Shown here piece after piece: positions 1-64,000 of a stretch of DNA of 64,000 bases. The translations under genes were made by a program, and so were the position numbers. A model generated the notes under the pieces. The model was not told where the DNA came from and made no database searches. It saw only the letters and a list, made by a program, of their open reading frames with translations. The DNA is from a virus (lineage: Duplodnaviria > Caudoviricetes). The stretch spans positions 128,001-192,000 of IMG/VR virus record IMGVR_UViG_3300021979_000004; one strand, 5' to 3'. Position 1 is the stretch's first letter, and the number at the start of each line of letters is the position of its first letter.

Positions 1-175
1 GGTAGGCAGTGGTTATGAATATGCCCTCGGTGCTATGGACACTATCTTTTCTAAGCGTGATCGTAATCTTATGTCAGTAGAAGAAGTGGTTGCAGTACTG
101 AAAGATGTAATGGTTACTGTTTCAACGTACTGCCCAACTGTTGGTAGCGATTGCGTAGCAATTGTTGTAGAATAA
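1..175 (+). CDS. 3' end of HslV/proteasome-beta-like (Ntn) peptidase, truncated by window start
   Basis: Manual translation from nt 2: VGSGYEYALGAMD...CVAIVVE*; GSGxxxALGAM is typical of the HslV-like family; absent from the ORF track. Confidence 0.6.
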   Translation, partial: VGSGYEYALGAMDTIFSKRDRNLMSVEEVVAVLKDVMVTVSTYCPTVGSDCVAIVVE

Positions 176-177
176 TA

Positions 178-202
178 AAATAGGACTCAATGAGTCCTAT
201 TT
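178..202. terminator. Bidirectional intrinsic terminator
   Basis: AAATAGGACTC-AAT-GAGTCCTATTT between convergent genes. Confidence 0.75.
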
Positions 203-823
203 CTTTTCTGGTTTATTGTATTCTCCAAGTAACGCATTCCTATCAAATACTTCACTTGTATCGTCTTCGTCGTCTCCCGACTCATCATAACCATCATTTG
301 AACCATAACCTATATCTTTTGTTTTAGGTTTATTCATATCGTAGTCTTGCTTTTCTTTTCTAAGTTGAAGCTTAGCCATTTCTATTTCACGATCCATAGC
401 AGAATTTTTAGCATTAAGTGCAATATCTAGAAGCTTAGTAGCACTGGCTAGATACTTTGAACCAGCATTTGCTTCCATAGTCATTGCCACGGTCATAATT
501 TCGTCAAACTTATTCATTGCGGTTTGGTGAATATTATCAACATCGGTGTGGTATTTCTTAAGACTCTTAAGTTGACGCTTCTGCTCTTCCAGTTCATCTA
601 GCTTTCTTTGTGTTTCAGCTATTTGTTTTTTAAGAGCTTCAGGGTTTTCTATTTCATCCTCATCCCAATCAGAGTTTTCTATCTCAGCAAGATAATCTTT
701 CATATCATCTAACTCTTCAGTTTCATCTTTAGAGTTTTCGATATTCTCATTACTGAATTCTTTATTGATATCATCTATTGAAGGAAGGTTGAACGTTTCT
801 TCCAACGGAGTTTTATTTGACAT
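197..823 (-). CDS. Acidic coiled-coil late protein, possible terminase small subunit
   Basis: Last gene of the late operon after the gp4-like gene; helical-hairpin core followed by FDRNALL, loosely like gp16. Confidence 0.3.
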   Translation of the reverse strand: MSNKTPLEETFNLPSIDDINKEFSNENIENSKDETEELDDMKDYLAEIENSDWDEDEIENPEALKKQIAETQRKLDELEEQKRQLKSLKKYHTDVDNIHQTAMNKFDEIMTVAMTMEANAGSKYLASATKLLDIALNAKNSAMDREIEMAKLQLRKEKQDYDMNKPKTKDIGYGSNDGYDESGDDEDDTSEVFDRNALLGEYNKPEKK

Positions 824-830
824 GTTTCAC

Positions 831-1313
831 CTATCGTCTTCTTTGTTTCGGACGGTTCTTTTTAATACCTTTACTATATTTAGTATTGCGATATATGTCT
901 GCTTCTGTGATTATACGAAACTTGATACCACGTTTTTTACAAAATATTTTGGCAGCTTCCCATTTAGCCTGATTGATAACAAATGCTTCTTTGTCTTTTT
1001 TACTTCTAGCATACTTAGGGTTTGCCTGTTCCATCGGTTTAACTTCTACTATCTCAGTGAATTTTCTACCACGAGCATCCATATAAATTATAAAGAAGTC
1101 AGGAACATAGTTTGAAATCTTCTTAGTAAAAGGATGGCGATATTTTATTGATAATGACTCTGATGCCCAAAATACAACGTTAGGATGTTGGTCGCACATT
1201 TCGCACATTTTGAGTTCCCAACTAGAACGGTATGTTATTTTGTTTATATTATCGCCAATATATTTTTCTTTGTTCTGAGGGTAGAATCTACCCTTGTGCC
1301 ATTTATTAGCCAA
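831..1313 (-). CDS. Head completion nuclease, T4 gp4-like (TnsA-like PD-(D/E)xK)
   Basis: YRSSWE, WASE, YxPDF, EVKP and NxAKWEAA motifs. Confidence 0.9.
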   Translation of the reverse strand: MANKWHKGRFYPQNKEKYIGDNINKITYRSSWELKMCEMCDQHPNVVFWASESLSIKYRHPFTKKISNYVPDFFIIYMDARGRKFTEIVEVKPMEQANPKYARSKKDKEAFVINQAKWEAAKIFCKKRGIKFRIITEADIYRNTKYSKGIKKNRPKQRRR

Positions 1314-1584
1314 TTATGGACCTCCGAATAAATTTATTCGGTATCATCTGTTTGCGTCTCTTAGTTACAAAAGACGTATTTGGTCTGTTCTCGTTTATTA
1401 CATCAACCATTTCTTTTGTAATCTTTTCGCCATCGATACCTTTTTCAAGAAACTCAATAGCATTAAGACCATTTTTATTACAATAGTTTATGACCGCAAC
1501 AACTCGACTATCAATGTCATATGAATTGAACCCTTGCTTAAGAAGAATTCCTTTTATTTGATCATGATATTTTTTGTTTTCCAT
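1306..1584 (-). CDS. Hypothetical late protein
   Basis: ORF overlap-coupled to neighbours in the structural operon. Confidence 0.6.
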   Translation of the reverse strand: MENKKYHDQIKGILLKQGFNSYDIDSRVVAVINYCNKNGLNAIEFLEKGIDGEKITKEMVDVINENRPNTSFVTKRRKQMIPNKFIRRSIIG

Positions 1585-2798
1585 TAGAATAAACCTCCCA
1601 AGAATCCACCGACACCACCAGCAGCGCCTGTGGCTACGTTTACGCCCTGTTCTGCAACCGCACGTTCTAGTGGGTTATCAGAGTTCAAAGAGTCTTCAGC
1701 GACTTCGATAGCCTCTATCTCGGCCAATCTAATCATGCTTTGTGCAGCAGCATTGTCTAGATCAATGTCACGTCCTCCATCAACAGGTCTAGCTCCCGGT
1801 TTCAATTCATCAGCGTTTGCATATGGGTTTGAAACATCAGTATCTTGAAGACCACGGCTTAAGTTATTTAAAACTTTTTCTGCTTGGTTTAAGAAGTCGT
1901 CATATGTCATGTTTATATTAGTCATGTCAATGTGTTCATATTCTATATTACAGGTTGCATTTAACTGTTCATCATTTTCATAACTTAGTTCATCGTAAAC
2001 AAATGATTTAATCATTGGGTTTACTACTCGTATTTTCTTAGCACCATCTGCCCAGAAAAAGTATATAGATATAGCGTTAATAAACTGCTTTTCATCACGG
2101 TCACTGTTATGACCAAAATGATAATTTGTTTCAGATACTTCAAAATCATTGTAGTAATATGACATGTACTCTTTATATAAGTCCATGATACTAATTTTAT
2201 CGTCATCTTCTTTATAGTTTCTATATATGTCACCAAACCTACACGTTATTGGTGTATATATTATTCTACGTGGTACGTTACGGTGATGATTATATTGGTT
2301 TACTTTTTCCAACTCTATTTCAGCACTAGGAAATGTCATATTTTTTAGCAAGTAAGATGTACTTCTTGGGTACTTAGAACCAAGCCGTTTGCTATTAGGA
2401 ACAATGGCCGTATTGAATTCAAAGTCCACAAGAAATAAGCTTTTAGTCATTGGATGACTAGTATTATACTTATATTGTGCGTCTTGAACTACTGTGTTGA
2501 AAAATTCGTCATTACCATAAGAATATGAATCTAAGAACTTTTTCTCTTCACGCAAGGAAGCTACGTTGCCGTTGTATTGCGGCGGAACAATCTGTTCGCC
2601 CGTTCCTAGAAACGAATCGACAATACTGTTTACACCGGATAGACCAACCGCAACCAAGGCATTTTCTCTCGCACCGTCCGCACGACGTGTTGCTTGATCA
2701 GCAGCACCCTTGGCGATACCACCAAATATGTTACCACCTCTCTCTGATACTCTGGATAGAAAGTCACGATTGCCATCGTCTTGTTGAAAATATGCCAT
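1584..2798 (-). CDS. Tail-tube-fold protein (gp19/gp54/gp48-like baseplate-tube junction)
   Basis: FLVDFEF...LLKNMTFPS...PITCRFGD tube-fold pattern; Gly/Ala-rich termini. Confidence 0.6.
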   Translation of the reverse strand: MAYFQQDDGNRDFLSRVSERGGNIFGGIAKGAADQATRRADGARENALVAVGLSGVNSIVDSFLGTGEQIVPPQYNGNVASLREEKKFLDSYSYGNDEFFNTVVQDAQYKYNTSHPMTKSLFLVDFEFNTAIVPNSKRLGSKYPRSTSYLLKNMTFPSAEIELEKVNQYNHHRNVPRRIIYTPITCRFGDIYRNYKEDDDKISIMDLYKEYMSYYYNDFEVSETNYHFGHNSDRDEKQFINAISIYFFWADGAKKIRVVNPMIKSFVYDELSYENDEQLNATCNIEYEHIDMTNINMTYDDFLNQAEKVLNNLSRGLQDTDVSNPYANADELKPGARPVDGGRDIDLDNAAAQSMIRLAEIEAIEVAEDSLNSDNPLERAVAEQGVNVATGAAGGVGGFLGGLF

Positions 2799-2815
2799 CT
2801 AATTCTCCTAAAATA

Positions 2816-3712
2816 TTATGGTAAGTAATCTGTATAAATGCTAGAGTTTGATTCGTCGGAATCATCGTCTGATGAAAAGAAACTAGAAGCACCAGATTTA
2901 ACTTTGTCTAACAGTTGTCCGCCTGCATCTGTAGCACTATCTACAAAACCACCTACGGTATCCCCTATGTCATCAAATAGTCCGCTTTCTTCAGCAGGTC
3001 TACCACCACCGGGGGTATTATTGCCTCGTCTTCCATCGTTACCATCGTCATATGCATATGTTGATGGAAGGATTAAACGTTGTTCTTGAGAAACATCAAA
3101 ATAGTCAAACGCACAGCTTATTGTTAATTTAGCAACACCAGCCCCATCATCATAAGAGTTAGCAACGTTTTCTATGTTATCAATTGTACAACCATAAAAA
3201 GTCCAAGTTTCTAAAGACTTATGGTTGGTACGTCCATCCATTACTTGCATTACACAAGTAAACTTAGTATCTATACCAAGGTATGGAGATTTTTCAAATC
3301 TCTGTGTAATTGGATGGAATTTGTAAGTTTGCTTTTTAGCTTGAGCATATACTTTAGATATTACTGAGTTGGTAATATCGTCACGAATAACCATAGTAAA
3401 GTTTTCATGCTTTAATCGACCGGAGTATTTTGCTCTACCAATAAAGCTGTTGGTTTCTTGTGTTCCAAAATTCAATGTTGGTCTGGTAAAAGATTCGACC
3501 ATGCTGGTAAGAACAGAAGAAGGTAAAACAACATCTTTATCAACATTACTAAGGCCATCTTCATTATTAACCGCAGCAGTTGATCTAAGGTCACCAAAAT
3601 CTAATAAAAATACTCTGAATCTACTATTAAACTTTGGTTGTATTAATGCACCACGCTCATCATCTGTGGTACTTATTGGAACACCATACTTATCTAACTT
3701 ACCAAAGCTCAT
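2816..3712 (-). CDS. Tail-tube-fold paralog
   Basis: QPKFNSRFRV...VESFTRP...FTMVIRDD, shared with the two neighbouring genes. Confidence 0.75.
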   Translation of the reverse strand: MSFGKLDKYGVPISTTDDERGALIQPKFNSRFRVFLLDFGDLRSTAAVNNEDGLSNVDKDVVLPSSVLTSMVESFTRPTLNFGTQETNSFIGRAKYSGRLKHENFTMVIRDDITNSVISKVYAQAKKQTYKFHPITQRFEKSPYLGIDTKFTCVMQVMDGRTNHKSLETWTFYGCTIDNIENVANSYDDGAGVAKLTISCAFDYFDVSQEQRLILPSTYAYDDGNDGRRGNNTPGGGRPAEESGLFDDIGDTVGGFVDSATDAGGQLLDKVKSGASSFFSSDDDSDESNSSIYTDYLP

Positions 3713-4473
3713 TATTCGTCTCCATCGCCATCAAAGAATCCTCTTACACTATTCGTAACACTATTTACACCTGAACTAATTGCGTTAGTTGCTTGGTCTG
3801 TAAGTTGTGATAGTGCGCCGGGACCATCGTTTGGAATGATAGATGGTGGTGGCGTTGCCATTGTAGAAGCGTTGCTTGTGACATACCAGAATAATTGTTG
3901 TGCAGATTCAATACCGTTTACTTCAGAGTAGTATCCACCAAGATAGTCATATGAAATAACCAGAGGAATTTCATTAAAAGTACCTTCAGCGTAATTCAAT
4001 GATCCGAAGTCTGCGCTTTCTATAAAGCAACCTTCTAATCTAAAAGCGTCAACGGCTCTTATTTCATTTACACCATCTAGGGTTTCTATAACCATAGTGA
4101 ATTTTGAAGCACCACCACTCACAGCAAAACGTCCTTCATTGAAGTCATATTGCTTTTGAAGTTGTGCAGCAACAGCGCTACTTAGAGTGTTTGCGATATC
4201 GTCTCTAAAAGTAACCGTGATATTTTCAAATTTAGGTTTATTGAAAACTTTTATTGATCCAGCATATGTACCTAGTTCAGTAGATTCAAAGGTTATCTTT
4301 GGTCTACCTACACTTATTACTTGTTGTGTGGAATCAAACGAATAGGAGGCTGATTCCAGCCCCCCAAAGTTTACAAATCTAACTCTAAATTTAAACCTAA
4401 GTTTAGGCTGTATTGTTACATCCCTTGGGCTTAAACCATCCATCGGGATTCCATATTTAGCATATAGTGCCAT
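3712..4473 (-). CDS. Tail-tube-fold paralog
   Basis: QPKLRFKFRV...VISVGRP...ITVTFRDD. Confidence 0.75.
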   Translation of the reverse strand: MALYAKYGIPMDGLSPRDVTIQPKLRFKFRVRFVNFGGLESASYSFDSTQQVISVGRPKITFESTELGTYAGSIKVFNKPKFENITVTFRDDIANTLSSAVAAQLQKQYDFNEGRFAVSGGASKFTMVIETLDGVNEIRAVDAFRLEGCFIESADFGSLNYAEGTFNEIPLVISYDYLGGYYSEVNGIESAQQLFWYVTSNASTMATPPPSIIPNDGPGALSQLTDQATNAISSGVNSVTNSVRGFFDGDGDE

Positions 4474-4487
4474 TTATGACCCCTTAA

Positions 4488-5159
4488 TTATACAGCAGAG
4501 TTATTACCATCAACCGCGTCTTGGAATTCGAAGCTCTCAAGTGCTGTAGAGTTAGTGTAGCTAACGTCTTGACTTGAACCCATTGCATTAGTAATGTGGA
4601 ACACGTTGTCTGGACGTAGTGTTAGTGCTATCTGTACAGGCTCACTTGTAGCATAGTTTAGTGAACCCCACTCTACGTTTGTTAGCCAGCAGCCAGTAAT
4701 GAACCATGCTTCGATAATCTCAGCACCAGAACCACCACCTTGAGGCCAATCGGCATCGCCGTTTGAACCGTTAAGCATCATGATTTTAGTGTTAAATTTA
4801 ATTGCACCAGCACTTGGAGCATGACTTTGATGAAATGCGTTGTGCTGACGATCAAGCTGTGCTTGGATTAGACCACTCACAGTATTATTAGCATCGTTAC
4901 GTAGGTTTACGTTGAATGTACCTAGAGTATGCTTGCCAGCTACATAGTAACGGGAAACATAGCTTTCAATTGGTACTGCTTCTTGTTCGAATGTTGGAAT
5001 GGTCACATCGATAACGTTCTTAGTTGCAGCGAACGTATCAGTAACACCACCCATACCGTCAAACTCAATTTTGAAGCGGTATTGTAGTTTTGGTTGAATC
5101 TGGGATTCCATTTGACTGTTGTCGTTAGGAACACCATACTTATCAAATACACTAGCCAT
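4488..5159 (-). CDS. Tail tube protein (gp19-like), probably the major one
   Basis: QPKLQYRFKIEF...VTIP...FNVNLRND...WFITGCW...LNYATSE; own late promoter and strong RBS. Confidence 0.8.
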   Translation of the reverse strand: MASVFDKYGVPNDNSQMESQIQPKLQYRFKIEFDGMGGVTDTFAATKNVIDVTIPTFEQEAVPIESYVSRYYVAGKHTLGTFNVNLRNDANNTVSGLIQAQLDRQHNAFHQSHAPSAGAIKFNTKIMMLNGSNGDADWPQGGGSGAEIIEAWFITGCWLTNVEWGSLNYATSEPVQIALTLRPDNVFHITNAMGSSQDVSYTNSTALESFEFQDAVDGNNSAV

Positions 5160-5195
5160 ATTTAAAATTCTCCATTTTGTAATCTATTATATTGT

Positions 5196-5203
5196 TATTT
5201 ATG
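5196..5203 (-). promoter_or_regulatory. T4-type late promoter (CATAAATA)
   Basis: TATTTATG on + strand about 40 nt upstream of the tube gene. Confidence 0.65.
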
Positions 5204-5215
5204 CTTGAAAACGTA

Positions 5216-5764
5216 TTATCGATTATTACGAATATCTTCTTCCAAGCGCTGTAATCTGTCTTGCATTCTTTTCAAACTGTAATCAATGTCTTTCTTGTAC
5301 AGTTCATAATCCTGTCTGTTTTGATAAACATCGCTTAAATCTTTGGTTATTTCATTAAGCTGTACGTTTATATTTAAAAGCTTTTGTTGTAGCTCAGCAT
5401 CACCAATGCGCTTATCTGTATCATAGGTGCTTTCTAAATCTTCTATACCAGACTCAAGTTCACGAATATTTTCATAAAGTGTTTTGTTGTTTAAGTCTTG
5501 GTCTGACTTTATGTTTTCATAAAAGGTGACCAATTCATTTTGTGTATTTTCCAAACTGTCTAGCCTTCCATTGACACTAGACCACCATAGCGTACCGACC
5601 ACAATAACCGTAATTATTGCGCCAATAACACTTGTTGCTGTACTAGGAGTGAATACAGCATTCTTATCACCTTCAAACAAGCTTATAAGGCTAGCTCTAG
5701 TGCTTTCGTTGTTCCTCTCGTCTTTTATTTCATCGAGAAGGTCTTTATCTTTGTCGTATGACAT
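5216..5764 (-). CDS. Single-pass membrane protein with long coiled coil
   Basis: Hydrophobic VIGAIITVIVVGTLWW followed by heptad-rich tail. Confidence 0.6.
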   Translation of the reverse strand: MSYDKDKDLLDEIKDERNNESTRASLISLFEGDKNAVFTPSTATSVIGAIITVIVVGTLWWSSVNGRLDSLENTQNELVTFYENIKSDQDLNNKTLYENIRELESGIEDLESTYDTDKRIGDAELQQKLLNINVQLNEITKDLSDVYQNRQDYELYKKDIDYSLKRMQDRLQRLEEDIRNNR

Positions 5765-5777
5765 GGTTTCCTATGTC

Positions 5778-6458
5778 CTAAATAAATATATCATCCCAAA
5801 TGAAGTCGTTGATGAAATCTTTAATTCTTTCGTCTTCTCCGTTGATTATGTAAAATGAATTACATTTCAACATGATTTCATTACCATTTCGGAATGCTTC
5901 TTTGAAATTGTTTTTTTCGTAATCACCATTTTCTAATATAGCTAATACTATCTCTTTATATTTAGAAGGACTTTCTGCTTTTACATCTTCTAAAAATTTC
6001 TTTACACCTTTGTATGATTCGAGGTCATATCCTTCTGGGATACCAAACTTCTTTTTATATATTTCAGCTTTTTGCATCCATCCCATTTCTAGGAATAAGT
6101 CTGTGTAATTATTACTATTGATTATGCTAAACTTACCTACTGGAAATACGTAATGGATTGAACCATACTTACTTGCCAATCCCCTATTGGTAGTGACGAA
6201 TACAGTATTTGTTCTTGCTGCTACATTAAACTTCTCTTTGAACCACTCGTTAGAAATTTGATGGTCTTCTGCATCCATACTCATTGGCTTAGGACGTTGT
6301 TCTACTTTTATTTTTGTCAACGTGTCATATGGTTGTGCTGATCCTCTTAATAGCGGCCTTTTAATACCATTACGTGCAAGCTCTTTGAGTAATGTCAAAT
6401 AAGGTTTGCATTTATTTAAGAGAATTTCTTCAATCAGGATATCGTCGTCATCGAACAT
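5778..6458 (-). CDS. ADP-ribosyltransferase-like protein
   Basis: LLRG ... VFVTTN ... YVFP ... NEIML gives an R-S/T-E order; similar to 52997..53791. Confidence 0.45.
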   Translation of the reverse strand: MFDDDDILIEEILLNKCKPYLTLLKELARNGIKRPLLRGSAQPYDTLTKIKVEQRPKPMSMDAEDHQISNEWFKEKFNVAARTNTVFVTTNRGLASKYGSIHYVFPVGKFSIINSNNYTDLFLEMGWMQKAEIYKKKFGIPEGYDLESYKGVKKFLEDVKAESPSKYKEIVLAILENGDYEKNNFKEAFRNGNEIMLKCNSFYIINGEDERIKDFINDFIWDDIFI

Positions 6459-6468
6459 TATAAGTACC

Positions 6469-6476
6469 TATAAATA
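6469..6476 (+). promoter_or_regulatory. Late promoter TATAAATA
   Basis: Exact T4 late consensus 20 nt before the AGGAG-preceded ATG at 6497. Confidence 0.75.
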
Positions 6477-6496
6477 GTTGTTAAGGAGATAAATCT

Positions 6497-7906
6497 ATGC
6501 GTCTATCAAAATTATTACTAGAAACCCAAGTATCAGATGTCTTTTCAGACACATTTGAAACTTTTATTTCTGACTATAATGTTATTTATTCGAGAAACTT
6601 GTTTGTGGTTTTCAGCAACAAAGAAGTTTCTGACCCTTCAGATTTGATGGTTGATTCAGGTACAAACCTACCAATAGCGTTCCCTCTACAATCCGTAGTT
6701 GATAATCCTTCTCAATATGTGGATTATGCAGAGTACAAATACTTATACGTTATTCAGATTGAAGGTAGTGTGTTCCATTTAAAGAATATTAAACTATCTC
6801 ATGTAAAAGAAATTTCTAAGAGAATAGGTCTTTCTAAAGAAGATTTTGATTTTATGATTTCTAAGTTTAGCGACAACTACAAAACATCTAACCCAAGCAT
6901 AGAGAGTTACATGTTTAGTAAATTATTGTTTAACGATGTCGAAATAAAAGATGAAGAAATTAAGTTAACAAAAGTTAGTAACAATACTGTTGTTAGACGC
7001 TTAAAGAAGCTAGGTATATCTGCACTTGTACAAGATCAGGACTCGGGAAGTAATTTGATTTCAACAACACATAAGAACGTTGCTGTAGTAAGTGGTAAGT
7101 CTTTTAATGTGAAGTCTGAATATCTATTGCAAAAAGAACCGAAAGAAGAAATTCAAAAACGAATCAATGACGATTCATACCTATACTTCAGAGACAACAA
7201 ATATATGCGAGGTGTGGCTGAGCAGATTGCTAAAGGGTTAGGAACCAAGCTAAACTCCGATCCTGCATACACACTATTCTTGGATTATTATTTCTGGACT
7301 GTCGATGGTATTGAAATAGTAATCACAGTAGCTTTCGGTAAAGAAGAAGAGTCTGATGATCACGACAATGTTTATTATGTGATAGAAGCTGACACACCTT
7401 ATGGTGTTTTGGTACACAGGGTCCATACTGACGACAGTCTTGATAGTATTGAGAAAGAGATTGCGAACGTATACAGTTCACATGTTGTTCCTAACGACGA
7501 TTGGGAACCTACTAACAGAGACATATTCCTTGATACTGAGCGAAGAGAATATAAACTGTTTGATGTACACTACGATGACGTTGTTAGTGTTGTCGATGAG
7601 TTCTACCCGATTATTCAAAGTTTAGGCAGACAGTATTCAATAGCATTGCCTGCACTAACATACTTTGGTAATTTTGATAAAATCTTTATTCATCAGTTTA
7701 TAGAGTTCATTGCTTCAAACCCTACGCCTCCTGTACAGTTGATGAAAGAACTTGAAGAAAAGGATTATGATTTCAACCAACTGTTCTTCATGCCTATGCC
7801 AAAGAAGATGTCTGTGGATATTTTGAAGAATATTGCTATGATCTATTCAATTGTTAAGGAAAGACGACCCAACTCCAACGGCTGGCACTTATTTAAAGAC
7901 AAGTAA
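6497..7906 (+). CDS. Hypothetical late protein with capsid-targeting-like N-terminus (MRLSKLLLE)
   Basis: Late promoter, RBS, N-terminal L-x-E motif; no recognised domain. Confidence 0.55.
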   Translation: MRLSKLLLETQVSDVFSDTFETFISDYNVIYSRNLFVVFSNKEVSDPSDLMVDSGTNLPIAFPLQSVVDNPSQYVDYAEYKYLYVIQIEGSVFHLKNIKLSHVKEISKRIGLSKEDFDFMISKFSDNYKTSNPSIESYMFSKLLFNDVEIKDEEIKLTKVSNNTVVRRLKKLGISALVQDQDSGSNLISTTHKNVAVVSGKSFNVKSEYLLQKEPKEEIQKRINDDSYLYFRDNKYMRGVAEQIAKGLGTKLNSDPAYTLFLDYYFWTVDGIEIVITVAFGKEEESDDHDNVYYVIEADTPYGVLVHRVHTDDSLDSIEKEIANVYSSHVVPNDDWEPTNRDIFLDTERREYKLFDVHYDDVVSVVDEFYPIIQSLGRQYSIALPALTYFGNFDKIFIHQFIEFIASNPTPPVQLMKELEEKDYDFNQLFFMPMPKKMSVDILKNIAMIYSIVKERRPNSNGWHLFKDK

Positions 7907-7909
7907 ATC

Positions 7910-7938
7910 TTGACAGTTTCCAAACCTAACGGTAGACT
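7910..7938 (+). promoter_or_regulatory. Sigma70-type early promoter
   Basis: TTGACA-17 nt-TAGACT. Confidence 0.7.
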
Positions 7939-7968
7939 ATCTCCTAACTCAACATTAGGAGATTTTTT

Positions 7969-8319
7969 ATGAGTAAAGCATATCAAGAAAAAGTACGGCA
8001 TATTCGGGGATTCAAAGTATCTGGTGAGTTCGGCATTCAGAATACTTACTTTACTGTGGTTTCCCGTAAATTGGATGAAAATACAGTTCAGTACCAAGTA
8101 GCGTATTGTTCTCCACATGATACTTTCGTAAAGAAAGAAGGCATTCGTATTGCACGAGACAGCGAAAAGGTCTATACTGTTGATATCAACGATGGGGCAA
8201 CCTTCAAGGATATTAACTTTGCTATTATTGTAGACATGGTTAAGAACCGTGAAGATGCACCAAAAGCTCACCGTTCCTACCTTGAAACAATCTTTGATTC
8301 ACTGGTAGAGGGATTCTAA
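7969..8319 (+). CDS. Hypothetical phage protein
   Basis: AGGAGA RBS; AYCSxxDxFxKKxG motif common in phage ORFs. Confidence 0.7.
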   Translation: MSKAYQEKVRHIRGFKVSGEFGIQNTYFTVVSRKLDENTVQYQVAYCSPHDTFVKKEGIRIARDSEKVYTVDINDGATFKDINFAIIVDMVKNREDAPKAHRSYLETIFDSLVEGF

Positions 8320-8331
8320 ACGAGGTAATTT

Positions 8332-8577
8332 ATGCTAACAACTGCACTGACATATATCATTCTGGCCGCAGCATTGTTTGTTGTGTATACGTATATGACT
8401 AGTCCAATGAGCTTAAGCTTTATGGGTAAGCCAAAATACAAAGGCTTGGGATACTTGGCAGTCTTTGCTGTATCGTTAATAACAATTGTGCTTATTGAAT
8501 GTATCAGTGCAGTGCTTAGTCTCTTTGGGATCAAAGAAGATTTGGCTCAAGAAATTTACGATCATAAGAAGGACTAA
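8332..8577 (+). CDS. Small two-TM membrane protein
   Basis: GAGG RBS; two hydrophobic segments. Confidence 0.65.
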   Translation: MLTTALTYIILAAALFVVYTYMTSPMSLSFMGKPKYKGLGYLAVFAVSLITIVLIECISAVLSLFGIKEDLAQEIYDHKKD

Positions 8578-8589
8578 TCAGTCCTTCTT
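8566..8589. terminator. Bidirectional terminator
   Basis: AAGAAGGACT-AATC-AGTCCTTCTT between convergent genes. Confidence 0.7.
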
Positions 8590-9369
8590 TCTTTTCTGTC
8601 CTTCCCCTCTACTTAAGAGGTTCCATTTTATATTTGATTTATCGAATGTACCTAACTTAGTTTTAAATTTTTCAACACCATCGTCGTCTAGCATCTGTTT
8701 GTATCTAGCTTTCCTATTTGATAGCTCATCATTAGTAAACTTACCAATGTTATCAAAGTCGATACCTTTCATTATAGCAACTTTATTATCAGTATAATCA
8801 CCGGTAGTGAAGTAAGTACATATTTGTCCTACGATTTCAGTAAAAAATACTGGCTTTAGTCGTTTAGGTAAAAGCTTGGTGTGTGATAGATATGTGTTCA
8901 TTTCGCCACGCACGGTAAAACTATTTTTACTAAAGCGATAGTCTTTATAATTAGGAGTCTTTTCATAATTATTTTTCGCTAACATCTTAGCAAACTCTTT
9001 TTCATTTGGAAGATGGTGTCCAACAAAGTCATGCACTGCACGAAGAATGTCATTTTCAACACCTGTTAAACCGGGATGGTCATCATCTGATGGAGTTTTG
9101 AAAATCTTCATCCTATTATTGACAATAATATCATACATCATTTCTTTTTGATTTTTGTATGGATCGCGTGAAGTATATTGGATATCAACCTTTTTCATTA
9201 TTTTACCAAGCATCTTTTCGTTATGTCTGGCTACTTCTTTCCAAAGGCTTGCAACATTTTCATCATATGTTGGCAACTCTTGGTATTCTTCGGCAACGAC
9301 AATGCAATATGCAACTAAATCATTACCGTTTGTTACTATTGATTCGTTAAGTACGTCATTTATTCTCAT
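8578..9369 (-). CDS. Putative zincin-like metallopeptidase (HDxxGH type) with capsid-targeting-like N-terminus
   Basis: RAVHDFVGHH ... RGEMNTYLSH ... TEIVGQ; starts MRINDVLNE. Confidence 0.5.
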   Translation of the reverse strand: MRINDVLNESIVTNGNDLVAYCIVVAEEYQELPTYDENVASLWKEVARHNEKMLGKIMKKVDIQYTSRDPYKNQKEMMYDIIVNNRMKIFKTPSDDDHPGLTGVENDILRAVHDFVGHHLPNEKEFAKMLAKNNYEKTPNYKDYRFSKNSFTVRGEMNTYLSHTKLLPKRLKPVFFTEIVGQICTYFTTGDYTDNKVAIMKGIDFDNIGKFTNDELSNRKARYKQMLDDDGVEKFKTKLGTFDKSNIKWNLLSRGEGQKRKKD

Positions 9370-9797
9370 GGTGTGTTCTTATACCTTTCTACTATACCCT
9401 CAAGAATATGATACTTTGTTTCGAGGGTTTTCTTTAATCCTTGGTGAATATCTATTTTTCCAATGCAATTCAAAGGTAACCATATAAAATCATTTGTCTC
9501 TCTACTGGATATCTTGAAGTCGTCAAACTTCTCAACAACCATAACAAATGAGTAATAAACAAATTTCCTATCGTCACTTAGAAAAACATCTAATGGAAAG
9601 AGCTTGTCAAATTCAGGGTAAGTACCAAGCTCTTCTTTTATTTCTCGTTTTAAGCCTTGGGCGAAGTTCTCACCTCTTTCGAGCTTTCCGCCCCAGAATC
9701 CCCACTTCAGAGGGTGTGATGATGTTTTTGAGCGTTGCTGCAACAAAAACATATCTTTATCTTTGTCGTAAATTAAACATCCTACACATTTAATCAT
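9366..9797 (-). CDS. NUDIX hydrolase
   Basis: GGKLERGENFAQGLKREIKEELG Nudix box. Confidence 0.92.
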   Translation of the reverse strand: MIKCVGCLIYDKDKDMFLLQQRSKTSSHPLKWGFWGGKLERGENFAQGLKREIKEELGTYPEFDKLFPLDVFLSDDRKFVYYSFVMVVEKFDDFKISSRETNDFIWLPLNCIGKIDIHQGLKKTLETKYHILEGIVERYKNTP

Positions 9798-9806
9798 GTT
9801 ACCTTC

Positions 9807-10565
9807 TTAGCCAAAGTAGATGTTATAACCCTCATCATCAGTTACAGAGTTCTGTAATTGTTCATCGAGTTTTTCCATCTCAGCTTGAGCTTCCTGTTTC
9901 AATTCGCTTCCGTTCAGTGTAACACCACCTTGTGGTCCTGCCAAGGTCTGGAATTTACTACGGGCTTCACCCATAATCATCTTGGCTTTTGCAGCAGCGT
10001 ATGAAATTATCCATGGGCGAATATACACATCACCTAGAAGCTCTTCATCACTTCTATAGGACTCAGTGACCAGAAGGAAAACTTCATCACGGCCAATCTT
10101 ATTGAATATCTGTAGAATCTTAGTACTAGGGTTCCAAGAATAATCAATACGACCAGCAACGATTTGTTCCAGTGTCTTTATGTAGTTGTGTTGAATATGC
10201 ACTGTGGCAATACTACCGTATGTCATATTCTGGTTTAGAGCGTGCATCATCTGGTTCATATACATCATCAAGAATGGGTCTTGTGTGTAGTCAGTTGCGG
10301 CACTTGAACCGATAGTATTTCTTTTTATTTCTTTTATATCAACAATATCAGTATCACTTAGATCATACTGTTGAGTAAACTTTTTATATTTAAAAATAGT
10401 ACCAGTTTCGGCAGTGGCATTTGAGGCACGTTGTCTATAAACTTTCATTGCAAAGTCAAGGCAATAGTTGATATGTTCTTTCTTAAGGTCTACATCAACA
10501 ATTCCATCGCCTAGCGTAAGTCTTACCTCTTGTACAGCTTGTTTCATTACTTTTGATTCAGGCAT
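9807..10565 (-). CDS. Neck protein, T4 gp13-like
   Basis: LGDGIVDVDL...YAAAKAKMIMGEARSKF...GPQGGVTLNGSELKQEA motif. Confidence 0.8.
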   Translation of the reverse strand: MPESKVMKQAVQEVRLTLGDGIVDVDLKKEHINYCLDFAMKVYRQRASNATAETGTIFKYKKFTQQYDLSDTDIVDIKEIKRNTIGSSAATDYTQDPFLMMYMNQMMHALNQNMTYGSIATVHIQHNYIKTLEQIVAGRIDYSWNPSTKILQIFNKIGRDEVFLLVTESYRSDEELLGDVYIRPWIISYAAAKAKMIMGEARSKFQTLAGPQGGVTLNGSELKQEAQAEMEKLDEQLQNSVTDDEGYNIYFG

Positions 10566-10590
10566 AGTGTTTTATCCTTTTAGTTTATAG

Positions 10591-10626
10591 TATTTATTGA
10601 CGAACAGTATGTTTATGATATAAATA
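10591..10626. promoter_or_regulatory. Divergent late promoters (AATAAATA on - at 10591-10598; TATAAATA on + at 10619-10626)
   Basis: Motifs directly upstream of the gp13-like gene and the TerL fragment. Confidence 0.65.
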
Positions 10627-10652
10627 ATATGTACATAAAAAAGGATAATAAG

Positions 10653-10997
10653 ATGAGTGAAAAGTTTACAGACTCTTTTGTAGTTGAAGATTGGGAAGTA
10701 CTAACGCCGGTCGGATACCGAGATATAATGAGCTTTCATAAAACAATTGAGTTTGATGTATGGGAAATATCAACTGATAGCTTCACCCTGAAGTGTGCTG
10801 ATGATCATATTGTTATGAAGCATGGGGTAGTTGAGACATTTGTTAAAAATATCAACGTAGGTGATAAAATCTTGACGGATAACGGACTTGAAACTGTTAT
10901 CGAAGTCAAAGACTTGGGTTACAAAGAACCGATGTATGATATTCAAGTAAATGATTTCTCTCAGCTATATTACAGTAATGGTATTGTAAGTCATAAT
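10653..10997 (+). other. C-terminal split-intein half (long IntC, about 115 aa)
   Basis: Block B-like KCADDH, block F MYDIQV, block G YYSNGIVSHN, followed by Thr +1. Confidence 0.88.
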
Positions 10998-11546
10998 ACT
11001 GCTTGTGCATCGCTTTATCTATTGTGGTATGCGATGTTCGTACCTGATACAAACATTCTAGTAGCGGCTCACAAAGGCAGTGGTGCGGCAGAAATCATGG
11101 ATCGTATACGTTATGCGTATGAAGAATGTCCAGATCATATACGTTGTGGTGTCACCACTTATGCTAGTGGACGTATCGTATTTGACAACAAGTCTTCTAT
11201 AGTTGCACAAACCACTACAGAAAATACAGGACGTGGTTTATCTATTTCCTTGCTTTACTGTTTGGATGCTGGTACTATGGTTCGGGTCAGAGATAAGGAA
11301 ACTAAAGAAGAGAAAGACGTTTCTTTGGAAACCTTATACACTGAGCTTAATGGCGATGAGTTCATTGAGTTTAAGAAGCAAGCCATGCTCAGAGTAGTAT
11401 TTGAAGACGATTATTATGTGGATGTCCCTGAGTCGTACATGTTTACCGTGAATGACATAAAGACAACCATAGAGAACATTACACATGGTGATGAAATATT
11501 GATCGGAAACGAATACTTTAAAGTTGTTGATATACAAGCAATTTAA
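10653..11546 (+). CDS. terL: Terminase large subunit ATPase middle fragment flanked by split-intein halves (IntC-extein-IntN)
   Basis: AAGGA RBS before ATG 10653; extein TACASLYLLWYAMF...AHKGS...GRGLSISLLY matches the gp17 segment between Walker A and Walker B; flanked by SHN/T and Y/CLD intein junctions. Confidence 0.9.
   Translation: MSEKFTDSFVVEDWEVLTPVGYRDIMSFHKTIEFDVWEISTDSFTLKCADDHIVMKHGVVETFVKNINVGDKILTDNGLETVIEVKDLGYKEPMYDIQVNDFSQLYYSNGIVSHNTACASLYLLWYAMFVPDTNILVAAHKGSGAAEIMDRIRYAYEECPDHIRCGVTTYASGRIVFDNKSSIVAQTTTENTGRGLSISLLYCLDAGTMVRVRDKETKEEKDVSLETLYTELNGDEFIEFKKQAMLRVVFEDDYYVDVPESYMFTVNDIKTTIENITHGDEILIGNEYFKVVDIQAI
11259..11543 (+). other. N-terminal split-intein half (IntN) with degenerate Hint-like extension
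   Basis: Block A CLDAGTMV...SLETLY; no block B His and no terminal HN before the stop. Confidence 0.85.
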
Positions 11547-11562
11547 ATTTTAAAAAAGTGTG

Positions 11563-11590
11563 TTGACAAAATTTCTGAAGCTGGTAATCT
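11563..11590 (+). promoter_or_regulatory. Sigma70-type promoter
   Basis: TTGACA-16 nt-TAATCT. Confidence 0.6.
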
Positions 11591-11656
11591 GTAAACAGAT
11601 CGAAACAAACGATCTACTAAACAAACTAAACAAACTTACTTTTGAGGTAATTAATT

Positions 11657-11956
11657 ATGGCACAGCAAGACTTTAACCGTAACCGTCAGCGTAACCCACG
11701 TCGCAACGATAATCGTCGTAACGAAAATCGTATGCCTCTGGACCCACTGGTGCTTCAGGCGCTAGACTTCATCAACCTTCACGCTGACAATAGTCGTGTT
11801 TATAAGTGCTTCCATAAGAGCAAGAAAACTGGCACTCTGGAAACTTTCGGTGTGTATAACAGCGTGACTAAGAAACACGCTATCTTCTACACCACGAATT
11901 TCTTCCCGCAAGATTTCATGGAAATCAAGCTGGTCACTCTTGAGAAAGATAGCTGA
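11657..11956 (+). CDS. Early protein with Arg/Asn-rich N-terminus
   Basis: GAGGT RBS; FNRNRQRNPRRNDNRRNENR. Confidence 0.7.
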   Translation: MAQQDFNRNRQRNPRRNDNRRNENRMPLDPLVLQALDFINLHADNSRVYKCFHKSKKTGTLETFGVYNSVTKKHAIFYTTNFFPQDFMEIKLVTLEKDS

Positions 11957-11990
11957 TAAGGTGTGGGGGTTTATCCCCCACAATAAACTT

Positions 11991-12341
11991 ATGCTTAGAT
12001 TTTTAATCATAGCCCTCTTAGTGATTAATATTGGTGCAAATGCCAATGAAGTCCATCATCGCGAATGGACTATACCAAGCAAAGGTAATGTGGAGTATAA
12101 CAAAAGCTTTTCCTTTTGTACTGTAGCTTCAGATGAAGCTTTTCTACAAATGGTAGAAAGCAAAAGGATAGATGACAACAAAGAGATTGTAGTAAGGTTT
12201 GTGAATAACAACTTTTCTAATACGTTGTTTTATGAATTTTACATGGGTATGGCAAACTATGTTTTCTCAACAAATGAATTGAATATTGATGAAGACTCTG
12301 CTATATTCTTTAAGAAATGTATGAACATGGCTTACGAGTGA
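11991..12341 (+). CDS. Hypothetical exported protein
   Basis: Signal-peptide-like MLRFLIIALLVINIGANA. Confidence 0.55.
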   Translation: MLRFLIIALLVINIGANANEVHHREWTIPSKGNVEYNKSFSFCTVASDEAFLQMVESKRIDDNKEIVVRFVNNNFSNTLFYEFYMGMANYVFSTNELNIDEDSAIFFKKCMNMAYE

Positions 12342-12352
12342 GGATAAATTGT

Positions 12353-12751
12353 ATGGCTGATGATAAAGACAAAAATCTAGAACATGAAATGGAGTATGAC
12401 GAGGAAGGTAATCTCAAAAAGATGCGCCTTAGTCGTGAGAAAATGTTTCGTGATCGTTGGGATGGAGTAATGGAAATTCGATTCTATTCAAAGCAGCACG
12501 TTCAACGTATTTCAATCGCTTGTAAGAAAGCACTTGGCGAAGCAGGTATTGATTGGGATACATACGTAAGTGGACACGCTCGTGTATCTGATATCATTCG
12601 ACACAATGCCGAGAGTGAAGATGAAATGAAAGATCAAATCTTCTTGATCGGATACAAGAACAACGGTAAGAATGATGTTGAAGATTTCGAGAAACGTATC
12701 AAACGTCTCAAGCTAAAATATCTGTTCTCAGGTGTGACACGACGTTCATGA
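12353..12751 (+). CDS. Hypothetical protein
   Basis: GAGGA RBS before ATG 12353. Confidence 0.65.
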   Translation: MADDKDKNLEHEMEYDEEGNLKKMRLSREKMFRDRWDGVMEIRFYSKQHVQRISIACKKALGEAGIDWDTYVSGHARVSDIIRHNAESEDEMKDQIFLIGYKNNGKNDVEDFEKRIKRLKLKYLFSGVTRRS

Positions 12752-12837
12752 TTTAAATTTAGGAGCTAATTAGTATCATCCTTCTAATACTTTTACTGCA
12801 AATAAAACCGAATCGATACTTAAACTTCTCCTATCAT

Positions 12838-12863
12838 AATCTCCCTTCGGGGAGATTTTTTTT
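12838..12863 (+). terminator. Intrinsic terminator
   Basis: AATCTCCC-TTCG-GGGAGATT plus T run. Confidence 0.88.
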
Positions 12864-12873
12864 GTTTATAGAC

Positions 12874-12902
12874 TTGCAACCCTTCCCAAACTAGCCTATA
12901 AT
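12874..12902 (+). promoter_or_regulatory. Sigma70-type promoter
   Basis: TTGCAA-17 nt-TATAAT. Confidence 0.7.
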
Positions 12903-12933
12903 AGTATTATAAATTGAGACAGGGGATTTGATT

Positions 12934-13785
12934 ATGAATATTCCAGAGAACGAAGTATCAGCTTTCATTTCATACGGTGAGAAGAAGTGCATGTATACCC
13001 TTTGGGTAATCGTAGATCGTATCTACACTGTCGGCAAGATGCAGCGCAAAGAGCGTTATTCTCGCTACGTCAAAAACCTTTCTACTGATAAAGAAACTGC
13101 TATTGATAAAGCTGTTGAGTACGCTTCTGAACATGGTATTGAGTTTGTTTCCACTACCAATGCTGATGCTCTTCTGAATGAAATCGAGCGCCGTACTGCC
13201 GAAGAAATGGAAGCTGTACGCGCCAAAGCACAACAGGAAGCGGAAGAAGCCGAACAACGTGCTATCGAAGAGCGTGACCGTAAGATTGAAGAAATGGTTG
13301 TTATCTTCGAAGAGCAGTTTGATAGTGACAAGTTTACCTTTGGTAAGCATCAAGGCTCTACCTTCGAAGAAGTTATGCAGAAAGATTCCCAATACATTCG
13401 CTTCATTCTGGATAACAACGAAGAGTGCCCGTTTGAGTTTCCCCGTACTCTTACTGAAATGTGCATCAACAGCCTTTATGCATATGTTCAGGAAAACGGT
13501 TACCCTAAGAATCCTCTGGATGATTCCGAATACGTTGGTAACTACAAAGAGCGTATTGAAATCAAAGTAAAGGTTATTGGTAAGAGTGTATTTCAAACAC
13601 AGTTTGGCTTTACCACTCTGTACAAGTTCATGGACGACGAAAACAACCTGTTGGTTACTTTTTACTCAGGTTCTACTTGGAGTCTGGACCGCGATGAGGA
13701 AGCTTTCATTGTGGGTACTGTAGATAAGCACGAGGTTTATAACAACGTTAAACAAACAACGTTGAAAAGGGTAAAAGTAAAATAA
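12934..13785 (+). CDS. Protein with FGKHxG motif and C-terminal OB-fold-like domain
   Basis: FTFGKHQGSTFEEV; C-terminal YVG...ERIEIKVKV...FGFTTLYKF...VGTVDKH pattern of phage OB domains. Confidence 0.55.
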   Translation: MNIPENEVSAFISYGEKKCMYTLWVIVDRIYTVGKMQRKERYSRYVKNLSTDKETAIDKAVEYASEHGIEFVSTTNADALLNEIERRTAEEMEAVRAKAQQEAEEAEQRAIEERDRKIEEMVVIFEEQFDSDKFTFGKHQGSTFEEVMQKDSQYIRFILDNNEECPFEFPRTLTEMCINSLYAYVQENGYPKNPLDDSEYVGNYKERIEIKVKVIGKSVFQTQFGFTTLYKFMDDENNLLVTFYSGSTWSLDRDEEAFIVGTVDKHEVYNNVKQTTLKRVKVK

Positions 13786-13806
13786 AGGGGCCTAAGCCCC
13801 TTTATT
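13781..13806. terminator. Bidirectional terminator
   Basis: AATAAAGGGGC-CTAA-GCCCCTTTATT. Confidence 0.85.
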
Positions 13807-13808
13807 TA

Positions 13809-15164
13809 TTATTGCTTTTCACTTCTTACTTCAGTTAGGTTGATAGTATTGAATGTGAAAGATGTATTGTTCATCGTAGTAGAAAACGCAGCTTCTGATA
13901 ATTGAGTTGGATCAGAAAACGTATGTGTTTCGTTAGCTGAACTTAGTGACACGCTACCCCAAGATAATGCACTATGGTTAGTAGCTGATCCAGTAACGTT
14001 AGTAAAATCACTGGATATTTTAATAGTTGCTGCATCAAAAGTTCCTGATCCAGTACTACTTACAGGGGCACTTCCGCCTATTAAATAAGAACCGTCTGAA
14101 GCCTTTGTTATATGATATAAAAGCACACCACTGTCTAACTCTACTGAAGAAGTTATATTTAAGCTCCCATCAAGCTTTAACACAAAACCAGTGCTTACAT
14201 ATACTTGTGGGTCTTTTTGATAACCTCCTAAGACCACCAATCCATTGTCATAATAGACACTTTGTATTGATAATGGCAACACACCATTATATAATCTTTT
14301 TTGAGATAGTGTGTTTAAGTCTTTATCTAACTCAAAAATTAATCCTTCGTCATGATCTGTATAATAACCGCGTCCAACAATAGCAACACCATTAGGAGTT
14401 GTACAAATGTCAGCGAATTGTGATCTTATCATACTCGCGGTAGAATTTAAATACTTCTTACTAACTAAGTTTAGTGTATTATCAAACTTAGCGATAAATC
14501 CATACCCAGATGTGTTTTCAGAGTCGTCAGTACCAATAGCAATATAGCCATCGGATACTTGAACTACTTTAAAAAGCTCATTCGCATTTGGACCGGATAA
14601 GAGGTTTGTATTAAGAACGTTTAGGTTTTGATCAAACTTCATGATAAGGGCATCAAAACCATCAACGAATGCTGTACCAACCGCTACATAGCTGTTATTG
14701 TCGCCTTGGATAACATCATAAAATCTTTTACCACCACTTCCACTTGTTACCTTTTGTGTTATAATATTAAGATTACCATCACTATCGCATATAAATGCTT
14801 CGCTTGAGTCAGTAGCAGTATAAACTTGACCCACAGCTACAAACTCATTATTGTAACTTGGAATAACAGAATCAAATGTTGAAATCTGGCCGGTGTCGGT
14901 ACTTAGATGTGTTTGTTGGGTAATATTTAACGCACTATCATACTTAACCATTAATGGCATTTTTGCCGGACTGTTGGTAGTATATTCATACCCAACAGAG
15001 AAAATACTTCCTCCTGAGCTTTCGTAGACACTCGCTATTTGATCATTACTAGTTGTTCCACCACCCAAGGTAGATATGACCCATGATTGAAAATCAGCAA
15101 CAGAAACCGCTTTAGGGATACGTATACCATTAAAATCGGCTGTGTATATTTTTATTCCACCCAT
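13809..15164 (-). CDS. Virion structural protein with beta-propeller-like repeats
   Basis: About 50-aa repeats of the type (Y/F)VAVG...IxKFDxxLN; GATAAATA late motif at 15204-15211 on -. Confidence 0.6.
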   Translation of the reverse strand: MGGIKIYTADFNGIRIPKAVSVADFQSWVISTLGGGTTSNDQIASVYESSGGSIFSVGYEYTTNSPAKMPLMVKYDSALNITQQTHLSTDTGQISTFDSVIPSYNNEFVAVGQVYTATDSSEAFICDSDGNLNIITQKVTSGSGGKRFYDVIQGDNNSYVAVGTAFVDGFDALIMKFDQNLNVLNTNLLSGPNANELFKVVQVSDGYIAIGTDDSENTSGYGFIAKFDNTLNLVSKKYLNSTASMIRSQFADICTTPNGVAIVGRGYYTDHDEGLIFELDKDLNTLSQKRLYNGVLPLSIQSVYYDNGLVVLGGYQKDPQVYVSTGFVLKLDGSLNITSSVELDSGVLLYHITKASDGSYLIGGSAPVSSTGSGTFDAATIKISSDFTNVTGSATNHSALSWGSVSLSSANETHTFSDPTQLSEAAFSTTMNNTSFTFNTINLTEVRSEKQ

Positions 15165-15326
15165 AATTTATAATTCTCCTATTATTATTATTATCAGTTG
15201 TAATATTTATCAATAATTTATTTTCGAAAACTTAATGGTTATTTGTTATCTATTGACAAGTGCTGCTTTTGTGATAAGTTTTAAAGACCGTAATTTATAG
15301 ATACAACAATACGAAAGGGCAAAATA

Positions 15327-15812
15327 ATGAACACATGGGATAGAAGGTTTTTAGGATTGGCACTGTTTTACTCATCCTTTTCTAAAGACCCTTCCACTAA
15401 GGTTGGTTGTGTACTTGTTAATGATAAGAACGTACCAGTCGGCCTTGGTTATAATGGTTTTTCACGTCATTCAAAAGACCTACCAGAAATACTTAATGAT
15501 CGTCCTGAAAAATATAAAAGAACCATTCACGCAGAAGAGAATGCCATCTACAATAGAACTGGTGATATTGAAGGATCGATTGCTTACCTTACCCATCCAC
15601 CTTGTGTGCCTTGTGTAAATCGCTTAAGCCAGAACGGTATTAAGGATGTTAGATTTATTCAAGGAACCGATGAAGACTTTTATGAACGATGGAATCTAGG
15701 CGAATCAGTATCTGAAATTGAAGAACTCAAAATGACTTATCAATCATATGTTATGAATGATGATGAAAAAGATAAAATATTCATGGAAGTGATGAAATCA
15801 TGGCGAAGCTAA
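15327..15812 (+). CDS. cd: dCMP deaminase
   Basis: SKDPSTKVG, GYNG, HAEENAI, PCxxC; TTGACA promoter at 15253. Confidence 0.92.
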   Translation: MNTWDRRFLGLALFYSSFSKDPSTKVGCVLVNDKNVPVGLGYNGFSRHSKDLPEILNDRPEKYKRTIHAEENAIYNRTGDIEGSIAYLTHPPCVPCVNRLSQNGIKDVRFIQGTDEDFYERWNLGESVSEIEELKMTYQSYVMNDDEKDKIFMEVMKSWRS

Positions 15813-16402
15813 AATTTGTCTACTCAGTAATGAACGCTGGAAAAAGTACTCACTTGTTACAACTTGCACATAACTATAGTGTCTTTCACAATAAGACACT
15901 ATTGATAACCTCAGACCTTGATACGCGTTCAAAGGTTGGTGATCAGTATTATGTAGAGTCTAGATTGGGTATAAAACATGAAGCAATACCATATAGTAGA
16001 GAACAAGACATTCAGGAAATTCTTGAAAGTATAGACTATACTCCATCATGTATTGTTGTCGATGAGGCACAATTCCTTAGCCCATATAACGTACAACAAC
16101 TTACAGACTTGGTAGACTTCATGAATATTCCAGTTGTTTGCTATGGTCTGAGGACTGATTCGTTTGGTAACTTATTTGAAGGTAGTGAAGAGCTTTTTAA
16201 ACATGCCGACAAAATAGAAGAGATAAAACAACTGTGTTTCTGTATGTCAAAAGCAACACATATTTTACGTTATGATGATGATTTTAATGTTGTAAAAAAA
16301 GGGAACCAAGTTGAAATTGGTTCCGAGGATAAGTATGTCTCTGTGTGCCGTAAGCACTGGAAAACATTAAAGAGTGTTAAGTTTTTGAAAACCAATGATT
16401 AA
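15800..16402 (+). CDS. tdk: Thymidine kinase
   Basis: MNAGKST, VDEAQF, YGLRTD, YVSVCRKH. Confidence 0.96.
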   Translation: MAKLKFVYSVMNAGKSTHLLQLAHNYSVFHNKTLLITSDLDTRSKVGDQYYVESRLGIKHEAIPYSREQDIQEILESIDYTPSCIVVDEAQFLSPYNVQQLTDLVDFMNIPVVCYGLRTDSFGNLFEGSEELFKHADKIEEIKQLCFCMSKATHILRYDDDFNVVKKGNQVEIGSEDKYVSVCRKHWKTLKSVKFLKTND

Positions 16403-17186
16403 GGGCTTCTATAGCTTCTTTGTTCCAACCTTTATCTGTCTTAAGGGTTAGATACTTGAAGTCCTTAACTGTTTTACCATCATCATAGTATTGTGTAAGC
16501 AACGAGGTATTGATTACTACCCAGAAGTTACCGTCAATATATGTATTCAAAATACCCGCGTCTTTTGATATAAACTTTTTCATATTACTGACAGTACTAG
16601 CATAATTCTGATTTAGATAGTCACCTTTAACAGACCTTTCACGCGAAGCGTTTCTAGCCATAGATTCTTCTTTAGTGGTTAAAACCCAGAGAAGATGAAT
16701 ATTTTCTTTCTTGTATCCATTATCCAATAAAACATCAATTTTATTTTTAATGTTATCTATATTACCAAACGTAGTGTTAAGAACAATATTCGGCAATCTA
16801 TCTTTATTCTTCTGTGTCTTTAAGAAAACACCCAAGCGTGTTTGTGGAATTTTATTTAGGGTCATGAAGTCATAGATGGTATCAACAAATTCGCTATCTT
16901 TAAACATAGCATCATCTTTCAAGTCTTGATCACTATAATCTGCATACGGTGAATCAATCTTTTCAAGGAACTGTCTGAACCTTTTAAAAATAATATTACT
17001 CTTCAATACTAGTTTCTGAATTTCATCGATATCTAAAACTTTAAACTTATTGCCAATGTCGGTAAAGTTATCAATAGCAAAATTTTTGCCTGATCCAGCA
17101 GAACCGGCCATAACAATAACCTGACCCTCATTAGGTGTGTTAGGTGGTGTTTGTATTAGTTTCTCATCTAGTTTATGGTTGTTCAT
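16377..17186 (-). CDS. P-loop kinase, zeta-toxin/AAA_33-like
   Basis: MAGSAGSGK Walker A, DIDE, lid RNxxRER; start codon uncertain (17186-17210). Confidence 0.6.
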   Translation of the reverse strand: MNNHKLDEKLIQTPPNTPNEGQVIVMAGSAGSGKNFAIDNFTDIGNKFKVLDIDEIQKLVLKSNIIFKRFRQFLEKIDSPYADYSDQDLKDDAMFKDSEFVDTIYDFMTLNKIPQTRLGVFLKTQKNKDRLPNIVLNTTFGNIDNIKNKIDVLLDNGYKKENIHLLWVLTTKEESMARNASRERSVKGDYLNQNYASTVSNMKKFISKDAGILNTYIDGNFWVVINTSLLTQYYDDGKTVKDFKYLTLKTDKGWNKEAIEALNHWFSKT

Positions 17187-18201
17187 TTTCATCTTCGTCA
17201 TCATTATCAACTATAGGATTAATTGGATTGCTAATATAGGTTTCTTCCTGACGTTCTCCCCTGTCACCATCATCAAACGTCTTGTCATTTTCAATAAAGG
17301 ACTCATGATGTTCATGACCGGGAGTCCATTTACGATAGTATTTCTGATCAACTAGTTCCCATTTATCATCACGGTACACAAAAATCTGTGCAGGCTTATA
17401 ATCAATACGGATTACATAATCTCCCTCTTCTGCGTCTACAGGGAAAGAAGTTCGTTTGGGAATATCTTCAAGATTAAGGCTATCATCCATTTGTTCAGCG
17501 CCATCAAGTTCAGGTCTATAGATATAATCATCCACGTAATCATTGTATGGTACTTCTTCTTCGGCTTCACTAACCGCAGCTTCGTTTGCTTGTGTCGCTT
17601 TATTATGATTGGAAATGATATCTAGCAAATCATCATCTTCAGCATCTTCATCAAGATTGCCAAGAACATCGTTGTATTCGCGGCTATCGAATATCTTTTT
17701 GATCCTGACACGCCATACGTGAGGTAACCATGTTGGCCCATAACCTTCAGCAGCACGACGCCCTTCTTCAATAACATAGTAAGCGTTGATTGCTCCTTCT
17801 TCACCTTCAACCAAATCATCGCGTAAGTGCGTCAACTCTATAACATCGCCAGTAGAAAGTTTACGACCTATCTTTGCTGCCATAGAATTGATATGGAAAT
17901 CTAGGTACAGTGTATCAGACATGAAGAAACCGAATTGAGATAGTTCAAAGTCGTTATCAGATACTTGGTATATACCCCACATTTCTACAACGTCTTTGTC
18001 GTATTTTCTGTCTCTGGACTCCATGAATAGAAGGTCTTGAATTTTAATATCTTCATTCACATTCCCATCTTCATCAATTACACCAACGTAGCGATGTACA
18101 TAAACTTGGGTTCCAGATATATCGAAGAATTCACCAATGATTTTATCTTGAAATTTATAATCATTGGTTTTATTATTTCGCCAGAGTTTCATTCTGCTCA
18201 T
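17173..18201 (-). CDS. Neck/head-completion protein, T4 gp14-like
   Basis: DYKFQDKIIGE...LLFMESRDRKYD...LSQFG...GDVIEL; CATAAATA at 18228-18235 on -. Confidence 0.75.
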   Translation of the reverse strand: MSRMKLWRNNKTNDYKFQDKIIGEFFDISGTQVYVHRYVGVIDEDGNVNEDIKIQDLLFMESRDRKYDKDVVEMWGIYQVSDNDFELSQFGFFMSDTLYLDFHINSMAAKIGRKLSTGDVIELTHLRDDLVEGEEGAINAYYVIEEGRRAAEGYGPTWLPHVWRVRIKKIFDSREYNDVLGNLDEDAEDDDLLDIISNHNKATQANEAAVSEAEEEVPYNDYVDDYIYRPELDGAEQMDDSLNLEDIPKRTSFPVDAEEGDYVIRIDYKPAQIFVYRDDKWELVDQKYYRKWTPGHEHHESFIENDKTFDDGDRGERQEETYISNPINPIVDNDDEDENEQP

Positions 18202-18298
18202 GTATAGATAGCCTCTTATTATACATTTATTTATGGATGAATATAAACCTTGACACAAGTTCTATCCTCATTATAATACATCAGGTGGAGGTATAGTT

Positions 18299-19213
18299 GT
18301 GGAACATATTCGAAGTAATGCAAAAATGTTTGGTGAAATAGTGAGCGATGAGACTATTGTGGAGTATCTTCTAAGTATTCCAGATCAAACCCTTCGCTAT
18401 GCTACAGAGAATTGTGCGTCTGAAAGTCCTTATGTCTTTGAAATGTATGGAATGTACAATGATCGATTTTATGATTTCTCATTGAATGTTGATAATTTGT
18501 TACGCCATATGAAGATGCAACTGTTTAGTTACGAAAAAAACTTCTATCATTATTTCAGAGAAAAAGATTTGGTAATTCTAAACTTTATTCTTTCATCGGA
18601 TAAGATTGAATATCCACAAACAATACCAATGTTAGAGACTTATGATTTCGATACTTCTAAAGCATTGATGGGATGGGCTGTAAGTACTAATAGAACATCT
18701 GAAACTGTTTTAAACATGATTGGTGATGAGTATAACTTTTTCAGAGACATAGATGCACAAGACCGTGTAGAATTGAAACAGTATTTTTGGAAATCAGCAT
18801 ATTCAAGAAACAGTTCTCAAACACCAGCGTTTCACTGTTTCCCTCGTGGTGATCACAGTATAATGTTACTGTGTAACACCCTTCCATTACATGATCGTTA
18901 TAATTGTTTGTTCGGTAAAGAAAGAATTGAAAGTGATGGCTGGACAGATGAAGACGTTGATGTTATGGTAGACTTTGTTAAAGAGTATGAAATATCACCT
19001 TACTTCATTGCCCATGACCTTAGAGGTAAAAAGCTTTATGGGCGAGAAAGAGTTTATCAAGCGGCACTTGAAGCTGGTGATAATTATTTAAAATACCTTG
19101 AAGTCAAGAAAAGCAGTTCGTTTATTAATTGGAAAATTCCTGATGATGTTTTTGAGAATAGGGATTTTGCGAACTTCATTAATAAAATGAAGTTGAAGCA
19201 CGGAGTTGAGTAA
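18299..19213 (+). CDS. Hypothetical protein
   Basis: TTGACA/TATAAT promoter at 18250-18277; GGAGG RBS with GTG start. Confidence 0.65.
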   Translation: MEHIRSNAKMFGEIVSDETIVEYLLSIPDQTLRYATENCASESPYVFEMYGMYNDRFYDFSLNVDNLLRHMKMQLFSYEKNFYHYFREKDLVILNFILSSDKIEYPQTIPMLETYDFDTSKALMGWAVSTNRTSETVLNMIGDEYNFFRDIDAQDRVELKQYFWKSAYSRNSSQTPAFHCFPRGDHSIMLLCNTLPLHDRYNCLFGKERIESDGWTDEDVDVMVDFVKEYEISPYFIAHDLRGKKLYGRERVYQAALEAGDNYLKYLEVKKSSSFINWKIPDDVFENRDFANFINKMKLKHGVE

Positions 19214-20100
19214 TGAGTTACAGTCAAAGATTACACAGAGATAAAATTGTTAAAAATATAGAACCATACATCCTTGAAAACGTTCAGTATGAAACGGTAA
19301 TGGGAAGTCAGGCTTATGGTGTGTCTAATAACAACTCAGACCTAGACATTTATGGCTTCACTATTCCACCAAAACGTATTGTGTTTCCACATACAGTAGG
19401 GCATATCTACGGCTTTGGTAAGCAAGGCCCTGAAACTTTCAAGCAGTTTCAAAAACATCACATTGATGCATATGAGAAAGAAATTGACTTGAACATTTTC
19501 AGTATTGTGACATACTTTACATTGTTGATGGATAACAACCCGAACATGCTAGACTCTATCTTTACACGTCAGCAGTCGGTAACCCATGCTACTAAGATTG
19601 GTCAAATGGTCAAAGATCGCCGCCATATGTTTTTACATAAAGGTGCATGGCACCGTTATCGTGGGTATGCTTATTCACAGCTTCAAAAGATTAGAACTAA
19701 AAAAGCGGAAGGAAAACGTAAAGAGCTTGTTGAAAAATATGGTTTTGATGTAAAGTTTGGATACCATGTTGTGCGCTTAATCAATCAAGTTGAAGACATT
19801 CTTATGCATGGTGACTTTGACCCTATGGCTCATCGTGAAATGCTAAAGTCTATTCGACGTGGTGATTGGAAACTAGAAGATGTAGAAGATTTTTTCAAGC
19901 GTAAAGAAAAGCTACTTGATGATCTTTATATCAATTCTAGCTTGCAAGAATATCCAGATGAAGGTAAGATAAAACAGTTGTTGCTTGATTGCTTAGAAGA
20001 GTTCTACGGAACTATTGATAGCAATGATATTCAAACTACGAATCAGTTTGAACAGGCGCTACTTGAAATTAAGAGAATAACTGATAAGGTGATCAAATGA
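19213..20100 (+). CDS. Pol-beta-family nucleotidyltransferase (RlaP/Nuc-transf-like)
   Basis: GSQAYG...SDLD, NNPNMLD, HVVRL motifs. Confidence 0.82.
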   Translation: MSYSQRLHRDKIVKNIEPYILENVQYETVMGSQAYGVSNNNSDLDIYGFTIPPKRIVFPHTVGHIYGFGKQGPETFKQFQKHHIDAYEKEIDLNIFSIVTYFTLLMDNNPNMLDSIFTRQQSVTHATKIGQMVKDRRHMFLHKGAWHRYRGYAYSQLQKIRTKKAEGKRKELVEKYGFDVKFGYHVVRLINQVEDILMHGDFDPMAHREMLKSIRRGDWKLEDVEDFFKRKEKLLDDLYINSSLQEYPDEGKIKQLLLDCLEEFYGTIDSNDIQTTNQFEQALLEIKRITDKVIK

Positions 20101-20318
20101 GTAAGCATCTTCCTGTTGTATACACATTGTATAAAGATGACCCCGAGCATTGGCATTACAAGCACCATGGTACATTGGAACAAATCTACACTCAAAACAG
20201 TGCACTTTGTACCCAATCTACTATGGAACAGGTTGCCAAGTCAGTTACGGAACAGGGCAGGTACATCTATATCGATGACCTGCTAGGATTTACGCATATT
20301 GTAGAGAAAGAACTATAA
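20097..20318 (+). CDS. Hypothetical protein
   Basis: ATGA overlap coupling. Confidence 0.55.
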   Translation: MSKHLPVVYTLYKDDPEHWHYKHHGTLEQIYTQNSALCTQSTMEQVAKSVTEQGRYIYIDDLLGFTHIVEKEL

Positions 20319-20330
20319 GGATAATATTGT

Positions 20331-22262
20331 ATGAATGATGGTATGTACCCAAGTCAAGCTATTAACACAGTTCCCGATTCGCGAGAAAAAGGAAATGTGG
20401 AATCAAAGAAAAAACCAAAAGTGAATGTTTCTATGACCAACGATAAAGATTTCAAAAATATTCTTACTATTGTGGCGAACAATCTAACCATGGATTTTGA
20501 CCTACCAGAAGGATATGATGAAAGTGTACTGGAAGGTTTTACAACAAATCTTTATACCAGCTTTGTTGATCGTATTACACTAACTGACGAAAAGACTGGT
20601 AGTGAACGTCATTGGTTGGTTTTTAGTGACGATGGCTATATCAAGCCTATGCGTAAAACTCTGCCTAACATTAACAAGCGTCAAAACGAAGATACTTACA
20701 TCGTTCTAAATCCTAACGATAAAGATAATGATGCGGTTATGATTGAAGAAACTTTTCTTCAAAAGCATTTTTATGAAATTGTGAATGACGCTCTTATGAA
20801 CTTTGGTAGTGATGAAGACATTACTAACTTTGTGATTGCCTATGTTAAAGACGGTTTCATTGGCGTTCCTGAAATTTTCGACAAGGAAACTTTTTCTTTT
20901 TCTGAGTACTTTGCATATCTGGTTGATGCGTATCACAAAGAAAAGGTTCTGTATTACAAAGATGCTGATATGTACAGTGATCGTCGTCTAGGAAATTCTC
21001 AGCTTAACATTCATGTAGTTCAGCCATTTGCACAACCACCATATCTGGTTATTGGTATTCCGGTTAACTTTGAAATCAATGGTGAGTTTGTTCTACGTCG
21101 TATTAATCAGGTAGTTCCTATTATGTCTGAGTACGAAGTAGATGATTGTGGTGTTGAACGCCCATCTAAGCGTGAAATTGAAAATCGTATTGCTGAAAAC
21201 CAAGAATACATGAAGAACCTTGATCGTTACCAAGTGTATGAAGGTCTGGCACAAGTTCCGGGCTTCATGAAAGTTCGCGAACTTTATGTAAACACTCGTG
21301 TAATGGTTGACATGGGTGCGCTATACTTTGTCGATCCAGATCGCCTTGGTGGCCTTCTAAATATCATCAATTCTAATCTTGATGGGGCGCAGATTGATAG
21401 TAAGGTTTCTAAAAAGAGTAAAGGATATTCTGAAAAAGAATACATGGCTCTTAGTAAGAATGTGGTTTGTTATGACCTAACTAAGAAGCAATGGTTCATT
21501 GGTCATCGTGATAACCTACGCGAAATCAATTTCCGTAAAGATGCTTTTGAAAAGCTACAGATGGATGCTGCGAAAAAGAACATTATTCGTAAAATCTGTT
21601 CATCAGATAACGTAGAAAAGGGTAATAACATCGACTTCATTGATTCAAAAGGTGGTGGTAACATCTTCCTACTACACGGTGTTCCCGGTACTGGTAAGAC
21701 TCTTACCGCCGAAGCTATCTCTGAGCTTCTAGAACGCCCACTGTACAAAGTTAATATCAGTGAGTTCGATAGCCTAAGCGAACTTGAGCAGGGCATTGAA
21801 ACGTCTCTGAGGTACGCTGAGCGCTGGAATGCAACACTTCTAATCGATGAGGCTGATGTGGCATTGGAAAAGCGCGACAGCACTAACATTGAGCGTAATG
21901 CTATCGTAGCTGTATTCCTTCGTCTGATTGAATACTACTCCGGTACTATGTTCCTGACTTCAAACCGTGCAAATGAGTTTGATGATGCGTTCAAATCTCG
22001 TATCACGTTTGCTATTCATTATCAGAGTCCAAGTACAGAGGTTAAGACCGCAATCTGGACTAATATTCTTGAAGGTGTTGAAACTGACATGACTAAAGAA
22101 CAGATCAAGGAAGTTGCTGGATATGATATCAACGGTCGCCAGATCAAGAATATCATCAATACTGCAACCTTTATGAGTGATGATGGTTCTGCACGTTTTG
22201 AAGATGTAATGGTTGTTCTTGAACAAACCATGGAATTTGAAAACTTTCTTAAGAAGGAATAA
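20331..22262 (+). CDS. AAA+ ATPase with large N-terminal domain
   Basis: GVPGTGKT, LLIDEAD, FLTSNR, AFKSRI. Confidence 0.92.
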   Translation: MNDGMYPSQAINTVPDSREKGNVESKKKPKVNVSMTNDKDFKNILTIVANNLTMDFDLPEGYDESVLEGFTTNLYTSFVDRITLTDEKTGSERHWLVFSDDGYIKPMRKTLPNINKRQNEDTYIVLNPNDKDNDAVMIEETFLQKHFYEIVNDALMNFGSDEDITNFVIAYVKDGFIGVPEIFDKETFSFSEYFAYLVDAYHKEKVLYYKDADMYSDRRLGNSQLNIHVVQPFAQPPYLVIGIPVNFEINGEFVLRRINQVVPIMSEYEVDDCGVERPSKREIENRIAENQEYMKNLDRYQVYEGLAQVPGFMKVRELYVNTRVMVDMGALYFVDPDRLGGLLNIINSNLDGAQIDSKVSKKSKGYSEKEYMALSKNVVCYDLTKKQWFIGHRDNLREINFRKDAFEKLQMDAAKKNIIRKICSSDNVEKGNNIDFIDSKGGGNIFLLHGVPGTGKTLTAEAISELLERPLYKVNISEFDSLSELEQGIETSLRYAERWNATLLIDEADVALEKRDSTNIERNAIVAVFLRLIEYYSGTMFLTSNRANEFDDAFKSRITFAIHYQSPSTEVKTAIWTNILEGVETDMTKEQIKEVAGYDINGRQIKNIINTATFMSDDGSARFEDVMVVLEQTMEFENFLKKE

Positions 22263-22283
22263 GGGGGGTTATCCCCCTTTATT
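22258..22283 (+). terminator. Intrinsic terminator
   Basis: AATAAGGGGG-GTTAT-CCCCCTTTATT. Confidence 0.75.
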
Positions 22284-22296
22284 TTAAAGGTGACTA

Positions 22297-22770
22297 ATGA
22301 TTATTTTAGATGTTGAAGCCAGTGGATTACATGAAGACTCTTACCCAATACAGGTAGCGTGGTTGAATACTGACACTGGTGAAGAAGATAGTTTTTACAT
22401 AAAACCAGAAGAAGAGTGGACATATTGGGATATTAACGCAGAAGACATTCATAATATTCCAAGAAAGCTTCTAGATGATGTGGGAATCCCCGCTGATCTA
22501 GCTGTAAAGCGACTACTTTCCTCACTTGGCAAAAAGGTGGATATCTATACTGATGCACCTGACTTCGATGGCTTTTGGTTGTCCAAGCTTTTTGGTGCGG
22601 TGTTGGTCGATCCTGAAGTAAATGTTAAAGTTCGTTCAGTGTATGAAGTGTGCCAATATCAAGAAGACTTTTACGCTCTTCAGGAAATTATGCACAGTCA
22701 AGAAAGACCGCACGACGCGCTAGAAGACTGTCGTATGATATGGCAAGCAATTAAAGAAGTCGTTGGTTAA
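22297..22770 (+). CDS. DEDDh 3'-5' exonuclease
   Basis: ILDVEASG ... FD ... HDALED. Confidence 0.85.
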   Translation: MIILDVEASGLHEDSYPIQVAWLNTDTGEEDSFYIKPEEEWTYWDINAEDIHNIPRKLLDDVGIPADLAVKRLLSSLGKKVDIYTDAPDFDGFWLSKLFGAVLVDPEVNVKVRSVYEVCQYQEDFYALQEIMHSQERPHDALEDCRMIWQAIKEVVG

Positions 22771-22775
22771 TAATC

Positions 22776-22783
22776 TATAAATA
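22776..22783 (+). promoter_or_regulatory. Late promoter TATAAATA
   Basis: Exact consensus 22 nt before ATG 22806. Confidence 0.75.
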
Positions 22784-22805
22784 AGTTTATACGGAACATA
22801 AACTT

Positions 22806-23573
22806 ATGAGACTAGAACAACTTTTCGAAGATATACATTCAGACCAAGGAAAATTATCAAGTGCTAAAAAGGCATTTGATGATCTTATGTTTGAAATTAA
22901 AGGACATGTAGAGCTACTTGGTCTTGATGAATTTGATACCTTCGAAAAGTCGTACCTTGAAATAATGTCTAAGCTTTATACGTACACCTTTAAGTTAAAG
23001 TACAAAGATGAACCCATAACCGTTCGTATCCTTCCACAAACCAACTTAGATCGTAATAGGCTTGGTGTGTTAAACACAACAAGTATTGATGATGGAAGTG
23101 GCGTAAAATATCAGTATCAAATTACTATCTTTGTAAATCCTCATGACGATTTTGATTTGATTAGTGCAACAGATTTTTACAGAACGTTTGCTAAGAGTTA
23201 CCAGAAAGTTTTTATTCATGAGTTTGTACATTTTATCGACGCGGTTGAAAGTGACAACCAAGATAATTATACGCAAACAAAAAGAAAGCTTAGACAGAAA
23301 GGCAAGTACATCAATACCCCACAGGAGTACAATGCATTTTACATTCAGATGATGAGTGAAATAGATGATGCATTCGAAGACTCTGCCGTTATGAATATAT
23401 TCAAACAAGACCCCTCATTTGATAAGTTTCTATCCCTCATAAACGTCGAAACACATGCAGGAGAAATGCTAAAGGATTTGGAAGGGAAGTATAAAAAGGC
23501 GTTTAAGAAGAGGTTATATCAATTATACAACCACTACTTGGAAAGAATAAAAGATCAAGCCAACGAAAAGTAA
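22806..23573 (+). CDS. HExxH zincin metallopeptidase-like protein with capsid-targeting-like N-terminus
   Basis: MRLEQLFE; HEFVH ... YINTPQEYNA. Confidence 0.6.
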   Translation: MRLEQLFEDIHSDQGKLSSAKKAFDDLMFEIKGHVELLGLDEFDTFEKSYLEIMSKLYTYTFKLKYKDEPITVRILPQTNLDRNRLGVLNTTSIDDGSGVKYQYQITIFVNPHDDFDLISATDFYRTFAKSYQKVFIHEFVHFIDAVESDNQDNYTQTKRKLRQKGKYINTPQEYNAFYIQMMSEIDDAFEDSAVMNIFKQDPSFDKFLSLINVETHAGEMLKDLEGKYKKAFKKRLYQLYNHYLERIKDQANEK

Positions 23574-24004
23574 TCTCTTCTATCGGCGTGATTATTTAAC
23601 TTATTTAAAAGCTTTGTTAAGTTCCCTTTTAACTTAAAAGTGTTCTTGCTCTTACTATCTTCGAAGAAGAGTTTAACATCAAACCCCTTACAAACAAAAG
23701 AATAGCCAACATGTTCTTCTCTCTCTTCCCAATCTCTGTTGAAGAAAGTTTCAATTTCCTCATCTACATCTAGATATGATTCAGAGCAAACTACTTGGAT
23801 ATCAAGTACAGAATCAAAAATTTCAGAATTATACAATATGTTTTTGATACGGTTTTTAATTATCAGGCTTAGAGAATTTATAGAAGTGATTTTCGCACGT
23901 TCAGTTTTTCCATCTTTCATTCGCCTAGATGATGAGCGTATGCCACTTTTTGATAGTAATGTGAATTCAAGAGTTTCCATTATAAAATTCTTCCAACTTT
24001 TCAA
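23555..24004 (-). CDS. Hypothetical protein
   Basis: ORF in a minus-strand operon; true start probably downstream of 24004. Confidence 0.5.
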   Translation of the reverse strand: MKSWKNFIMETLEFTLLSKSGIRSSSRRMKDGKTERAKITSINSLSLIIKNRIKNILYNSEIFDSVLDIQVVCSESYLDVDEEIETFFNRDWEEREEHVGYSFVCKGFDVKLFFEDSKSKNTFKLKGNLTKLLNKLNNHADRRDYFSLA

Positions 24005-24386
24005 TCGAAATGTTATTGTATAAAACCTTTTCGTGATTGATTATATAATCAATAAAATCAGAACCTTTCCCTAATACTTGCTTAGTATCAAGGATTTCAT
24101 TACCTTCAACGTCAATTATTTCGCGAACACTATCTACTGTTAGACCTATATAACCACCATCGCTCATTTCTAATATGATGATGTGACTAGGCATGTCGCC
24201 TATGACATTGAACATCTTCTTTGAGTCGAGGATAGTTATTACCGTGTCTCGTAGGTCAATCATCCCTTCTACACATGTGTTGCTTGAAAAGAATCTTGAA
24301 GGTTCTCGGTATTTTATTATTTCCTTTATCTTTAATACAGGTAATGTGAAATCCATATCACATACTTTAAATGAAAAATATTGCAT
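23967..24386 (-). CDS. cheW: CheW-like chemotaxis coupling protein
   Basis: YFSFKV...FTLPVLKIKEI...VEGMIDLRDTVITILD...IIILE...IGLTVDSVREII, the full CheW pattern. Confidence 0.88.
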   Translation of the reverse strand: MQYFSFKVCDMDFTLPVLKIKEIIKYREPSRFFSSNTCVEGMIDLRDTVITILDSKKMFNVIGDMPSHIIILEMSDGGYIGLTVDSVREIIDVEGNEILDTKQVLGKGSDFIDYIINHEKVLYNNISIEKLEEFYNGNS

Positions 24387-24387
24387 T

Positions 24388-24828
24388 TTATCTTTCCAGT
24401 TTTATAATTTTATAACAATCTCTAGTACCTTTATTTACTCGATTATAGTCTTCTAGAAAACGATCATACGAGTCTTTAATAATAAAAATTCTAGGATCAA
24501 TATCTTTGCTATATCTAAGCTCAACCACAAACTTTGAGCTTTCAATCTCTCCGCAACCTATAGGGAACCTTCGCCAGTCGAAGGGACTTTTCTGAACTTC
24601 ATCCAGCTTTCTACAGATTTCTAGGTTATCTTTATCCAAGCATTCATCGGTAACCTTAACCGTAAAATTATCAGGCTTGAAGTGCTTCTTTACATGTGGG
24701 TTCACACGGTTAAGCATAAACACAGACAAAGAGCTTTTCGCTTCTTTAGATGTCAAATTCTTATGTCTATAGGTTGATGCATGGATTCGCTTGTCGATCT
24801 GAACCATGAATTGAACTACCGTTGGCAT
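24388..24828 (-). CDS. Hypothetical protein
   Basis: GGAGAG RBS. Confidence 0.6.
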   Translation of the reverse strand: MPTVVQFMVQIDKRIHASTYRHKNLTSKEAKSSLSVFMLNRVNPHVKKHFKPDNFTVKVTDECLDKDNLEICRKLDEVQKSPFDWRRFPIGCGEIESSKFVVELRYSKDIDPRIFIIKDSYDRFLEDYNRVNKGTRDCYKIIKLER

Positions 24829-24928
24829 AATACTCTCCTAATTTATGATAGTCTACCATTCAGTCACCTACTGATCAACAGTTTAATATTCTAATGCTAT
24901 GTGTTATAATGCAGAAAAAGAGGTAGTT

Positions 24929-25735
24929 ATGAATATTCAAATTGAAGATGAAAACATACTGAACGTTCTAAACGAGAGTGTCATTGATCGCTTTGAGTTC
25001 GGATCGAAAATATATGGACTTGAGACTGAAAAGTCTGATGCTGATGACATTGCTGTGATCAAACAAAACGATTTCTTTGCCAATACCTTTCTATGGGAAC
25101 ATCATACTATTCAAAGGGCTAGTGAAGAACGTGACACCATCTATACTACCTTGCAGTTGTTGGTAAGGAACCTTATGACTGGTGACTCCACAGCATACTT
25201 TGAAACGCTTCATAGCAATCAGTGTGACGGTACTATACTTGAATTCCTAGCTGACAGGAAATCATGGTTTTATAACTTCACTACCATTCGATCTTTTGTT
25301 GGGTATGCACGTCGAGATATCAAGCACTCTAAGGATAATGGTAAGCGTTTTGCACATGCGGTACGTTGTTACTATGCCGCCAAGATGTTGTTTGATGATC
25401 ATTTTTATACCAATGACTATCGTGAGTATGATACTAACGTGTATGAATACATCCGTTCAATGAAATTGGGTACACATGGTCTAAGTAAGTATGAACTGTC
25501 TCAAGAGATTCAGTATTATAAAAAATCTATTGATGACTTGAGGAAACAGGTTAGTGAGAGCTTTAATAGTAATCAACGGAAGTATGACCGTTATATGTCG
25601 GCTGAGCGTCTTAGAGAGATAGATGCTTATGTTATAGACAAAAACAAGACATTGTGGTATGATTTGGAAGATGAAGAGAATTTTTACATTTATCAAATGT
25701 ACCACGCACTAGAAAACGGTATTGAATATGGATAA
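24929..25735 (+). CDS. Second Pol-beta-family nucleotidyltransferase-like protein
   Basis: FGSKIYG...SDADD; GYARRD; HAVR; GAGGT RBS. Confidence 0.7.
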   Translation: MNIQIEDENILNVLNESVIDRFEFGSKIYGLETEKSDADDIAVIKQNDFFANTFLWEHHTIQRASEERDTIYTTLQLLVRNLMTGDSTAYFETLHSNQCDGTILEFLADRKSWFYNFTTIRSFVGYARRDIKHSKDNGKRFAHAVRCYYAAKMLFDDHFYTNDYREYDTNVYEYIRSMKLGTHGLSKYELSQEIQYYKKSIDDLRKQVSESFNSNQRKYDRYMSAERLREIDAYVIDKNKTLWYDLEDEENFYIYQMYHALENGIEYG

Positions 25736-26024
25736 CAACTTACTATATCGAGCAATGTGTAAAGAAGAATTCGAACGCACTATCAAAGAAGGTAGTGCTG
25801 TTTTTTATAAAAGGTTCAAGTGGTTCACACCTAATATTGATTTTCTTCTGAGCCGTGTTCGCGATGGCAAGTTCAACAACAGTCATATTGAGAAGAACAG
25901 GTATGATTATATAGTGTGCTTTGAAGCGGATATTTCCAAGGCACGAGTTTTAAACAGTAATGAAATTCAATTTGATAGGAGGCGAAACCCATCTATCAAA
26001 GTAAAAGAGGTTATACTTAAATGA
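25722..26024 (+). CDS. Hypothetical protein
   Basis: Coupled ORF. Confidence 0.55.
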   Translation: MNMDNNLLYRAMCKEEFERTIKEGSAVFYKRFKWFTPNIDFLLSRVRDGKFNNSHIEKNRYDYIVCFEADISKARVLNSNEIQFDRRRNPSIKVKEVILK

Positions 26025-26443
26025 TTAAATCACCCCAAACGGCAGTTAGACTAGCAACAAACAATCCGTACCAGTCAGATGCATGTCGCATTTTATGTGT
26101 ATGTAGTGTAGGTATGTTGCGTTCACCAACCTTGGCAAATGAGTTGCATAAAAGGTACGGATACAATACCCGTTCTTGTGGGGTATCGATGGAACATGCA
26201 CTTGTGCCTATTTCTACTGCTCTTATTCATTGGGCAGATGAAATTGTATTCATGGATTTTGGTGCGTTCAACGAATTCGTTGATATTGAAGAAAATATGG
26301 AATTGATTAAAAAGGTAAAAAATGCATCTACTGATGTGTTTATTTTAAGCATACCGGATGAGTACGATTGGAATGATCCCAAGTTGAGAGATATTTCGGT
26401 CATGCAATACCTTGAAAAACGAAAATTTAACGATATGGAATAA
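26021..26443 (+). CDS. Low-molecular-weight protein tyrosine phosphatase-like
   Basis: LCVCSVGMLRSPT (CX5RS), WADEIVFM, IPDEY. Confidence 0.82.
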   Translation: MIKSPQTAVRLATNNPYQSDACRILCVCSVGMLRSPTLANELHKRYGYNTRSCGVSMEHALVPISTALIHWADEIVFMDFGAFNEFVDIEENMELIKKVKNASTDVFILSIPDEYDWNDPKLRDISVMQYLEKRKFNDME

Positions 26444-26445
26444 TT

Positions 26446-26997
26446 ATGGGATTAGTTTATCATACATCAGATTGGCACCTTGGGCATAAGAATATAAGTA
26501 AGTTCAGGGGCCAAGATGGATTTAAAGGCGAATACGATTCGTCATGGACTCAGATTAACAATTACTCAAACATCATCAGAAAGAATGACCTTGTTTGGTT
26601 TCATGGTGATATTATTTTTGATCCTAACTACCTTCAGGTAGTAAAGGACTTACCGGGTATCAAAAAACTTATCATGGGCAACCATGATACTGAGAAGAAG
26701 CGCAATATTTCAATAAGTGATCTTGTTGAAGTATTTGATGAGATTCATTCCTTGGTTAAGTATAAAGGATCATGGTTGTCTCATGCGCCTATTCACCCTG
26801 AAGAACTTCGTGGATGTGTAAATATACATGGACATACACATTATCATGTGATCAATGACCATCGGTATATTAATGTTTGCTCTGAGCAAACAAACTACAC
26901 ACCTATACGAAGAGAGAAACTTTTGGAAAACAATAAAGCGTTTCAAGAATTTCTTCGTATGCGTGAAGAACAGAAACGGCAACGAAATGGAAAATGA
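26446..26997 (+). CDS. Calcineurin-like metallophosphoesterase
   Basis: SDWHLGH, GD, GNHD, SHAP, HGHTH. Confidence 0.9.
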   Translation: MGLVYHTSDWHLGHKNISKFRGQDGFKGEYDSSWTQINNYSNIIRKNDLVWFHGDIIFDPNYLQVVKDLPGIKKLIMGNHDTEKKRNISISDLVEVFDEIHSLVKYKGSWLSHAPIHPEELRGCVNIHGHTHYHVINDHRYINVCSEQTNYTPIRREKLLENNKAFQEFLRMREEQKRQRNGK

Positions 26998-27319
26998 AAA
27001 ATATATAAAAACACTTTTTAAGAAAAACACTAATATACAAGCCACGGACGATAGCGGTAAAGATGTTATCTTTGTTGTATCTAAAGGGCAGAGTGAGCTT
27101 TTTAATATTGTGCGAGACTGTTTACTTGAGAACGTAAGCGGCTCATGTATATATTGTTCCAGAGATAATGAAGTATACTTTACTGTTTCAAAAAGTGATA
27201 TGAATGTGTTAGAAGTTATATCTAAGAAGATCAAGAAAGATCGTCGGATAGAGATTTCAAAAGTTCTTATCAACTCAAGGAAAGTTCGTAGCTATCTAGA
27301 AAAGAAAGAAAAACGGTAA
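26987..27319 (+). CDS. Hypothetical protein
   Basis: Coupled ORF ending at a terminator. Confidence 0.55.
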   Translation: MENEKYIKTLFKKNTNIQATDDSGKDVIFVVSKGQSELFNIVRDCLLENVSGSCIYCSRDNEVYFTVSKSDMNVLEVISKKIKKDRRIEISKVLINSRKVRSYLEKKEKR

Positions 27320-27337
27320 TCATTCTACCGTTTTTCT
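27307..27337. terminator. Bidirectional terminator
   Basis: AGAAAAACGGTA-ATCATTC-TACCGTTTTTCT between convergent stops. Confidence 0.75.
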
Positions 27338-27907
27338 AATTTCACGATACCATACAGGTTCTATATAGAAGTCTGTATTCACAGCCCTTTTACCCATTTC
27401 TGGGTATTTCTCCCATAGTAATATCTTATCCACGATGAAATGTTTGTACGTCCATGTCACGGATTTGCACTGATCGTAGATTTCAACAATACGATCAGGC
27501 GCACATACTGGTGGTTCAGTAAAGTTTCCTGTCGGTATGTTTCTAGGTAGCTCCATTAGCCATGGTAGGACACACCATTCAACCTTTTGTGGCTTACCCT
27601 TATGTATCCTGTAGTTTTCACAAAGCTGCATTAGAACGGTCAGCAACCATTCGTAGTTAGCTGATGATTCTCTAACCCATTGTGCTGACGGATGGTTAAC
27701 ATGAGTAGCTTTATAGATATTAGTGTCATACTCGCCTTCCAGACGGTATTCCAGACGGTTCTTTTTGTTCCTGAATGGAATACCATCTAGGACACGATGT
27801 GTCGTTGACAAAAGCTGCGCATACTCTGTGATCATTTTGTTAGTATGTGTGATGCAATGTTCATCCGCACATACTATGGGGTCTTCGTTTGTGTAAAATA
27901 AATTCAT
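27320..27907 (-). CDS. Pyrimidine-dimer DNA glycosylase-like (DenV superfamily)
   Basis: HxxKMIxEYAQLLST, YKATHVNHPSAQW. Confidence 0.78.
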   Translation of the reverse strand: MNLFYTNEDPIVCADEHCITHTNKMITEYAQLLSTTHRVLDGIPFRNKKNRLEYRLEGEYDTNIYKATHVNHPSAQWVRESSANYEWLLTVLMQLCENYRIHKGKPQKVEWCVLPWLMELPRNIPTGNFTEPPVCAPDRIVEIYDQCKSVTWTYKHFIVDKILLWEKYPEMGKRAVNTDFYIEPVWYREIRKTVE

Positions 27908-28194
27908 TGTTCAACCCAATTGCTGTTTTCTACGGAAACCGGAAGGTTCATATCATAGAGGAAGTCAAACAGTTCTTCAACGCTTTGATTGTCGTAAGAG
28001 CCTTCGTTGATGGACAGGAACAGAGTTGGGTCTTCCTGACGATGGTAAATATAGTATTCAACTACGTTACCAGCCGAGTCAACAAACTTCCGATCTTGGA
28101 AGGTGTACTTTTTGATTTCAGAGTCGTTACCGTACATAGGATTCCCCTCAATGTTTAAGATATACATACATGGTAAACAATTTTGACCGATCAT
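27904..28194 (-). CDS. Hypothetical protein
   Basis: Coupled ORF; start uncertain. Confidence 0.45.
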   Translation of the reverse strand: MIGQNCLPCMYILNIEGNPMYGNDSEIKKYTFQDRKFVDSAGNVVEYYIYHRQEDPTLFLSINEGSYDNQSVEELFDFLYDMNLPVSVENSNWVEQ

Positions 28195-28226
28195 GCAAGC
28201 TATAAATATAAAAAAACGAGGTTAAA

Positions 28227-28634
28227 ATGTCATTCTTAGATATGCTAGATATTCGGGAAATTACCAGAGCGCATTTTATGATATACCATGAAATGGACAA
28301 CACGTATGAATTCATAACTACCTTAGATTTCAAAGACTGTTACTCCAACGATCCATTTCTCAATAGTATGTCTAAGAAAGATGCATTGAAATACCTTATT
28401 GAAGAAATAACAATAGAAATGTCTCGCTACGGTGTATCCAACATCTATCGCTTTGTTGAGCTAGATAACGATACTAATATTGAAATCAGAGACAAAAATT
28501 ACATCCCTAGTGCCATCTTCCTTTCTATGAAGTTCAACACAAGCCAAGATTTGAACAAATTTAAAATATCACAACCTGACCTTTATAACTATTATAAGAA
28601 AAATTCAAGGTTCTTATATGAGGATTGTGAATAA
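28227..28634 (+). CDS. Hypothetical protein, DLNxxK(L/I) motif family
   Basis: TATAAATA at 28201; GAGG RBS; FNTSQDLNKFKISQPDLY. Confidence 0.55.
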   Translation: MSFLDMLDIREITRAHFMIYHEMDNTYEFITTLDFKDCYSNDPFLNSMSKKDALKYLIEEITIEMSRYGVSNIYRFVELDNDTNIEIRDKNYIPSAIFLSMKFNTSQDLNKFKISQPDLYNYYKKNSRFLYEDCE

Positions 28635-28671
28635 TCCACTTATGGTGTATAATCCTCTCAGGAGGTGAGAT

Positions 28672-28938
28672 ATGACCAGATACGTTGAATTGATGACATG
28701 TCCGAAGAAAGAAAGTCTATTGCTTGGTATTATAGGTGGACTAGGAAATACATTTGGAATAAAACCAGAACTTCTAAGATTAATCTTTAGCGTTATTTTA
28801 ATAGCTAACTTTGTACTCGGAACAAATGCATTTTGGTTTTTTATTATTTTTTACTTCGTAAGCTTCTTTTTAATTCCCCGATATGAAGAAATGTACGACA
28901 GAGCTATTAACCCTGACGCACAACCACCCGAGTTTTAA
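28672..28938 (+). CDS. pspC: PspC-domain membrane protein
   Basis: LLGIIGGLGNTFGIKPELLRLIF followed by TM segments. Confidence 0.75.
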   Translation: MTRYVELMTCPKKESLLLGIIGGLGNTFGIKPELLRLIFSVILIANFVLGTNAFWFFIIFYFVSFFLIPRYEEMYDRAINPDAQPPEF

Positions 28939-29771
28939 AAGTTTTCGCGATACTGTTGGATCATTACCTTGACAGCTTTCTTCCAAAGATCAGGGTTTTG
29001 ATCCTTTATACCACTTAGAACTGGTGAAGAGAAATCATCCAAGAATTCAGTAAACCTTTCAACTCTAGCTGAATCATCGCCAACAAAGTAGCGCATTAGT
29101 TGCATACGGTCATTGTTATTGATATGCAATGATTTGGAAAGGAATTTTATTTTATTTCTAAATGTATTGAACTCAGACTTAAGGGTAGGTAATAGCTCAA
29201 CTGCCGACGTTGCATATTTGATATATTCTTCCTGCGAACCATCTTTGGCTTTATGGTTTTGAACTTGTCTAGGATCGACTTTAGAAAATGCTTTGAATTG
29301 AACAAAATGCATAAGCTCATGCTCAACTGTGTTTTCAAATTCGTGTAGTGTGTAATTAATAAAGGATTCTTTTGGTTCTTGGTCTGCCATCATCATTTTG
29401 AGATTGTGAACGTTTAAAGTTAACATGTTTGTATCGTCATCATACCCACCGTAATAATGATCGTTTGTATCAACGATACGAATATTGATGAACTTATCTT
29501 CCTCAGCAATATTGTATTTAAATTGGTAAGAACCTAACCCAACTTTAGCATTCATGATAACGTTAGAGGTATGGGAAAATTTTAAACGCTTATGAAGTTC
29601 TGGGTATTTTGGATGAATATCGATGGTGCTTAGAAATACATGTCCACTATGCTCGTCATCATTCTTGACCGCCATGAAATCTATAACATACGCATAAACG
29701 AATTCCATGATATCACTGGTTAGTGTTTCTGGTAAACGAATCATGGATTCAAATAACTGTGTTAAACGCAT
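28935..29771 (-). CDS. HExxH zincin-like protein with capsid-targeting-like N-terminus
   Basis: MRLTQLFE; HELMH ... YATSAVEL; TATAAATA at 29806-29813 on -. Confidence 0.6.
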   Translation of the reverse strand: MRLTQLFESMIRLPETLTSDIMEFVYAYVIDFMAVKNDDEHSGHVFLSTIDIHPKYPELHKRLKFSHTSNVIMNAKVGLGSYQFKYNIAEEDKFINIRIVDTNDHYYGGYDDDTNMLTLNVHNLKMMMADQEPKESFINYTLHEFENTVEHELMHFVQFKAFSKVDPRQVQNHKAKDGSQEEYIKYATSAVELLPTLKSEFNTFRNKIKFLSKSLHINNNDRMQLMRYFVGDDSARVERFTEFLDDFSSPVLSGIKDQNPDLWKKAVKVMIQQYRENF

Positions 29772-29889
29772 TGTAAAAATCCTTAAACATTAATATTATA
29801 TGTATTATTTATAGTTTGCAAAATTTTTTATTTGCATATAATATGATGTTGTGTTAGTATATACAGGTAAATTGAAATAAGGTGAAATT

Positions 29890-30300
29890 ATGAGCAACGA
29901 AAATCTTGTTTTTGTGTATGGAAGCTTGAAGCAAGGCTACCACAACCATGAAGTTATTTCTTTCGATTTTGATACCCACACTAAGAATAAAGGGTATGAT
30001 TATCTGGGTAAAGCAAAAACAGTTGATAAGTTCGCGATGTACGATATGGGATCATTCCCTGCTATCTCATTTGATGAAAACGGTAAGCAGGTTTCTGGTG
30101 AGCTATACGCGCTTGATGATGCGACATTTGATCTTCTGGATACTCTGGAAGGATACCCTGAGCATTATAACCGTAAGCTGGTTAAGCTTGATGTTGATGA
30201 AGACATCGAAGCATGGATTTATTTTTATGATCCTGAGAGTGTCGATGACACAATGGAAATTATCGACATTGAATCTGATGTGTATGAGTGGGAATATTAA
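29890..30300 (+). CDS. Gamma-glutamylcyclotransferase (GGCT/AIG2-like)
   Basis: VFVYGSLKQG, GELY, LDxLEGYP, YNR. Confidence 0.9.
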   Translation: MSNENLVFVYGSLKQGYHNHEVISFDFDTHTKNKGYDYLGKAKTVDKFAMYDMGSFPAISFDENGKQVSGELYALDDATFDLLDTLEGYPEHYNRKLVKLDVDEDIEAWIYFYDPESVDDTMEIIDIESDVYEWEY

Positions 30301-30307
30301 TTCCCAC

Positions 30308-31237
30308 TTACTTTATTAGGTCTTCAACTCGCTTGTAGAAGTCTTTTACGACTTTCATATAAAGCTTTGGTGTATCTTGCTTTAGTGCTGAGAAATAATT
30401 CTTAGGTGGTATAGTTACAGGCATTGAATGATTGTCTCCCAATTTTATATCAAAACCCTTATCACTTAACGCCACAAACATACGGAAAAACTCTTTCTTC
30501 TGTTCTTTATCAAACTTCTGCCACCAGTCGTCACCTTCAACGAAACTTCTAAAGTCTTGCTCAAGGTTGGCTAGTTGTGGACGAATCTCTGCCGCAGAAG
30601 TAAAATAGTCATTGTGTACTTTATCTTCAGAGCGTTCACCTGATCCATAATTCTTTTTCGTAGCTGATTGGTCTTTGTGCAGCCCAATATCCTGAACCAA
30701 GTGCTGAAGCTCATGGTCGATAACACTCTTTAGTTTATTGAATTCAATTTTTACTTTCTTATCACTTTTACCACTTTCATCGAACCATGCACTTAATACT
30801 TCCCCTGAAAGGTCAAAAGCATTAATTAAAACATGGGGAACGCCATCTTTCATTCTGTAAGATGACACATCTTTTTCTCGCACCATTACTGAAACATCTA
30901 TCACAATAGCATCATTCTTAGTAAAGGAATCAACATTGTTTCTAACAAGCTGTGAGCTATGATAGTAAGGAACTTCTTCTGGACTCAAAACTGCAATCCC
31001 ATAATAGTCACGATTTGCTGACATACTACGCTTGAATCTTCCACTAAATTCCATTTCTAACGCATCAACATCGAGTCCCGTAGTATCTTCTATGACTTCT
31101 TTAAATTCGTTAACATCCTTCTCATTGCCACCACGTGCATGAAAATGATATACTGCAAAAACAGCCATACGGAGAACATCTTCTTTTAGTTCCTCGGGAA
31201 CTTTGATGGTTCTCTCAAATAGTTGATATAGTTTCAT
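30308..31237 (-). CDS. HExxH zincin-like protein with capsid-targeting-like N-terminus
   Basis: MKLYQLFE; HELQH ... YFTSAAEI; CATAAATA at 31259-31266 on -. Confidence 0.6.
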   Translation of the reverse strand: MKLYQLFERTIKVPEELKEDVLRMAVFAVYHFHARGGNEKDVNEFKEVIEDTTGLDVDALEMEFSGRFKRSMSANRDYYGIAVLSPEEVPYYHSSQLVRNNVDSFTKNDAIVIDVSVMVREKDVSSYRMKDGVPHVLINAFDLSGEVLSAWFDESGKSDKKVKIEFNKLKSVIDHELQHLVQDIGLHKDQSATKKNYGSGERSEDKVHNDYFTSAAEIRPQLANLEQDFRSFVEGDDWWQKFDKEQKKEFFRMFVALSDKGFDIKLGDNHSMPVTIPPKNYFSALKQDTPKLYMKVVKDFYKRVEDLIK

Positions 31238-31301
31238 TAATTATACTCCATTTTATAATATTTATGAAAAACATAAATACAAAAGATTAAGGAGACTTGT
31301 T

Positions 31302-31661
31302 ATGTTTGATCGACTAATCGCCTTTCAAGAAAATGGCGAATGTTTATATTTTTTCGTACCATTGAATCTTTCTTTAGAACAGTTCCTAGAGAATGTGAAA
31401 ATAGAGATAGTATCCAAGAAACGATATAATACTGAGATAAAACATATCAAAAGACAACTGGATAAAGAACAACAAACAATGGAAAACAAAAGCAATCCAG
31501 AAGTAACAAGCGAACAAGCCAAAGTCCTAATAAAAACCTTCGTATCAAATCATCCCTTAGACAATCGATCACCATCAGAAATACTTAAAGACGCAGGAGC
31601 CGTTGAGCTTATTTCAAAAATACCACCAAGCAACATTCTTAAATCAGACGAATTGGATTAA
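31302..31661 (+). CDS. Hypothetical protein
   Basis: AGGAG RBS; CATAAATA at 31272. Confidence 0.55.
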   Translation: MFDRLIAFQENGECLYFFVPLNLSLEQFLENVKIEIVSKKRYNTEIKHIKRQLDKEQQTMENKSNPEVTSEQAKVLIKTFVSNHPLDNRSPSEILKDAGAVELISKIPPSNILKSDELD

Positions 31662-32800
31662 TACCACTCTTCCATACCAAGCTGTTTGAGTATTATTCTC
31701 ACAATATTGTTAACATAGCGTTCAAGCTGGTATGATGAAAGATCACGGTTAACTAAATCATGGTGGAACTCTAACGCTTCCTCTGGGATAGCATCATAGC
31801 GATATAGTCCAAATAGTAAGTTACGTAATATCATTTTAACATTATCGCGATCACCACCGAATGGTGCTAAGTCAAGCTCACTGCCGCCACGTAGCAAGTC
31901 TACCAGAATTCTTATTCTATCTCGGTTGGCCTTTAAGAATCTTACCTTCTCTTCTTTTTTCTTTATGATTTCCCACTTAGATTTTATGTCTTCGATAAAA
32001 TCTTCCAGTTTCCTATAACCATTTTGCTTCATAACAGTTATTAGTTTTTTCACACTTTCTGTAGAACCTTTACTATTCATACCGGTTTCATTTTGTATGT
32101 CAATCATTACTGATCTGGTAAAATCATCATACTTCATTGATCGAAGAGCTTCTTTCGATTCCTTAGAAAGCTCATTTTCAGATTTTTTATAGAACAACTC
32201 TATTAGGGATGTTATTGTAGATTGACGCTTCGATCTAATACGTGGATGTGATTTCATTTCCCCCCTAAAGGATTTTATTTGATCAAAGCTGAGTGCATTC
32301 TTTTTGTTATTGCCAATCCAGTCTTTGTTATTATTATAGACATATACTGGAATATCATATTGCTTAGCCAGCTTGTAAATAGGCAACACGTATGGATTTT
32401 CATGTGTGCCATATTCGGTTGCAACCAAAACTGATATTTCTTCTACATAGTTCATAAACGGTATCGAGTCTTTGTCTGTGAACAAACGGTCTTCCATTTC
32501 ATCGTCGCCGGGAACTGATGTACTTCCACTGTTCCAGTAGTCAACAGCTTTTCCCGAATAGGTATTGTTTAGCTTCGAACCATTAACTTTAAAAAGAACG
32601 CCACTATTTGAATCAACATGATAACCGCCCAAGCGTGAGCGTGTAAGGGACATGAAGTAAAACTTTTTCGAACCCATTTGCCTTTCAACCTTTCCTTTTA
32701 TAGTAGGCGTAAGGTTGATCTTATTTTCTTTCATAATGCTATGGGCACTTTTGAGGGAAGTGTAATAAAATAATGTGTTGGTTAAACTTTCTATCAGCAT
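31658..32800 (-). CDS. Late protein with N-terminal ART-like domain
   Basis: FYYTS...FMSLTRS...VLFKV...DYW...EMEDR; starts MLIE; AATAAATA at 32822-32829 on -. Confidence 0.4.
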   Translation of the reverse strand: MLIESLTNTLFYYTSLKSAHSIMKENKINLTPTIKGKVERQMGSKKFYFMSLTRSRLGGYHVDSNSGVLFKVNGSKLNNTYSGKAVDYWNSGSTSVPGDDEMEDRLFTDKDSIPFMNYVEEISVLVATEYGTHENPYVLPIYKLAKQYDIPVYVYNNNKDWIGNNKKNALSFDQIKSFRGEMKSHPRIRSKRQSTITSLIELFYKKSENELSKESKEALRSMKYDDFTRSVMIDIQNETGMNSKGSTESVKKLITVMKQNGYRKLEDFIEDIKSKWEIIKKKEEKVRFLKANRDRIRILVDLLRGGSELDLAPFGGDRDNVKMILRNLLFGLYRYDAIPEEALEFHHDLVNRDLSSYQLERYVNNIVRIILKQLGMEEWY

Positions 32801-32889
32801 GATCTATTCCTATTTTATAGGTATTTATTAAAATACTTTATGACCTAAATATTAAAAAGTTGTTATAAATAACTGAAAAGGTATATAGT

Positions 32890-33384
32890 ATGAAAAAAAT
32901 ATTAGGTTATATAAGAAATACATGTTTGCTACTAACATTACTAGTTGTGACAGGAATAGTAATGCCAGCAATGATGTATAAAGAAACTGCCGAATCTACT
33001 GAAGAACTTATAATTGTTCTTTCAAGTGAGAACATAACTATTGTTGATCGAACTGCCGAAATCATCACCGCAAAACTAGACCTTCCTTTAGATAATGAAA
33101 TAGTACGTGCTAACATAGAAGCAATGCCAAATGCTAAGAAAGAACGTGATGTTGATACAAAAATAAGACAGGTGATACGTAATTATAGATTACCAATATC
33201 GTTTGATGATGAAGCACAGTTCTCAGAATATATAAAAGAAAAACGTATTTACTTTTTAGAAAACAGTGATAAGATTGTTAAATATGTGAATGAATACCAA
33301 GAATACTTAGCCCAACCTTTGGCTGGATTCTATTTACGTATAACTGGATTTCCAAAACGAATTGCTTTAGAACAGGAGTTATAA
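32890..33384 (+). CDS. LemA-like membrane-anchored helical protein
   Basis: N-terminal TM; C-terminal YVNEYQEYLAQPLAGFYLRITGFPK; TATAAATA at 32864. Confidence 0.45.
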   Translation: MKKILGYIRNTCLLLTLLVVTGIVMPAMMYKETAESTEELIIVLSSENITIVDRTAEIITAKLDLPLDNEIVRANIEAMPNAKKERDVDTKIRQVIRNYRLPISFDDEAQFSEYIKEKRIYFLENSDKIVKYVNEYQEYLAQPLAGFYLRITGFPKRIALEQEL

Positions 33385-33536
33385 TGCCCTCACGTAATGA
33401 TGTAACAGGTGACAACCTAGTTTCCCGAACAAACAATGATCAATATAGAAGTAATTGGGATCGAATCTTTGGTAAGAAAGAAGAAGCTAAAGTTGAAGAA
33501 ACCGAAAAGAAAGAAGATAAAGAAGAAGGCAAATAA
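33384..33536 (+). CDS. Small conserved-looking phage protein (50 aa)
   Basis: Manual translation MPSRNDVTGDNLVSRTNNDQYRSNWDRIFGKK...; TAATG coupling; absent from the ORF track. Confidence 0.65.
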   Translation: MPSRNDVTGDNLVSRTNNDQYRSNWDRIFGKKEEAKVEETEKKEDKEEGK

Positions 33537-33563
33537 AAGAAAGAGCTTTAAAGCTCTTTCTTT
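33536..33563. terminator. Bidirectional terminator
   Basis: AAAGAAAGAGC-TTTAAA-GCTCTTTCTTT. Confidence 0.75.
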
Positions 33564-33919
33564 TTTATACGAGGGTCAGAAGTAGACAAAGAACTAAGAA
33601 TATCCTCAATATTGTCTTCGTTTGCTCTTACCAAAATAGAAAGCGTTGCCATCTTATCACCAAATGGAGACACGTGTACATTAAACATGGTCTTCCCATG
33701 TACTCCATGATAAAAACTGTGACTATGGTAATAAGCATACCTTTCCTTAAAGATATGGAGATTACCTACCTTTTCCATATCAATATATACCGTTGTACCA
33801 TTTCTAAATTTTTCATTAGTGAACTTAGTGAAATAATTATCTACCTTTGTCCTTATATCACTATCTGAATGTAACGTTGACATACTTAGCTCCTTATAGT
33901 GTCGGTTACATATTAGCAC
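33548..33919 (-). CDS. Hypothetical protein
   Basis: AAGGAG RBS before the internal MST start. Confidence 0.5.
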   Translation of the reverse strand: MLICNRHYKELSMSTLHSDSDIRTKVDNYFTKFTNEKFRNGTTVYIDMEKVGNLHIFKERYAYYHSHSFYHGVHGKTMFNVHVSPFGDKMATLSILVRANEDNIEDILSSLSTSDPRIKKKEL

Positions 33920-33940
33920 GATAAGAATCTTGCGGTCAAC

Positions 33941-34180
33941 TTATTTTTCGATGAAAAGGTAAAAACTTTCGCCAATTTCTTTGAATTTGGCCTTAAATGA
34001 ATAGTTCTTTATCGATTGTGACGAATTTGTAATATGTTTGTCATATACCTTTTTGGATATTTCTTGTGAATAACTTCCAAACCCATTGACAGACCTTTCC
34101 CAGAAGTCTTTCACATTCACCGCTAACTCTTCATTACCTACTAAGACTATTCGCATAAAGAACCTCCATTCGCTTACCAT
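33941..34180 (-). CDS. Hypothetical protein
   Basis: GGAGG RBS before the internal MRI start. Confidence 0.5.
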   Translation of the reverse strand: MVSEWRFFMRIVLVGNEELAVNVKDFWERSVNGFGSYSQEISKKVYDKHITNSSQSIKNYSFKAKFKEIGESFYLFIEK

Positions 34181-34754
34181 GATACGTTAAAGCATCAAGA
34201 GTTTCAAGTAAATACTTCTTAATACCAATCTTTTTATCAATAAGAATATCATACGACTCATTGTTCAATAGAACGTAATCGAGTCTCATGGATCGAGTAT
34301 CAACCCCATAAAGTTTTAATCGGTTCACATCAATAGGATAATTATCTTCTACGCTATTGACACAATAGATGACATACTCATCGTCTTCTACATACATACC
34401 ACTTAAACACTTACTGATCAGTTCTCGTTCCCTTTTTTCAAAGCCCTTGGATTTGTAAATGGATATGATTCTAGGGGTTTGTTGTTTATCAATAATATTA
34501 CGTAGTTCTTGTATGGTCTGTAAGCAAAAGTTATTGGTGGTTACTGTCTTAGAGGTTTCAGAATTAACACGATTGATTTCTGAAATTAGATCACAAACAT
34601 ATATTTCCATTTCACGCACGTACTCAGCCATTAGCATAATATCATTAATATTTTTATTTGTGTTCATGATAGAACTATCACAACGTGTATCAACCTCAAT
34701 AGAAATATCAGGGTTTTTAATAAGCTTTGATATTTCATCATTAATATTCATCAT
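34134..34754 (-). CDS. Hypothetical protein
   Basis: ORF in a minus-strand operon. Confidence 0.55.
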   Translation of the reverse strand: MMNINDEISKLIKNPDISIEVDTRCDSSIMNTNKNINDIMLMAEYVREMEIYVCDLISEINRVNSETSKTVTTNNFCLQTIQELRNIIDKQQTPRIISIYKSKGFEKRERELISKCLSGMYVEDDEYVIYCVNSVEDNYPIDVNRLKLYGVDTRSMRLDYVLLNNESYDILIDKKIGIKKYLLETLDALTYHGKRMEVLYANSLSR

Positions 34755-35499
34755 TGTTATCCCACCTTTCTGAAATTTCCTGTAGTGTCATTGATTTAAA
34801 TCTTGGGTACTGATCAACTATGCATCTTAAGTTACAACGAAAATCATCTTCATTAAAACCTTTCGGCTTATGAATATAGTAAAGAGGATGAGTGTAATCA
34901 CCCTTAAGTTTTTTCGTATTGGCGACACGCTTCATATCAGCAATACATGTAGGACGTGCACCTTTCATTTCCCACACATAATTGAATCCTGCCATTACAA
35001 ACGTGTTGGCCCGTTTTCTACTAGAAATGATCATCGACGGTTCAGTTTCGTCGTAATCCTTATCGGAACGAAGAAGACCACTGATGGTGCTTGTATGATA
35101 ACTATCCCCATAGACACAATTGCGCCACGAAAGAAATATAAATTTACGGCACGATAGTTTATCCTTCTGCCACCCCAGACCACGTGACATTATTTCACGG
35201 TCGATAACAAATCTAAAATCTTGATTACTGTTATACTCTTCATGGAAAATATTATAGTTCACTGTGTTATAAAGTTTTTCGTTAAGCATTTCTGACATAT
35301 CTATGTTGATGATAGACAAGTCATCATCCTCTAATAGCTTAACGAAGCTATCATCATTTACTGGATCACACAGTAACTTTTTATATTTTTTAGGCTGGCC
35401 CTTGGGAACTACAAAGTTCTTCTTTGATGTATTGAACCTTAGTTTTGGATTATCAATGTGTTCGTACAAACACGCCAGTGTGATATTGTTGTCACTCAT
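34741..35499 (-). CDS. Hypothetical protein
   Basis: ORF in a minus-strand operon. Confidence 0.6.
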   Translation of the reverse strand: MSDNNITLACLYEHIDNPKLRFNTSKKNFVVPKGQPKKYKKLLCDPVNDDSFVKLLEDDDLSIINIDMSEMLNEKLYNTVNYNIFHEEYNSNQDFRFVIDREIMSRGLGWQKDKLSCRKFIFLSWRNCVYGDSYHTSTISGLLRSDKDYDETEPSMIISSRKRANTFVMAGFNYVWEMKGARPTCIADMKRVANTKKLKGDYTHPLYYIHKPKGFNEDDFRCNLRCIVDQYPRFKSMTLQEISERWDNNDEY

Positions 35500-35557
35500 T
35501 TCTACTAATCCTTAAGAATTTTCCAAAGTGTATCATTTGTACATATTCATTTCAAGC

Positions 35558-35587
35558 TTGACACTCCACAATACACTAGTTTATAAT
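35558..35587 (+). promoter_or_regulatory. Sigma70-type promoter heading the long + strand accessory run
   Basis: TTGACA-18 nt-TATAAT. Confidence 0.7.
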
Positions 35588-35613
35588 TGAATAAAATTTT
35601 AGAGGAATTTATT

Positions 35614-36009
35614 ATGGCCGGAAAAAACAAGCGTCCTTTGTACAGCGCATACGTTCTTACAAGTGAAGCACGTAACAAGCTTCTATCTATCTTTCCTGTT
35701 GCCTACCCTGCACGTGTCGTTGCACATCACGTAACAGTGCAATTTGGTAATGTGTCCGCAGATGACATTCCTACTGGTAAAGAAATCAAAGTAGTTGGAA
35801 CCCTCGATACTGGCGATGGTCTTCAAGCGTTGGTTGTAAGTGTAGATGGTGAGGTTGACCGTCCTGATGGTTCGGTATATCATATCACTTGGTCACTGGA
35901 CAACGGGTACAAGCCAGTAGACTCAAACAAGATGATTAAGAAGCTCGGCTATACTCCAATTGATCACAAAGTATTGGTAGATTTTGAGCCGAAAGTAGTA
36001 TTTGTATAG
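35614..36009 (+). CDS. 2H phosphoesterase-fold protein
   Basis: Two HxT motifs (AHHVTV, YHITWS); GAGGA RBS. Confidence 0.7.
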   Translation: MAGKNKRPLYSAYVLTSEARNKLLSIFPVAYPARVVAHHVTVQFGNVSADDIPTGKEIKVVGTLDTGDGLQALVVSVDGEVDRPDGSVYHITWSLDNGYKPVDSNKMIKKLGYTPIDHKVLVDFEPKVVFV

Positions 36010-36018
36010 GAGCAGTAA

Positions 36019-36336
36019 ATGGGTATTTGGCAAAAATTAAAAGAAAAGTTTTCATCACCTAAACCTGATGATTCAGATGATGCACAGTTTAGTGATGAAG
36101 TACCAACTGGAAAAACTGATGCAGATAGTGTTGTGGTAGATGAACGTCTACAATGGATTATGGATAACTTCAGTGGTTGGCCTAGTCCAAGTTATGAATA
36201 TGTCGCGCTCATTGAACAGCCTGATCCAGTTGTAGGAAGGAAGCGCACGTTGAAGTTCTTTAAGCGCCCAACTAATGAGGGTGTGGTAAGTTACCCACGT
36301 GATTTCATTGACAAACTTTTAGATAACGGAGAATAA
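36019..36336 (+). CDS. Hypothetical protein
   Basis: AGGAG RBS. Confidence 0.6.
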   Translation: MGIWQKLKEKFSSPKPDDSDDAQFSDEVPTGKTDADSVVVDERLQWIMDNFSGWPSPSYEYVALIEQPDPVVGRKRTLKFFKRPTNEGVVSYPRDFIDKLLDNGE

Positions 36337-36337
36337 T

Positions 36338-36709
36338 ATGTCTTCTAAATGGCAAAGGTTTAAACAATGGTGGTCGGAATCATGGACCGCTTTTCGTCGC
36401 ATGGAAACAATCAAGCAGTGTGGGTTTGATCCGTGGGAATATCAAGAAAAGATGAAATACCTTCATGAGCGTGTTACAAAGCTTGAAGAAGAAAATCGTC
36501 TTCTAAAGAAAGACCTTGATAATCAATTAAATGATATCAAAGATGCTGGATATGTTCACAGCGAAGACCTTGATTTCTATAAAAACGTTCACGATGAAGT
36601 GGTACAACTCCACAATAAGTTCCCTGTCCAACTTCGTAAGATGTGGTCTGGTGGTGAAATTGTACAATGGATTCGTAATGAACAAATGCGTATATTGAAA
36701 AAGAAGTGA
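36338..36709 (+). CDS. Hypothetical coiled-coil protein
   Basis: GGAG RBS. Confidence 0.6.
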   Translation: MSSKWQRFKQWWSESWTAFRRMETIKQCGFDPWEYQEKMKYLHERVTKLEEENRLLKKDLDNQLNDIKDAGYVHSEDLDFYKNVHDEVVQLHNKFPVQLRKMWSGGEIVQWIRNEQMRILKKK

Positions 36710-36716
36710 GGTTGAT

Positions 36717-36914
36717 ATGAAATTTACAAGACAACCAAAGCCAAATCGCTTTGATGAACGTACTATCACTAAGTTTGCACTATGGCCTGTGACCGCACGA
36801 ACAAGCAATGGTCGGATTGAAACCCGCTGGCTTGAAAAGGTTACAGTGACACAAAAGTATTATCCCCAAGATAGTAATCGTGAAGCTTGGGTTAGCATGG
36901 AGTTTGAAAGCTAA
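36717..36914 (+). CDS. Small hypothetical protein
   Basis: GAGG RBS; FALWPV...RWLE. Confidence 0.55.
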   Translation: MKFTRQPKPNRFDERTITKFALWPVTARTSNGRIETRWLEKVTVTQKYYPQDSNREAWVSMEFES

Positions 36915-37465
36915 TGACCACGGTAGTTGTTGACCTAACAAACCAAAAGATTGTTACCGACAGTCGTTGTACTGGTAATCGAAAGGTTAGTTATACGCTT
37001 TCATTTTTTAAAAAGAAACTTAAGCTTCCTTTCTTTAAGTTTCAGGAATGTGTTTCGACTGATGACTACACTGTTAAATCTGTACGAATTAATAAAAACG
37101 GATTTACTGAGTATGCAGTAGGGTCGGGAACCGTCCAAGAAATTAAAAAGTTTATAAAGAACTACAGCAACGACACGATTCCTAAAAAATTCCTTAAGGA
37201 TTCAACAGTTTTGGTTGTTTCTTTTAACGGTTATCGGTGGGTTGTTAAGTCGTACAGTAATTCAACGTTGCATCTTTATGGAAGTGATGTAGACTGGATT
37301 ACAAGTGGCTCTGGCAGTCAACTATCCGCCGCAGCTATGGATATGATTAGTGAAGAAAATAGAAACCGTGCTGAGAAAGCAGTAGAAGTTGCTATCAACA
37401 GGGATACTTACAGCGGTGGCGAAATAAGAACATTACAATTACAAGATTATTGCGATATTTATTAA
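36914..37465 (+). CDS. HslV/proteasome-beta-like Ntn peptidase
   Basis: N-terminal MTT, DSRCT, GSGS, RDTYSGG. Confidence 0.72.
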   Translation: MTTVVVDLTNQKIVTDSRCTGNRKVSYTLSFFKKKLKLPFFKFQECVSTDDYTVKSVRINKNGFTEYAVGSGTVQEIKKFIKNYSNDTIPKKFLKDSTVLVVSFNGYRWVVKSYSNSTLHLYGSDVDWITSGSGSQLSAAAMDMISEENRNRAEKAVEVAINRDTYSGGEIRTLQLQDYCDIY

Positions 37466-37483
37466 AAGAAAAATAGGTGTATT

Positions 37484-38035
37484 ATGAGACTAGCATTTGC
37501 TACTGGTATTAACGGCGAGTTTGCCAACAATGGTTCCCTACCTTGGGGTGTTCCAATTAAAGAAGATATGAATCATTTCGTTAAATTCTGTGCTGGAAAA
37601 GTAATGGTCATGGGTTATAAAACATGGCAATCGTTACCTGAGAAAGTCAGAGAAAAATATAAAACTCTGGTTGTTTTTACTCGAAAAGACGACACGTATT
37701 ACAATTTCAAAGGTCTGAAGTTTGTTGTTGAGAATATGTCTCAATTCACATCATTTATTGAATTCCTCTCGCAATGTGAGGATGGTCTTGATCAAAAGAC
37801 TGAATACTGTGTTATTGGTGGTGCTGGTATTGTTGAGGACTGTTTGAAGAATTTGGAAAACTTCGATGCTGTACTTCATACATTAGTTGATCCAAAGGAA
37901 GATGAACTTCCACATACTCAAGCAATATCAAATTCCCTAGTTACACGTTTGGATACATCATTTAAGCGCCAAGAACCGTTCTTTTATGAGAATGATAACT
38001 TTGGCATTACGGTAACCGAATACTATCGAGATTAA
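37484..38035 (+). CDS. frd: Dihydrofolate reductase
   Basis: LPWG...EDMNHF...VMVMGYKTWQSLP...VIGGAGI. Confidence 0.9.
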   Translation: MRLAFATGINGEFANNGSLPWGVPIKEDMNHFVKFCAGKVMVMGYKTWQSLPEKVREKYKTLVVFTRKDDTYYNFKGLKFVVENMSQFTSFIEFLSQCEDGLDQKTEYCVIGGAGIVEDCLKNLENFDAVLHTLVDPKEDELPHTQAISNSLVTRLDTSFKRQEPFFYENDNFGITVTEYYRD

Positions 38036-38036
38036 T

Positions 38037-38609
38037 ATGAATATCTTTAAAAGACTCAGAGAAAAAAGAAAGGCTAATCGCATTCTTAGTAACTATAAAG
38101 AGAACGCGAAAAACATTCTTGTTGGAACTTTCACACGAGGATACTATCTTTCTAAGAAAAGTGGATGGGAATTAAAAGCCTTTAACAATTCCGTTCGAGT
38201 TTTTAATCTCACAGGGAACACTGAGTCATATAAGTTTCCAACGCATTTTGCTTTAAAAGGTCACACCGGAGTTGTCTATATATTTTCTGGGTTAAAGACC
38301 GGAAGTAATAAAAATAATAAAGTAAGTGGCGATTTCGACAAATTTGATGATGCTTTTGTTAATCGAATGAAAAACTATATGTCAACTACTATTGATGGTG
38401 GAAAGGAAGCATTGGAAACAAAGCCTGAAGAAAATAGTATATGCATTCATTTGGATGCATTCGATAGGTTATATTTAACAGCCGTGTGTACTATTTCACA
38501 ACCACATAAAATGATATACTTTGATGAACAGATTAATCTTTATGAACTAAAAAACAAAATTAAAGAACATCTTATAAAAGAATGCTCAATGGTGAGAGAT
38601 AATGAATAA
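38037..38609 (+). CDS. Hypothetical protein
   Basis: Coupled ORF. Confidence 0.55.
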   Translation: MNIFKRLREKRKANRILSNYKENAKNILVGTFTRGYYLSKKSGWELKAFNNSVRVFNLTGNTESYKFPTHFALKGHTGVVYIFSGLKTGSNKNNKVSGDFDKFDDAFVNRMKNYMSTTIDGGKEALETKPEENSICIHLDAFDRLYLTAVCTISQPHKMIYFDEQINLYELKNKIKEHLIKECSMVRDNE

Positions 38610-39135
38610 AATTCTATACTACGAAAACAGTGATGCCGTTCATCACTTTCTAACTAACAACAAATACAACATATTTGCACATGGATCAAACTGCCAAGCA
38701 ACTATGAATAGTGGTATTGCTCGTGATGTAAAAAGTCGTATTCCCGAATTGTATCATGCAGACCTTGAGTATCATTTAGAGGTTGGTGGTGATCATAATC
38801 AAAAGCTTGGTAAGTTCAGTATGGTAAGTTATGAAGATGAAGGTAAGCCACCTCATAAGATGGCATTCAACCTTTACACTCAATTGTTTTACGGTACTGA
38901 GAGACGACACTTTAACTACGGTGCTTTTGTGGAAGCATTGGAAGCTGCCATTAATGAGGCTGTTCGAAGAAAGTGTTATGACACAAACAATTCGCTTAAT
39001 AACACATTGAATGTTATAATCCCTAAGATAGGCTGTGGTTTAGGTGGCGGTGATTGGGAAATCGTCAGTGAAATTCTTCAGTACAAAACATTTAGCAATG
39101 ATGTGAAAGTAATCTTTCACGTACATATTAAGTAA
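38602..39135 (+). CDS. Macro-domain ADP-ribose-processing protein
   Basis: HGSNCxxTMNSGIA, NLYTQ, PKIGCGLGGGDW. Confidence 0.9.
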   Translation: MNKILYYENSDAVHHFLTNNKYNIFAHGSNCQATMNSGIARDVKSRIPELYHADLEYHLEVGGDHNQKLGKFSMVSYEDEGKPPHKMAFNLYTQLFYGTERRHFNYGAFVEALEAAINEAVRRKCYDTNNSLNNTLNVIIPKIGCGLGGGDWEIVSEILQYKTFSNDVKVIFHVHIK

Positions 39136-39145
39136 GGGTATCGTT

Positions 39146-39568
39146 ATGACTGGAATTCTATTAGCACTAAAAATATTTGGTATGGCGTTGTTTTTTATAG
39201 TCCTTCCACTCTTTACTATTTTCTTTGGTATCATTTTGATTACCATGTATATCAATCATAAAATGGGAAGGCTTCATTCTTGGAAAAAAATGACACATCG
39301 TAGAGTATCCCCGAACATTATTTGGGCTGATGACTTCCGAGAAGCGTGTGAGTTGTTCTTGGAAAATTCTAACGATGAAAGAATTAAGAGGGTGTTGCAT
39401 AAGTGTATTATGAACTCAATGCCTTTGATTAATGATGGAGATATAAACCGCAATCGCTGTTCTATTACTGGAATTCCATCGTGGATGCTTAAAGAACAAT
39501 TACGCATAAACCTGAAAGATCAGTACTATGTAGATAATTGGGGTGACATGCCTAAAAAAGTCGTGTAG
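39146..39568 (+). CDS. Membrane-anchored hypothetical protein
   Basis: N-terminal hydrophobic segment. Confidence 0.55.
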   Translation: MTGILLALKIFGMALFFIVLPLFTIFFGIILITMYINHKMGRLHSWKKMTHRRVSPNIIWADDFREACELFLENSNDERIKRVLHKCIMNSMPLINDGDINRNRCSITGIPSWMLKEQLRINLKDQYYVDNWGDMPKKVV

Positions 39569-39599
39569 AATATAGTTAAATCAATCACAGGAGTAACTT

Positions 39600-41276
39600 A
39601 TGATTTATATTATGTTGGGCCTTGTTTGGGCGCTCATTGTTGGGGTAGGCTCTGCCTTTTCCTTTCGTAATTTCAGTGCACCTATCATCGGTGTTTTTTC
39701 TTTTATGGCGTTCCTTTTGGGAACTGCTATTGCTTATATGGCGACACCCTCAATTGGATTCTTCTACATTGGATTCTGGTTTTACGTGCTTCTTCCAATC
39801 GTTTTTGTGTTTTTTGTCTCCGCACTATCTGATAAAGATGTAGTGTCAGGTCTTCCTGCTGTGGCTATCGCCGTTGGGTTCGTTGCATTTCTTGGCCTTG
39901 CGTTTGTTACAACTTCAGAGTTTATGAACAGTGATCGTTACTATCAATTGCTAACGGTTAATACTGAGAAAGAGTTTGATCCTCAAAAGGTTTTCCTTGA
40001 TCAGTCACAAGCACGGTTTGTAGATCAGTCTCTGGCATCACGCTCTGCTAATGAAATCCTTGGTAAAGAACGTGGTATGGCCTCTCGCTATAATGTAGAT
40101 ACTATGCGTATTCAAAACATTAATGGTGAGCTTCGCTGGTTGTCACCACTGAAACATGCTTCATTTACACGTTGGATTGATGACAGTACCGCACCGGGAT
40201 ACGTATCTGTTAGTGTTAATGAGTATTCTGATTCCAAGATGAATGTTGATGATGTTGAAATCAACTATGGTACAAATGGGTTTTATTTCTCATCTGACGT
40301 AGAACGTCATGTGTATCAGAATGGTTTCTCAACAGTTATCGTTGATGACTACACTATGGAAGTTGACGATAGCGGTAAACCGTATTGGGTTGGCTCTATT
40401 CTTGAACCTAAAGTAGGTTTCTCTGGACATGTCGTTACTGGTATCGTTGTCGTAGATGCAAAGACTGGCGAAATCGACCAATATTCCGTAGAAGATGCGC
40501 CAGCTTGGGTTGATCGTATTCAACCAGAAGATGTAGTTCGTGACCTTACTACCTATTGGGGTAAGTATGCGAATAGCTGGTGGGATGGTTTTGTTGGTAA
40601 CAATGTTGTAGTTCCAACATATGGTTCTTCCCTTGTGTTCTCCAAAGAAGGTAACTCTTCGTGGTATACTGGTATGCAATCCAGTAGTGGTAACAAAGAA
40701 AGCTCTATGGGCTTTATGCTGATCGACTCTCGTACCGGCGTAGCGTCTTTCTATCAGCGTTCTGGTATCACTGAAACGGTTGCCCTTCAGAGCATTGAAG
40801 GTCGTGTACAGGAAGCTGAATATAGCTCTTCTTATCCGGTTCCTTACTACATCGGTGGTACAACTACCTTCCTGTCAATCCTGAAGGATAAGCGTGGTAA
40901 CGTACAAGGTGTTGGCCTTGTGTCGTATGACAATCGTTCCACGGTAGTCTATGGTGAGAACTTTAACATCGCACTACGTCGTTATATGTCAGCGCTGTCA
41001 AGTAATGGAAACACTCAGCTTGCAGAAGATGTTGAAATGCTGGTCATTTCTGGAACAGTTGATCGCTCATATGTACAGAGTGTAGACAGTCGTCTGGTAT
41101 TGAACTTTACCCTTGAAGGCGAAGAGTATAAAGGTATCTTCTTCCTTACCTCTGCCGATAGCAATAAATCGGCTATGTTGACTCGTGATGGTGACAACGT
41201 GCAGTTTGAAGTGTATGATATAGAAGGTACTGAAGTTCAAGCTTCTGAATTCACTAACACGACACTAGTACAATGA
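39600..41276 (+). CDS. Membrane protein with four N-terminal TMs and a large soluble domain
   Basis: Hydrophobic aa 1-105, then beta-rich domain; AGGAG RBS. Confidence 0.7.
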   Translation: MIYIMLGLVWALIVGVGSAFSFRNFSAPIIGVFSFMAFLLGTAIAYMATPSIGFFYIGFWFYVLLPIVFVFFVSALSDKDVVSGLPAVAIAVGFVAFLGLAFVTTSEFMNSDRYYQLLTVNTEKEFDPQKVFLDQSQARFVDQSLASRSANEILGKERGMASRYNVDTMRIQNINGELRWLSPLKHASFTRWIDDSTAPGYVSVSVNEYSDSKMNVDDVEINYGTNGFYFSSDVERHVYQNGFSTVIVDDYTMEVDDSGKPYWVGSILEPKVGFSGHVVTGIVVVDAKTGEIDQYSVEDAPAWVDRIQPEDVVRDLTTYWGKYANSWWDGFVGNNVVVPTYGSSLVFSKEGNSSWYTGMQSSSGNKESSMGFMLIDSRTGVASFYQRSGITETVALQSIEGRVQEAEYSSSYPVPYYIGGTTTFLSILKDKRGNVQGVGLVSYDNRSTVVYGENFNIALRRYMSALSSNGNTQLAEDVEMLVISGTVDRSYVQSVDSRLVLNFTLEGEEYKGIFFLTSADSNKSAMLTRDGDNVQFEVYDIEGTEVQASEFTNTTLVQ

Positions 41277-41740
41277 AAGTAATCTATCTGGATATCGATC
41301 AAGTTCTTAACTGTCACGACGATCATGAACGATTGCATAACTCCCTTAAGTCTTCTGGTTTGATTCCAGAAGACATTTTATTCTTCTCTAGGGGAGACTA
41401 TGTAGTTAAAGATAAGCTTGATCGACTGCATGAAATTGTAAATGAATACGATGCAAAGGTTGTTATCGTATCATCTTGGCATACCTTTGATGGAGAGGGT
41501 AAGCGCATTTGTCACTTCCTTGGTGTTAAGCATCATAGTGATGCTTACAATACCGGTGGGGGTGAAGCAAGGGGTCGTGGTGTGATTCAACATGCTAAAG
41601 ACCATGGCATTGCCGATGAAGATTATATTATCATTGATGATGCTGAGTGTATGTATGAAGATCGTTCTAGGCTGGTGCATATTGATGGTCGTAAAGGAAT
41701 CACTGATGACGATGTTGAATATATTAAAAGGTTCTGGTAA
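41273..41740 (+). CDS. HAD-family phosphatase (Swiss-army-knife RNA-repair HAD type)
   Basis: YLDIDQVLN, IVSSW, YIIIDD, HIDGRKGIT. Confidence 0.8.
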   Translation: MKVIYLDIDQVLNCHDDHERLHNSLKSSGLIPEDILFFSRGDYVVKDKLDRLHEIVNEYDAKVVIVSSWHTFDGEGKRICHFLGVKHHSDAYNTGGGEARGRGVIQHAKDHGIADEDYIIIDDAECMYEDRSRLVHIDGRKGITDDDVEYIKRFW

Positions 41741-41742
41741 CT

Positions 41743-42285
41743 ATGTCGGTATATATGACTAAAAATTTAGAATTGTGTGTCGAGAAGCTTAGGCTTTATT
41801 CATCAAAAAGTGGTGCATTTAAACGTGATAAACCAGCAATCGTTTATAAAAAGAAAAAGTTTGATTCATTTCTTTATGCTTTCTTTCTATACCCATTACA
41901 TAGAAAAGAAAGAGAACAGTTTATTAGTGATAGAAAAGCCATTAAAAATATTAAAGAAGCTGGTAAAGAATTAAGAAACCGAGACATTGATTTGAAGGTC
42001 TTAATGGCCTCAAATGATGTTAAGGAAGAAATGGTAATGATAGGTGTTGCTAGTCAAGATGACCATGATTGGGAATTTATGAGTGAACTGTATTTGAGAA
42101 ATATATGTTACCCTCCTATCTATGAAAATAAAATCAGGCTGCTTAAGAACATCGATTATGTTTTAGAATGCAAATCATTAGATAGGGAAAAGTCAAAACG
42201 TTATTTGAAACTTTTGAGAGAAATTAAACAGGAGCTAATTAATGACATCCCCAAAGGCGGTCGTGATAAGCGACTTACATTTTGA
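41743..42285 (+). CDS. Hypothetical protein
   Basis: Coupled ORF. Confidence 0.5.
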   Translation: MSVYMTKNLELCVEKLRLYSSKSGAFKRDKPAIVYKKKKFDSFLYAFFLYPLHRKEREQFISDRKAIKNIKEAGKELRNRDIDLKVLMASNDVKEEMVMIGVASQDDHDWEFMSELYLRNICYPPIYENKIRLLKNIDYVLECKSLDREKSKRYLKLLREIKQELINDIPKGGRDKRLTF

Positions 42286-43042
42286 ATCTATAGGTGATGA
42301 TCTTTTTGAAACCTTCAAAGAAATCGTCCCTGAAAAAATAGCGGACTATATAATTCTTTGTGGAGACATTGACAATCGTACACGAGGAATTTATTTTATT
42401 AGCTATCTTGTTGAACTTGGTTACAAAGTTATCTATGTGCCGGGTAATCATGAATATGAAGATTCAAATTTTGATCACGTCGATAGTTATTATGAGGCGG
42501 TTGATCTTAAAAACTTTTATTACTTAAACAATAAGACTGAAATATTTGATGGTTTTCGTATCATAGGAAGTACATTGTGGGCATCCGCCGATACGTTAAA
42601 GACTGATCCAATTGATGGTCCGATATTCTCTGAATCTGTTGACTATTTTGTTAGACAGAAACTTAAATTCATGATAGATTTTACTAGTATCCATGGTTTT
42701 AGTGTTGATAAAATGGCTGAAAAGTTTAAAGAGAATTATGAATATATTTTAGAAGAATGCTCTAAGCCATTTGATGGCAAGACAATTGTGGTAACACATC
42801 ACGCACCTTCATTTGAAAGTTGTCTAAGTCGTTACCGTGGGAATACAACCAATCACGCATTTGCGAGTGATATGACATGTTTGATTGAAACGAATAAAAT
42901 CGATTATTGGTTACATGGACATATGCATAATTCTTCTGATTACATTATTGGTGATACAAGAATTATATGTAACCCTAGAGGTAATCCATCGACTAAACTT
43001 AATTGGAATTTTGATAATAATAAAACAATAGACTTGGAGTAA
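42242..43042 (+). CDS. Calcineurin-like metallophosphoesterase
   Basis: SDLH, GD, GNHE, THHAP, HGHMH, NPRG. Confidence 0.9.
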   Translation: MTSPKAVVISDLHFESIGDDLFETFKEIVPEKIADYIILCGDIDNRTRGIYFISYLVELGYKVIYVPGNHEYEDSNFDHVDSYYEAVDLKNFYYLNNKTEIFDGFRIIGSTLWASADTLKTDPIDGPIFSESVDYFVRQKLKFMIDFTSIHGFSVDKMAEKFKENYEYILEECSKPFDGKTIVVTHHAPSFESCLSRYRGNTTNHAFASDMTCLIETNKIDYWLHGHMHNSSDYIIGDTRIICNPRGNPSTKLNWNFDNNKTIDLE

Positions 43043-43044
43043 TT

Positions 43045-43437
43045 ATGCAACAAAAACAAAACAACTACGCAATTCATTATCGTGCACAAGTTCTTGCTGA
43101 TACTAATACCAAATACCGTCTAGCTCGTAGAATTATTGAGCTTGAAGATAAGATTAAAGAATATGAAGATAGCGGCGTTGTAGAACTGGACGCAGATAAT
43201 AGAAACCATAACCTTAGAGAAGGTGAAGAGCATATCAAACATTGTATTTGTGGTTACAATGTGGCTGATGAAAATGTTCTAATTGATAGCCTTTATCCAG
43301 CTAATCGTGAACGTACTCAATGGTTATTTGGTTGTATGGTTCATAATGGTGGTTGTGGTCGTCAAGTCTATTCAAATACAAAAGAAGATGTCATCAATCG
43401 TTGGAATAAAGGTGACATCGATGAATATATCAAGTAA
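43045..43437 (+). CDS. Zn-ribbon protein, Lar-like C-terminus
   Basis: CICG ... C-x5-C ... KEDVINRWN. Confidence 0.4.
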   Translation: MQQKQNNYAIHYRAQVLADTNTKYRLARRIIELEDKIKEYEDSGVVELDADNRNHNLREGEEHIKHCICGYNVADENVLIDSLYPANRERTQWLFGCMVHNGGCGRQVYSNTKEDVINRWNKGDIDEYIK

Positions 43438-43446
43438 GGAAATACT

Positions 43447-43833
43447 ATGCCAAAGGTAAGCACACACGAAGATAGAATTAATCCTAATCGTAAACGTAGA
43501 TTACGTAAGAAACTTCATGTTTCTGAATTCAAAGAAACGGGTATGGAGTTGATGATCATGGGTCTATCATCAAGTGATGACGATGATGATAAAATTGATG
43601 AGTTTCTAGATACACTAGAAAGAGTTGGAAAACAATATGGATGGAAATCTGGATATGTTTTATTCAGCAATGAGTTTTCATCCATCCTTTATATTAATAT
43701 TAACGAGATAGCACTACAAGAAAACGGTGGTGTTGATAATTTTATTGATGACCTTATCAAAGAGAGTGAGTATAATATCACAGTAGAACATGTGGAAGAT
43801 GCACACTATCCTGACGAAGATGTGTATTATTAA
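43447..43833 (+). CDS. yggL: YggL/DUF469-like ribosome-associated protein
   Basis: NRKRRLRKKLHVSEFKETG signature. Confidence 0.78.
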   Translation: MPKVSTHEDRINPNRKRRLRKKLHVSEFKETGMELMIMGLSSSDDDDDKIDEFLDTLERVGKQYGWKSGYVLFSNEFSSILYININEIALQENGGVDNFIDDLIKESEYNITVEHVEDAHYPDEDVYY

Positions 43834-43842
43834 CTAAAAGAT

Positions 43843-44676
43843 ATGTGGGGAAGAATGGAATTTTCATACGACGATTTATTAGACCTGTACCAATCAGATA
43901 AGGTGACATTTAACTTGTTGTCATCCGACACAGTTTATTGTTATATGATGGGTTCTGGAACTACTAAATTTGTTTCGCAAGTGCCAGTAGAAGAAAGGAA
44001 AGCAACAGACCTTATTTCTTATGGTTCTTTGTATTTTCCTTACCTCACTAAGAAGTCTTCAGTAAGGTATGCTCGTTGTGACGACATAGATATTGTTGAT
44101 GTTTTGGGTTACATCGAAAAAATACCTAATATTAAAAACATTAATATGTTAGTGGGGAAATACCCATCGGCTCTTCCTGATAAGGAAACCAAGGTTGGTG
44201 TTTATATGCCACCTATTCATTATGTCCTCAATGAGTTCTTTGATCATATTAAATTCAGGTGTGATGAGCTATCGTTTACAACGAGATACAACCACGGTAT
44301 GGATAATAATATCGAAGGTAAGCTTGCAATAGAAATTCCTGAAGGAATGTTCAATCGTGGTGGTGAGTTTTTTAAACGATTCTACGATGGTAAGTTTTTG
44401 CTATCTGAAACATCTTATGGTATATTTAGAACAAGTGGATATGGTATAGTTCATACATACTTCCTAATATTGGGCAGTGACTTTTTAGAAAAAGAAAAGT
44501 TTCAGGAATTCGTAAGAGTCTCGAAACTATTCCATAGTAACAAGTATCAGATAGATGCTGAGAAGACGGTTAACGTATTCATTGGTTCGGATTATAAAAA
44601 GGCTTATCTGGATGGTATATTATCAGGTAACCGTCTCAAAGAAGCTAATCAAATTGTAGGAGAGGTTATAAAATGA
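43843..44676 (+). CDS. Hypothetical protein
   Basis: Long ORF in operon. Confidence 0.6.
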   Translation: MWGRMEFSYDDLLDLYQSDKVTFNLLSSDTVYCYMMGSGTTKFVSQVPVEERKATDLISYGSLYFPYLTKKSSVRYARCDDIDIVDVLGYIEKIPNIKNINMLVGKYPSALPDKETKVGVYMPPIHYVLNEFFDHIKFRCDELSFTTRYNHGMDNNIEGKLAIEIPEGMFNRGGEFFKRFYDGKFLLSETSYGIFRTSGYGIVHTYFLILGSDFLEKEKFQEFVRVSKLFHSNKYQIDAEKTVNVFIGSDYKKAYLDGILSGNRLKEANQIVGEVIK

Positions 44677-45077
44677 GAAAATTATATTTTGGAATGTTTG
44701 TAGTTGCATTCATATTTGTTTCATATTGGTTACTACTAACCTTTGATAGCAACTCAAAAAAGCATGACGCATTAAAGTCCGATACTGAAGTCCTGTTTAT
44801 AATTTGTACAATGGTCAAAACAGATGTTTCATCTGCACGTATTGCAGAAAATACTATCATGCTTCGTCAATCCTTCGAAAACATGAGTCCTGTTGTTATT
44901 GAAAAGAAAAAACAGTTTATTATTTCTGCATTAGAATCTGCTGAAGACAGTGCTAATGTTTACAATAACATTACATCAAAATATACAGAAAGACAGATTG
45001 GTAATCTAAACCTTCCATATAAGCTGGAAACTGAGATTAATACCGATACTGTTATTAAATGTACCAACAGAAAGTAA
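44673..45077 (+). CDS. Exported/membrane-anchored hypothetical protein
   Basis: N-terminal hydrophobic segment; GGAGAGG RBS. Confidence 0.55.
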   Translation: MRKLYFGMFVVAFIFVSYWLLLTFDSNSKKHDALKSDTEVLFIICTMVKTDVSSARIAENTIMLRQSFENMSPVVIEKKKQFIISALESAEDSANVYNNITSKYTERQIGNLNLPYKLETEINTDTVIKCTNRK

Positions 45078-45081
45078 TATT

Positions 45082-45753
45082 ATGATTTCTTTTTCTGATT
45101 TGAAATACATGTATACTCATCCTAGAGTTAGGGTAGTGCAAGGTAAGGCAAAAGAATCCTTAAAGCCCGAGTGGGATAAAGTGAAAGTCACCATCACTCA
45201 AGACTATAAAAGCCAAAATAAAAAAACTTCTTATGGCTGGATGAGTGTCTATCGTGATGATCTGGAAAAGTTTCTAGATGAAAATCCTAGTACTATGATT
45301 AAGCTTCAGTTACCTAAAGCACTGGCTTTGATCATGCAAAGTATTATAAATCAAAATAGTGATGATGATACGTATGTGTGGGTTACTAATCATGCGGAGT
45401 ATGCAATTACGGTTTTGGTTAAAGAAAAGAGATTGTTTAATAAAAACTTCGTTCATACTGATACTGAAGATGTTGATAATAGGTTGAGGCCACAACGGCT
45501 TAATATCTTAAAAAGCATGATGAGAGACTTATATAACATTACGGACTTAGAAGATTATCGATTCTACAGTGTCTTGAATACGGCAGGTATTGAAAAGTAT
45601 GACACTCCTATTGATCTTTCAGAGCAACAGGTTAATGTTTTGAATCAACTATGTCTGTATAAAAGGGTACATCATGTACAATTACCGATCAATATTAACA
45701 GGTCAAAAATTCTAAGCTTTATTAATGTTGGGGTACAACTATGGGACAAGTAA
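45082..45753 (+). CDS. Hypothetical protein
   Basis: Long ORF in operon. Confidence 0.6.
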   Translation: MISFSDLKYMYTHPRVRVVQGKAKESLKPEWDKVKVTITQDYKSQNKKTSYGWMSVYRDDLEKFLDENPSTMIKLQLPKALALIMQSIINQNSDDDTYVWVTNHAEYAITVLVKEKRLFNKNFVHTDTEDVDNRLRPQRLNILKSMMRDLYNITDLEDYRFYSVLNTAGIEKYDTPIDLSEQQVNVLNQLCLYKRVHHVQLPININRSKILSFINVGVQLWDK

Positions 45754-46496
45754 CAATTGATGATTTTATTTTTCTGATGAACAGTCGTCGGGTTGTTCTT
45801 AGTGAAAAAAGTAACCTCACACCCAAACAGTTTTTTAAATGCTCATCGAAAAATAAATGTAATTATAAAATCCTTAAGCGTGTACCTGCTTTAGATTACG
45901 ATCCATCAGATATAGTCGTTGGAAATGGTAAGGCTCGTGTTGTTATCAAAAAGGAAAAGCTACCTAATCGTGAAAATATTGAAAATACATTGTATTGCTA
46001 CCCAGAAGAAGATGAATTCTGTATCTCGGTAGACATTCCTCCTATTGGTTCTTGTATTAAATACTTCTTTGGTGAAAAGGTAGAATATGATGGTAGTTAC
46101 AATGCTGATGGAAATATTCTGGCGCACGATTATCTGTTCATGCTTTCACTGCCAGTCAATCTAAAAGAAGTTCCAAAATCTATTGTAAATCGTTTTACTG
46201 TTTGCAAAATGTATACCAAAAATATCTTTTATAATGGAACTCAGTATTTTTATACTGACATGAATGGTAAGCCTAGAAGCTTTATTAAATACAATCAGAT
46301 GCTTCATATATCAAATAATCTTACCCGAGAGACGGATATTGACTATGAAAAAATAATCAAGGACATTCGTTTTTCCAAAATGGTATGTGTAGATCATTCT
46401 GATAAGCTTTTGGTATCCAGAGAAAAGGATGGAAATATTGACGTAATAAAGCCATACGTTGGAACGGTCTTTAGTATTTTAAAAGAAATGTATTGA
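45741..46496 (+). CDS. Hypothetical protein
   Basis: Long ORF in operon. Confidence 0.6.
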   Translation: MGQVTIDDFIFLMNSRRVVLSEKSNLTPKQFFKCSSKNKCNYKILKRVPALDYDPSDIVVGNGKARVVIKKEKLPNRENIENTLYCYPEEDEFCISVDIPPIGSCIKYFFGEKVEYDGSYNADGNILAHDYLFMLSLPVNLKEVPKSIVNRFTVCKMYTKNIFYNGTQYFYTDMNGKPRSFIKYNQMLHISNNLTRETDIDYEKIIKDIRFSKMVCVDHSDKLLVSREKDGNIDVIKPYVGTVFSILKEMY

Positions 46497-46541
46497 CTTC
46501 GACTATAATTTTATTTAAAATATAATAAAGCCAATGGAGAT

Positions 46542-47042
46542 ATGTTTATGCACATCAAGACCTTCACCACAAACAGCCTTAGTGATAAGTATGAATTCAC
46601 TAATGACATTTTGTTTGATTATGAGTACGAAGGTATTGATGAGGTTCCATATCTCTCACAGGGATTTAATTGTGCTATTGGTGATGAGAACTTCCTTATT
46701 CTTGCCATCGATGAGTTCAAGAATAAGATTGCTGGTGCTGTTGTTATTACTAACAGTCCCAAGGAAACACTAAATGGTACTGGTGCTAAGTCTTGGATTA
46801 ATAGCATCGGTGTTGCAGAAGAGTACCTTGGTCGTAAGCTGGCACGTCAGATGATTCATGAAATGTTCAAAGTATGTGTTGATCAAGGTATCAATAAGAT
46901 TGAACAATCTTCATATACCGACATTGGAAAAGAGCGAATTCGTCGTCTGTTTGAAGAAATTGAAAAAGAATACCCAAGTGTCGAATATATTGATGTATTA
47001 AATGTTGATGAAAATAGTTATTGTGATACTATGGGTGAATAG
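46542..47042 (+). CDS. GNAT acetyltransferase
   Basis: WINSIGVAEEYLGRKLARQMI acetyl-CoA motif A; TTGACT-17-TAAAAT promoter at 46493. Confidence 0.78.
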   Translation: MFMHIKTFTTNSLSDKYEFTNDILFDYEYEGIDEVPYLSQGFNCAIGDENFLILAIDEFKNKIAGAVVITNSPKETLNGTGAKSWINSIGVAEEYLGRKLARQMIHEMFKVCVDQGINKIEQSSYTDIGKERIRRLFEEIEKEYPSVEYIDVLNVDENSYCDTMGE

Positions 47043-47056
47043 TATGGAGTTCGAGA

Positions 47057-47617
47057 ATGAAAGAATTACAAACAGCAAAACGTTTAGGTCATGAAACTGA
47101 TCTAAAATGGTTAACACTTGAAGATGGAAAAATCATTAATGCCATTAAGCATGATGGTAAAGAAATAAAAATTAATGAGATTGGTGAACTAATTCATTCG
47201 TATGATCCAATTGCACCAGTTTCTATGTTTAAAATGTATTTCACTCAAAAGCAATTAAAACAAGAACGAGAAGATAAAAAGGTTATGAAAGAATCTACCA
47301 GTAAAAAAGAACAACCAAAATCTAAGCCTGTCGAAAAGCGTCCTAATAAGCCTAAGCCACAAAAAACAGAAGAGCTAGAAGCGGCTGTGGAAACTGAACA
47401 GTATACCGGTAACTTCCTTCAAGAAACATTCAGTGATACCGTTGAAACAACATGGGTTCTAGAAATCTATAAACTGGATGGTGAACTTTTTTACAGTATT
47501 GAATTTGAAGATGAAGAAGACTTTTCATATCATCTTCGCAAAAAGAAAGAGAAGTTTCCTAACTATAAATTTGTTCGCAAAACGGTGCGTTCTATGGTGA
47601 GCTATGCCGAACTATAA
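47057..47617 (+). CDS. Hypothetical protein
   Basis: GGAG RBS; K/P-rich linker. Confidence 0.6.
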   Translation: MKELQTAKRLGHETDLKWLTLEDGKIINAIKHDGKEIKINEIGELIHSYDPIAPVSMFKMYFTQKQLKQEREDKKVMKESTSKKEQPKSKPVEKRPNKPKPQKTEELEAAVETEQYTGNFLQETFSDTVETTWVLEIYKLDGELFYSIEFEDEEDFSYHLRKKKEKFPNYKFVRKTVRSMVSYAEL

Positions 47618-48077
47618 ACTCACTATCGAATTAGTACCGTCCACATCATGGTTTAACAATATTCGTGATATGGTATCTCAGTCTGATTGGGATACCATTA
47701 AGTCCCTGACGTTTAAACATGCTGGATATAAATGTGAAATCTGTGGTGGTAAAGGCCCTAAATGGCCGGTTGAATGTCATGAAATTTGGAAGTATGATGA
47801 TGTTAACAATGTACAGAAGCTAGTTAGAACAATTGCTCTTTGTCCTGATTGCCATGCATGTAAACACATTGGGTTTCAGATGACTAAGATGCCTAAGCGT
47901 GTCCCAAGGCTCCTGAATCACTTCTGTAACGTCAATGGTATAAGCGCTAAGGAAGCCGAGGACTATATTGTCGAATGCTTTCAGGAGCATCACAGGCGTT
48001 CCCAAGAGCGATGGGAAGTGGATGTGTCATGGATAAAAAACAGATTTCCAAATATGACTTTTAAAGAAGATAGGTGA
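47604..48077 (+). CDS. HNH endonuclease-family protein
   Basis: CEICGG, ECHEIW, ALCPDCHACKH. Confidence 0.85.
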   Translation: MPNYKLTIELVPSTSWFNNIRDMVSQSDWDTIKSLTFKHAGYKCEICGGKGPKWPVECHEIWKYDDVNNVQKLVRTIALCPDCHACKHIGFQMTKMPKRVPRLLNHFCNVNGISAKEAEDYIVECFQEHHRRSQERWEVDVSWIKNRFPNMTFKEDR

Positions 48078-48080
48078 AAT

Positions 48081-49229
48081 ATGAAAAGAAAGCCTTCGAT
48101 TGATATTATGTATTGCTATGATGCGATGTACCCACATCTTTCAGATCAGAGTATTGATCCAACTGAATATCCGTACATGATGATCATAGCTTTACACGAC
48201 AAAGATTCTAGTCAAATGGTTGAAAAGCCAGAATTGTCCAAGAAAGAAAGTGGCTTTTATCTTAATACACATAACCTGTCGCCTACAACATTCAATCTAA
48301 TGAATATTACATCACACCAAGCTAAAAGTGATGTGATTCCATTGAGTGAGGTTAAACCAAAAATTCTTAAAACATTGGACTCTTCGTTTAAACGCGGTGA
48401 TCAAATGTGTGATACTTTTCGCTTGGAACTTCGTGAAGTAGCAACGCGTGACGAAGACTATCATTCGTTGAGAGAACATATTAATTCCCTAGAGACTACT
48501 AAGAAAGAAAAGTATCTATATGCTACCAGAGCTAATGGTATCGATCTTGATGATAGCAACTATCGTATCCGTAGTATCGGTGGGGGAGCAATTTCTTTAG
48601 ACGATAAGTATGTGGACAATAATAATGTTGTTATTTTTGATCCACGTAATTATTACAGTTATATGTTTGATAAGCGTTTTGAAAAACGTGTTCTTAAAGA
48701 TATCGAACATGATGTACTTCGGGTATGTGAAGTTTATCAGTACATTGAACATACTAATTTAAACTCTGCTTCAAAGTTTGAAACTCGTAAGTTCTTTGCA
48801 CATGTTTTAGTGTTTAAGTCTCGTACACGCATGGAAGACTATGGTCGTTACTTTATGAAAAAGTATGATCGTGACTGTCATTTTGGTATGCATTCTTCTG
48901 TAGATGATCCGGTTAATAACCGTGTACGTAAACTTCGTACTCTAAAGGGTGACCTTAACATTACTACTGGTCGTGTCTCTAATAAAGCAAAGTCTTATCA
49001 AGTAAACTTTGATTGGGACTATGTACTTTGTGAAGATATGTACGACGATATAATGAAGGAAATTAACGAAGGAACTTTCTATACTGATAAAAAGATTGGT
49101 AAAAATACCCAGAAGTTAGAAGAAGCACCAATTTATATCGATGAAGAAAAGTTCATAAATAAAATGAAGCTCCAAACAAAATGGAAACGATGTATTTCGT
49201 CTATAGTAGTTAATGACCAAGAACAATAA
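48081..49229 (+). CDS. Hypothetical protein
   Basis: 382-aa ORF. Confidence 0.65.
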   Translation: MKRKPSIDIMYCYDAMYPHLSDQSIDPTEYPYMMIIALHDKDSSQMVEKPELSKKESGFYLNTHNLSPTTFNLMNITSHQAKSDVIPLSEVKPKILKTLDSSFKRGDQMCDTFRLELREVATRDEDYHSLREHINSLETTKKEKYLYATRANGIDLDDSNYRIRSIGGGAISLDDKYVDNNNVVIFDPRNYYSYMFDKRFEKRVLKDIEHDVLRVCEVYQYIEHTNLNSASKFETRKFFAHVLVFKSRTRMEDYGRYFMKKYDRDCHFGMHSSVDDPVNNRVRKLRTLKGDLNITTGRVSNKAKSYQVNFDWDYVLCEDMYDDIMKEINEGTFYTDKKIGKNTQKLEEAPIYIDEEKFINKMKLQTKWKRCISSIVVNDQEQ

Positions 49230-50443
49230 TGATACCGAAGGGTGACTATCTAAATATTTTACCAGAGTTTAATACCCCAACCAATTTGGGGTATGATGAA
49301 CTTTTATATTTCGATTACATCTATGATTGTGTAGATCACACGATGGATGAATACCCTTGTGGTGTTTTTATTACAAAAGGAAATGCTATGTCGGCGTTTT
49401 CATGTTTGTATGACTACGAACCACCCTCAAATCGCTTTAACCACACAAACTATTATTGGAATGAAGACGGTAAGTATGAAGAGTTAACCGTCCCATTGTT
49501 CTATGTATCACGTTCTGGCGTACCTTTACCTGCAAACAAAGTTCCTGATTATCTTTTCTCACATGGAGTACATAAGTATCAAAACCTAACTGAAGAATTC
49601 AAAGTAAAAGAGGATGGATTCTATCAGATGATTCAAGGTTCAACAAAACCAATTGATAAGATATTCCCCAAGTTCGCAAGAATAAAAACACAATGGCACG
49701 ATAACAGTTTTAATGATTTTAAGTTTCAAAACTTAATTGACTCTCAATTTTATAGAATTCATTTCTTAGACGACACACATGTAAATCATCATTTCAAACA
49801 TGGTGATATATATGATTACTGCGAGAAGTATTGTTTTATTTACAATCAAGATCATGACTTATCTTATATGATTGATCCTGAGTTAATATCATACTTAAAT
49901 GATAATTTTGATTATAAAATAGAACCGTTTATAGTTGATGATGAAAACTATAAAGACTTCACCCCCACTATGCAGTTTCATTCAATATTCTTAAAGAATG
50001 ATGATGACTTATATAAACTAAAAGATTATATGAAAAGGAAACGGTGGAACTGTGTACCATTTCATAGTAGTAAATCTGATGATTTAACTAATCAGTTTTT
50101 TATAAAAAACTATGGCCTTGTATATAAAAATAATTGTGATAGAGGATTGTGTAAGTTTGTGGTATTAGACGATCATCGATTTACTAAGAATGAGTTTGCC
50201 ATAGGGTTTGATAGGCTTAGAAAAACGAATCGACTCATACAAAGCTTCATGAGTAAGAATCTCATATGGGAATTCTTTGAAACCTTTATGCCTGAAAGTC
50301 ACAAACATATCTATGATAATACTTATGGAACTAATGAAAAGTTTTTCAGGCGTATGAAGATACACAATTATAAAGACGCAGATTATATTACTCATATCTA
50401 CATTAATAAATACCTTTTAGATTTAAAAGGAAAAAATAAATGA
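49229..50443 (+). CDS. Hypothetical protein
   Basis: 404-aa ORF, TAATG coupling. Confidence 0.65.
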   Translation: MIPKGDYLNILPEFNTPTNLGYDELLYFDYIYDCVDHTMDEYPCGVFITKGNAMSAFSCLYDYEPPSNRFNHTNYYWNEDGKYEELTVPLFYVSRSGVPLPANKVPDYLFSHGVHKYQNLTEEFKVKEDGFYQMIQGSTKPIDKIFPKFARIKTQWHDNSFNDFKFQNLIDSQFYRIHFLDDTHVNHHFKHGDIYDYCEKYCFIYNQDHDLSYMIDPELISYLNDNFDYKIEPFIVDDENYKDFTPTMQFHSIFLKNDDDLYKLKDYMKRKRWNCVPFHSSKSDDLTNQFFIKNYGLVYKNNCDRGLCKFVVLDDHRFTKNEFAIGFDRLRKTNRLIQSFMSKNLIWEFFETFMPESHKHIYDNTYGTNEKFFRRMKIHNYKDADYITHIYINKYLLDLKGKNK

Positions 50444-50706
50444 AGAATATAATCAATATACTTATAAAAGGTTTTAGTGATAATCACGAAAAAGATTACA
50501 TTGATGTTGTCATTTCAATGATCGAATCTAAAACAGGAATGTCTGAGGATGAGATTCTAGAGAAAGCATATCAGTATTGTAGTGATAAAGGTAAGAACGT
50601 CCACGATAAGAATACACTGGAATGGTGTTTCGTTGATTTCGACATTCATGAATTCGGTGACGTAAAACCTCATAAAAGAGCAAAAGACTTCTTGAACTAT
50701 CTCTGA
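50440..50706 (+). CDS. Hypothetical protein
   Basis: Coupled ORF. Confidence 0.55.
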   Translation: MKNIINILIKGFSDNHEKDYIDVVISMIESKTGMSEDEILEKAYQYCSDKGKNVHDKNTLEWCFVDFDIHEFGDVKPHKRAKDFLNYL

Positions 50707-50747
50707 TCTTTTGATATATTGGGGTATCATTGTAAGAGGATATTTGT

Positions 50748-51185
50748 ATGACCCTTAGTGAACTTGTATATCATAGAAATCAATACGCTGCTAATCAAAA
50801 TGTAGCACTATATCTAGTAGCTGCGACTCTCATTCTCACTGCGGTATTCCCATATGCTTTCTATCCAGTAACGTATGTGTTTGGTATAATTGCCGCCATT
50901 GGTATTATGTCAGTTTCAAATCTTTCATACTTCATTGCTATTCGAAAAGCATTTAAACGTTACAAAACATCCGGTCTGGTAAGCTATAAGATGGCAACCC
51001 TGTTGGGGGCATACTGGTGGCTAGCGTTGGGACTGATGATTATTGGTACATCGTTGATTCCTACCGTAGGAATTATGACTTCGAAAGTTATTATTTTTGT
51101 AATGCTAATGTATTGTATCTACATTGAATCTGAAGTTATGATTTCAGACAATGAGGTTTTCCCTGTAAAAGTTGGCGGTGACTAA
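50748..51185 (+). CDS. Four-TM membrane protein
   Basis: Four hydrophobic segments; GAGGA RBS. Confidence 0.65.
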   Translation: MTLSELVYHRNQYAANQNVALYLVAATLILTAVFPYAFYPVTYVFGIIAAIGIMSVSNLSYFIAIRKAFKRYKTSGLVSYKMATLLGAYWWLALGLMIIGTSLIPTVGIMTSKVIIFVMLMYCIYIESEVMISDNEVFPVKVGGD

Positions 51186-51186
51186 T

Positions 51187-51588
51187 ATGGATAATGTATC
51201 AGACGTAAAAGAATCTTTATCAAGGCAAAACCGAAAAATTGGTATGGTAATCGCTATCATACTATCTTCATTACTAATTGATATGGCTATGACTCAAACT
51301 ATATTCCTGACGTTATTGTTGGGTATTCTAGGACTTGGTATTCTTGCACACATCTGTTTTAAGAAATGGTGGATACTAAAACAAAACTCACATTTGTTTG
51401 AAATCTATGATTCGAATTACAACAAAGCTAAGTATTACAATGTACTTTGTGGTATAACTGTTTTGCTGGTTATTCTTATTGTTCTATTCAGTTCAATCAG
51501 TGGGCTTTTCTATATTGCGATTGCTTTGGGTCTATTCTTCGGTGTTGTGTTTCAAGATGCCGGGGAATGTGAACGCAATCTGAAATAA
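51187..51588 (+). CDS. Four-TM membrane protein
   Basis: Four hydrophobic segments; start may be 51172 or 51187. Confidence 0.6.
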   Translation: MDNVSDVKESLSRQNRKIGMVIAIILSSLLIDMAMTQTIFLTLLLGILGLGILAHICFKKWWILKQNSHLFEIYDSNYNKAKYYNVLCGITVLLVILIVLFSSISGLFYIAIALGLFFGVVFQDAGECERNLK

Positions 51589-51636
51589 TCATTACTCCTA
51601 AGTTTAATAAATAAAGTAAAGACTTAGGAGTATAAA

Positions 51637-52995
51637 ATGCATAACTTATCGTCATTTGTGGAATCGGTTTCTTCTCTTTACGAAGGTGTTTCTTTTGGAG
51701 AAAAACAGATCAATGACATCCTTTCCCGTTCAAATGATTTCAATGTTGGTATAGAATATGAAATGCGTTTTGAAGAAGGTGTAGGCGCGGAACAAGTTAT
51801 CGATATTCTAAACAAATATAATATTGAATATGATTCCGTTGTCACTGAGCATGACGATATGATGGAAATTATCACACCAAAGTTCTCTCTGTCTGAGGGA
51901 ATATCTCACATCAAATCTATGTTTTCTCTAATCAAATCCGAAGGTATTGAAGTACCTGAAATGGCAGGTATGCATATTTCTATTTCAACAAATAAGTACA
52001 GCCTTGAGGATTTCAACCATCTAAAGTTTTTAATTCTATTAGACAGTGATTACGTTCACAGTATATTTCCAGAAAGGGAACATGTTGTAAACTATAACAA
52101 GTATATAAAAACTATGTTACAGAATCTACCTAGTAGTTTGATGAGAACAAAGAAAGATGTAGAAAATATAGAATGGCGTGTAATGACTGAACTTGACACT
52201 GCAAAATATGTTACTGCGGCTGTCAAGGATTTCTTTACCAGTGACGGTAGAATAGAGCTACGCTTTATAGGCGGTGAAAACTATGATCAAATGTATGATG
52301 ATATTAAAATACAACTTTTAAGATCATTGCTCCTTATGGAGGTTGCCTATACTGATCTTTATGATAAAGTCTATTATAAAAAGCTTTCTGAGTTTCTTGA
52401 GCAAGACAGTTCAATGGTACGTTTAAAGAAACAAGCGTTTGAAATTATACGTAATGGTACTCCTAAAGAAGCATATCAACTTATAGAAAAAAATAAAACT
52501 GAGTTCATAAGCAATATTGTACCAGAAAAGATTAGAGACAAACTGGAAAATGTGATAGCAAAAGACCCTAAGCGTTCGGTTGCATATGCCAGAAACATTC
52601 TCAATTCAGAATTCAAGAAAGCTGAATCTGTGATAGCAAAAGACCCTGTGTCGGCATTGCTATACGCTATGCATTTAAGAGAGCCATTCCCCGAAGGTGA
52701 AGATGCAATAGCGACTGATGGTGCTACAGCATTACAGTATGCAAGGATGGCATTGCGCGGAAGGTTTGAAAAGGGTGAGAAAGAAATAGCCAAACATCCA
52801 CAACGTAGCTATAACTATGCCAAGCATGTATTAAAGGGTCGTTTCCCTGAAGGTGAAGACGCTATAGCTTCAGAACCAGATACCGCATTGCGGTATGCAA
52901 TCTACGTACTAGATGATCGATTTGAAAAAGGTGAGGAAATGATTAAACGTAGTGATCATTGGGAAGCCTACAAAGAAATGTATATAAAGGATTAA
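51637..52995 (+). CDS. Amidoligase (COOH-NH2 ligase / glutamine-synthetase-like fold) with C-terminal helical repeats
   Basis: VGIEYE, EIITP, AGMHIS, RIELR; about 24-aa RFxxGExxIAxxPxxAxxYA repeats; AATAAATA at 51606. Confidence 0.78.
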   Translation: MHNLSSFVESVSSLYEGVSFGEKQINDILSRSNDFNVGIEYEMRFEEGVGAEQVIDILNKYNIEYDSVVTEHDDMMEIITPKFSLSEGISHIKSMFSLIKSEGIEVPEMAGMHISISTNKYSLEDFNHLKFLILLDSDYVHSIFPEREHVVNYNKYIKTMLQNLPSSLMRTKKDVENIEWRVMTELDTAKYVTAAVKDFFTSDGRIELRFIGGENYDQMYDDIKIQLLRSLLLMEVAYTDLYDKVYYKKLSEFLEQDSSMVRLKKQAFEIIRNGTPKEAYQLIEKNKTEFISNIVPEKIRDKLENVIAKDPKRSVAYARNILNSEFKKAESVIAKDPVSALLYAMHLREPFPEGEDAIATDGATALQYARMALRGRFEKGEKEIAKHPQRSYNYAKHVLKGRFPEGEDAIASEPDTALRYAIYVLDDRFEKGEEMIKRSDHWEAYKEMYIKD

Positions 52996-52996
52996 T

Positions 52997-53791
52997 ATGA
53001 AAATAAAAGATATTTTAACTGAGTCTCGCATAGATAATCTTTCCAAAGAAGAGTTTCAAAAGCTTTTAGAAACGGATTACTCTCAAGCCTATGAGCAATT
53101 CAAGAGAGGTAATGTCCTTTATCGTGGGTTTGGTAGTATGGAGATTGCATATAACCGTTTACAGCCTATGAGAGGACGTGAGAGCATCAATACAAACAAT
53201 TTCTATACGCTGATCATGAACAACGATCCTCGCTTCAGAGAGTTTCCTAAGCGCTCTGTGATTGTTTCTAGTAATAGAAATACAGCCATTTCATTTTCGT
53301 CCGACGATAGTACGTCTGCTATTATTTTCCCTAAGAATGGTGCAAGAATTGGTATGTGTAATGCTCCTGATATATGGAGAGCAAAGCCAGTTGAAGTTCA
53401 GGCTAAAGGCTTTGCGTTTTATGAAATAGGTAGAATGATTGCCAAGCTCTATAAATGGTTGGGTACAAGTCCTGCTATCATTACTGAATATGAAGAAATG
53501 TTAGAAATGCAAAAGAAGTTTGAGCAGATGAAAAAAGAAGACAGTGATGAGTTTGTATTAGCAATGTCACACTATAAAAATCATCTTGAAAGTTACAATC
53601 TTCAACATGCCCTTATCGAAGATTTAATTGAAAAGGGACCGAAAGGATTGTATGAATTAATTAATACCAGTCCTTTTACATTATTTGACGTTTCTAATAT
53701 GAAACCTAAAGAAAATAATGAACTATGGTTTGATGATGAATATCTAGCTATTAGTTTAAGTCTAGCCAAGAAGATGTTTGGGGATCAATAA
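52997..53791 (+). CDS. ADP-ribosyltransferase-like protein with capsid-targeting-like N-terminus
   Basis: MKIKDILTE; LYRG ... IVSSN ... IIFP ... NELWF. Confidence 0.5.
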   Translation: MKIKDILTESRIDNLSKEEFQKLLETDYSQAYEQFKRGNVLYRGFGSMEIAYNRLQPMRGRESINTNNFYTLIMNNDPRFREFPKRSVIVSSNRNTAISFSSDDSTSAIIFPKNGARIGMCNAPDIWRAKPVEVQAKGFAFYEIGRMIAKLYKWLGTSPAIITEYEEMLEMQKKFEQMKKEDSDEFVLAMSHYKNHLESYNLQHALIEDLIEKGPKGLYELINTSPFTLFDVSNMKPKENNELWFDDEYLAISLSLAKKMFGDQ

Positions 53792-54144
53792 ATCCCCACA
53801 CTTACCCACTCTTTGTTATCCATTCCTTTTGTGATATACATATGGTAAACCAAACCATCCACGTTTAGGTTATAACCGAATGCATCTTCTTTTGTCACAC
53901 AATCTGGATAGCGTTTCTTAATAACGGATTCAAGAAAGCGAACAATTTCTTTTGGTGTACGCGTAGAGTGGGTTACTGTTGCACAATAACGATTCACTTC
54001 ATAACGACGACATAAAGGATCACGTTTAATAGTTACCTTATTCTTGAACTCACAGTTTAGGGAACGATATGTAAGGTTCAGTAGTTTACGTTTTGATCGG
54101 TTACTTTTATTCATAATGTTTCTATACCTTAAGTGTCGGACCAT
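53785..54144 (-). CDS. Hypothetical protein
   Basis: Minus-strand operon end. Confidence 0.45.
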   Translation of the reverse strand: MVRHLRYRNIMNKSNRSKRKLLNLTYRSLNCEFKNKVTIKRDPLCRRYEVNRYCATVTHSTRTPKEIVRFLESVIKKRYPDCVTKEDAFGYNLNVDGLVYHMYITKGMDNKEWVSVGIY

Positions 54145-54649
54145 GCGTCATTGATATTTGATCTTCATCTTTCCATCTATATAAATATGTACCCAACATG
54201 GTGTAAAAGTTTATATACATTCGGGCGTTGAATTCTTTACTATAAATCCTATTATACAGGTCATAGTCTTTAAGTTTCAAGTAGTTTCTATTGAAACTTT
54301 CTTCAACAACAACTTCATAAAGAATATCAAACCTCAAACGATAGAACTGTTTTTCAATATGCATAAACTTAGATAAGAAAGTAGAGATAATCCCTTTTCT
54401 AAGCTCATCGGTATGATAGTTCAACGAAGTGTAAATGCTATCAATTTTTAGCATACCTTCCTCTAACCCTTCGGTTCGTTCACATGTTTGAACGAAAGCA
54501 TTGCGAACAAGCTCTGGTAAATTCATTCGTAAATGGTCAATTACCGCAATAGCTTGACTTTCTTTTAGTGTAATAGTGGAGAAGTTGAAATGTTCTCTAT
54601 GTTCTTCTGACAGTACTAATCTATTAAAATAAGTCATCGATATTGGCAT
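54122..54649 (-). CDS. Hypothetical protein, NxxKLK motif family
   Basis: RNYLKLKDYDLY. Confidence 0.55.
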   Translation of the reverse strand: MPISMTYFNRLVLSEEHREHFNFSTITLKESQAIAVIDHLRMNLPELVRNAFVQTCERTEGLEEGMLKIDSIYTSLNYHTDELRKGIISTFLSKFMHIEKQFYRLRFDILYEVVVEESFNRNYLKLKDYDLYNRIYSKEFNARMYINFYTMLGTYLYRWKDEDQISMTHGPTLKV

Positions 54650-55085
54650 CTATTATTGAACGAAAAATGGTACTATGAAGCATACCTCTCATATATTCGT
54701 TAGAGCATAAATCTTCATAGAATTTTGAGTCTTTTACCTTAACATAGTTTAACGATCTATGAAAACATAATTCCAATTCTATTTTTACTTCAACATCAAT
54801 CGATTGATATTTTTGAAATATTTTATCTTTCAAAGGCATTGATTCTAAGTGACTATTATTTCTTACAGCATTGTAATCAAACTCAATATCTTTAATAATA
54901 ACATTTGAAATATATTTGTTATTAAAGAATGCATCGTTAATGTAGTGATTTATTCTGTTAATAATTAAATTTTCTTGGTATATTCTGATAAAAGAAAGCA
55001 CGTCATTCAATTTCTTCTTACCCACCGGATAAGGGAAACGAGCGTCACAATTATCAACCAATGAAATTATTTTGGTATCACTCAC
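54624..55085 (-). CDS. Hypothetical protein, NxxKLK motif family
   Basis: LNYVKVKDSKFY. Confidence 0.55.
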   Translation of the reverse strand: MSDTKIISLVDNCDARFPYPVGKKKLNDVLSFIRIYQENLIINRINHYINDAFFNNKYISNVIIKDIEFDYNAVRNNSHLESMPLKDKIFQKYQSIDVEVKIELELCFHRSLNYVKVKDSKFYEDLCSNEYMRGMLHSTIFRSIIDANIDDLF

Positions 55086-55585
55086 AGTTTAAATATTCTC
55101 TTTGTTTTTTCATGACCGAAAATAAATTCTTCAACAAACACCACCGGAGATTCCATACCAATTTCACTTAAAATTTCTTGACTATTACTAGTCACTGTTG
55201 TAAAGAATTCCGGCCTCTTAAGTTTTATATGATTCATAGGAATCTTGGTTTTCATAAACAAGGTGATGATAAAGTTATAAGATACCTTGTCGTAATATGT
55301 ATTGAACATAGTATGACGACAGGTATCAAGTTCAGAGATACCACATGAAACCGAAACTTTTTCAATTTCTAACAATTCAGACCCAAAAGGGTCATCATCT
55401 TCTTTAATTAGGTTTGTGAGAAATTCACCCGCGTTTGAAGACATAAATCTAGTGATATAGTCTACTTCACGCTTAGACATTTCTTTGGAAAATCCGTAGG
55501 TAGTGCTACACATGTGATGGCACTTGAAAGAAACTGTACCATCACCATTGTCTTCGTAGCTACGGACGTGTGGCTCTTCAGTCAT
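55082..55585 (-). CDS. Hypothetical protein, NxxKLK motif family
   Basis: MNHIKLKRPEFF; start at MTEEP avoids a long overlap with the upstream gene. Confidence 0.55.
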   Translation of the reverse strand: MTEEPHVRSYEDNGDGTVSFKCHHMCSTTYGFSKEMSKREVDYITRFMSSNAGEFLTNLIKEDDDPFGSELLEIEKVSVSCGISELDTCRHTMFNTYYDKVSYNFIITLFMKTKIPMNHIKLKRPEFFTTVTSNSQEILSEIGMESPVVFVEEFIFGHEKTKRIFKL

Positions 55586-55958
55586 CTTGATTTTCAGATT
55601 CCACGAAGATGTTACGGTTCTTATCGAACTCATAACGAATGCCGTGTGCTTTTGCGCGAAGAATACCATCCAGAGGAATGCGACGGAACGCACCTTTGTT
55701 CTTGGGGTTCTCTTCAAGGTTTTCGTGATCTACCACCTTGTTAACATCATAGCAGGTCAGAACACCATGTTCTTTATCTTGCTCGACACGGTTCCAAGAA
55801 CCATTGGTTCCCGAATCATTCTTTACACCTTTAGACACGCCACGACGAGCAGTCATTTGACGAAATTCGCCATTGGTGCGTTTGATGAATTCTACACTGA
55901 AAAATTCACCATCGTTTACTTCATTTACAAACTGTTGAATTGTGAGGGTCTTAGGCAT
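55578..55958 (-). CDS. SH3/Sm-like small phage protein
   Basis: VEFIKRTNGEFRQM...CYD...FRRIP; TTGACA-18-TAAAAT promoter at 55991-56020 on -. Confidence 0.55.
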   Translation of the reverse strand: MPKTLTIQQFVNEVNDGEFFSVEFIKRTNGEFRQMTARRGVSKGVKNDSGTNGSWNRVEQDKEHGVLTCYDVNKVVDHENLEENPKNKGAFRRIPLDGILRAKAHGIRYEFDKNRNIFVESENQDD

Positions 55959-56061
55959 TTTCGAATCTTTTTATCTCTGATGTTTTAAGTATTTTACCAA
56001 GATTCGTAATCTGTTGTCAAGCATAAATATTTCTAAACATATAGAATAATGGAGATTAACA

Positions 56062-57447
56062 ATGGCAACTTATGATTTTACAGTAAGGGCGCAAGATGAA
56101 ACTGGTGCTTTTTCCGACAGAGACTTTTCAATTCAGGTTAGAAACAACCTAGTAGATAGAATTTTAGCAATTGATTCAGCAAACGCATATGCATCAGTTG
56201 ATGGTACTACTTGGACTGAGCGTACAGGTAAGGGTGGTGATTGGTGTATAAACCTTTTAGGAAAGTGGATCGTTTGTACTTATGCATATTCTTATAATGA
56301 TGCATACAGGGCACATACCGGAAGAGACTATCGTATTTCGGATGATACTATAAACTGGACTGAAGGATTAACTTTTTGGTTAAGCAATGATGCTCCTGAG
56401 TATGATGAACAGGGAACTGAAATAACACCTGCGGGTCCGCTTTATCATCAATACTTTTACCCTACACGTGATCAATTCAGCGTTATAAACGGTAAAATAG
56501 TAATACCATCGATTGTAAATGGAAAGTTATGTATTGTTTATAGTACCGATGCAATTAATTGGTATGCATACGAAAGTGCACAGCCAAGTGATGCTTCGAA
56601 CATGATGGGTATAACGGAAAACGCATTATATGTAACTGGTGATTTATCATATTCGTCTGACTGGTATTCTAGATCACGCCACGGTCTATCAAATATCGTT
56701 ATGCATAATGGAAAATATACTATGATCAATAATCACACAAATACTTTTTATATCAGTGATAATTTAATTGATTGGGAAATGGTTAGTATAAGTAATACCT
56801 CTGACTTAGGCAGTATGAATGTAGCATTAACCAGAACAGGGGCGTCAACCGGATCATCATCTTTCGGATGTCGAGATAAATATTGGTATATATTATCAAT
56901 TAATAATGTATTATGGATGATGGGTCAGCACAATTACATGTATCATTATGAATGGAATACGACTAGTCAATGGAGATTTTATTCAGACAACTACGTGTTT
57001 TACACTACTAATTTAACTGATGTTAATTTCTCTACAAATTACTTAAGAAATAATGATAGCACTTACGATACTTCCGCAAAGTCTAATGGTTATTGGGACA
57101 CGTTTTACTTTTACCCTCCTGATAGTGCTTTCTATGATTCAGCGTCTGTTAATAGTGAACATCGTCATATTTATTATGCTAATGGTGTTATATATGCTTA
57201 CTGCGGCAAAGATATAGTTACAACTAAAACATTAACAAACAATACCAGACAAAACACTGGATTGAATGATAATGGTACAAAAGCAATAACGGGATCATGC
57301 TTCTTTGAAGGTGATATTTATTACGTTCAGAATGGCACTGATACTGGATATGGTGTTAAAAAACTAACAATAAACAATAACGAATATCGTACATCTACAG
57401 ATGTAAGCGGATTACCAACTTCAGTTACTGATATAACTTCGGTTTAA
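56062..57447 (+). CDS. Virion protein: N-terminal Ig F-G hairpin plus beta-propeller/BNR-like body
   Basis: MATYDFTVRAQD..GA.SDRDFSIQV; SxDGxxW/SDDxxxW repeats; CATAAATA at 56022. Confidence 0.6.
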   Translation: MATYDFTVRAQDETGAFSDRDFSIQVRNNLVDRILAIDSANAYASVDGTTWTERTGKGGDWCINLLGKWIVCTYAYSYNDAYRAHTGRDYRISDDTINWTEGLTFWLSNDAPEYDEQGTEITPAGPLYHQYFYPTRDQFSVINGKIVIPSIVNGKLCIVYSTDAINWYAYESAQPSDASNMMGITENALYVTGDLSYSSDWYSRSRHGLSNIVMHNGKYTMINNHTNTFYISDNLIDWEMVSISNTSDLGSMNVALTRTGASTGSSSFGCRDKYWYILSINNVLWMMGQHNYMYHYEWNTTSQWRFYSDNYVFYTTNLTDVNFSTNYLRNNDSTYDTSAKSNGYWDTFYFYPPDSAFYDSASVNSEHRHIYYANGVIYAYCGKDIVTTKTLTNNTRQNTGLNDNGTKAITGSCFFEGDIYYVQNGTDTGYGVKKLTINNNEYRTSTDVSGLPTSVTDITSV

Positions 57448-57451
57448 TATT

Positions 57452-58768
57452 ATGAGTAAGAAAGCAAATTTATCATTAGTAAGTTCTAATCTTCCATCAT
57501 ACTTAAAATTGATGGAAGATAGAGAATTTAAGTTATACGGTCGTATTCAATTCGAAGATGACCGTGCACCTTCATGGAGTACATCAGAAGGTGTTTTATC
57601 AGTATTGAACGAAGACGATACTGGAATATCAATACAGCTTTCTGCGTCACCAAGTCAATCTGCTACCACGATACGTTATGGCCTTCTTCCTTTAGCTAAT
57701 GGGACAGGCGGGTTTCTACCCTTCGGTCTAACTCTAAACTCTACTACAGGGCTTATTAGTGGTGATATGGAAGACGTAGTAAATCCTAATGAAGAGCCTA
57801 TTACATTCTTAGAGTCTGACAGGCCAACATGGAACACAAGCTCACAGACATGGTTCTACGATGAAAAGGAAACTGTTAACGTTTCCTTAAGCGCTTCTCC
57901 CAACGCGGGTAGTACACTTTCGTATCGAATCAAAGATGGTAACCTACCATGGGGGTTGTCATTATTAAGTAATGGTACTATTAGTGGTGAAACACAGGAA
58001 GTAATGTTTGGCGAAGAAGATAGATACACACAGTCTTCTCCAAAATGGAATACGCCTTTTGGCACAATAATTGAATCCGATGAATTCGAAACTATTAGTT
58101 ATCAGTTAAATGCTTCTCCATCTTCAGACAATCCTACTAGCAATATTAATTATAAAGTTGTTGGTGGTCATTTACCTTGGGGATTGAAATTAACACCCGA
58201 TGGATTGATTTCGGGAACCAACACTGAGCTTTATAGAAAAGATACTCTATTACCATTAGAAGTATTTCCGAAGCCTAAGTGGGTTACCCCTTTTGGAATG
58301 ATTAAAAAGATAAAGGAAAGTGAGTCGGTAGATATCCAACTTGAAGCTACACCACAAAAAGGTACAACTATTCAGTATAGAATTGTAGATGGTAAGTTAC
58401 CGTGGGGTATGAGTTTAACTACTAATGGAAATCTTTCTGGAACATTTGAAGAAATAATATATCCTGAGTTACCAGATATTGTGGATGAAAATGCACCAGA
58501 TATTAATGCCTCTTCTAATGTAGGAAGTTATAATAGAGAACAAACAGTAAACTATAATTTAAACATTTCACTTTATAGTGGTAGAACTCTTAAGAAGGTT
58601 TTCGTTGAGTCTGGTAGGCTACCATTGGGTGTTAAAATAGATACTAATGGAAAAGTTGTTGGTGTTCCATCATCTAACTCTGAACTAAAAACATATAGCT
58701 TTACAGTTACTGTTATCGACAGTGCTGATATGAGAAGCAGTAAAGTATTCACATTGACCGTATATTAA
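57452..58768 (+). CDS. Virion protein with five He_PIG-like Ig repeats
   Basis: PxWxT...LxASP...YxxxxGxLPWGLxLxxxGxISG repeated five times. Confidence 0.8.
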   Translation: MSKKANLSLVSSNLPSYLKLMEDREFKLYGRIQFEDDRAPSWSTSEGVLSVLNEDDTGISIQLSASPSQSATTIRYGLLPLANGTGGFLPFGLTLNSTTGLISGDMEDVVNPNEEPITFLESDRPTWNTSSQTWFYDEKETVNVSLSASPNAGSTLSYRIKDGNLPWGLSLLSNGTISGETQEVMFGEEDRYTQSSPKWNTPFGTIIESDEFETISYQLNASPSSDNPTSNINYKVVGGHLPWGLKLTPDGLISGTNTELYRKDTLLPLEVFPKPKWVTPFGMIKKIKESESVDIQLEATPQKGTTIQYRIVDGKLPWGMSLTTNGNLSGTFEEIIYPELPDIVDENAPDINASSNVGSYNREQTVNYNLNISLYSGRTLKKVFVESGRLPLGVKIDTNGKVVGVPSSNSELKTYSFTVTVIDSADMRSSKVFTLTVY

Positions 58769-58769
58769 T

Positions 58770-59255
58770 TTATACGGTCGTTTCTTCTACTGAGGCAGAA
58801 ATAGGTTGGTTTACACTTTGTCCAGAATCATAAGTTCCCAGATCAGAGTCTGTATCCCATGTTATTTCACTTTGAGTTATAACTGAATCCATAGAGAAGC
58901 TTTCAGTAACTTCATCACCATATATAGTCACCATAGTAATAGTGAAATTATAAGTTGTTGAAGTAGTATCTTCGATAAACCCAGATATAGTTCCACCAAC
59001 GTCATTGAAAACTACACCGGTAGGCAAGCTGCCAGTAAGAACAAAGTAATCTAATACGTTGCTGGTATCTGTATATTCTAGTGTTATTGCAACCTCGTCA
59101 CCACCATTAAATGATCCCAGATCACCAGAGCTTACCCATACAGGTAAATCGTATACTGGTTCTTCAGGCAAATTCTCTTCAACTACATCAGGTAGGTTCT
59201 TAGATAACCTAACGTTATAAGTTTTTCCTCTTGAATTAAATATCTTAACAGCCAT
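58770..59255 (-). CDS. Small Ig-domain virion protein
   Basis: PVWVS..DLG...GSLPTGV...GTISG...TYNFTI; TATAAATA at 59278-59285 on -. Confidence 0.7.
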   Translation of the reverse strand: MAVKIFNSRGKTYNVRLSKNLPDVVEENLPEEPVYDLPVWVSSGDLGSFNGGDEVAITLEYTDTSNVLDYFVLTGSLPTGVVFNDVGGTISGFIEDTTSTTYNFTITMVTIYGDEVTESFSMDSVITQSEITWDTDSDLGTYDSGQSVNQPISASVEETTV

Positions 59256-59314
59256 AATATCTCCGCATTTATATTAATATTTATATCAATATTACAAATA
59301 GGAAACATTATCAT

Positions 59315-59824
59315 TTATCTAATATAGCAAAACTCTCTGATAAAAAAGTCTTTGTCTTTGAAGTCACTGAATAGCATTTTCAAATGACTATGATCGAATA
59401 ATAGCACGGATGTATATTCAGTACTTTCTTCTATTTTGTTCAACATTCGTCCGTGTTTGATTTTCATAAAATTCAAATCTTGTTTTGTTCGTAACACAAC
59501 AATAGCATTTACATAAATCTGACATCCATCGTAACGACGAGGGAAGAAGGTCAGCCATCCCCACTTCCTTTTGTCTTCTCTAAATTGAAACTCAGATTTA
59601 GCTTCAACGACTTCAAAGTGATCGTGTTTAAATGTTTTAGTAATAGCCTTCTTAATATATTCATTGAAACGATCTTCGAAGTCACCTACCATTTCTTTAA
59701 GTTGTTTCTTAGTCAGCGGTGAGTGAACAGATACATGCCGTGAGAAACTATAAAAGAATGCTATCTCACCTAGATTACTGTCTTTAGCTTTATAAAACTT
59801 TCCTGTGTTAAGAGAAATTTTCAT
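59315..59824 (-). CDS. Hypothetical protein, NxxKLK motif family
   Basis: RTKQDLNFMKIKHG. Confidence 0.55.
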   Translation of the reverse strand: MKISLNTGKFYKAKDSNLGEIAFFYSFSRHVSVHSPLTKKQLKEMVGDFEDRFNEYIKKAITKTFKHDHFEVVEAKSEFQFREDKRKWGWLTFFPRRYDGCQIYVNAIVVLRTKQDLNFMKIKHGRMLNKIEESTEYTSVLLFDHSHLKMLFSDFKDKDFFIREFCYIR

Positions 59825-59833
59825 ATTTAATTC

Positions 59834-60325
59834 CTAATGAATGTGCGTCGAAAAGTTGAACTCAGTACTATCCCCATCAAGAACGATTTTAGCAGCATGA
59901 GGATGTTCAAAATAGCCTATCCAAAATGCCCGAACTTCACGTTCTTCGTCACCACAATCCATCTTGATAGATATATGCCAATGGGAACTATTAAGAATGG
60001 CATAAAGTGTCTCTTTATCATCAGCGTCTTCATAGATTTCTTCAAAATCTTGTTTATCATCATCGCCAAAGTCTACATACCAATCTTTGCTATATAGTTC
60101 TTCGACCTTCCTTTTCATATCATCATATGATCCCATGACATGATGATAACGACGATCATTCTCAACCTCATTGAGGAAAGTGTAATGTTCTTCAATACTC
60201 TTAAGTGCCTTCTTAGCAAGCTCAAGCGTTGGGAATGCTGCCCCAATTTTCTCTACTTCTGTATAAGTATTGAAACTTTCACCCGTTGTGTAATAGATTT
60301 CGATTGTAAACATATTCTTCTCCAA
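59834..60325 (-). CDS. Hypothetical protein
   Basis: IEIYYTTGESF...AFWIGYFE. Confidence 0.55.
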   Translation of the reverse strand: MEKNMFTIEIYYTTGESFNTYTEVEKIGAAFPTLELAKKALKSIEEHYTFLNEVENDRRYHHVMGSYDDMKRKVEELYSKDWYVDFGDDDKQDFEEIYEDADDKETLYAILNSSHWHISIKMDCGDEEREVRAFWIGYFEHPHAAKIVLDGDSTEFNFSTHIH

Positions 60326-60397
60326 ATTGTTTTATGTTCTCAAAAATGCGCTTATGTGTCAACTGATAAATAATAGTATTAATATAGGAAATATATC

Positions 60398-61024
60398 ATG
60401 GCTGCTAAAATTTTTAATGTTGGAGTAAAAAACATTAGAATAAGTGATCCAGTGCCATTACCAGTGGGACCGGGATTTTATTTTATAAGTTCATTAGACC
60501 TTTCACAAAGGTATCCGGCAATTGCTGACGCTGCATCGGGTGATGTACAAAAAGTTGCTTTCAATATGGGACAAAATCAATTTCAAGGTGATCCATTGGG
60601 ATTCCAAGCGTATGACACGAATTATAATGTAAACAACTGGTCAGGTCTTTATACAATTGAATCTGGTAATATTATTGTTCCTGACAATTTGGAAACAGTA
60701 ATTTACAATAAAACATACAATAGTGGTAAGTATTATTTTGAAGCAACCATTGTTGATGCGGGGTACGCGTCAGCATTGGGTATGACGACAAACTCAGGCC
60801 ATCATTCGGCGCTTACAGATGAACGTTGGGGAGTAGGTGTAGAATACATAGGTACATTTGACCCAACTGTTAAGTCGATAAGTAGTGTAGATACATGGTC
60901 AAGTGCATACAACATAATTGATAATGACATTCTTCAAATTTGGGTGGATTTTGACAACGATTTATTATGTGTTAAAAAACTTGGCACTGATATTAACGAT
61001 CATCAAAACTATACTATAGCATAA
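60398..61024 (+). CDS. Virion protein with C-terminal SPRY/concanavalin-like domain
   Basis: SGKYYFEA...LG...DILQIWVDFDNDLL; GATAAATA at 60365. Confidence 0.6.
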   Translation: MAAKIFNVGVKNIRISDPVPLPVGPGFYFISSLDLSQRYPAIADAASGDVQKVAFNMGQNQFQGDPLGFQAYDTNYNVNNWSGLYTIESGNIIVPDNLETVIYNKTYNSGKYYFEATIVDAGYASALGMTTNSGHHSALTDERWGVGVEYIGTFDPTVKSISSVDTWSSAYNIIDNDILQIWVDFDNDLLCVKKLGTDINDHQNYTIA

Positions 61025-61031
61025 GGATACT

Positions 61032-62855
61032 ATGAATAATTTAAATAATTTTTTATCATCTATCAATGAGCAAAGAATTTTAATCGAAGGTGTTAAGTTT
61101 GGTGAGAAAGAAGTTAATGATATTCTTTCTAGATCAGATGACTTTAACATTGGCATAGAATATGAAATACGTCCTAATATGGATCAACGAGTGGAACTTG
61201 AAAAGGATTTAGAAGCCCGAGGGTTGATGAAAGGTGTTGATAAAATTCTCCCTGAACACGATGAAATGACTGAGGTTATTACTAAGAAATTATCACTGAA
61301 AGAAGGTATCAGTCATATAAAAGGAATGTTTAAGTTTCTAACAGAAACAAATGTTGAAGTACCTGAAATGGCTGGAATGCATATTTCTGTATCCACTAAC
61401 AAATACAGTTTAGATGATTTTAACGCTGTAAAGTTTTTCCTTCTATTAGATTCTGATTATATTCATAGCATATTTCCAGCAAGGCAACATGTAGTTAACG
61501 TAGCACATAAGATTAAAAACAGTATTGAAATGATCGTAAGAACAATGCCTGAATATGATGAAGATAGTTTCAAAACTAATATTACATCAACCAAGATAAA
61601 AGACTTAGAAAAACGAATTGATAACGAACTACAACAGAAATATCAAACCGCAAATATTAGAGACTATAACTTACGTGATGGTCGTATTGAATTAAGGTTC
61701 TTTGGCGGCGAAGATTATCATCAATTATTTGACGATATTAAACAACAATTATTACGTTCTCTTTTTATTATGGAATTGGGTTATACTGATCTATATAAAA
61801 AAGAATACTACAAAGAAATATACAACGTAATAAAGCATATTGGTGTTGATGACAGAGACGATAAAGAAGAAATACAAAAGAGCCGTGATGAATTATTAGA
61901 TGCTATTCGCGCAGAAGATGCCGAGCAGATATTCAAAATAATGAACTATAGAAATCTTGGTTTTGATGTTCAACAAACACCACCAAAGTTATTCAAGAAA
62001 GTTCTAGGAATAATGCTTGAACATGCTAGCGATCAACGTTTATTGTTTTTCGCCCAAATGGTTCAAAAAGATATTCCTGCTATTAAAGAACGTTTTGAAG
62101 AGAAAGCAAAAGATGATCCAGAATTGGCGTCTGCGTATGCGGTATCAGTTATGGATGATCGTTTCTATGAAGTCGAAAAAGAAATACTTTCAGATAGTAG
62201 TGCAGCAGGAAGATACATCAATAAGTTCTTCTCTGATCAGCGTATGCCCAAGGACTTAGAAAAACATTTCGCTGAAAATACAGAGAGAGTCTTTCCTTGG
62301 ATGAGGTATCTTTACAAGCTGAATTCTTCAGGTGTATATAAGAAAGAAAACTTTTCTGATTTACCTAAACCTAATATGGACGCATTAATAGACGCATTGA
62401 AAATTGCTGATGATAGTAACATAGAAACTTATATTGATTTAAAAATAATAGACTACCAAAACCTTGATGACATCCTAAAAGTATATGTAGCTAGAACAGA
62501 CAAGGCAATTGACGTGCCTACTATTATTACAGTACTAAGAGATTATAAAAATTATTATGATATCGGTAGGGCAGTAATTTTAGACGAAGAATTGAGAAAA
62601 GGTCTGTTGAAAAAGTCACATAATTTCCATAGCTACTTAGGAATATTAAGCACTGAAGAGAAGCTAATATATGTTGATAGCCTAATTGAAGAATATGCTG
62701 TATTCATGGATGGTGATAAAAATAAAATTGCTGAAAGAATTGGTTCTGTGATAGAAAACCGAGAAGATGGTAATTTAATTACCGATCCTTTAAAGCCAAT
62801 TGATAAAGAATTTATAAACGCTTTTAATGAAAAATATAATACGGATATAAAATAA
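61032..62855 (+). CDS. Amidoligase paralog 2
   Basis: IGIEYE, EVITK, AGMHIS, RIELRFFGG; collinear with 51637..52995. Confidence 0.78.
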   Translation: MNNLNNFLSSINEQRILIEGVKFGEKEVNDILSRSDDFNIGIEYEIRPNMDQRVELEKDLEARGLMKGVDKILPEHDEMTEVITKKLSLKEGISHIKGMFKFLTETNVEVPEMAGMHISVSTNKYSLDDFNAVKFFLLLDSDYIHSIFPARQHVVNVAHKIKNSIEMIVRTMPEYDEDSFKTNITSTKIKDLEKRIDNELQQKYQTANIRDYNLRDGRIELRFFGGEDYHQLFDDIKQQLLRSLFIMELGYTDLYKKEYYKEIYNVIKHIGVDDRDDKEEIQKSRDELLDAIRAEDAEQIFKIMNYRNLGFDVQQTPPKLFKKVLGIMLEHASDQRLLFFAQMVQKDIPAIKERFEEKAKDDPELASAYAVSVMDDRFYEVEKEILSDSSAAGRYINKFFSDQRMPKDLEKHFAENTERVFPWMRYLYKLNSSGVYKKENFSDLPKPNMDALIDALKIADDSNIETYIDLKIIDYQNLDDILKVYVARTDKAIDVPTIITVLRDYKNYYDIGRAVILDEELRKGLLKKSHNFHSYLGILSTEEKLIYVDSLIEEYAVFMDGDKNKIAERIGSVIENREDGNLITDPLKPIDKEFINAFNEKYNTDIK

Positions 62856-64000
62856 TGCATGATTTAAACAAACTTTTAAATGAATCTTATAAGCTAGAAG
62901 AAGGCGCTAAGTTTGGGCAGAAAGAAGTAAATGATATTCTTTCTCGTTCTGGTGACTTTAACATTGGTATCGAGTATGAGTTCAATATTGATCGAGAACG
63001 TTATGATCCTGATGATGTCAGACCATTGTTACAAAAAGGTTTTGGGATAGAGCATATCTATAGTGTCGTCGGTGAACATGATGAAATGACTGAGGTCATT
63101 ACTGAAAAAATGAACTTAAAAGATGCTATCACTAACATAAAAGGAATGTTTAAATTTCTTAGTAGTGATCTAGCTGAAGTTAGAAGTTTTGCAGGATTAC
63201 ATATCTCTATTTCTTCAAATAAGTATGACATGAGTGATTTCAATAAGTCTAAGTTTATGGTTATGCTTAACTCTGAATATATCCACAAACTCTTCCCCGA
63301 GCGTAGGCATGTTAATGACGTAAGCAAATACATATCCAATGCTATGAAAAAATTTAAAAGATATAATAAAGGTAGAGCATTTACTGAAGATACTATAGAT
63401 ACTATCGAAAGTATTATTTCAGATACCTTAGATACAAAATACATAACTGCTACGCTAAAAGACTTTAATATGATGGATGGCCGCATTGAGTTGAGGTTCT
63501 TTGGCGGTGAGAACTATCAAAATATGTATGCTGATATTAAACAACAGATGTTACGTGCTTTGTTTATAATGGAATTGGCATATACTGACCTGTATCAGAA
63601 AGAGTATTACAAAGAGCTTTATAAATTTATTAAAGCTGATGATAGTTCAATAGAGTTAGATAGAAAAGATAAAAAAGATTTATTGTCAGCATTGTCTAAT
63701 GAAAATTCAAGCAGGGTATTGGATATTCTGAAAAGGGTTTCTGATAGATTAGACCCACAAGAAACCTATGAAGGTTTAGATAGTGGTATGCAAAAGAGAA
63801 TAAAGAATCTATTTAAGAAAACCCCAGATAGTGCATTTGAATTTGCAGAAGAAGTTATGCAAGGTAGGTTCGAAGAAGGTGAACCAGTAATTGCTGAGAA
63901 TGCAAGAACTTCGTATTTTTATGCTCTACTTAACCGTGAGAGATTTGATGAAGGTGAAGAAAAAATGTTTGAAGAATTAGACCTTCACGAAATAGAACAT
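62855..64000 (+). CDS. Amidoligase paralog 3, truncated by window end
   Basis: Manual translation from the TAATG overlap: MHDLNKLLNESYKLEEGAKFGQKEVNDILSRSGDFNIGIEYE...AGLHIS...RIELRFFGG; frame open to 64000; absent from the ORF track. Confidence 0.8.
   Translation, partial: MHDLNKLLNESYKLEEGAKFGQKEVNDILSRSGDFNIGIEYEFNIDRERYDPDDVRPLLQKGFGIEHIYSVVGEHDEMTEVITEKMNLKDAITNIKGMFKFLSSDLAEVRSFAGLHISISSNKYDMSDFNKSKFMVMLNSEYIHKLFPERRHVNDVSKYISNAMKKFKRYNKGRAFTEDTIDTIESIISDTLDTKYITATLKDFNMMDGRIELRFFGGENYQNMYADIKQQMLRALFIMELAYTDLYQKEYYKELYKFIKADDSSIELDRKDKKDLLSALSNENSSRVLDILKRVSDRLDPQETYEGLDSGMQKRIKNLFKKTPDSAFEFAEEVMQGRFEEGEPVIAENARTSYFYALLNRERFDEGEEKMFEELDLHEIEH

Follow-up and report, generated by a model that had tools for sequence, protein, structure and literature searches.

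[quoted passage not shown]

Introduction

How can a phage obtain a working packaging ATPase when the gene for its terminase large subunit (TerL) is represented by a fragment that carries neither the beginning nor the end of the protein, and that is enclosed on both sides by halves of inteins? This question is raised by a single 297-aa open reading frame (ORF) on the plus strand, at positions 10653-11546 of a 64,000-nt window, which is the whole stretch of DNA analysed here and corresponds to positions 128001-192000 of a linear 217,982-bp viral contig from IMG/VR. The ORF has three parts: the C-terminal half of a first split intein (IntC1), a segment of TerL extein, and the N-terminal half of a second split intein (IntN2). 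An initial annotation of the locus proposed that it is the middle piece of a TerL that needs two trans-splicing events, and predicted the form that the two partner pieces should take.

Protein engineering relies heavily on split inteins, and few orthogonal pairs that co-evolved in nature are available. In the arrangement described here an essential viral ATPase is cut in both of its nucleotide-binding motifs, and its restoration is predicted to take three proteins, two trans-splices and one cis-splice. The same layout is found in many uncultured giant phages and in the cultured Salicola phage SCTP-2, and is therefore directly testable at the bench. It raises the questions of how cross-reaction and cyclisation are avoided, in what order the splicing events take place, and whether an ATPase that is gated by its own assembly represents regulation or tolerated parasitism.

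Organisation of the locus

The anatomy first proposed for the ORF, with an IntC that ends in YYSNGIVSHN, an 87-aa TerL segment and an IntN that opens with CLDAGT, is present in full (Table 1), with one correction: the second IntN is not short but 95 aa long. An in-frame ATG also exists at 10629, whereas 40 homologous clusters and gene 267 of SCTP-2 all begin at the Met of 10653, and the terminal TAA is common to SCTP-2 gene 267 and to homologous ENA and Logan assemblies. The neighbours of the ORF are small ORFs and a divergent gene upstream, which is, as had been claimed, a neck gene of the gp13/14 adaptor type. TerL family searches found no other TerL piece in the window. The initial annotation also listed no homing endonuclease there; on the whole contig, searches for HNH and GIY-YIG domains and for paralogues of its one Vsr-like endonuclease had no match.

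Table 1. Features of the middle piece (window coordinates) and of the C-terminal piece (contig coordinates)
Feature	Position	Strand	Remarks
Late-promoter-like motif TATAAATA (T4-type)	10619..10626	+	26 nt upstream of start codon
Ribosome-binding site AAGGA	10640..10644	+	8 nt ahead of ATG; read off sequence
IntC1, 115-aa C-half of split intein 1	10653..10997	+	Blocks B (CADDH), F and G (ending SHN)
TerL extein, 87 aa	10998..11258	+	From Thr+1 past the Walker A Lys to the Tyr preceding the Walker B Cys-Asp-Glu
IntN2 head, ~33 aa, block A (Cys1-Leu-Asp)	11259..11357	+	Counterpart of the short IntN in atypically split TerL inteins
IntN2 tail, ~60 aa, central HINT lobe (block B to N4)	11358..11543	+	Structure and profile match
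Stop codon TAA	11544..11546	+	Ends the middle piece within intein 2
C-piece, 694 aa	G000:C1:71579-73663	+	TerL family search; 65 kb upstream of the middle piece, same strand
C-piece parts			IntC2 110 aa (TPEH, ends SSN), extein 24 aa, cis intein 224 aa, extein 336 aa

A ribosome-binding site precedes the genes of both the middle piece and the C-terminal piece (C-piece). The motif TATAAATA also stands 26 nt upstream of the C-piece gene, and a similar distance separates it from the N-terminal piece (N-piece) of SCTP-2, and CATAAATA, a version that agrees in 7 of 8 positions, precedes the middle and C pieces of SCTP-2. It occurs 8 times in the window against 9.6 expected and is thus not enriched over chance, so that its reading as a late promoter, and with it production of the three pieces late in infection, is only suggestive. 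Scans for sigma-70 promoters and terminators around the middle-piece ORF gave background levels.

The terminase segment and the C-terminal piece

The extein of the middle piece (aa 116-202) matches the TerL families phrog_5989 (E 4e-27) and phrog_36964 (E 9e-24), and its structural model resembles T4 gp17 (3cpe; Z 7.7, 30% identity). The ORF that had been predicted to continue the protein, with an IntC followed by Cys-Asp-Glu and the nuclease, is found on the same contig (C-piece, Table 1). It matches positions 547-875 of phrog_36964 (E 1e-67), and its family has a precomputed match to PF17289. The first, 24-aa extein of the C-piece opens with the Cys-Asp-Glu of Walker B (SSN/CDELAF, the slash marking the junction); the cis intein that follows runs from Cys to GSN, and the second extein has the TGG coupling motif at its start and continues through the nuclease. 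The intein half at the front of the C-piece, IntC2, has CatC as its best PDB sequence match (E 9e-8) and carries a Ser, not a His, ahead of its terminal Asn.

Joined in the order 87 + 24 + 336, the exteins match an uninterrupted TerL of 523 aa from a different uncultured phage at 54.6% identity, without gaps at either junction. The alignment starts right past RQTGK and crosses LLY/CDE, and the part of the intact protein that is not covered is exactly its first 88 residues, through RQTGK. This gapless collinearity bears out the limits initially given for the segment, from the Thr that follows the Walker A GK to the residue before Walker B.

The first split intein

IntC1 (aa 1-115, followed by Thr116) gives weak, sub-threshold matches to the Pfam inteins. 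Its best PDB sequences in a phmmer search are those of VidaL (E 6e-6) and CatC (E 2e-5). The structure of the middle piece was modelled with AlphaFold2 (AF2) from 40 homologues, and residues 2-104 of IntC1 adopt a HINT fold in the model, which is matched by VidaL (6vgv; Z 9.6, rmsd 3.8 over 99 residues), by Cat (6dsl; Z 9.0) and by dozens of further inteins at Z above 8. The His of block B (H52) and the residues S113, H114, N115 and T116 are invariant in the 40 full-length clusters, which makes the first junction an invariant Ser-His-Asn-Thr. Block G accordingly ends in His-Asn and is followed by Thr as the +1 nucleophile (SHN/T), while in block B the usual Thr is replaced by Ala49, which is also invariant. 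Both IntC1 and IntC2 include block B, which is the architecture of atypically split inteins. On the basis of sequence and model, IntC1 is the HINT-type C-half of an atypically split intein that is predicted to splice.

The second split intein and its additional lobe

IntN2 occupies residues 203-297 and begins at Cys203. Its head is well conserved, with C203, L204, D205, D214 and Y229 invariant, and the second junction, Tyr-Cys-Leu-Asp, is invariant across the 40 aligned full-length clusters. A contiguous 148-aa intein that occupies the same site in TerL provides a reference for both halves: the IntN2 head is 47% identical to its residues 1-30 (with the short IntN2 of a three-piece locus whose pieces are collinear, the identity is 43%), and IntC2 matches its residues 43-148 (E 1.6e-22). 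The head and IntC2 together therefore make up a complete intein. The possibility of a fourth piece, whose short canonical IntC would pair with IntN2, was considered and rejected, since the exteins abut without a gap and the head and IntC2 already amount to a whole intein.

An IntN that consists of a short block A segment only is found in sister clusters (35-45 aa), and not in the 95-aa IntN2. Over its full length, IntN2 aligns in order with residues 1-100 of that 148-aa intein, and the genes of IntN2 and IntC2 overlap by ~55 intein residues. By our estimate, residue ~100 of the contiguous intein lies near the site of canonical splits and endonuclease insertions. The tail (aa ~236-297) is modelled with AF2 pLDDT above 90, and its top 50 structural matches are all central lobes, either of inteins or of HINT domains, among them residues 43-100 of gp41-1 (Z 8.7, rmsd 1.7 over 56 residues). 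In hhalign comparisons the tail matches the lobe of the partner IntC2 (block B to N4) with a probability of 93.9% (E 1.5e-7), and matches IntC1 with a probability of only 21%. A PDB sequence search with IntN2 returned only ComR, at chance level, and the lobe is recognised by structure and profile alone.

This lobe lacks the residues expected of a working block B: it reads VPES where IntC2 has TPEH, and the Thr/His pattern is missing at these positions from every member of the aligned family. Its sequence is 48% identical to that of SCTP-2, without indels, compared with 52-53% for the working intein parts; it is thus conserved about as well as they are and is not free-falling junk. The presence of one lobe in two genes fits an origin from two gene copies or alleles that were truncated at different points, and the duplicated, overlapping lobe of IntN2 and IntC2 may record how a contiguous intein gene was broken and dispersed. 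The extra lobe of IntN2 is most likely a relic, and the dead lobe is probably kept folded and constrained for the stability of a fragment that is unable to fold alone. An unlikely, more elaborate reading is that the His-less lobe acts as a natural cage or dummy that shields the IntN2 head until IntC2 displaces it, by which cyclisation by IntC1 would be blocked and the two trans-splices would be ordered. Were this so, engineered caged or zymogen split inteins would have a counterpart in nature, and the lobe would serve as an orthogonality device that is ready to use.

The N-terminal piece

The whole contig was searched with phrog_36964, phrog_5989 and phrog_2, and no TerL was found besides the middle and C pieces. 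The N-piece, on which Walker A (SRQxGK) would sit, was sought on the 218-kb contig with regular expressions (GK-Cys, block A), tblastn, an SCTP-2 protein query and a five-sequence profile, none of which detected it; the sole match of these searches was a weak one to the IntN2 head. The completeness of the contig is 73% according to CheckV, and C-pieces that are 85-87% identical to the one described here sit on contigs of 458-462 kb, which implies that over half of the genome may be missing from the contig. Synteny offered no lead: the SCTP-2 N-piece adjoins thymidine kinase, and on the present contig another gene stands after the tk-like ORF (window ~15776-16399).

The counterpart in which all parts can be seen together is SCTP-2 (MF360958.1), a cultured phage with a complete genome of 440,001 bp. 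Its middle piece (gene 267) is 56.6% identical to the one described here, is of identical length and has the same neck-gene neighbour. The genome contains exactly three TerL pieces, N, middle and C, at ~429, 256 and 216 kb. The N-piece has 130 aa, of which 87 are extein residues ending in RQLGK, with Walker A present, and 43 form an IntN with a Cys-Val-Asp start (RQLGK/CVDYET); the C-piece shows the same succession of IntC2, 24-aa extein and cis intein. Cognate N-pieces were recovered from SCTP-2 and four other clusters, with an IntN1 of 37-44 aa. The predicted N-fragment, ending in RQxGK and continued by a short Cys-initiated IntN, thus exists in SCTP-2 and in metagenomes and is absent from this incomplete contig, and the first splice in this particular phage is inferred from its relatives.

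With a contig that is incomplete and an N-piece that is not on it, the ORF might be a decaying remnant or an assembly artefact, with a working, intact terL on the unassembled part of the genome. Several observations make this extremely unlikely. A TerL family search found no intact terL in the complete SCTP-2 genome, just as no contiguous copy is present on the incomplete contig; the C-piece on the same contig likewise begins inside an intein; and the ORF is conserved in relatives down to 49% identity, has no stops and retains invariant catalytic residues. Misassembly at either end, a further concern, is made unlikely by independent assemblies, in which the ORF limits and neighbours are identical. 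A middle piece in ENA and Logan assemblies, 87% identical to the present one, has unchanged ORF limits and shares the upstream neighbours (a 263-aa ORF, a NUDIX gene and the neck gene); downstream, a similar run of small ORFs leads to a 285-aa protein, ExoX-like_C there. At the level of assemblies, these data argue against misassembly.

Relatives and intermediate states

In a collection of 5.8 billion proteins, ~39 clusters (49-95% identity, 296-314 aa) span the whole middle piece, and dozens more, of 240-260 aa, combine IntC1 and the extein with a short IntN2 of 35-45 aa. There are 19 clusters of C-pieces that open with IntC2, which is always followed by Cys-Asp-Glu; some relatives have a terminal Gln in place of Asn. 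IMG/VR contains no close relative of the C-piece, and a query with the SCTP-2 N-piece had no match there. The N-piece profile finds mostly ordinary TerL N-termini in IMG/VR, and among four large contigs taken from its matches, three (328-462 kb) have a contiguous TerL, the fourth (64 kb, ~14% complete) having a weak match.

Other viral contigs have no intein in TerL, a contiguous intein at one of the two sites, or a two-piece split at either site. A 250-kb contig (G003) has N-piece, middle piece and C-piece in collinear order, with a free-standing HNH endonuclease gene at site 2, between the middle piece and the C-piece. Set beside these states, the dispersed three-piece state looks like the endpoint of a path from fracture to dislocation, which may have been taken twice in one gene.

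Proposed assembly of the terminase

Taken together, the sequences make it likely that a T4-type TerL is encoded here as three separate precursors, of which the ORF supplies the middle one, and that these are joined by two trans-splices and one cis-splice. The proposal that two trans-splicing events are needed agrees with the C-piece on the contig and the three pieces of SCTP-2, and remains a prediction from sequence. The further claim, that the packaging ATPase would need three genes, is supported as to the three pieces and has to be extended, because a third intein, predicted to splice in cis, would also be required.

In the proposed scheme, the N-piece would lie on the unassembled part of the genome and would consist, as in SCTP-2, of ~87 aa ending in RQxGK and an IntN1 of ~40 aa, and the three precursor proteins would be produced late in infection. 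The short IntN1 would complete the nearly whole HINT domain of IntC1, with the GK becoming joined to Thr116. The ~33-aa head of IntN2 would complete IntC2, by which Tyr202 would be joined to the Cys of CDE, and the third intein would splice in cis. The product would be a TerL of ~535 aa in which a splice junction would make each of Walker A, Walker B and the coupling motif whole again. With one cut within Walker A, one immediately ahead of Walker B and one at the coupling motif, no single piece could hydrolyse ATP.

It could be argued that no ligation takes place, and that the intein halves serve only as high-affinity dimerisation modules that hold together a non-covalent, three-chain terminase. 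The absence of a penultimate His from IntC2 (SSN), the terminal Gln of some relatives and the dead lobe on IntN2 would all be compatible with such a complex. On the other hand, Cys1, the block B His, the terminal Asn (Gln in some) and the +1 Thr or Cys are kept in the 40 middle-piece and 19 C-piece clusters, and HINT domains of ~110-150 aa, if retained, would part the P-loop Lys from the residue that follows it and, at the second junction, a beta-strand from the catalytic Asp-Glu. Related atypically split TerL inteins splice efficiently. Structures of such inteins have also been solved, and they are named as engineered splicing inteins (Cat, 6DSL). A terminase of three unligated chains is for these reasons highly improbable.

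Trans-splicing as such leaves the matter of which halves meet. The order IntC-extein-IntN, which the middle piece has, is the layout used for backbone cyclisation, and the two inteins are homologous: hhalign aligns IntC1 with IntC2 at a probability of 98%, and the profile of the IntN1 family (the N-piece) picks up the head of IntN2 at E 0.004, for which tblastn with the SCTP-2 N-piece gives 40% identity over 30 aa. Cross-reaction may therefore occur, and the orthogonality of the two pairs, which had been put forward as a potential property of the system, is inferred only. IntC1 and IntN2, which share a chain, might close the 87-aa segment into a ring in the manner of SICLOPPS, or IntN1 and IntC2 might skip the middle piece, with TerL as a minor or a kinetically controlled product. 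We regard this outcome as very unlikely. IntC1 and IntC2 are only about 25-32% identical, and the persistence of the layout in many lineages implies that it functions; a weak argument in the same direction is that the AF2 model of the whole middle piece leaves IntN2 undocked from IntC1, each of the two parts having its own structural matches. Correct pairing at both junctions is the assembly that we favour.

Comparison with known systems

The closest known systems are the atypically split inteins of gp17-type terminases, AceL-TerL, GOS-TerL and Cat (6DSL), which are likewise split right past block A, so that the IntN is short and block B falls in an IntC of >100 aa. In these systems TerL is cut once and made in two pieces, whereas here two such inteins are present, at Walker A and at Walker B, in addition to a third in cis. 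The pieces here are also at least 65 kb apart, have no endonuclease gene beside them and include an extra dead lobe on IntN2. VidaL (6VGV), a metagenomic and atypically split intein, is the best match of IntC1 in both sequence and structure and has the same split site, although the identity is only 21%. It combines Cys and Ser/Thr nucleophiles, which compares with Cys1 and Thr+1 here; its host protein is not known to be TerL, and it has a single split.

Fractured genes, in which the halves of a split intein flank a free-standing homing endonuclease gene, have been described together with a stage IV that is termed 'dislocation', and they include the GOS 'Terminase' gene, a TerL split by an atypically split intein (Dassa et al. 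2009, PMC2677866). As in those genes, a split intein here breaks an essential phage gene. The fractured genes have the endonuclease gene between adjacent halves, whereas the TerL pieces of the present contig are dispersed and lack one, which corresponds to stage IV, reached twice. An endonuclease gene between the halves does occur in the TerL of the 250-kb contig. The present contig also has a textbook fractured clamp loader gene, in which a Vsr-like nuclease gene lies between the split-intein halves.

Artificial systems offer the nearest parallel to the overall design. Engineered tandem trans-splicing with orthogonal split inteins (PMC7210297, PMC12707363, PMC7090010) also builds a three-segment protein around a middle fragment with the order IntC-segment-IntN; it is man-made, and the system described here is natural and evolved. 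In the literature searched, whose coverage leaves out most subscription journals, every natural case that we found joins two polypeptides; none has a second split intein in the same protein, and no IntN with a redundant dead lobe was encountered.

DnaE of Trichodesmium erythraeum is reported to combine one split intein with cis inteins in one protein, according to work of Liu and Yang from 2003. It resembles the present TerL in that one host protein needs both trans- and cis-splicing, and it differs in having a single split intein and two polypeptides, against two split inteins and three polypeptides here. Judged from sequence comparison and modelling, each half-intein of the present system is accounted for by the atypically split TerL inteins and VidaL; what is new is the second IntN, which joins a ~33-aa equivalent of a short IntN to a ~60-aa His-less lobe that overlaps the one in its partner IntC.

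The TerL C-piece and genome context

The piece of the large terminase that follows the middle piece is encoded on the same contig, outside the window (Table). It opens with IntC2 (110 aa, ending SSN), the predicted partner of the intein half closing the middle piece. Behind IntC2 come 24 extein residues, then a cis intein of 224 aa whose last residues are GSN, and 336 aa of TerL. The penultimate His is missing from IntC2 and the cis intein alike; the latter contains a ~70-aa linker and no recognised endonuclease. TATAAATA and AGGAG lie 5′ of the ATG. Several IntC2 family members have Gln in place of the terminal Asn (L008; P0134-P0137; L187:4186-5598): the ends are VSQ/C in the C-piece of the cultured Salicola phage SCTP-2 (L008) and SHQ/C in G003, the relative carrying locus L187, and members from metagenomic clusters end in VLQ or VVQ. 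The +1 Cys-Asp-Glu is always kept.

The CheckV completeness of 73% for the contig is probably too high; contigs of 457,965 and 461,710 bp carry C-pieces 85-87% identical to its own, and the SCTP-2 genome is 440 kb. The TerL N-piece of SCTP-2 directly adjoins a thymidine-kinase-like ORF similar to that of the window, where the adjacent gene instead encodes, on the minus strand, a P-loop protein of 277 aa, and synteny with SCTP-2 is broken at this point.

Features of the contig and of a relative
Feature	Location	Strand	Remarks
TerL C-piece	G000:C1:71579-73663 (L003:427-2511)	+	outside window, 56 kb ahead of window start
Thymidine-kinase-like ORF	window ~15776-16399	+	by eye, sequence motifs
Fractured clamp-loader gene (RFC/gp44-like)	G000:C1:209975-212978 (L002)	-	past window's end
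Collinear three-piece TerL locus (L187)	IMGVR_UViG_3300033120_001080, 206500-214500		

Arrangement and intein sites of TerL in relatives

At L187, a 128-aa N-piece is followed by a 300-aa degenerate duplicate of the IntC1-extein portion, its tail diverged and truncated, a 249-aa middle piece carrying a short IntN2, a free-standing HNH-type endonuclease (429 aa), and a 470-aa C-piece. The dispersed arrangement seems to have been preceded by a stage such as this one.

Some lineages cut TerL at yet another place, since ORFs of P0074, P0079, P0094 and L020:1248-2840 terminate within an IntN that begins after a conserved F-R-R-E-x-x motif in the ATPase/nuclease linker (for example, REHQ/CVSAST...); this split occurs together with site 1 (after Walker A GK) or site 2 (before Walker B CDE). 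The annotated 704-aa TerL of the cultured Vibrio phage vB_VmeM-32 (KU160494.1; L007:1102-3216) opens with an IntC1-type half, and its N-piece must therefore be elsewhere. The same protein has a contiguous mini-intein in Walker B; its insertion point follows Asp-Glu and lies two residues C-terminal to site 2, which indicates that inteins invaded this motif independently.

Inteins in other genes

A PhoH-like ATPase of SCTP-2 (L011:1204-2811, ~61.5 kb) contains a large in-frame intein ending THN/T, and matched the TerL family phrog_36964 only because that family includes intein columns. The clamp-loader N-piece on the contig ends GTGK/CLDGSEY..., with an IntN of 31 aa, and is followed by a 461-aa Vsr-like endonuclease ORF and a 393-aa piece opening with an IntC of ~131 aa that ends HHN/TT. 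This is a textbook fractured gene, with the P-loop cut as at TerL site 1.

What the first reader, a model, noticed from the sequence alone, without database searches (positions are those of the whole stretch)
23967..24386. Phage-encoded CheW
Seen: a full-length CheW pattern (GMIDLRDxVIxILD; IGLTVDSVREII), with no cheA or receptor gene nearby. Established: CheW couples chemoreceptors to CheA in arrays. Inference: it could act as a dominant-negative or rewiring factor that alters swimming of infected cells, for example to stop motility, redirect the cell before lysis, or limit superinfection by flagellotropic phages.
Basis: partly seen in the sequence, partly recalled or inferred. Interest (0 to 1): 0.7.

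Follow-up and report, generated by a model that had tools for sequence, protein, structure and literature searches.

The report
Jumbo-phage-encoded minimal CheW adaptor
A giant marine bacteriophage carries its own stripped-down copy of CheW, the small protein that links bacterial chemotaxis receptors to their kinase; relatives including the cultured Salicola phage SCTP-2 also keep it, so these viruses probably tamper with how infected cells navigate, though nobody has tested this.

Summary
Window 23967-24386 (-) encodes a 139-aa protein that is one complete CheW domain: Pfam PF01584 E 1.3e-18, and an AlphaFold model with TM 0.85-0.89 to solved CheW structures.

The record is a 218-kb fragment of a marine jumbo myophage (terminase, 957-aa tail sheath). 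Its nearest cultured relative is Salicola phage SCTP-2.

No receptor, CheA or CheY domain is found in the 218 kb. The complete 440-kb SCTP-2 genome has no receptor or CheA domain either, and only a sub-threshold receiver-domain hit. SCTP-2 does carry a CheW, gp489, annotated 'hypothetical protein'.

Nine phage-context CheWs form one clade (support 97/87). They sit at a conserved syntenic position, match phage base composition, and are under purifying selection (dN/dS 0.12). This is an old, maintained phage gene, not contamination or a recent capture.

Compared with 418 bacterial CheW domains, all five conserved receptor-face positions are kept. All four conserved CheA-P5-face positions are changed, and the N-terminal tail and the end of the C-terminal helix are missing. 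The operon has a conserved sigma-70-type promoter and no conserved late motif.

Best reading (about 50%): an early protein that docks on host receptor tips and disturbs kinase coupling. Binding and phenotype are untested.

I found no paper describing a phage CheW. This scan had earlier noted chemoreceptor genes in jumbo coliphages, on other DNA.

The parts
23967..24386 (-). cheW-like gene: 139-aa single-domain minimal CheW
   Evidence: Pfam PF01584 E 1.3e-18. AF2 model TM 0.85-0.89 to solved CheW. dN/dS 0.12 against an 80%-identical orthologue. The identical protein occurs on contigs from six other samples.
24388..24828 (-). Upstream co-oriented gene, 146 aa, no known family. Its stop codon is 1 nt before the cheW ATG.
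   Evidence: ORF. No Pfam, PHROG, NCBIfam or PADLOC hit. dN/dS 0.03. Absent from more distant CheW-carrying phages, so it is lineage-specific.
23555..23980 (-). Downstream co-oriented gene, 141 aa from the ATG at 23980, overlapping the cheW 3' end by 14 nt. Predicted generic ferredoxin-like alpha/beta fold, function unknown.
   Evidence: Gene calls in relatives. dN/dS 0.09. AF2 pLDDT 78. Best structural Z 8.0, which is at the level of common arrangements. Only 3 homologous clusters found.
24850..24878 (-). Candidate sigma-70-type promoter of the three-gene unit: TTGATC (24878-24873), 17-nt spacer, TGG-TAGACT (extended -10, 24858-24850).
   Evidence: Sequence. Both hexamers and the TG are conserved in orthologous loci L002, L004 and L008 while the spacer varies. 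The 54%-identical relative L024 has TGGTATAAT upstream of its cheW. The genome's late motif [TCA]ATAAATA, usually 25-45 nt upstream of late genes, is absent; there is only CATAAATT at -19, which is CATAAACT in relatives. This is inference, not a mapped transcription start.

Best explanation
This is a genuine, long-maintained phage gene for a minimal CheW-domain protein. Most likely it is transcribed by host RNA polymerase early in infection. It then docks through its conserved receptor-binding groove onto the cytoplasmic tips of the host's methyl-accepting chemotaxis proteins. CheW and CheA-P5 compete for the same receptor site. The phage protein has changed the conserved residues that normally face CheA-P5 and has lost the end of the C-terminal helix that also contacts P5. 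It would therefore be expected to displace host CheW/CheA or break the CheA-CheW rings, uncoupling the kinase from the receptors. The predicted result is an infected cell that still swims but no longer responds to gradients (low CheY-P, biased motor). Shown here: domain identity, fold, phage origin, orphan status, clade, synteny, selection, and the residue pattern. Inferred: timing, receptor binding, uncoupling, phenotype, and any benefit to the phage.
For: CheW domain and fold.

Phage record and hallmark genes.

No MCPsignal, Response_reg or HATPase_c in the 218-kb record. In complete SCTP-2 there is no MCPsignal; the only HATPase_c hit is topoisomerase II; and the only Response_reg hit is 16 bits against a 30.2-bit cut-off. 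Any chemotaxis partners must therefore be host proteins.

Maintained gene: dN/dS 0.12 at dS about 1; GC 32.4% against a genome value of 35.5%; identical protein in six further samples; orthologues at 80%, 54%, about 30% and 26% identity in phage contexts; one clade with support 97/87; the same genomic slot (RlaP-like NTase | cheW | about 250-aa gene, RNase T, AAA ATPase, RlaP) in a relative whose CheW is only 30% identical.

Residue pattern against 418 bacterial CheW domains, in E. coli numbering: core F22, E38, I39, G57, L61, R62, G99 and D103 are kept. All 5 conserved receptor-face positions are kept (V36I, E38, I39, V105, V108I). All 4 conserved interface-1 (CheA-P5) positions are changed (P49F, N60D, G63D, P67T). 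The C-terminal contact region E155/M156/L158 is truncated. Interface residue lists come from Table 1 of PMC13098124.

Excess CheW out-competes CheA at the receptor and disrupts receptor trimers (Gegner 1992 and Cardozo 2010, as cited in PMC13098124).

Conserved sigma-70-like extended -10 promoter, and no conserved late motif.
Against: No binding, localisation, expression or motility data exist.

The host is unknown, so it is not shown to be motile or chemotactic.

Interface residues co-evolve with the partner. Changed CheA-face residues may therefore simply match an unusual host CheA, and E. coli itself has Ala at position 49.

G57, R62 and G99 are all retained, and mutations at these positions reduce CheA binding in E. 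coli.

The bacterial background set is biased: it is mostly domains of about 500-aa triple-CheW proteins plus Firmicutes, with no marine gammaproteobacterial CheW sampled.

Only 1 of 5 AF2 models was confident.

The nearest bacterial CheWs are at most about 32% identical, so function could have drifted away from chemotaxis.

The rest of the roughly 400-kb genome was not searched for che genes. The record is 73% complete by CheckV, and a 401-kb scaffold carries the same gene.
Confidence: 0.5

Rival explanations
1. Supportive auxiliary gene. The phage CheW is a working coupling protein that binds both host receptors and host CheA. It keeps or boosts chemotaxis signalling after host gene expression is shut off, so that the infected cell keeps navigating to nutrient-rich water during a long jumbo-phage latent period.
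For: Core residues whose mutation reduces CheA and receptor binding in E. coli (G57, R62, G99, E38, V36) are retained. Purifying selection is strong. A related jumbo coliphage lineage carries an intact chemoreceptor instead (PF00015 E 5.6e-39 in phage A4), which would fit a 'keep sensing' theme.
Against: All four positions of the CheA-P5 interface that are conserved in bacteria are replaced, and the C-terminal contact helix is cut short. It is not clear why CheW alone would become limiting. Extra CheW above the native ratio is inhibitory in E. coli.
Confidence: 0.2
2. Exapted scaffold. The CheW fold has been recruited to bind something other than the CheA-receptor pair. One option is a phage protein held at the polar array as a landmark, as the CheW-like array-integration domain of Vibrio ParP does. 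Another is a non-flagellar chemosensory pathway (Chp/type IV pili, Wsp). Another is host RecA, which binds CheW in Salmonella.
For: The clade has a long stem branch and is at most about 32% identical to any bacterial CheW. The P5-facing surface is clade-specifically changed but still partly conserved within the clade (S35, V39, E40, T51). The gene is tightly packed with two conserved unknown genes in this lineage. RecA-CheW interaction is reported in PMC4718596 and PMC5052270 (titles and abstracts).
Against: The flanking genes are missing in more distant CheW-carrying phages, so no conserved phage partner is evident. The receptor-binding face is the best conserved surface. The protein has no extra domain to carry cargo.
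Confidence: 0.22
3. Passenger or decaying host fragment, or an assembly artefact, with no function in the phage.
For: The record is a metagenome-derived viral contig. CheW-like hits in public 'phage' records are mostly short fragments that look like host DNA.
Against: The same gene in the same context occurs in independent assemblies from at least six other samples, and in a cultured phage's complete genome. The frame is intact, dN/dS is 0.12, and composition matches the phage.
Confidence: 0.03

Closest known systems
Bacterial CheW (E. coli CheW, PDB 2HO9, 6S1K, 8C5V; T. maritima CheW, PDB 2CH4, 1K0S)
   Same: Single CheW domain with the same two-subdomain beta fold (TM 0.85-0.89). The family's near-invariant residues and the receptor-contact residues are retained.
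   Different: About 18-22% identity. 139 aa, without the N-terminal tail and with a shortened C-terminal helix. The conserved CheA-P5-face positions P49, N60, G63 and P67 are replaced. The gene is encoded by a virus with no cheA, MCP or cheY gene. It scores 25 bits against a 260-bit cut-off for the enterobacterial CheW equivalog model.
Salicola phage SCTP-2 gp489 (ASV44504.1, 'hypothetical protein')
   Same: 139-aa orphan CheW domain (Pfam E 7.9e-18) in a related 440-kb myophage whose tail sheath is 54.5% identical. It falls in the same clade in the tree. It is likely the only BFVD structural match (A0A248SKJ8, unnamed in the output; 139 aa, 26% identity, TM 0.87).
   Different: Only 26% identical. 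Its neighbouring genes differ. It keeps Pro at position 49. It is cultured, with a known host, so it is the practical system for experiments.
Chemoreceptor (MCP) gene of jumbo coliphage A4 (Asteriusvirus), noted earlier in this scan
   Same: A different component of the same chemosensory array, carried as an orphan by a jumbo myophage of the same broad sheath lineage (PF00015 E 5.6e-39; sheath 33% identical).
   Different: It is a receptor, not the adaptor. A4 has no CheW, SCTP-2 has no MCP, and PA5oct, Phosso and GAP32 have neither. These look like independent acquisitions.
CheW overproduction phenotype in E. coli (Gegner 1992; Cardozo 2010, PMC5699227, as cited in PMC13098124)
   Same: It provides the mechanism proposed here: extra CheW competes with CheA for the receptor tip and blocks trimer-of-dimer and array formation.
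   Different: That is the cell's own CheW made in excess in the laboratory. Here a divergent viral CheW would do it naturally, which is not shown.
Phage factors that remodel host motility (TldR RNA-guided flagellin repressors, PMC13418256; from my own memory, pilus-blocking Tip and Aqs1 of Pseudomonas phages)
   Same: Phage-encoded interference with host motility organelles (abstract).
   Different: They act on flagellin transcription or on pilus assembly, not on the chemosensory array, and are unrelated in sequence.

Membership tests
CheW-like domain (Pfam PF01584) | Profile score above the curated gathering threshold | tested here: met
   67.4 bits against a 23.5-bit cut-off, E 1.3e-18. The six-frame search of the record gives the same single hit.
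CheW-like domain (Pfam PF01584) | Two-subdomain beta-barrel CheW fold | tested here: met
   AF2 model pLDDT 85.5. Foldseek TM 0.89 (2ch4_Y), 0.85 (6s1k_C), 0.83 (2qdl_B). The next class of hits is CheA-P5. Caveat: only one of five models was confident.
CheW-like domain (Pfam PF01584) | Near-invariant family residues (E. coli F22, E38, I39, G57, R62, G99) | tested here: met
   All are identical in the window protein.
Canonical receptor-kinase coupling protein CheW | Receptor-tip contact residues conserved | tested here: met
   All 5 receptor-face positions that are at least 70% conserved in 418 bacterial domains are kept (V36I, E38, I39, V105, V108I). Of 12 structural contact positions, 9 are similar to E. 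coli (residue list from PMC13098124).
Canonical receptor-kinase coupling protein CheW | CheA-P5 interface-1 contact residues conserved | tested here: not met
   None of the 4 conserved interface-1 positions is kept (P49F, N60D, G63D, P67T). The region matching E155/M156/L158 lies at a truncated C-terminus. Only 1 of 20 contact positions is identical to E. coli. Because interfaces co-evolve with the partner, this lowers but does not exclude CheA binding.
Canonical receptor-kinase coupling protein CheW | Encoded together with cheA, MCP and cheY genes | tested here: not met
   No MCPsignal, Response_reg or HATPase_c in the 218-kb record. In complete SCTP-2 there is no MCPsignal, the only HATPase_c hit is topoisomerase II, and the only Response_reg hit is 16 bits against a 30.2-bit cut-off.
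Canonical receptor-kinase coupling protein CheW | Physical binding to MCP tip and CheA-P5, and support of kinase activation | not testable with these tools
This needs biochemistry or genetics.
Enterobacterial CheW equivalog (NCBIfam NF007903) | Score above the equivalog cut-off | tested here: not met
   25.4 bits against a 260-bit cut-off.
CheV (CheW domain fused to a receiver domain) | C-terminal receiver (REC) domain | tested here: not met
   The protein is 139 aa and consists of one CheW domain only. There is no Response_reg match in the record.
ParP-type array-integration proteins | CheW-like AIF domain plus an N-terminal ParC-binding region (from my own knowledge of Vibrio ParP) | tested here: not met
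   There is no sequence N-terminal to the CheW domain. The open frame extends only 5 codons upstream of the ATG.

The most novel reading that the evidence does not exclude
The phage CheW is a two-faced adaptor. It uses the conserved receptor-binding groove to plug into the host's polar chemoreceptor array, and its remodelled former CheA-facing surface to hold a different partner (a phage protein, or host RecA or ParP-like proteins). In this way it turns the array into a docking platform or a sink. Together with the chemoreceptor genes of jumbo coliphages, this would show that giant phages repeatedly target the chemosensory array as a take-over hub.
Probability: 0.15. Interest if true: 0.85.

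Novelty: new variant of a known kind. Interest (0 to 1): 0.6.

Why it matters
Chemosensory arrays are among the best-understood signalling machines in biology, yet I found no report of a virus that encodes one of their core parts. This work shows a conserved, selected, phage-specific CheW lineage whose receptor face is intact and whose kinase face is altered. That gives a concrete, testable way for a lytic giant phage to reprogramme where an infected marine bacterium swims. Such reprogramming would affect phage dispersal, superinfection and carbon flow around marine particles. A naturally evolved 'receptor-binding but kinase-face-altered' CheW would also be a useful probe of array assembly. 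The cultured pair Salicola sp. PV4 and phage SCTP-2, whose gp489 is still labelled hypothetical, makes the question testable now.

Tried and rejected
- **Phage DNA and protein searches.** Megablast of the 8-kb neighbourhood and tblastn of the CheW against 50,697 phage records found nothing. The SCTP-2 homologue surfaced only through the structure search and a profile search.
- **tblastn with a bacterial CheW domain.** It found mostly short, probably host-derived fragments in 'phage' records.
- **Literature.** Five searches turned up no description of a phage CheW. The apparent hits were author names or host genes.
- **Flanking genes.** There is no Pfam, PHROG, NCBIfam or PADLOC family for them. 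phmmer found no paralogues in the genome. ESM Atlas gave only weak leads (FhaA_N 0.87; Rep/Phage_CRI 0.93 with low feature counts).
- **Are the two flanks paralogues?** This is not shown: BLASTP E 0.028, hhalign probability 0.7%, E 0.08.
- **Downstream protein.** It folds confidently (pLDDT 78) but matches only generic ferredoxin-like arrangements (Foldseek nothing below E 0.07; VIA best Z 8.0).
- **SCTP-2 downstream gene.** gp488 is not detectably related to the window's downstream gene.
- **Late promoter.** The CATAAATT at -19 was considered as a late promoter and rejected: it is at the wrong distance and is not conserved in relatives.
- **Profile search of the big protein collection.** It returned almost only enterobacterial CheWs plus one new phage-clade member, P0161.
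- **Salicola motility.** A search for it in the paper library gave nothing usable.

Full report

It matches Pfam CheW (PF01584) at E 1.3e-18, 67.4 bits against a 23.5-bit cut-off. By sequence it hits solved CheW proteins in the PDB: 2qdl at 2.7e-7 and E. coli CheW at about 1e-6.

An AlphaFold2 model built on 11 relatives has mean pLDDT 85.5, although only one of the five models was confident. Foldseek places it on CheW of T. maritima (2ch4_Y, TM 0.89, rmsd 1.7) and E. coli (6s1k_C, 8c5v_E, TM 0.85). CheA-P5 domains come next and nothing else is significant. So the protein is one complete CheW domain.

It is a minimal one. The open frame reaches only five codons upstream of the ATG, so there is no N-terminal tail. 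The alignment with E. coli CheW shows that the chain ends inside the C-terminal helix.

**2. Is it phage-encoded?**

The window is bases 128001-192000 of a 217,982-bp IMG/VR virus record that CheckV rates 73% complete. The record encodes a terminase large-subunit piece (E 1.3e-67), a 957-aa tail sheath (E 7.9e-267) and a nicotinamide phosphoribosyltransferase.

The sheath is 54.5% identical to that of Salicola phage SCTP-2 (440 kb, from a solar saltern). It is about 38% identical to PA5oct-like and about 33% identical to Rak2/A4-like jumbo phages.

The identical CheW protein occurs on contigs from six other samples, mostly marine (Tara), including a 401-kb scaffold. An 80%-identical form lies on contigs up to 458 kb. 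Base composition of the gene (GC 32.4%, GC3 31%) matches the phage (35.5%).

**3. Orphan status.**

Six-frame profile searches of the whole 218 kb find no MCP signalling domain, no receiver domain and no histidine-kinase ATPase domain at E <= 0.1. In the complete SCTP-2 genome:
- there is no MCP domain;
- the only HATPase_c hit is topoisomerase II;
- the only receiver hit is 16 bits, below the cut-off.

The unsearched remainder of the marine phage's genome is a caveat.

**4. Relatives and history.**

Close relatives (67-100% identity) are all metagenomic. IMG/VR holds two further viral contigs with a 54%-identical copy.

An exhaustive search of 1.84 billion representatives gave 2,428 hits. Only one was better than 1e-30. 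The few single-domain hits at 34-56% identity (P0011, P0014, P0035, P0106) lie on phage-like contigs with genes such as T4 RNA ligase, T4_Y16D, ClpP and RlaP. Most other top hits are roughly 500-aa triple-CheW bacterial proteins at 25-30% identity. A pattern scan of 185,579 species genomes found bacterial CheWs no closer than about 28-32% over most of the length.

The only structural match among viral proteins (BFVD) was an unnamed 139-aa protein, A0A248SKJ8, at TM 0.87. A profile search then showed that SCTP-2 encodes a CheW at 401758-402177. This is gp489, annotated 'hypothetical protein', with Pfam E 7.9e-18 and 26% identity to the window protein. It is probably the BFVD protein, since length and identity agree.

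PHROG family phrog_18840, labelled 'unknown function', is in fact a CheW family: SCTP-2 gp489 scores 228 bits and E. coli CheW 326 bits against it.

A maximum-likelihood tree was built with 69 rows under LG+C20. It included E. coli and Pantoea CheW, ten named bacterial CheWs, domains of 16 multi-CheW proteins, and E. coli CheA-P5 as outgroup. It puts all nine phage-context sequences, SCTP-2 included, in one clade with support 97/87, recovered in 96% of bootstrap trees. Two caveats apply. Bacterial sampling is biased and lacks marine gammaproteobacteria. SCTP-2 is on a long branch.

Independent support for common descent within phages comes from synteny. In the contig carrying P0161, which is 30% identical, cheW sits between an RlaP-like nucleotidyltransferase and a block of a roughly 250-aa gene, RNase T, an AAA ATPase and RlaP. 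The window has the same arrangement.

Between the window and its 80%-identical orthologue, dN/dS is 0.12 at dS about 1. The six copies with identical protein differ only by synonymous changes.

PA5oct, Phosso, GAP32 and A4 have no CheW.

**5. Gene neighbourhood and expression signals.**

In this lineage cheW is the middle of three tightly packed minus-strand genes. A 146-aa gene ends 1 nt before the cheW ATG. A 141-aa gene starts 14 nt before the cheW stop. Both are real genes (dN/dS 0.03 and 0.09) without any known family.

The 54% relative has only a downstream gene, which is barely similar. The 30% relatives and SCTP-2 have neither flank. The flanks are therefore lineage-specific and not obligatory partners.

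The genome's T4-like late motif [TCA]ATAAATA is about tenfold enriched upstream of genes. It peaks 25-45 nt before the start codon and precedes the terminase and sheath genes. The cheW unit lacks it.

Instead, the 70-bp divergent intergenic region holds TTGATC, a 17-nt spacer, and TGG-TAGACT. The hexamers and the TG are conserved in three orthologous loci while the spacer varies. The 54% relative has TGGTATAAT. This suggests transcription by host sigma-70 polymerase, that is, early. No transcription start or RNA data were available.

**6. Binding surfaces.**

I took contact residues of E. coli CheW from Table 1 of a 2026 review, based on PDB 6S1K and 8C5V (PMC13098124). I mapped them through alignments with E. 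coli CheW.

Among the 21 positions that are at least 70% conserved in 418 bacterial CheW domains, the window protein shows this pattern:
- **Core:** F22, G57, L61, R62, G99, V102 and D103 are kept.
- **Receptor face:** all five conserved positions are kept (V36I, E38, I39, V105, V108I).
- **CheA-P5 interface 1:** all four conserved positions are replaced (P49F, N60D, G63D, P67T).

Counting 5 of 5 against 0 of 4 gives a one-sided Fisher p of about 0.008 by my hand calculation. If N60D is counted as conservative, p is about 0.05.

P67 is replaced in all nine phage sequences. P49 is lost only in the marine core group. The C-terminal contacts E155/M156/L158 fall at or beyond the truncated end.

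Within the clade, the receptor face is the most conserved and interface 1 the least. The difference is not significant, and bacteria show the same ranking. Interface-2 residues (R117, E121, F122) are not conserved, but they are not conserved among the sampled bacteria either.

**7. Mechanism.**

CheW and CheA-P5 compete for the same site on the receptor tip. Excess CheW out-competes CheA and prevents receptor trimers from forming (Gegner 1992 and Cardozo 2010, as cited).

A CheW made by the phage with an intact receptor face and a remodelled kinase face is therefore best read as an array poison or uncoupler. Infected cells would keep swimming but stop responding to gradients. I put this at about 0.5.

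The rivals are:
- a supportive, working CheW (0.2);
- an exapted scaffold with a non-canonical partner or pathway (0.22);
- a functionless passenger (0.03), which selection, synteny and recurrence contradict.

**8. Novelty and limits.**

I found no paper on a phage-encoded CheW in the searchable library. The homologue in the cultured phage is unannotated.

The protein is a member of the CheW domain family, but of a phage-specific, minimal subfamily in a new context. I therefore rate it 'new variant of a known kind', with interest 0.6.

Not shown here: host identity and host motility (that Salicola is motile rests on my memory only), binding, timing, and phenotype. Complex prediction and read mapping were not available for this window.

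Noticed in passing
window 24388-24828 (-) and 23555-23980 (-): Two conserved unknown genes flank cheW (dN/dS 0.03 and 0.09). They show a weak collinear resemblance to each other (BLASTP E 0.03; hhalign E 0.08, not significant). The downstream one folds confidently (pLDDT 78) into a generic ferredoxin-like alpha/beta domain. Both are absent from more distant CheW-carrying phages.
   Followed up: partly
Salicola phage SCTP-2, MF360958.1 401758-402177 (L030:5759-6178, -): gp489, annotated 'hypothetical protein', is a CheW domain (Pfam E 7.9e-18). PHROG family phrog_18840, labelled 'unknown function', is a CheW family: E. coli CheW scores 326 bits against it.
   Followed up: yes
whole record G000; in the window, for example upstream of 22806, 28227, 28935-29771 (-), 30308-31237 (-), 31302 and 32890: A T4-like late-promoter motif [TCA]ATAAATA is about tenfold enriched upstream of genes. 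It peaks 25-45 nt before the start codon and precedes 45 of 332 crude gene calls, including the terminase piece and the tail sheath.
   Followed up: partly
window 18299-22770 (+) and 24899-25735 (+): A conserved block lies next to cheW: a 304-aa ORF of no assigned family (18299-19213), an RlaP/phrog_388 nucleotidyltransferase (19213-20100), a 643-aa AAA ATPase and an RNase T-like exonuclease. A phrog_388-like nucleotidyltransferase (24899-25735) sits on the other side of cheW. The same order is kept in a relative whose CheW is only 30% identical (L050). It may be an RNA-repair or RNA-processing module.
   Followed up: no
window 24883-24929 (+): The ORF listed from 24899 probably starts at the ATG at 24929, since relatives are called at 268 aa. 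A TTAATA-16-TG-TATAAT promoter-like site at 24883-24910 would then lie just upstream, divergent from the cheW promoter.
   Followed up: no
proteins P0012-P0160 (search): Most of the best non-phage hits are bacterial proteins of about 500 aa made of three tandem CheW domains (114 of the 168 sequences cut into domains; the next most common count is two). In the sampled proteins, domains at the same position in different proteins often group together in the tree.
   Followed up: no
L021:768-1841 (contig with CheW relative P0035): An IS605 OrfB/TnpB (Cas12f-like) gene lies about 1.4 kb from the cheW-like gene on a 64-kb phage-like contig.
   Followed up: no
Escherichia phage A4, ON286972.1 51970-52431 (L035): There is an intact MCP signalling domain (PF00015 E 5.6e-39, 477-aa open frame) in a jumbo coliphage that has no CheW. 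SCTP-2 has a CheW and no MCP.
   Followed up: partly

Follow-up and report, generated by a model that had tools for sequence, protein, structure and literature searches.

Genes and features of the locus

The window, meaning the whole 64,000-nucleotide stretch of viral DNA analyzed here, holds three adjacent genes that are referred to below as head (56062-57447, plus strand), scaffold (57452-58768, plus strand), and anchor (58770-59255, minus strand). The head is a protein of 461 aa in which a two-strand N-terminal segment, the plug, precedes a body predicted to be a beta-propeller. The scaffold, at 438 aa, consists of an N-terminal piece with strands C-E of an immunoglobulin (Ig)-like domain of the He_PIG family, four repeats without strands F-G, and one complete He_PIG domain. 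The anchor has 161 aa, and its gene converges with that of the scaffold; its location on the minus strand is a point absent from the preliminary description of this DNA. Searches of PHROGs gave no match for head, scaffold, or anchor, nor did blastn of the region against cultured phages; tblastn with the head found relatives among the latter.

Putative late promoters precede two of the genes. Upstream of the head, CATAAATA (56022-56029, plus strand) agrees at 7 of 8 positions with the T4-type late promoter TATAAATA; it sits 33 nt 5' of the ATG, and a GGAG can be read 7 nt ahead of the start codon. The anchor is preceded by an exact copy of that T4-type consensus, TATAAATA (59278-59285, minus strand), which lies 22 nt 5' of its ATG and is followed by GCGGAG. 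A promoter role for both sites is suggested by their match to the consensus.

Which parts of these proteins belong to the He_PIG family? A scan of the genome with the Pfam profile (PF05345; 96 positions, curated cut-off of 24 bits) gave matches at six places, all inside the scaffold (111.7 bits over 5 stretches) and the anchor (28.3 bits). Full coverage of the profile was found only in repeat 5 of the scaffold (positions 8-95) and in the internal domain of the anchor (15-93), and repeats 2-4 ended at 64-66. A family-specific profile for the complete domain has 94 positions; on it, repeat 5 spans 1-93, and repeats 1-4 extend from about 9-18 to 60-75. The truncated repeats, all on the plus strand and each comprising strands A-E, are repeat 1 (57566-57766, residues 39-105), which is atypical because of an insertion, repeat 2 (57824-57991, residues 125-180), repeat 3 (58040-58219, residues 197-256), and repeat 4 (58268-58444, residues 273-331). 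Complete repeat 5 (58484-58765, plus strand, residues 345-438) has strands A-G in cis. Its closest solved relative is the cadherin-like modules of the SraP adhesin (PDB 4m03; E value of 2e-9, profile positions 282-361 of the scaffold). The PDB has no solved homologue of head or scaffold beyond generic propellers and these SraP modules, and no solved structure resembling the truncated or split forms of the domain.

Three further pieces, each spanning about one third of the He_PIG profile, lie at the ends of the chains. The anchor tail (58773-58868, minus strand; residues 130-161, EITWDTDSDLGTYDSGQSVNQPISASVEETTV) has strands A-B only, with residues 134-158 on profile positions 6-30, and then runs into the stop codon. 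The scaffold N piece (57467-57553, plus strand; residues about 6-34, NLSLVSSNLPSYLKL..KLYGR) has strands C-E only, at positions 36-62. This assignment is clear in 11 relatives; the window's own N piece is degenerate and weaker, and it matches the profile in the joined alignment only (described below). The plug (56065-56142, plus strand; head residues 2-27, ATYDFTVRAQDETGAFSDRDFSIQVR) corresponds to strands F-G, residues 2-25 aligning with positions 70-93 of the family profile, and the heads of 15 relatives likewise align N-terminally to positions 70-93. The preliminary description had listed all of these elements, namely, repeats 1-4 without the final hairpin and repeat 5 with it, a head that starts with the missing hairpin and continues into a propeller-like body, an anchor that ends with the first strands, and a scaffold that starts with the middle ones. 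Profile alignment found each of them in its place, and the AF2 model of the head agrees as to the propeller.

To complete the inventory, the anchor also contains a complete He_PIG domain (58881-59144, minus strand, residues 38-125) and an N-terminal motif of about 20 aa (MAVKIFNSRGKTYNVRLSKN; 59196-59255, minus strand). The motif is common to the anchors of relatives and to five other proteins of the genome. The six proteins of the genome that carry this MAVKIFN..VRLS motif have different bodies, including propeller, lectin-like, and SPRY-like ones, and the motif may serve for docking on the virion. AF2 models the body of the head as a beta-propeller (pTM of 0.73), with generic similarity only (TM of 0.3 to 0.5) to 6-bladed propellers. 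The window's head has no Pfam match; Pfam BNR_2 is matched by 5 of 19 head relatives (best E value of 1.4e-7), SxDGxxW motifs are visible in head relatives, and there is a weak sequence match of the head to the GH74 xyloglucanase 2cn3.

Fit of the pieces to one Ig domain

Do the three terminal pieces belong together? Placed on the 94-position profile, the anchor end (3-30), the scaffold start (36-62), and the head start (70-93) are collinear and tile the domain without overlap or gap. When anchor tail, scaffold start, and head start are joined in that order, they are recognized as a single domain covering positions about 3-93, with 31-46 bits, in 11 of 14 trios, and wrong (permuted) joining orders give separate pieces and no single domain. 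In terms of sequence, the acceptors lack the last two Ig strands, and it is these two strands that the N terminus of the head carries. A comparison of joint pieces, truncated repeats, and complete domains for class-specific socket residues did not separate the classes. As an arrangement of sequence, the split of one Ig domain over three neighboring genes is confirmed to be far beyond chance. What would such a split accomplish? The reading that we favor, and consider reasonably probable, has the three chains reconstitute one Ig domain without covalent bonds, so that a binding head and its spacer are locked onto a virion anchor.

Models of the single chains bear on whether the pieces could manage alone. 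In the AF2 monomer of the scaffold, pLDDT is 54-62 for the N piece, 65-87 for the truncated repeats, and about 90 for complete repeat 5. The low pLDDT of the N piece, and the short linker of only 10-12 aa that follows it, suggest that the incomplete pieces do not stand on their own. The plug appears in the head monomer as a formed hairpin (E2-11/E17-26, pLDDT of about 71-77). That hairpin, together with the pLDDT of the truncated repeats, would fit an alternative that we consider improbable, namely, that there is no complementation in trans. The pieces would then be relics of an old gene fission, with the proteins associating through other surfaces or not at all; the plug would pack on its own propeller or bind elsewhere, and the truncated repeats would be a stable shortened Ig variant. 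Relics would decay, yet no other segment of the head is as conserved as the plug, whose pairwise identity is 68% (69 cluster representatives; F6, R9, A10, F22, and N28 are invariant) versus 42% in the first blade and 22% in the rest. Nor, judging from the Ig fold, are two- and three-strand fragments at chain ends obviously stable alone.

Could the truncated repeats be completed by what follows them? The linkers after these repeats are 15-20 aa long (median, 18 aa), contain 13.7% Pro versus 6.5% overall, are left disordered by AF2 (pLDDT of <50), and are the least conserved parts, at 18-28% identity. They are too short and too Pro-rich to provide two strands in cis: their length falls below that of a 24-aa hairpin, and the cis F-G region takes up 32 profile positions. 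These properties, and the fact that repeats 1-4 lack profile positions 63-94, would fit the full model of the preliminary description, a multi-socket rail in which, besides the joint, each truncated repeat would be an open socket for a further head plug and the product would be a branched, many-headed fiber. The trans plug, at 67% identity, is also far more conserved than the cis F-G hairpins of the same 11 trios (34-35%), as is expected if the plug must fit several sockets. On the other side, the truncated repeats alone get fair AF2 confidence, and one strand could come in cis from a weak recurrent motif of the linkers, ELKxPGxxVEVPxLPxPxW-like. We regard the rail as possible, if on the unlikely side. 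A broader and doubtful speculation is that a row of open Ig sockets, with terminal beta-hairpins as universal plugs, makes up a modular non-covalent "click" system for branched fibers with mixed heads. The F-G plug would then occupy each truncated repeat as well as the three-chain joint, for five heads here, and MAVKIFN..VRLS would be a second plug type, mounting interchangeable binding modules on the particle.

The trio in related phages and in virions

An anchor/scaffold/head trio with the same break points is present in every intact related locus examined, whether found via the scaffold (L001-L005) or via the head (L007-L014), and again in Atu_ph07 and Phosso, two giant phages in culture. 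Besides these two, many uncultured giant phages share the layout. Even trios with no more than 25-30% identity to the window's have the same break points, and it counts against the relic explanation that the anchor tail and the scaffold N piece keep them despite such low identity and changed gene order and strand. Clustering at 50% identity gives the head family at least 70 clusters with the plug at the start, and among 73 short representatives of clusters at this level, the plug begins at residue 2-4 in 71-72. A search for open reading frames starting with the plug, suggested in the preliminary description, found the head alone in the 218-kb record. An unsplit "Rosetta stone," that is, a complete Ig domain running directly into this propeller, was not found among the best 150 head relatives, whose long matches are multi-propeller giants or ordinary He_PIG arrays.

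Gene content speaks to how many heads one scaffold might carry. Truncated repeats number four per scaffold in the window and three to about seven in relatives. Scaffolds are longer in a single lineage (Phosso, 523 aa; L014, 667 aa), and this lineage encodes two heads, in agreement with the multi-socket rail, although a link seen in one lineage is a narrow base and the gene sets are mostly 1:1:1, with one head per scaffold. In L006, a close relative of the window, the module is deleted. It is therefore not essential, a point that the relic explanation can claim for itself.

Is it possible that the pieces end up in one covalent chain? The majority order in relatives is anchor, scaffold, head, all on one strand, and in 11 of 12 co-directional pairs the stop of the anchor gene and the start of the scaffold gene overlap. 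Frameshifting or read-through at this overlap, or protein trans-splicing, might be imagined, and we consider either highly improbable. In the clade of the window, L001, and L002, the head comes first, then the scaffold, and then an inverted anchor. Since gene order and strand vary between clades, the joining cannot be translational, and the window's own layout contradicts a translational fusion. A gene fractured by a split intein was rejected as well: there is no Pfam intein match in head, scaffold, or anchor, and the 4-10 residues beyond the Ig strands per break (4-7 after strand B in the anchor and 5-10 before strand C in the scaffold) leave no room for intein halves.

Convergent genes with coding pieces cut off at their ends also recall a DNA-inversion switch of the Mu G segment or shufflon type, in which an invertible segment would swap fiber ends. 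This candidate was rejected and is scarcely credible here. The gene borders have no significant flanking inverted repeats, the best being of 15-16 nt and inside coding repeats, and there is no recombinase gene among the neighbors. Moreover, L001 and L002 share the window's arrangement unchanged, and other clades carry all three genes co-directionally.

What about the particle itself? ESI-MS/MS of purified Atu_ph07 virions detected all three homologues, gp239 (3 unique peptides), gp240 (2), and gp241 (6) (PMC6102473, Table S5), and Atu_ph07 particles bear capsid-associated "hairy whiskers." These virions were purified by PEG only, and some of the 131 proteins listed are probable contaminants (PMC6102473), so that membership of all three homologues in the Atu_ph07 virion is supported rather than proven. 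The late-type promoter 5' of the anchor gene was also counted toward virion association. On the Atu_ph07 gel, gp239 and gp241 turn up in bands larger than the proteins themselves (PMC6102473). SDS-stable complexes were considered as an explanation and rejected; the high bands are unusable as evidence of complexes, since a smear of the major capsid protein runs through all 13 bands as well.

The core idea of the preliminary description was that complementary Ig pieces dock in trans. Comparison with relatives strongly supports it, through the constant break points, the variable gene order, the conservation of the plug, and the presence in Atu_ph07 virions; the docking itself is still a prediction from sequence.

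A proposed three-chain joint and its known counterparts

The conserved three-piece layout suggests a virion fiber locked by beta-strand sharing between chains. The trio would be a virion appendage of a giant myophage, held at one three-way joint, and this joint would be a single He_PIG Ig-like beta-sandwich made from three chains. Strands A-B would come from the C-terminal tail of the anchor, C-E from the N terminus of the scaffold, and F-G from the N-terminal hairpin of the head. By the standard pairing of an Ig sandwich, strand F would pair with the scaffold C strand and strand G with the anchor A strand, so the plug would clamp the other two chains together. The N-terminal motif of the anchor, of about 20 aa, would fix the assembly to the particle, and the remaining Ig-like repeats of the scaffold would form a spacer or arm. 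The BNR-type propeller head, to judge from its fold family, would be the likely ligand-binding end, probably for glycans. In all of this, we infer the binding between the pieces, the stoichiometry, the virion site, and the ligand.

Literature searches on split Ig domains and on He_PIG in phages brought up no relevant report. If the joint forms, it would apparently be the first case in nature of an Ig-like domain built from three polypeptide chains, and a chaperone-free phage counterpart of the donor-strand complementation of pili. It would also explain how binding heads are mounted on the whiskers of Atu_ph07-type giant phages, give a function to three widespread "hypothetical" virion proteins, and offer a small, genetically encoded pair of plug (about 26 aa) and socket for protein assembly. 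Atu_ph07 and Phosso are both in culture and would allow a direct test of the joint.

How does such a joint compare with known systems? In chaperone-usher pili, an incomplete Ig-like subunit is completed by a short N-terminal extension of another chain. The likeness lies in the completion of an incomplete Ig fold in trans, which in pili yields a very stable non-covalent fiber and in the trio is predicted from sequence. Pilus subunits miss one strand (G), whereas in the trio one partner would donate F-G and a third chain A-B. Pili are homopolymers, and the trio consists of three different proteins on a phage particle, with no chaperone or usher; genes for either were found neither in nor next to the module at any locus examined. 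The phage assembles in the cytoplasm, whereas the chaperone of pili is periplasmic and their usher lies in the outer membrane.

A second parallel is found at the tips of type IV pili, where a C-terminal beta-strand of PilC/PilY1 completes PilK-family minor pilins, a case tested by genetics and biochemistry (PMC12918778). As proposed for the trio, a terminal adhesin is fixed to a fiber by a terminal strand given to an incomplete partner sheet. PilC/PilY1 donates a single C-terminal strand to a pilin fold in a cellular filament, whereas the head would donate an N-terminal two-strand hairpin to a three-chain Ig fold. Strand-acceptor fusion in related systems shows that the break point can move (PMC12918778).

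Complete Ig-like domains provide the remaining comparisons. The SraP modules (PDB 4m03) belong to the same domain family as repeat 5 but are complete and in one chain. T4 Hoc is an Ig-like capsid decoration fiber, non-essential and probably adhesive (PMC10385173). It resembles the proposed trio as a string of Ig-like domains that projects from the virion and has a separate particle-binding module. Hoc is a single chain of complete domains, whereas in the trio three products would meet in one domain and the fiber would end in a propeller.

A domain divided among three genes

The trio consists of the head (56062-57447, +; 461 aa; no Pfam match), the scaffold (57452-58768, +; 438 aa), which starts 4 nt past the head stop and matches Pfam He_PIG in five stretches (111.7 bits), and the anchor (58770-59255, -; 161 aa; Pfam He_PIG, 28.3 bits), which is convergent with the scaffold, the two stops lying one base apart. 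The preliminary description saw complementary fragments of an Ig domain here: scaffold repeats 1-4 truncated before the final hairpin, a head that begins with that hairpin, an anchor that ends with the first strands, and a scaffold that begins with the middle ones. Profile mapping agrees with all of this (the hairpin being strands F-G, the first strands A-B, and the middle ones C-E), the sole gap being that the anchor's opposite strand was left unstated. A six-frame scan covering the entire record puts the end of scaffold repeats 2-4 at positions 64-66 of the 96 in the He_PIG profile; repeat 5 covers 8-95, and the internal domain of the anchor covers 15-93.

How do the pieces fit together? All were mapped onto a 94-position family profile of the complete domain, made from the final repeat of each of 14 scaffolds. 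Complete domains fill positions 1-94, and the 46 truncated repeats cover about 3-62; the tails of anchors map to 3-30, the N-termini of scaffolds to 36-62, and those of 15 heads to 70-93. When the C-terminal 32 residues of the anchor were joined to scaffold residues 2-38 and head residues 2-30, 11 of 14 trios gave a single alignment over positions about 3-93 with 31-46 bits, within the range of natural complete anchor domains (22-50 bits). The permuted joins, anchor-head-scaffold and head-scaffold-anchor, split into separate pieces. Given the mapping and these alignments, the terminal fragments each make up a third of a single domain, in collinear order, none missing and none doubled; at the sequence level, the split Ig domain is real.

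Are the truncated repeats instead completed by their own linkers, one of the outcomes that the preliminary description set against its proposal? In the AF2 model of the scaffold monomer they are not; pLDDT is about 90 for repeat 5, 65-87 for the truncated repeats, 54-62 for the N-terminal C-E piece, and below 50 for the linkers. The linkers between truncated repeats have 15-20 aa (13.7% Pro) and that after the N-terminal piece 10-12 aa; the F-G region in cis takes up 32 profile positions. The head monomer is modeled as a hairpin (E2-11/E17-26, pLDDT about 71-77) followed by a propeller (pTM 0.73). Foldseek with this model returned generic six-bladed propellers only (TM 0.3-0.5), 5 of 19 head relatives match Pfam BNR_2, and there is a weak match to a GH74 enzyme.

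The trio in giant phages

The IMG/VR virus record that holds the window (bases 128001-192000) is 218 kb long and ~73% complete, and the same scaffold protein is also present on a 351-kb contig. G+C in the window is ~35%. A tail-tube-like gene and the relatives found show the source to be a giant tailed phage; the gene, at 1584-2798 (-), encodes a 404-aa protein with weak PHROG matches to tail tube proteins (E ~1e-5). Related loci were reached through the scaffold (L001, 59% identity; L002, 52%; L003/L004 and L005, about 30%) and through the head (L007-L014, contigs of 119-480 kb); two more relatives are giant phages in culture, Agrobacterium phage Atu_ph07 and Sinorhizobium phage Phosso. The trio is present in all of these, with unchanged break points: anchors end 2-7 residues past strand B, scaffolds start 5-10 residues ahead of strand C, and heads start with M-x-x-F/Y-x-F-T-V-R-A-x-D. 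For the Atu_ph07 scaffold, gp240 (MF403008.1, L015:4907-4981), the GenBank start is 25 codons too far downstream; an upstream ATG that overlaps the gp239 stop gives back the usual IKYSLINGELPEGL start and the conserved C-strand piece (MTTLPSPYPIKYSLINGELPEGL).

In most clades the three genes share a strand and run anchor, scaffold, head; the trio is often present twice in tandem. In 11 of 12 pairs, anchor stop and scaffold start have 1-8 nt in common, an arrangement suggestive of an ancient split of a single gene within the B-C loop. The window's clade has the order head, scaffold, and then an inverted anchor, so any joining of the pieces would act after translation. Joining by inteins was rejected, there being no intein match and no space at the breaks for intein halves.

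Can a phage do without the module? In a close relative, L006 (L006:5001-6265), the head is 83% identical over residues 1-192, and its ORF ends at 194 aa; a natural deletion starting mid-head has removed scaffold and anchor together with the homologue of 59315-59824, with flanking genes retained. The module is therefore dispensable. Decoration fibres usually are.

Distant relatives also carry, upstream of the trio and in divergent orientation, a conserved protein of ~670-990 aa with He_PIG repeats (L003:1543-4431, L008:1306-3315, L012:432-3317, L013:1665-3869; cut or extended ORFs at L009:493-2637 and L011:1-2965; all -), possibly a further component of this appendage. In L003 and L012 it has a ...KYYKFPPGDK segment at the C terminus; in L008, L009, and L013 it is cut short. 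No counterpart adjoins the window's trio. There, the module is flanked by three paralogues (51637-52995, 61032-62855, and 62855-64000, +) that have in common an Amidoligase_2-like N-terminal region (Pfam match weak for the first, E 2e-4) and repetitive helical C termini. A direct repeat with 16 of 17 bases alike places one copy inside the scaffold N-terminal piece (57528-57544, TTAAGTTATACGGTCGT) and the other across the scaffold and anchor stops (58765-58781, TTAATTTATACGGTCGT). It is not conserved at the protein level in L001 and L002, shuffling the 4.3-kb region yields a match as good in 3.5% of cases, and either a rearrangement scar or chance could account for it.

Probable attachment to the particle

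ESI-MS/MS of PEG-purified particles identified all three Atu_ph07 proteins (PMC6102473, Table S5): the anchor gp239 (15.8 kDa) by 3 peptides with 40.6% coverage, the scaffold gp240 by 2, and the head gp241 by 6. Capsid-associated "hairy whiskers" are present on this phage. The anchor begins with a ~20-aa motif (MAVKIFN..VRLS, or MGI/VK/RFYG..) common to six proteins of the window's genome, with copies in the window at 59196-59255 (-, anchor) and 60398-60457 (+), and four proteins elsewhere (loci L017-L020; G000:C1 73735-74379, +; 79384-80016, -; 85066-86448, +; 119527-120225, +). The bodies behind it differ: the anchor, an SPRY-like protein (GKYYFEATIVDAG), a BamB/PQQ_2-like propeller (E 1e-7), an Lcl_C domain (E 5e-12), and two others. 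Anchors of distant relatives retain the motif (MGIRF..GRLRF). It likely serves for attachment to the particle, and has the look of a common docking tag by which different binding modules could be interchanged.

The anchor ATG is preceded, at a distance of 22 nt, by an exact TATAAATA (59278, -), and the head ATG, at 33 nt, by a 7/8 match. The exact octamer is overall no commoner in the window than chance (8 observed, 9.6 expected); five of the eight sites (6469, 10619, 22776, 29806 [-], and 59278 [-]) stand in the right orientation 10-35 nt ahead of gene starts, the placement of T4-type late promoters.

A proposed three-chain joint

Is the head's N-terminal hairpin, the plug, anything more than a relic? 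A head profile searched against 1.84 billion representatives had 19,200 matches (389 below 1e-30), many of them unrelated long multi-propeller proteins. Among the best 150 were 73 short representatives (under 500 aa), and 71 of these have the strict plug pattern at residue 2-4; one other carries the plug with a single substitution, and the remaining one is truncated at its N terminus. Over 69 of these short heads, residues 2-28 share a mean pairwise identity of 68%, with F6, R9, A10, F22, and N28 invariant; identity drops to 42% in the first blade and 22% in the remainder. In 11 trios the trans plug is 67% identical, versus 34-35% for the F-G hairpins that scaffold and anchor hold in cis and 18-28% for linkers. 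A relic would not behave like this: conservation so far above that of the rest of the head and of the cis hairpins argues against it. Judged from these alignments, it is what would be expected of a strand pair required to fit sockets from other chains.

The best-supported reading, and a fairly probable one, is a three-chain Ig joint. Strands A-B would come from the anchor, C-E from the scaffold, and F-G from the head, with the plug sitting between the scaffold C strand and the anchor A strand and thus clamping all three chains. Do further heads dock on truncated repeats 1-4, as was also proposed? These repeats do lack two strands and are followed by short, Pro-rich linkers of low conservation, and plug conservation exceeds the seeming need of one socket; however, each scaffold is accompanied by a single head gene in most phages, and one strand could come in cis from a motif that recurs in the linkers, making such additional sockets rather unlikely.

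No solved structure showing a three-chain Ig joint was found, nor did the literature search find a paper describing a three-chain split Ig domain. The proposed joint is alike in principle to donor-strand complementation in chaperone-usher pili and to PilY1-PilK strand complementation at pilus tips (PMC12918778). The trio belongs to neither system, having no chaperone or usher and differing in fold and setting; in those systems one strand is donated and two chains make up a domain, whereas the phage joint would have two donated strands and three chains per domain.
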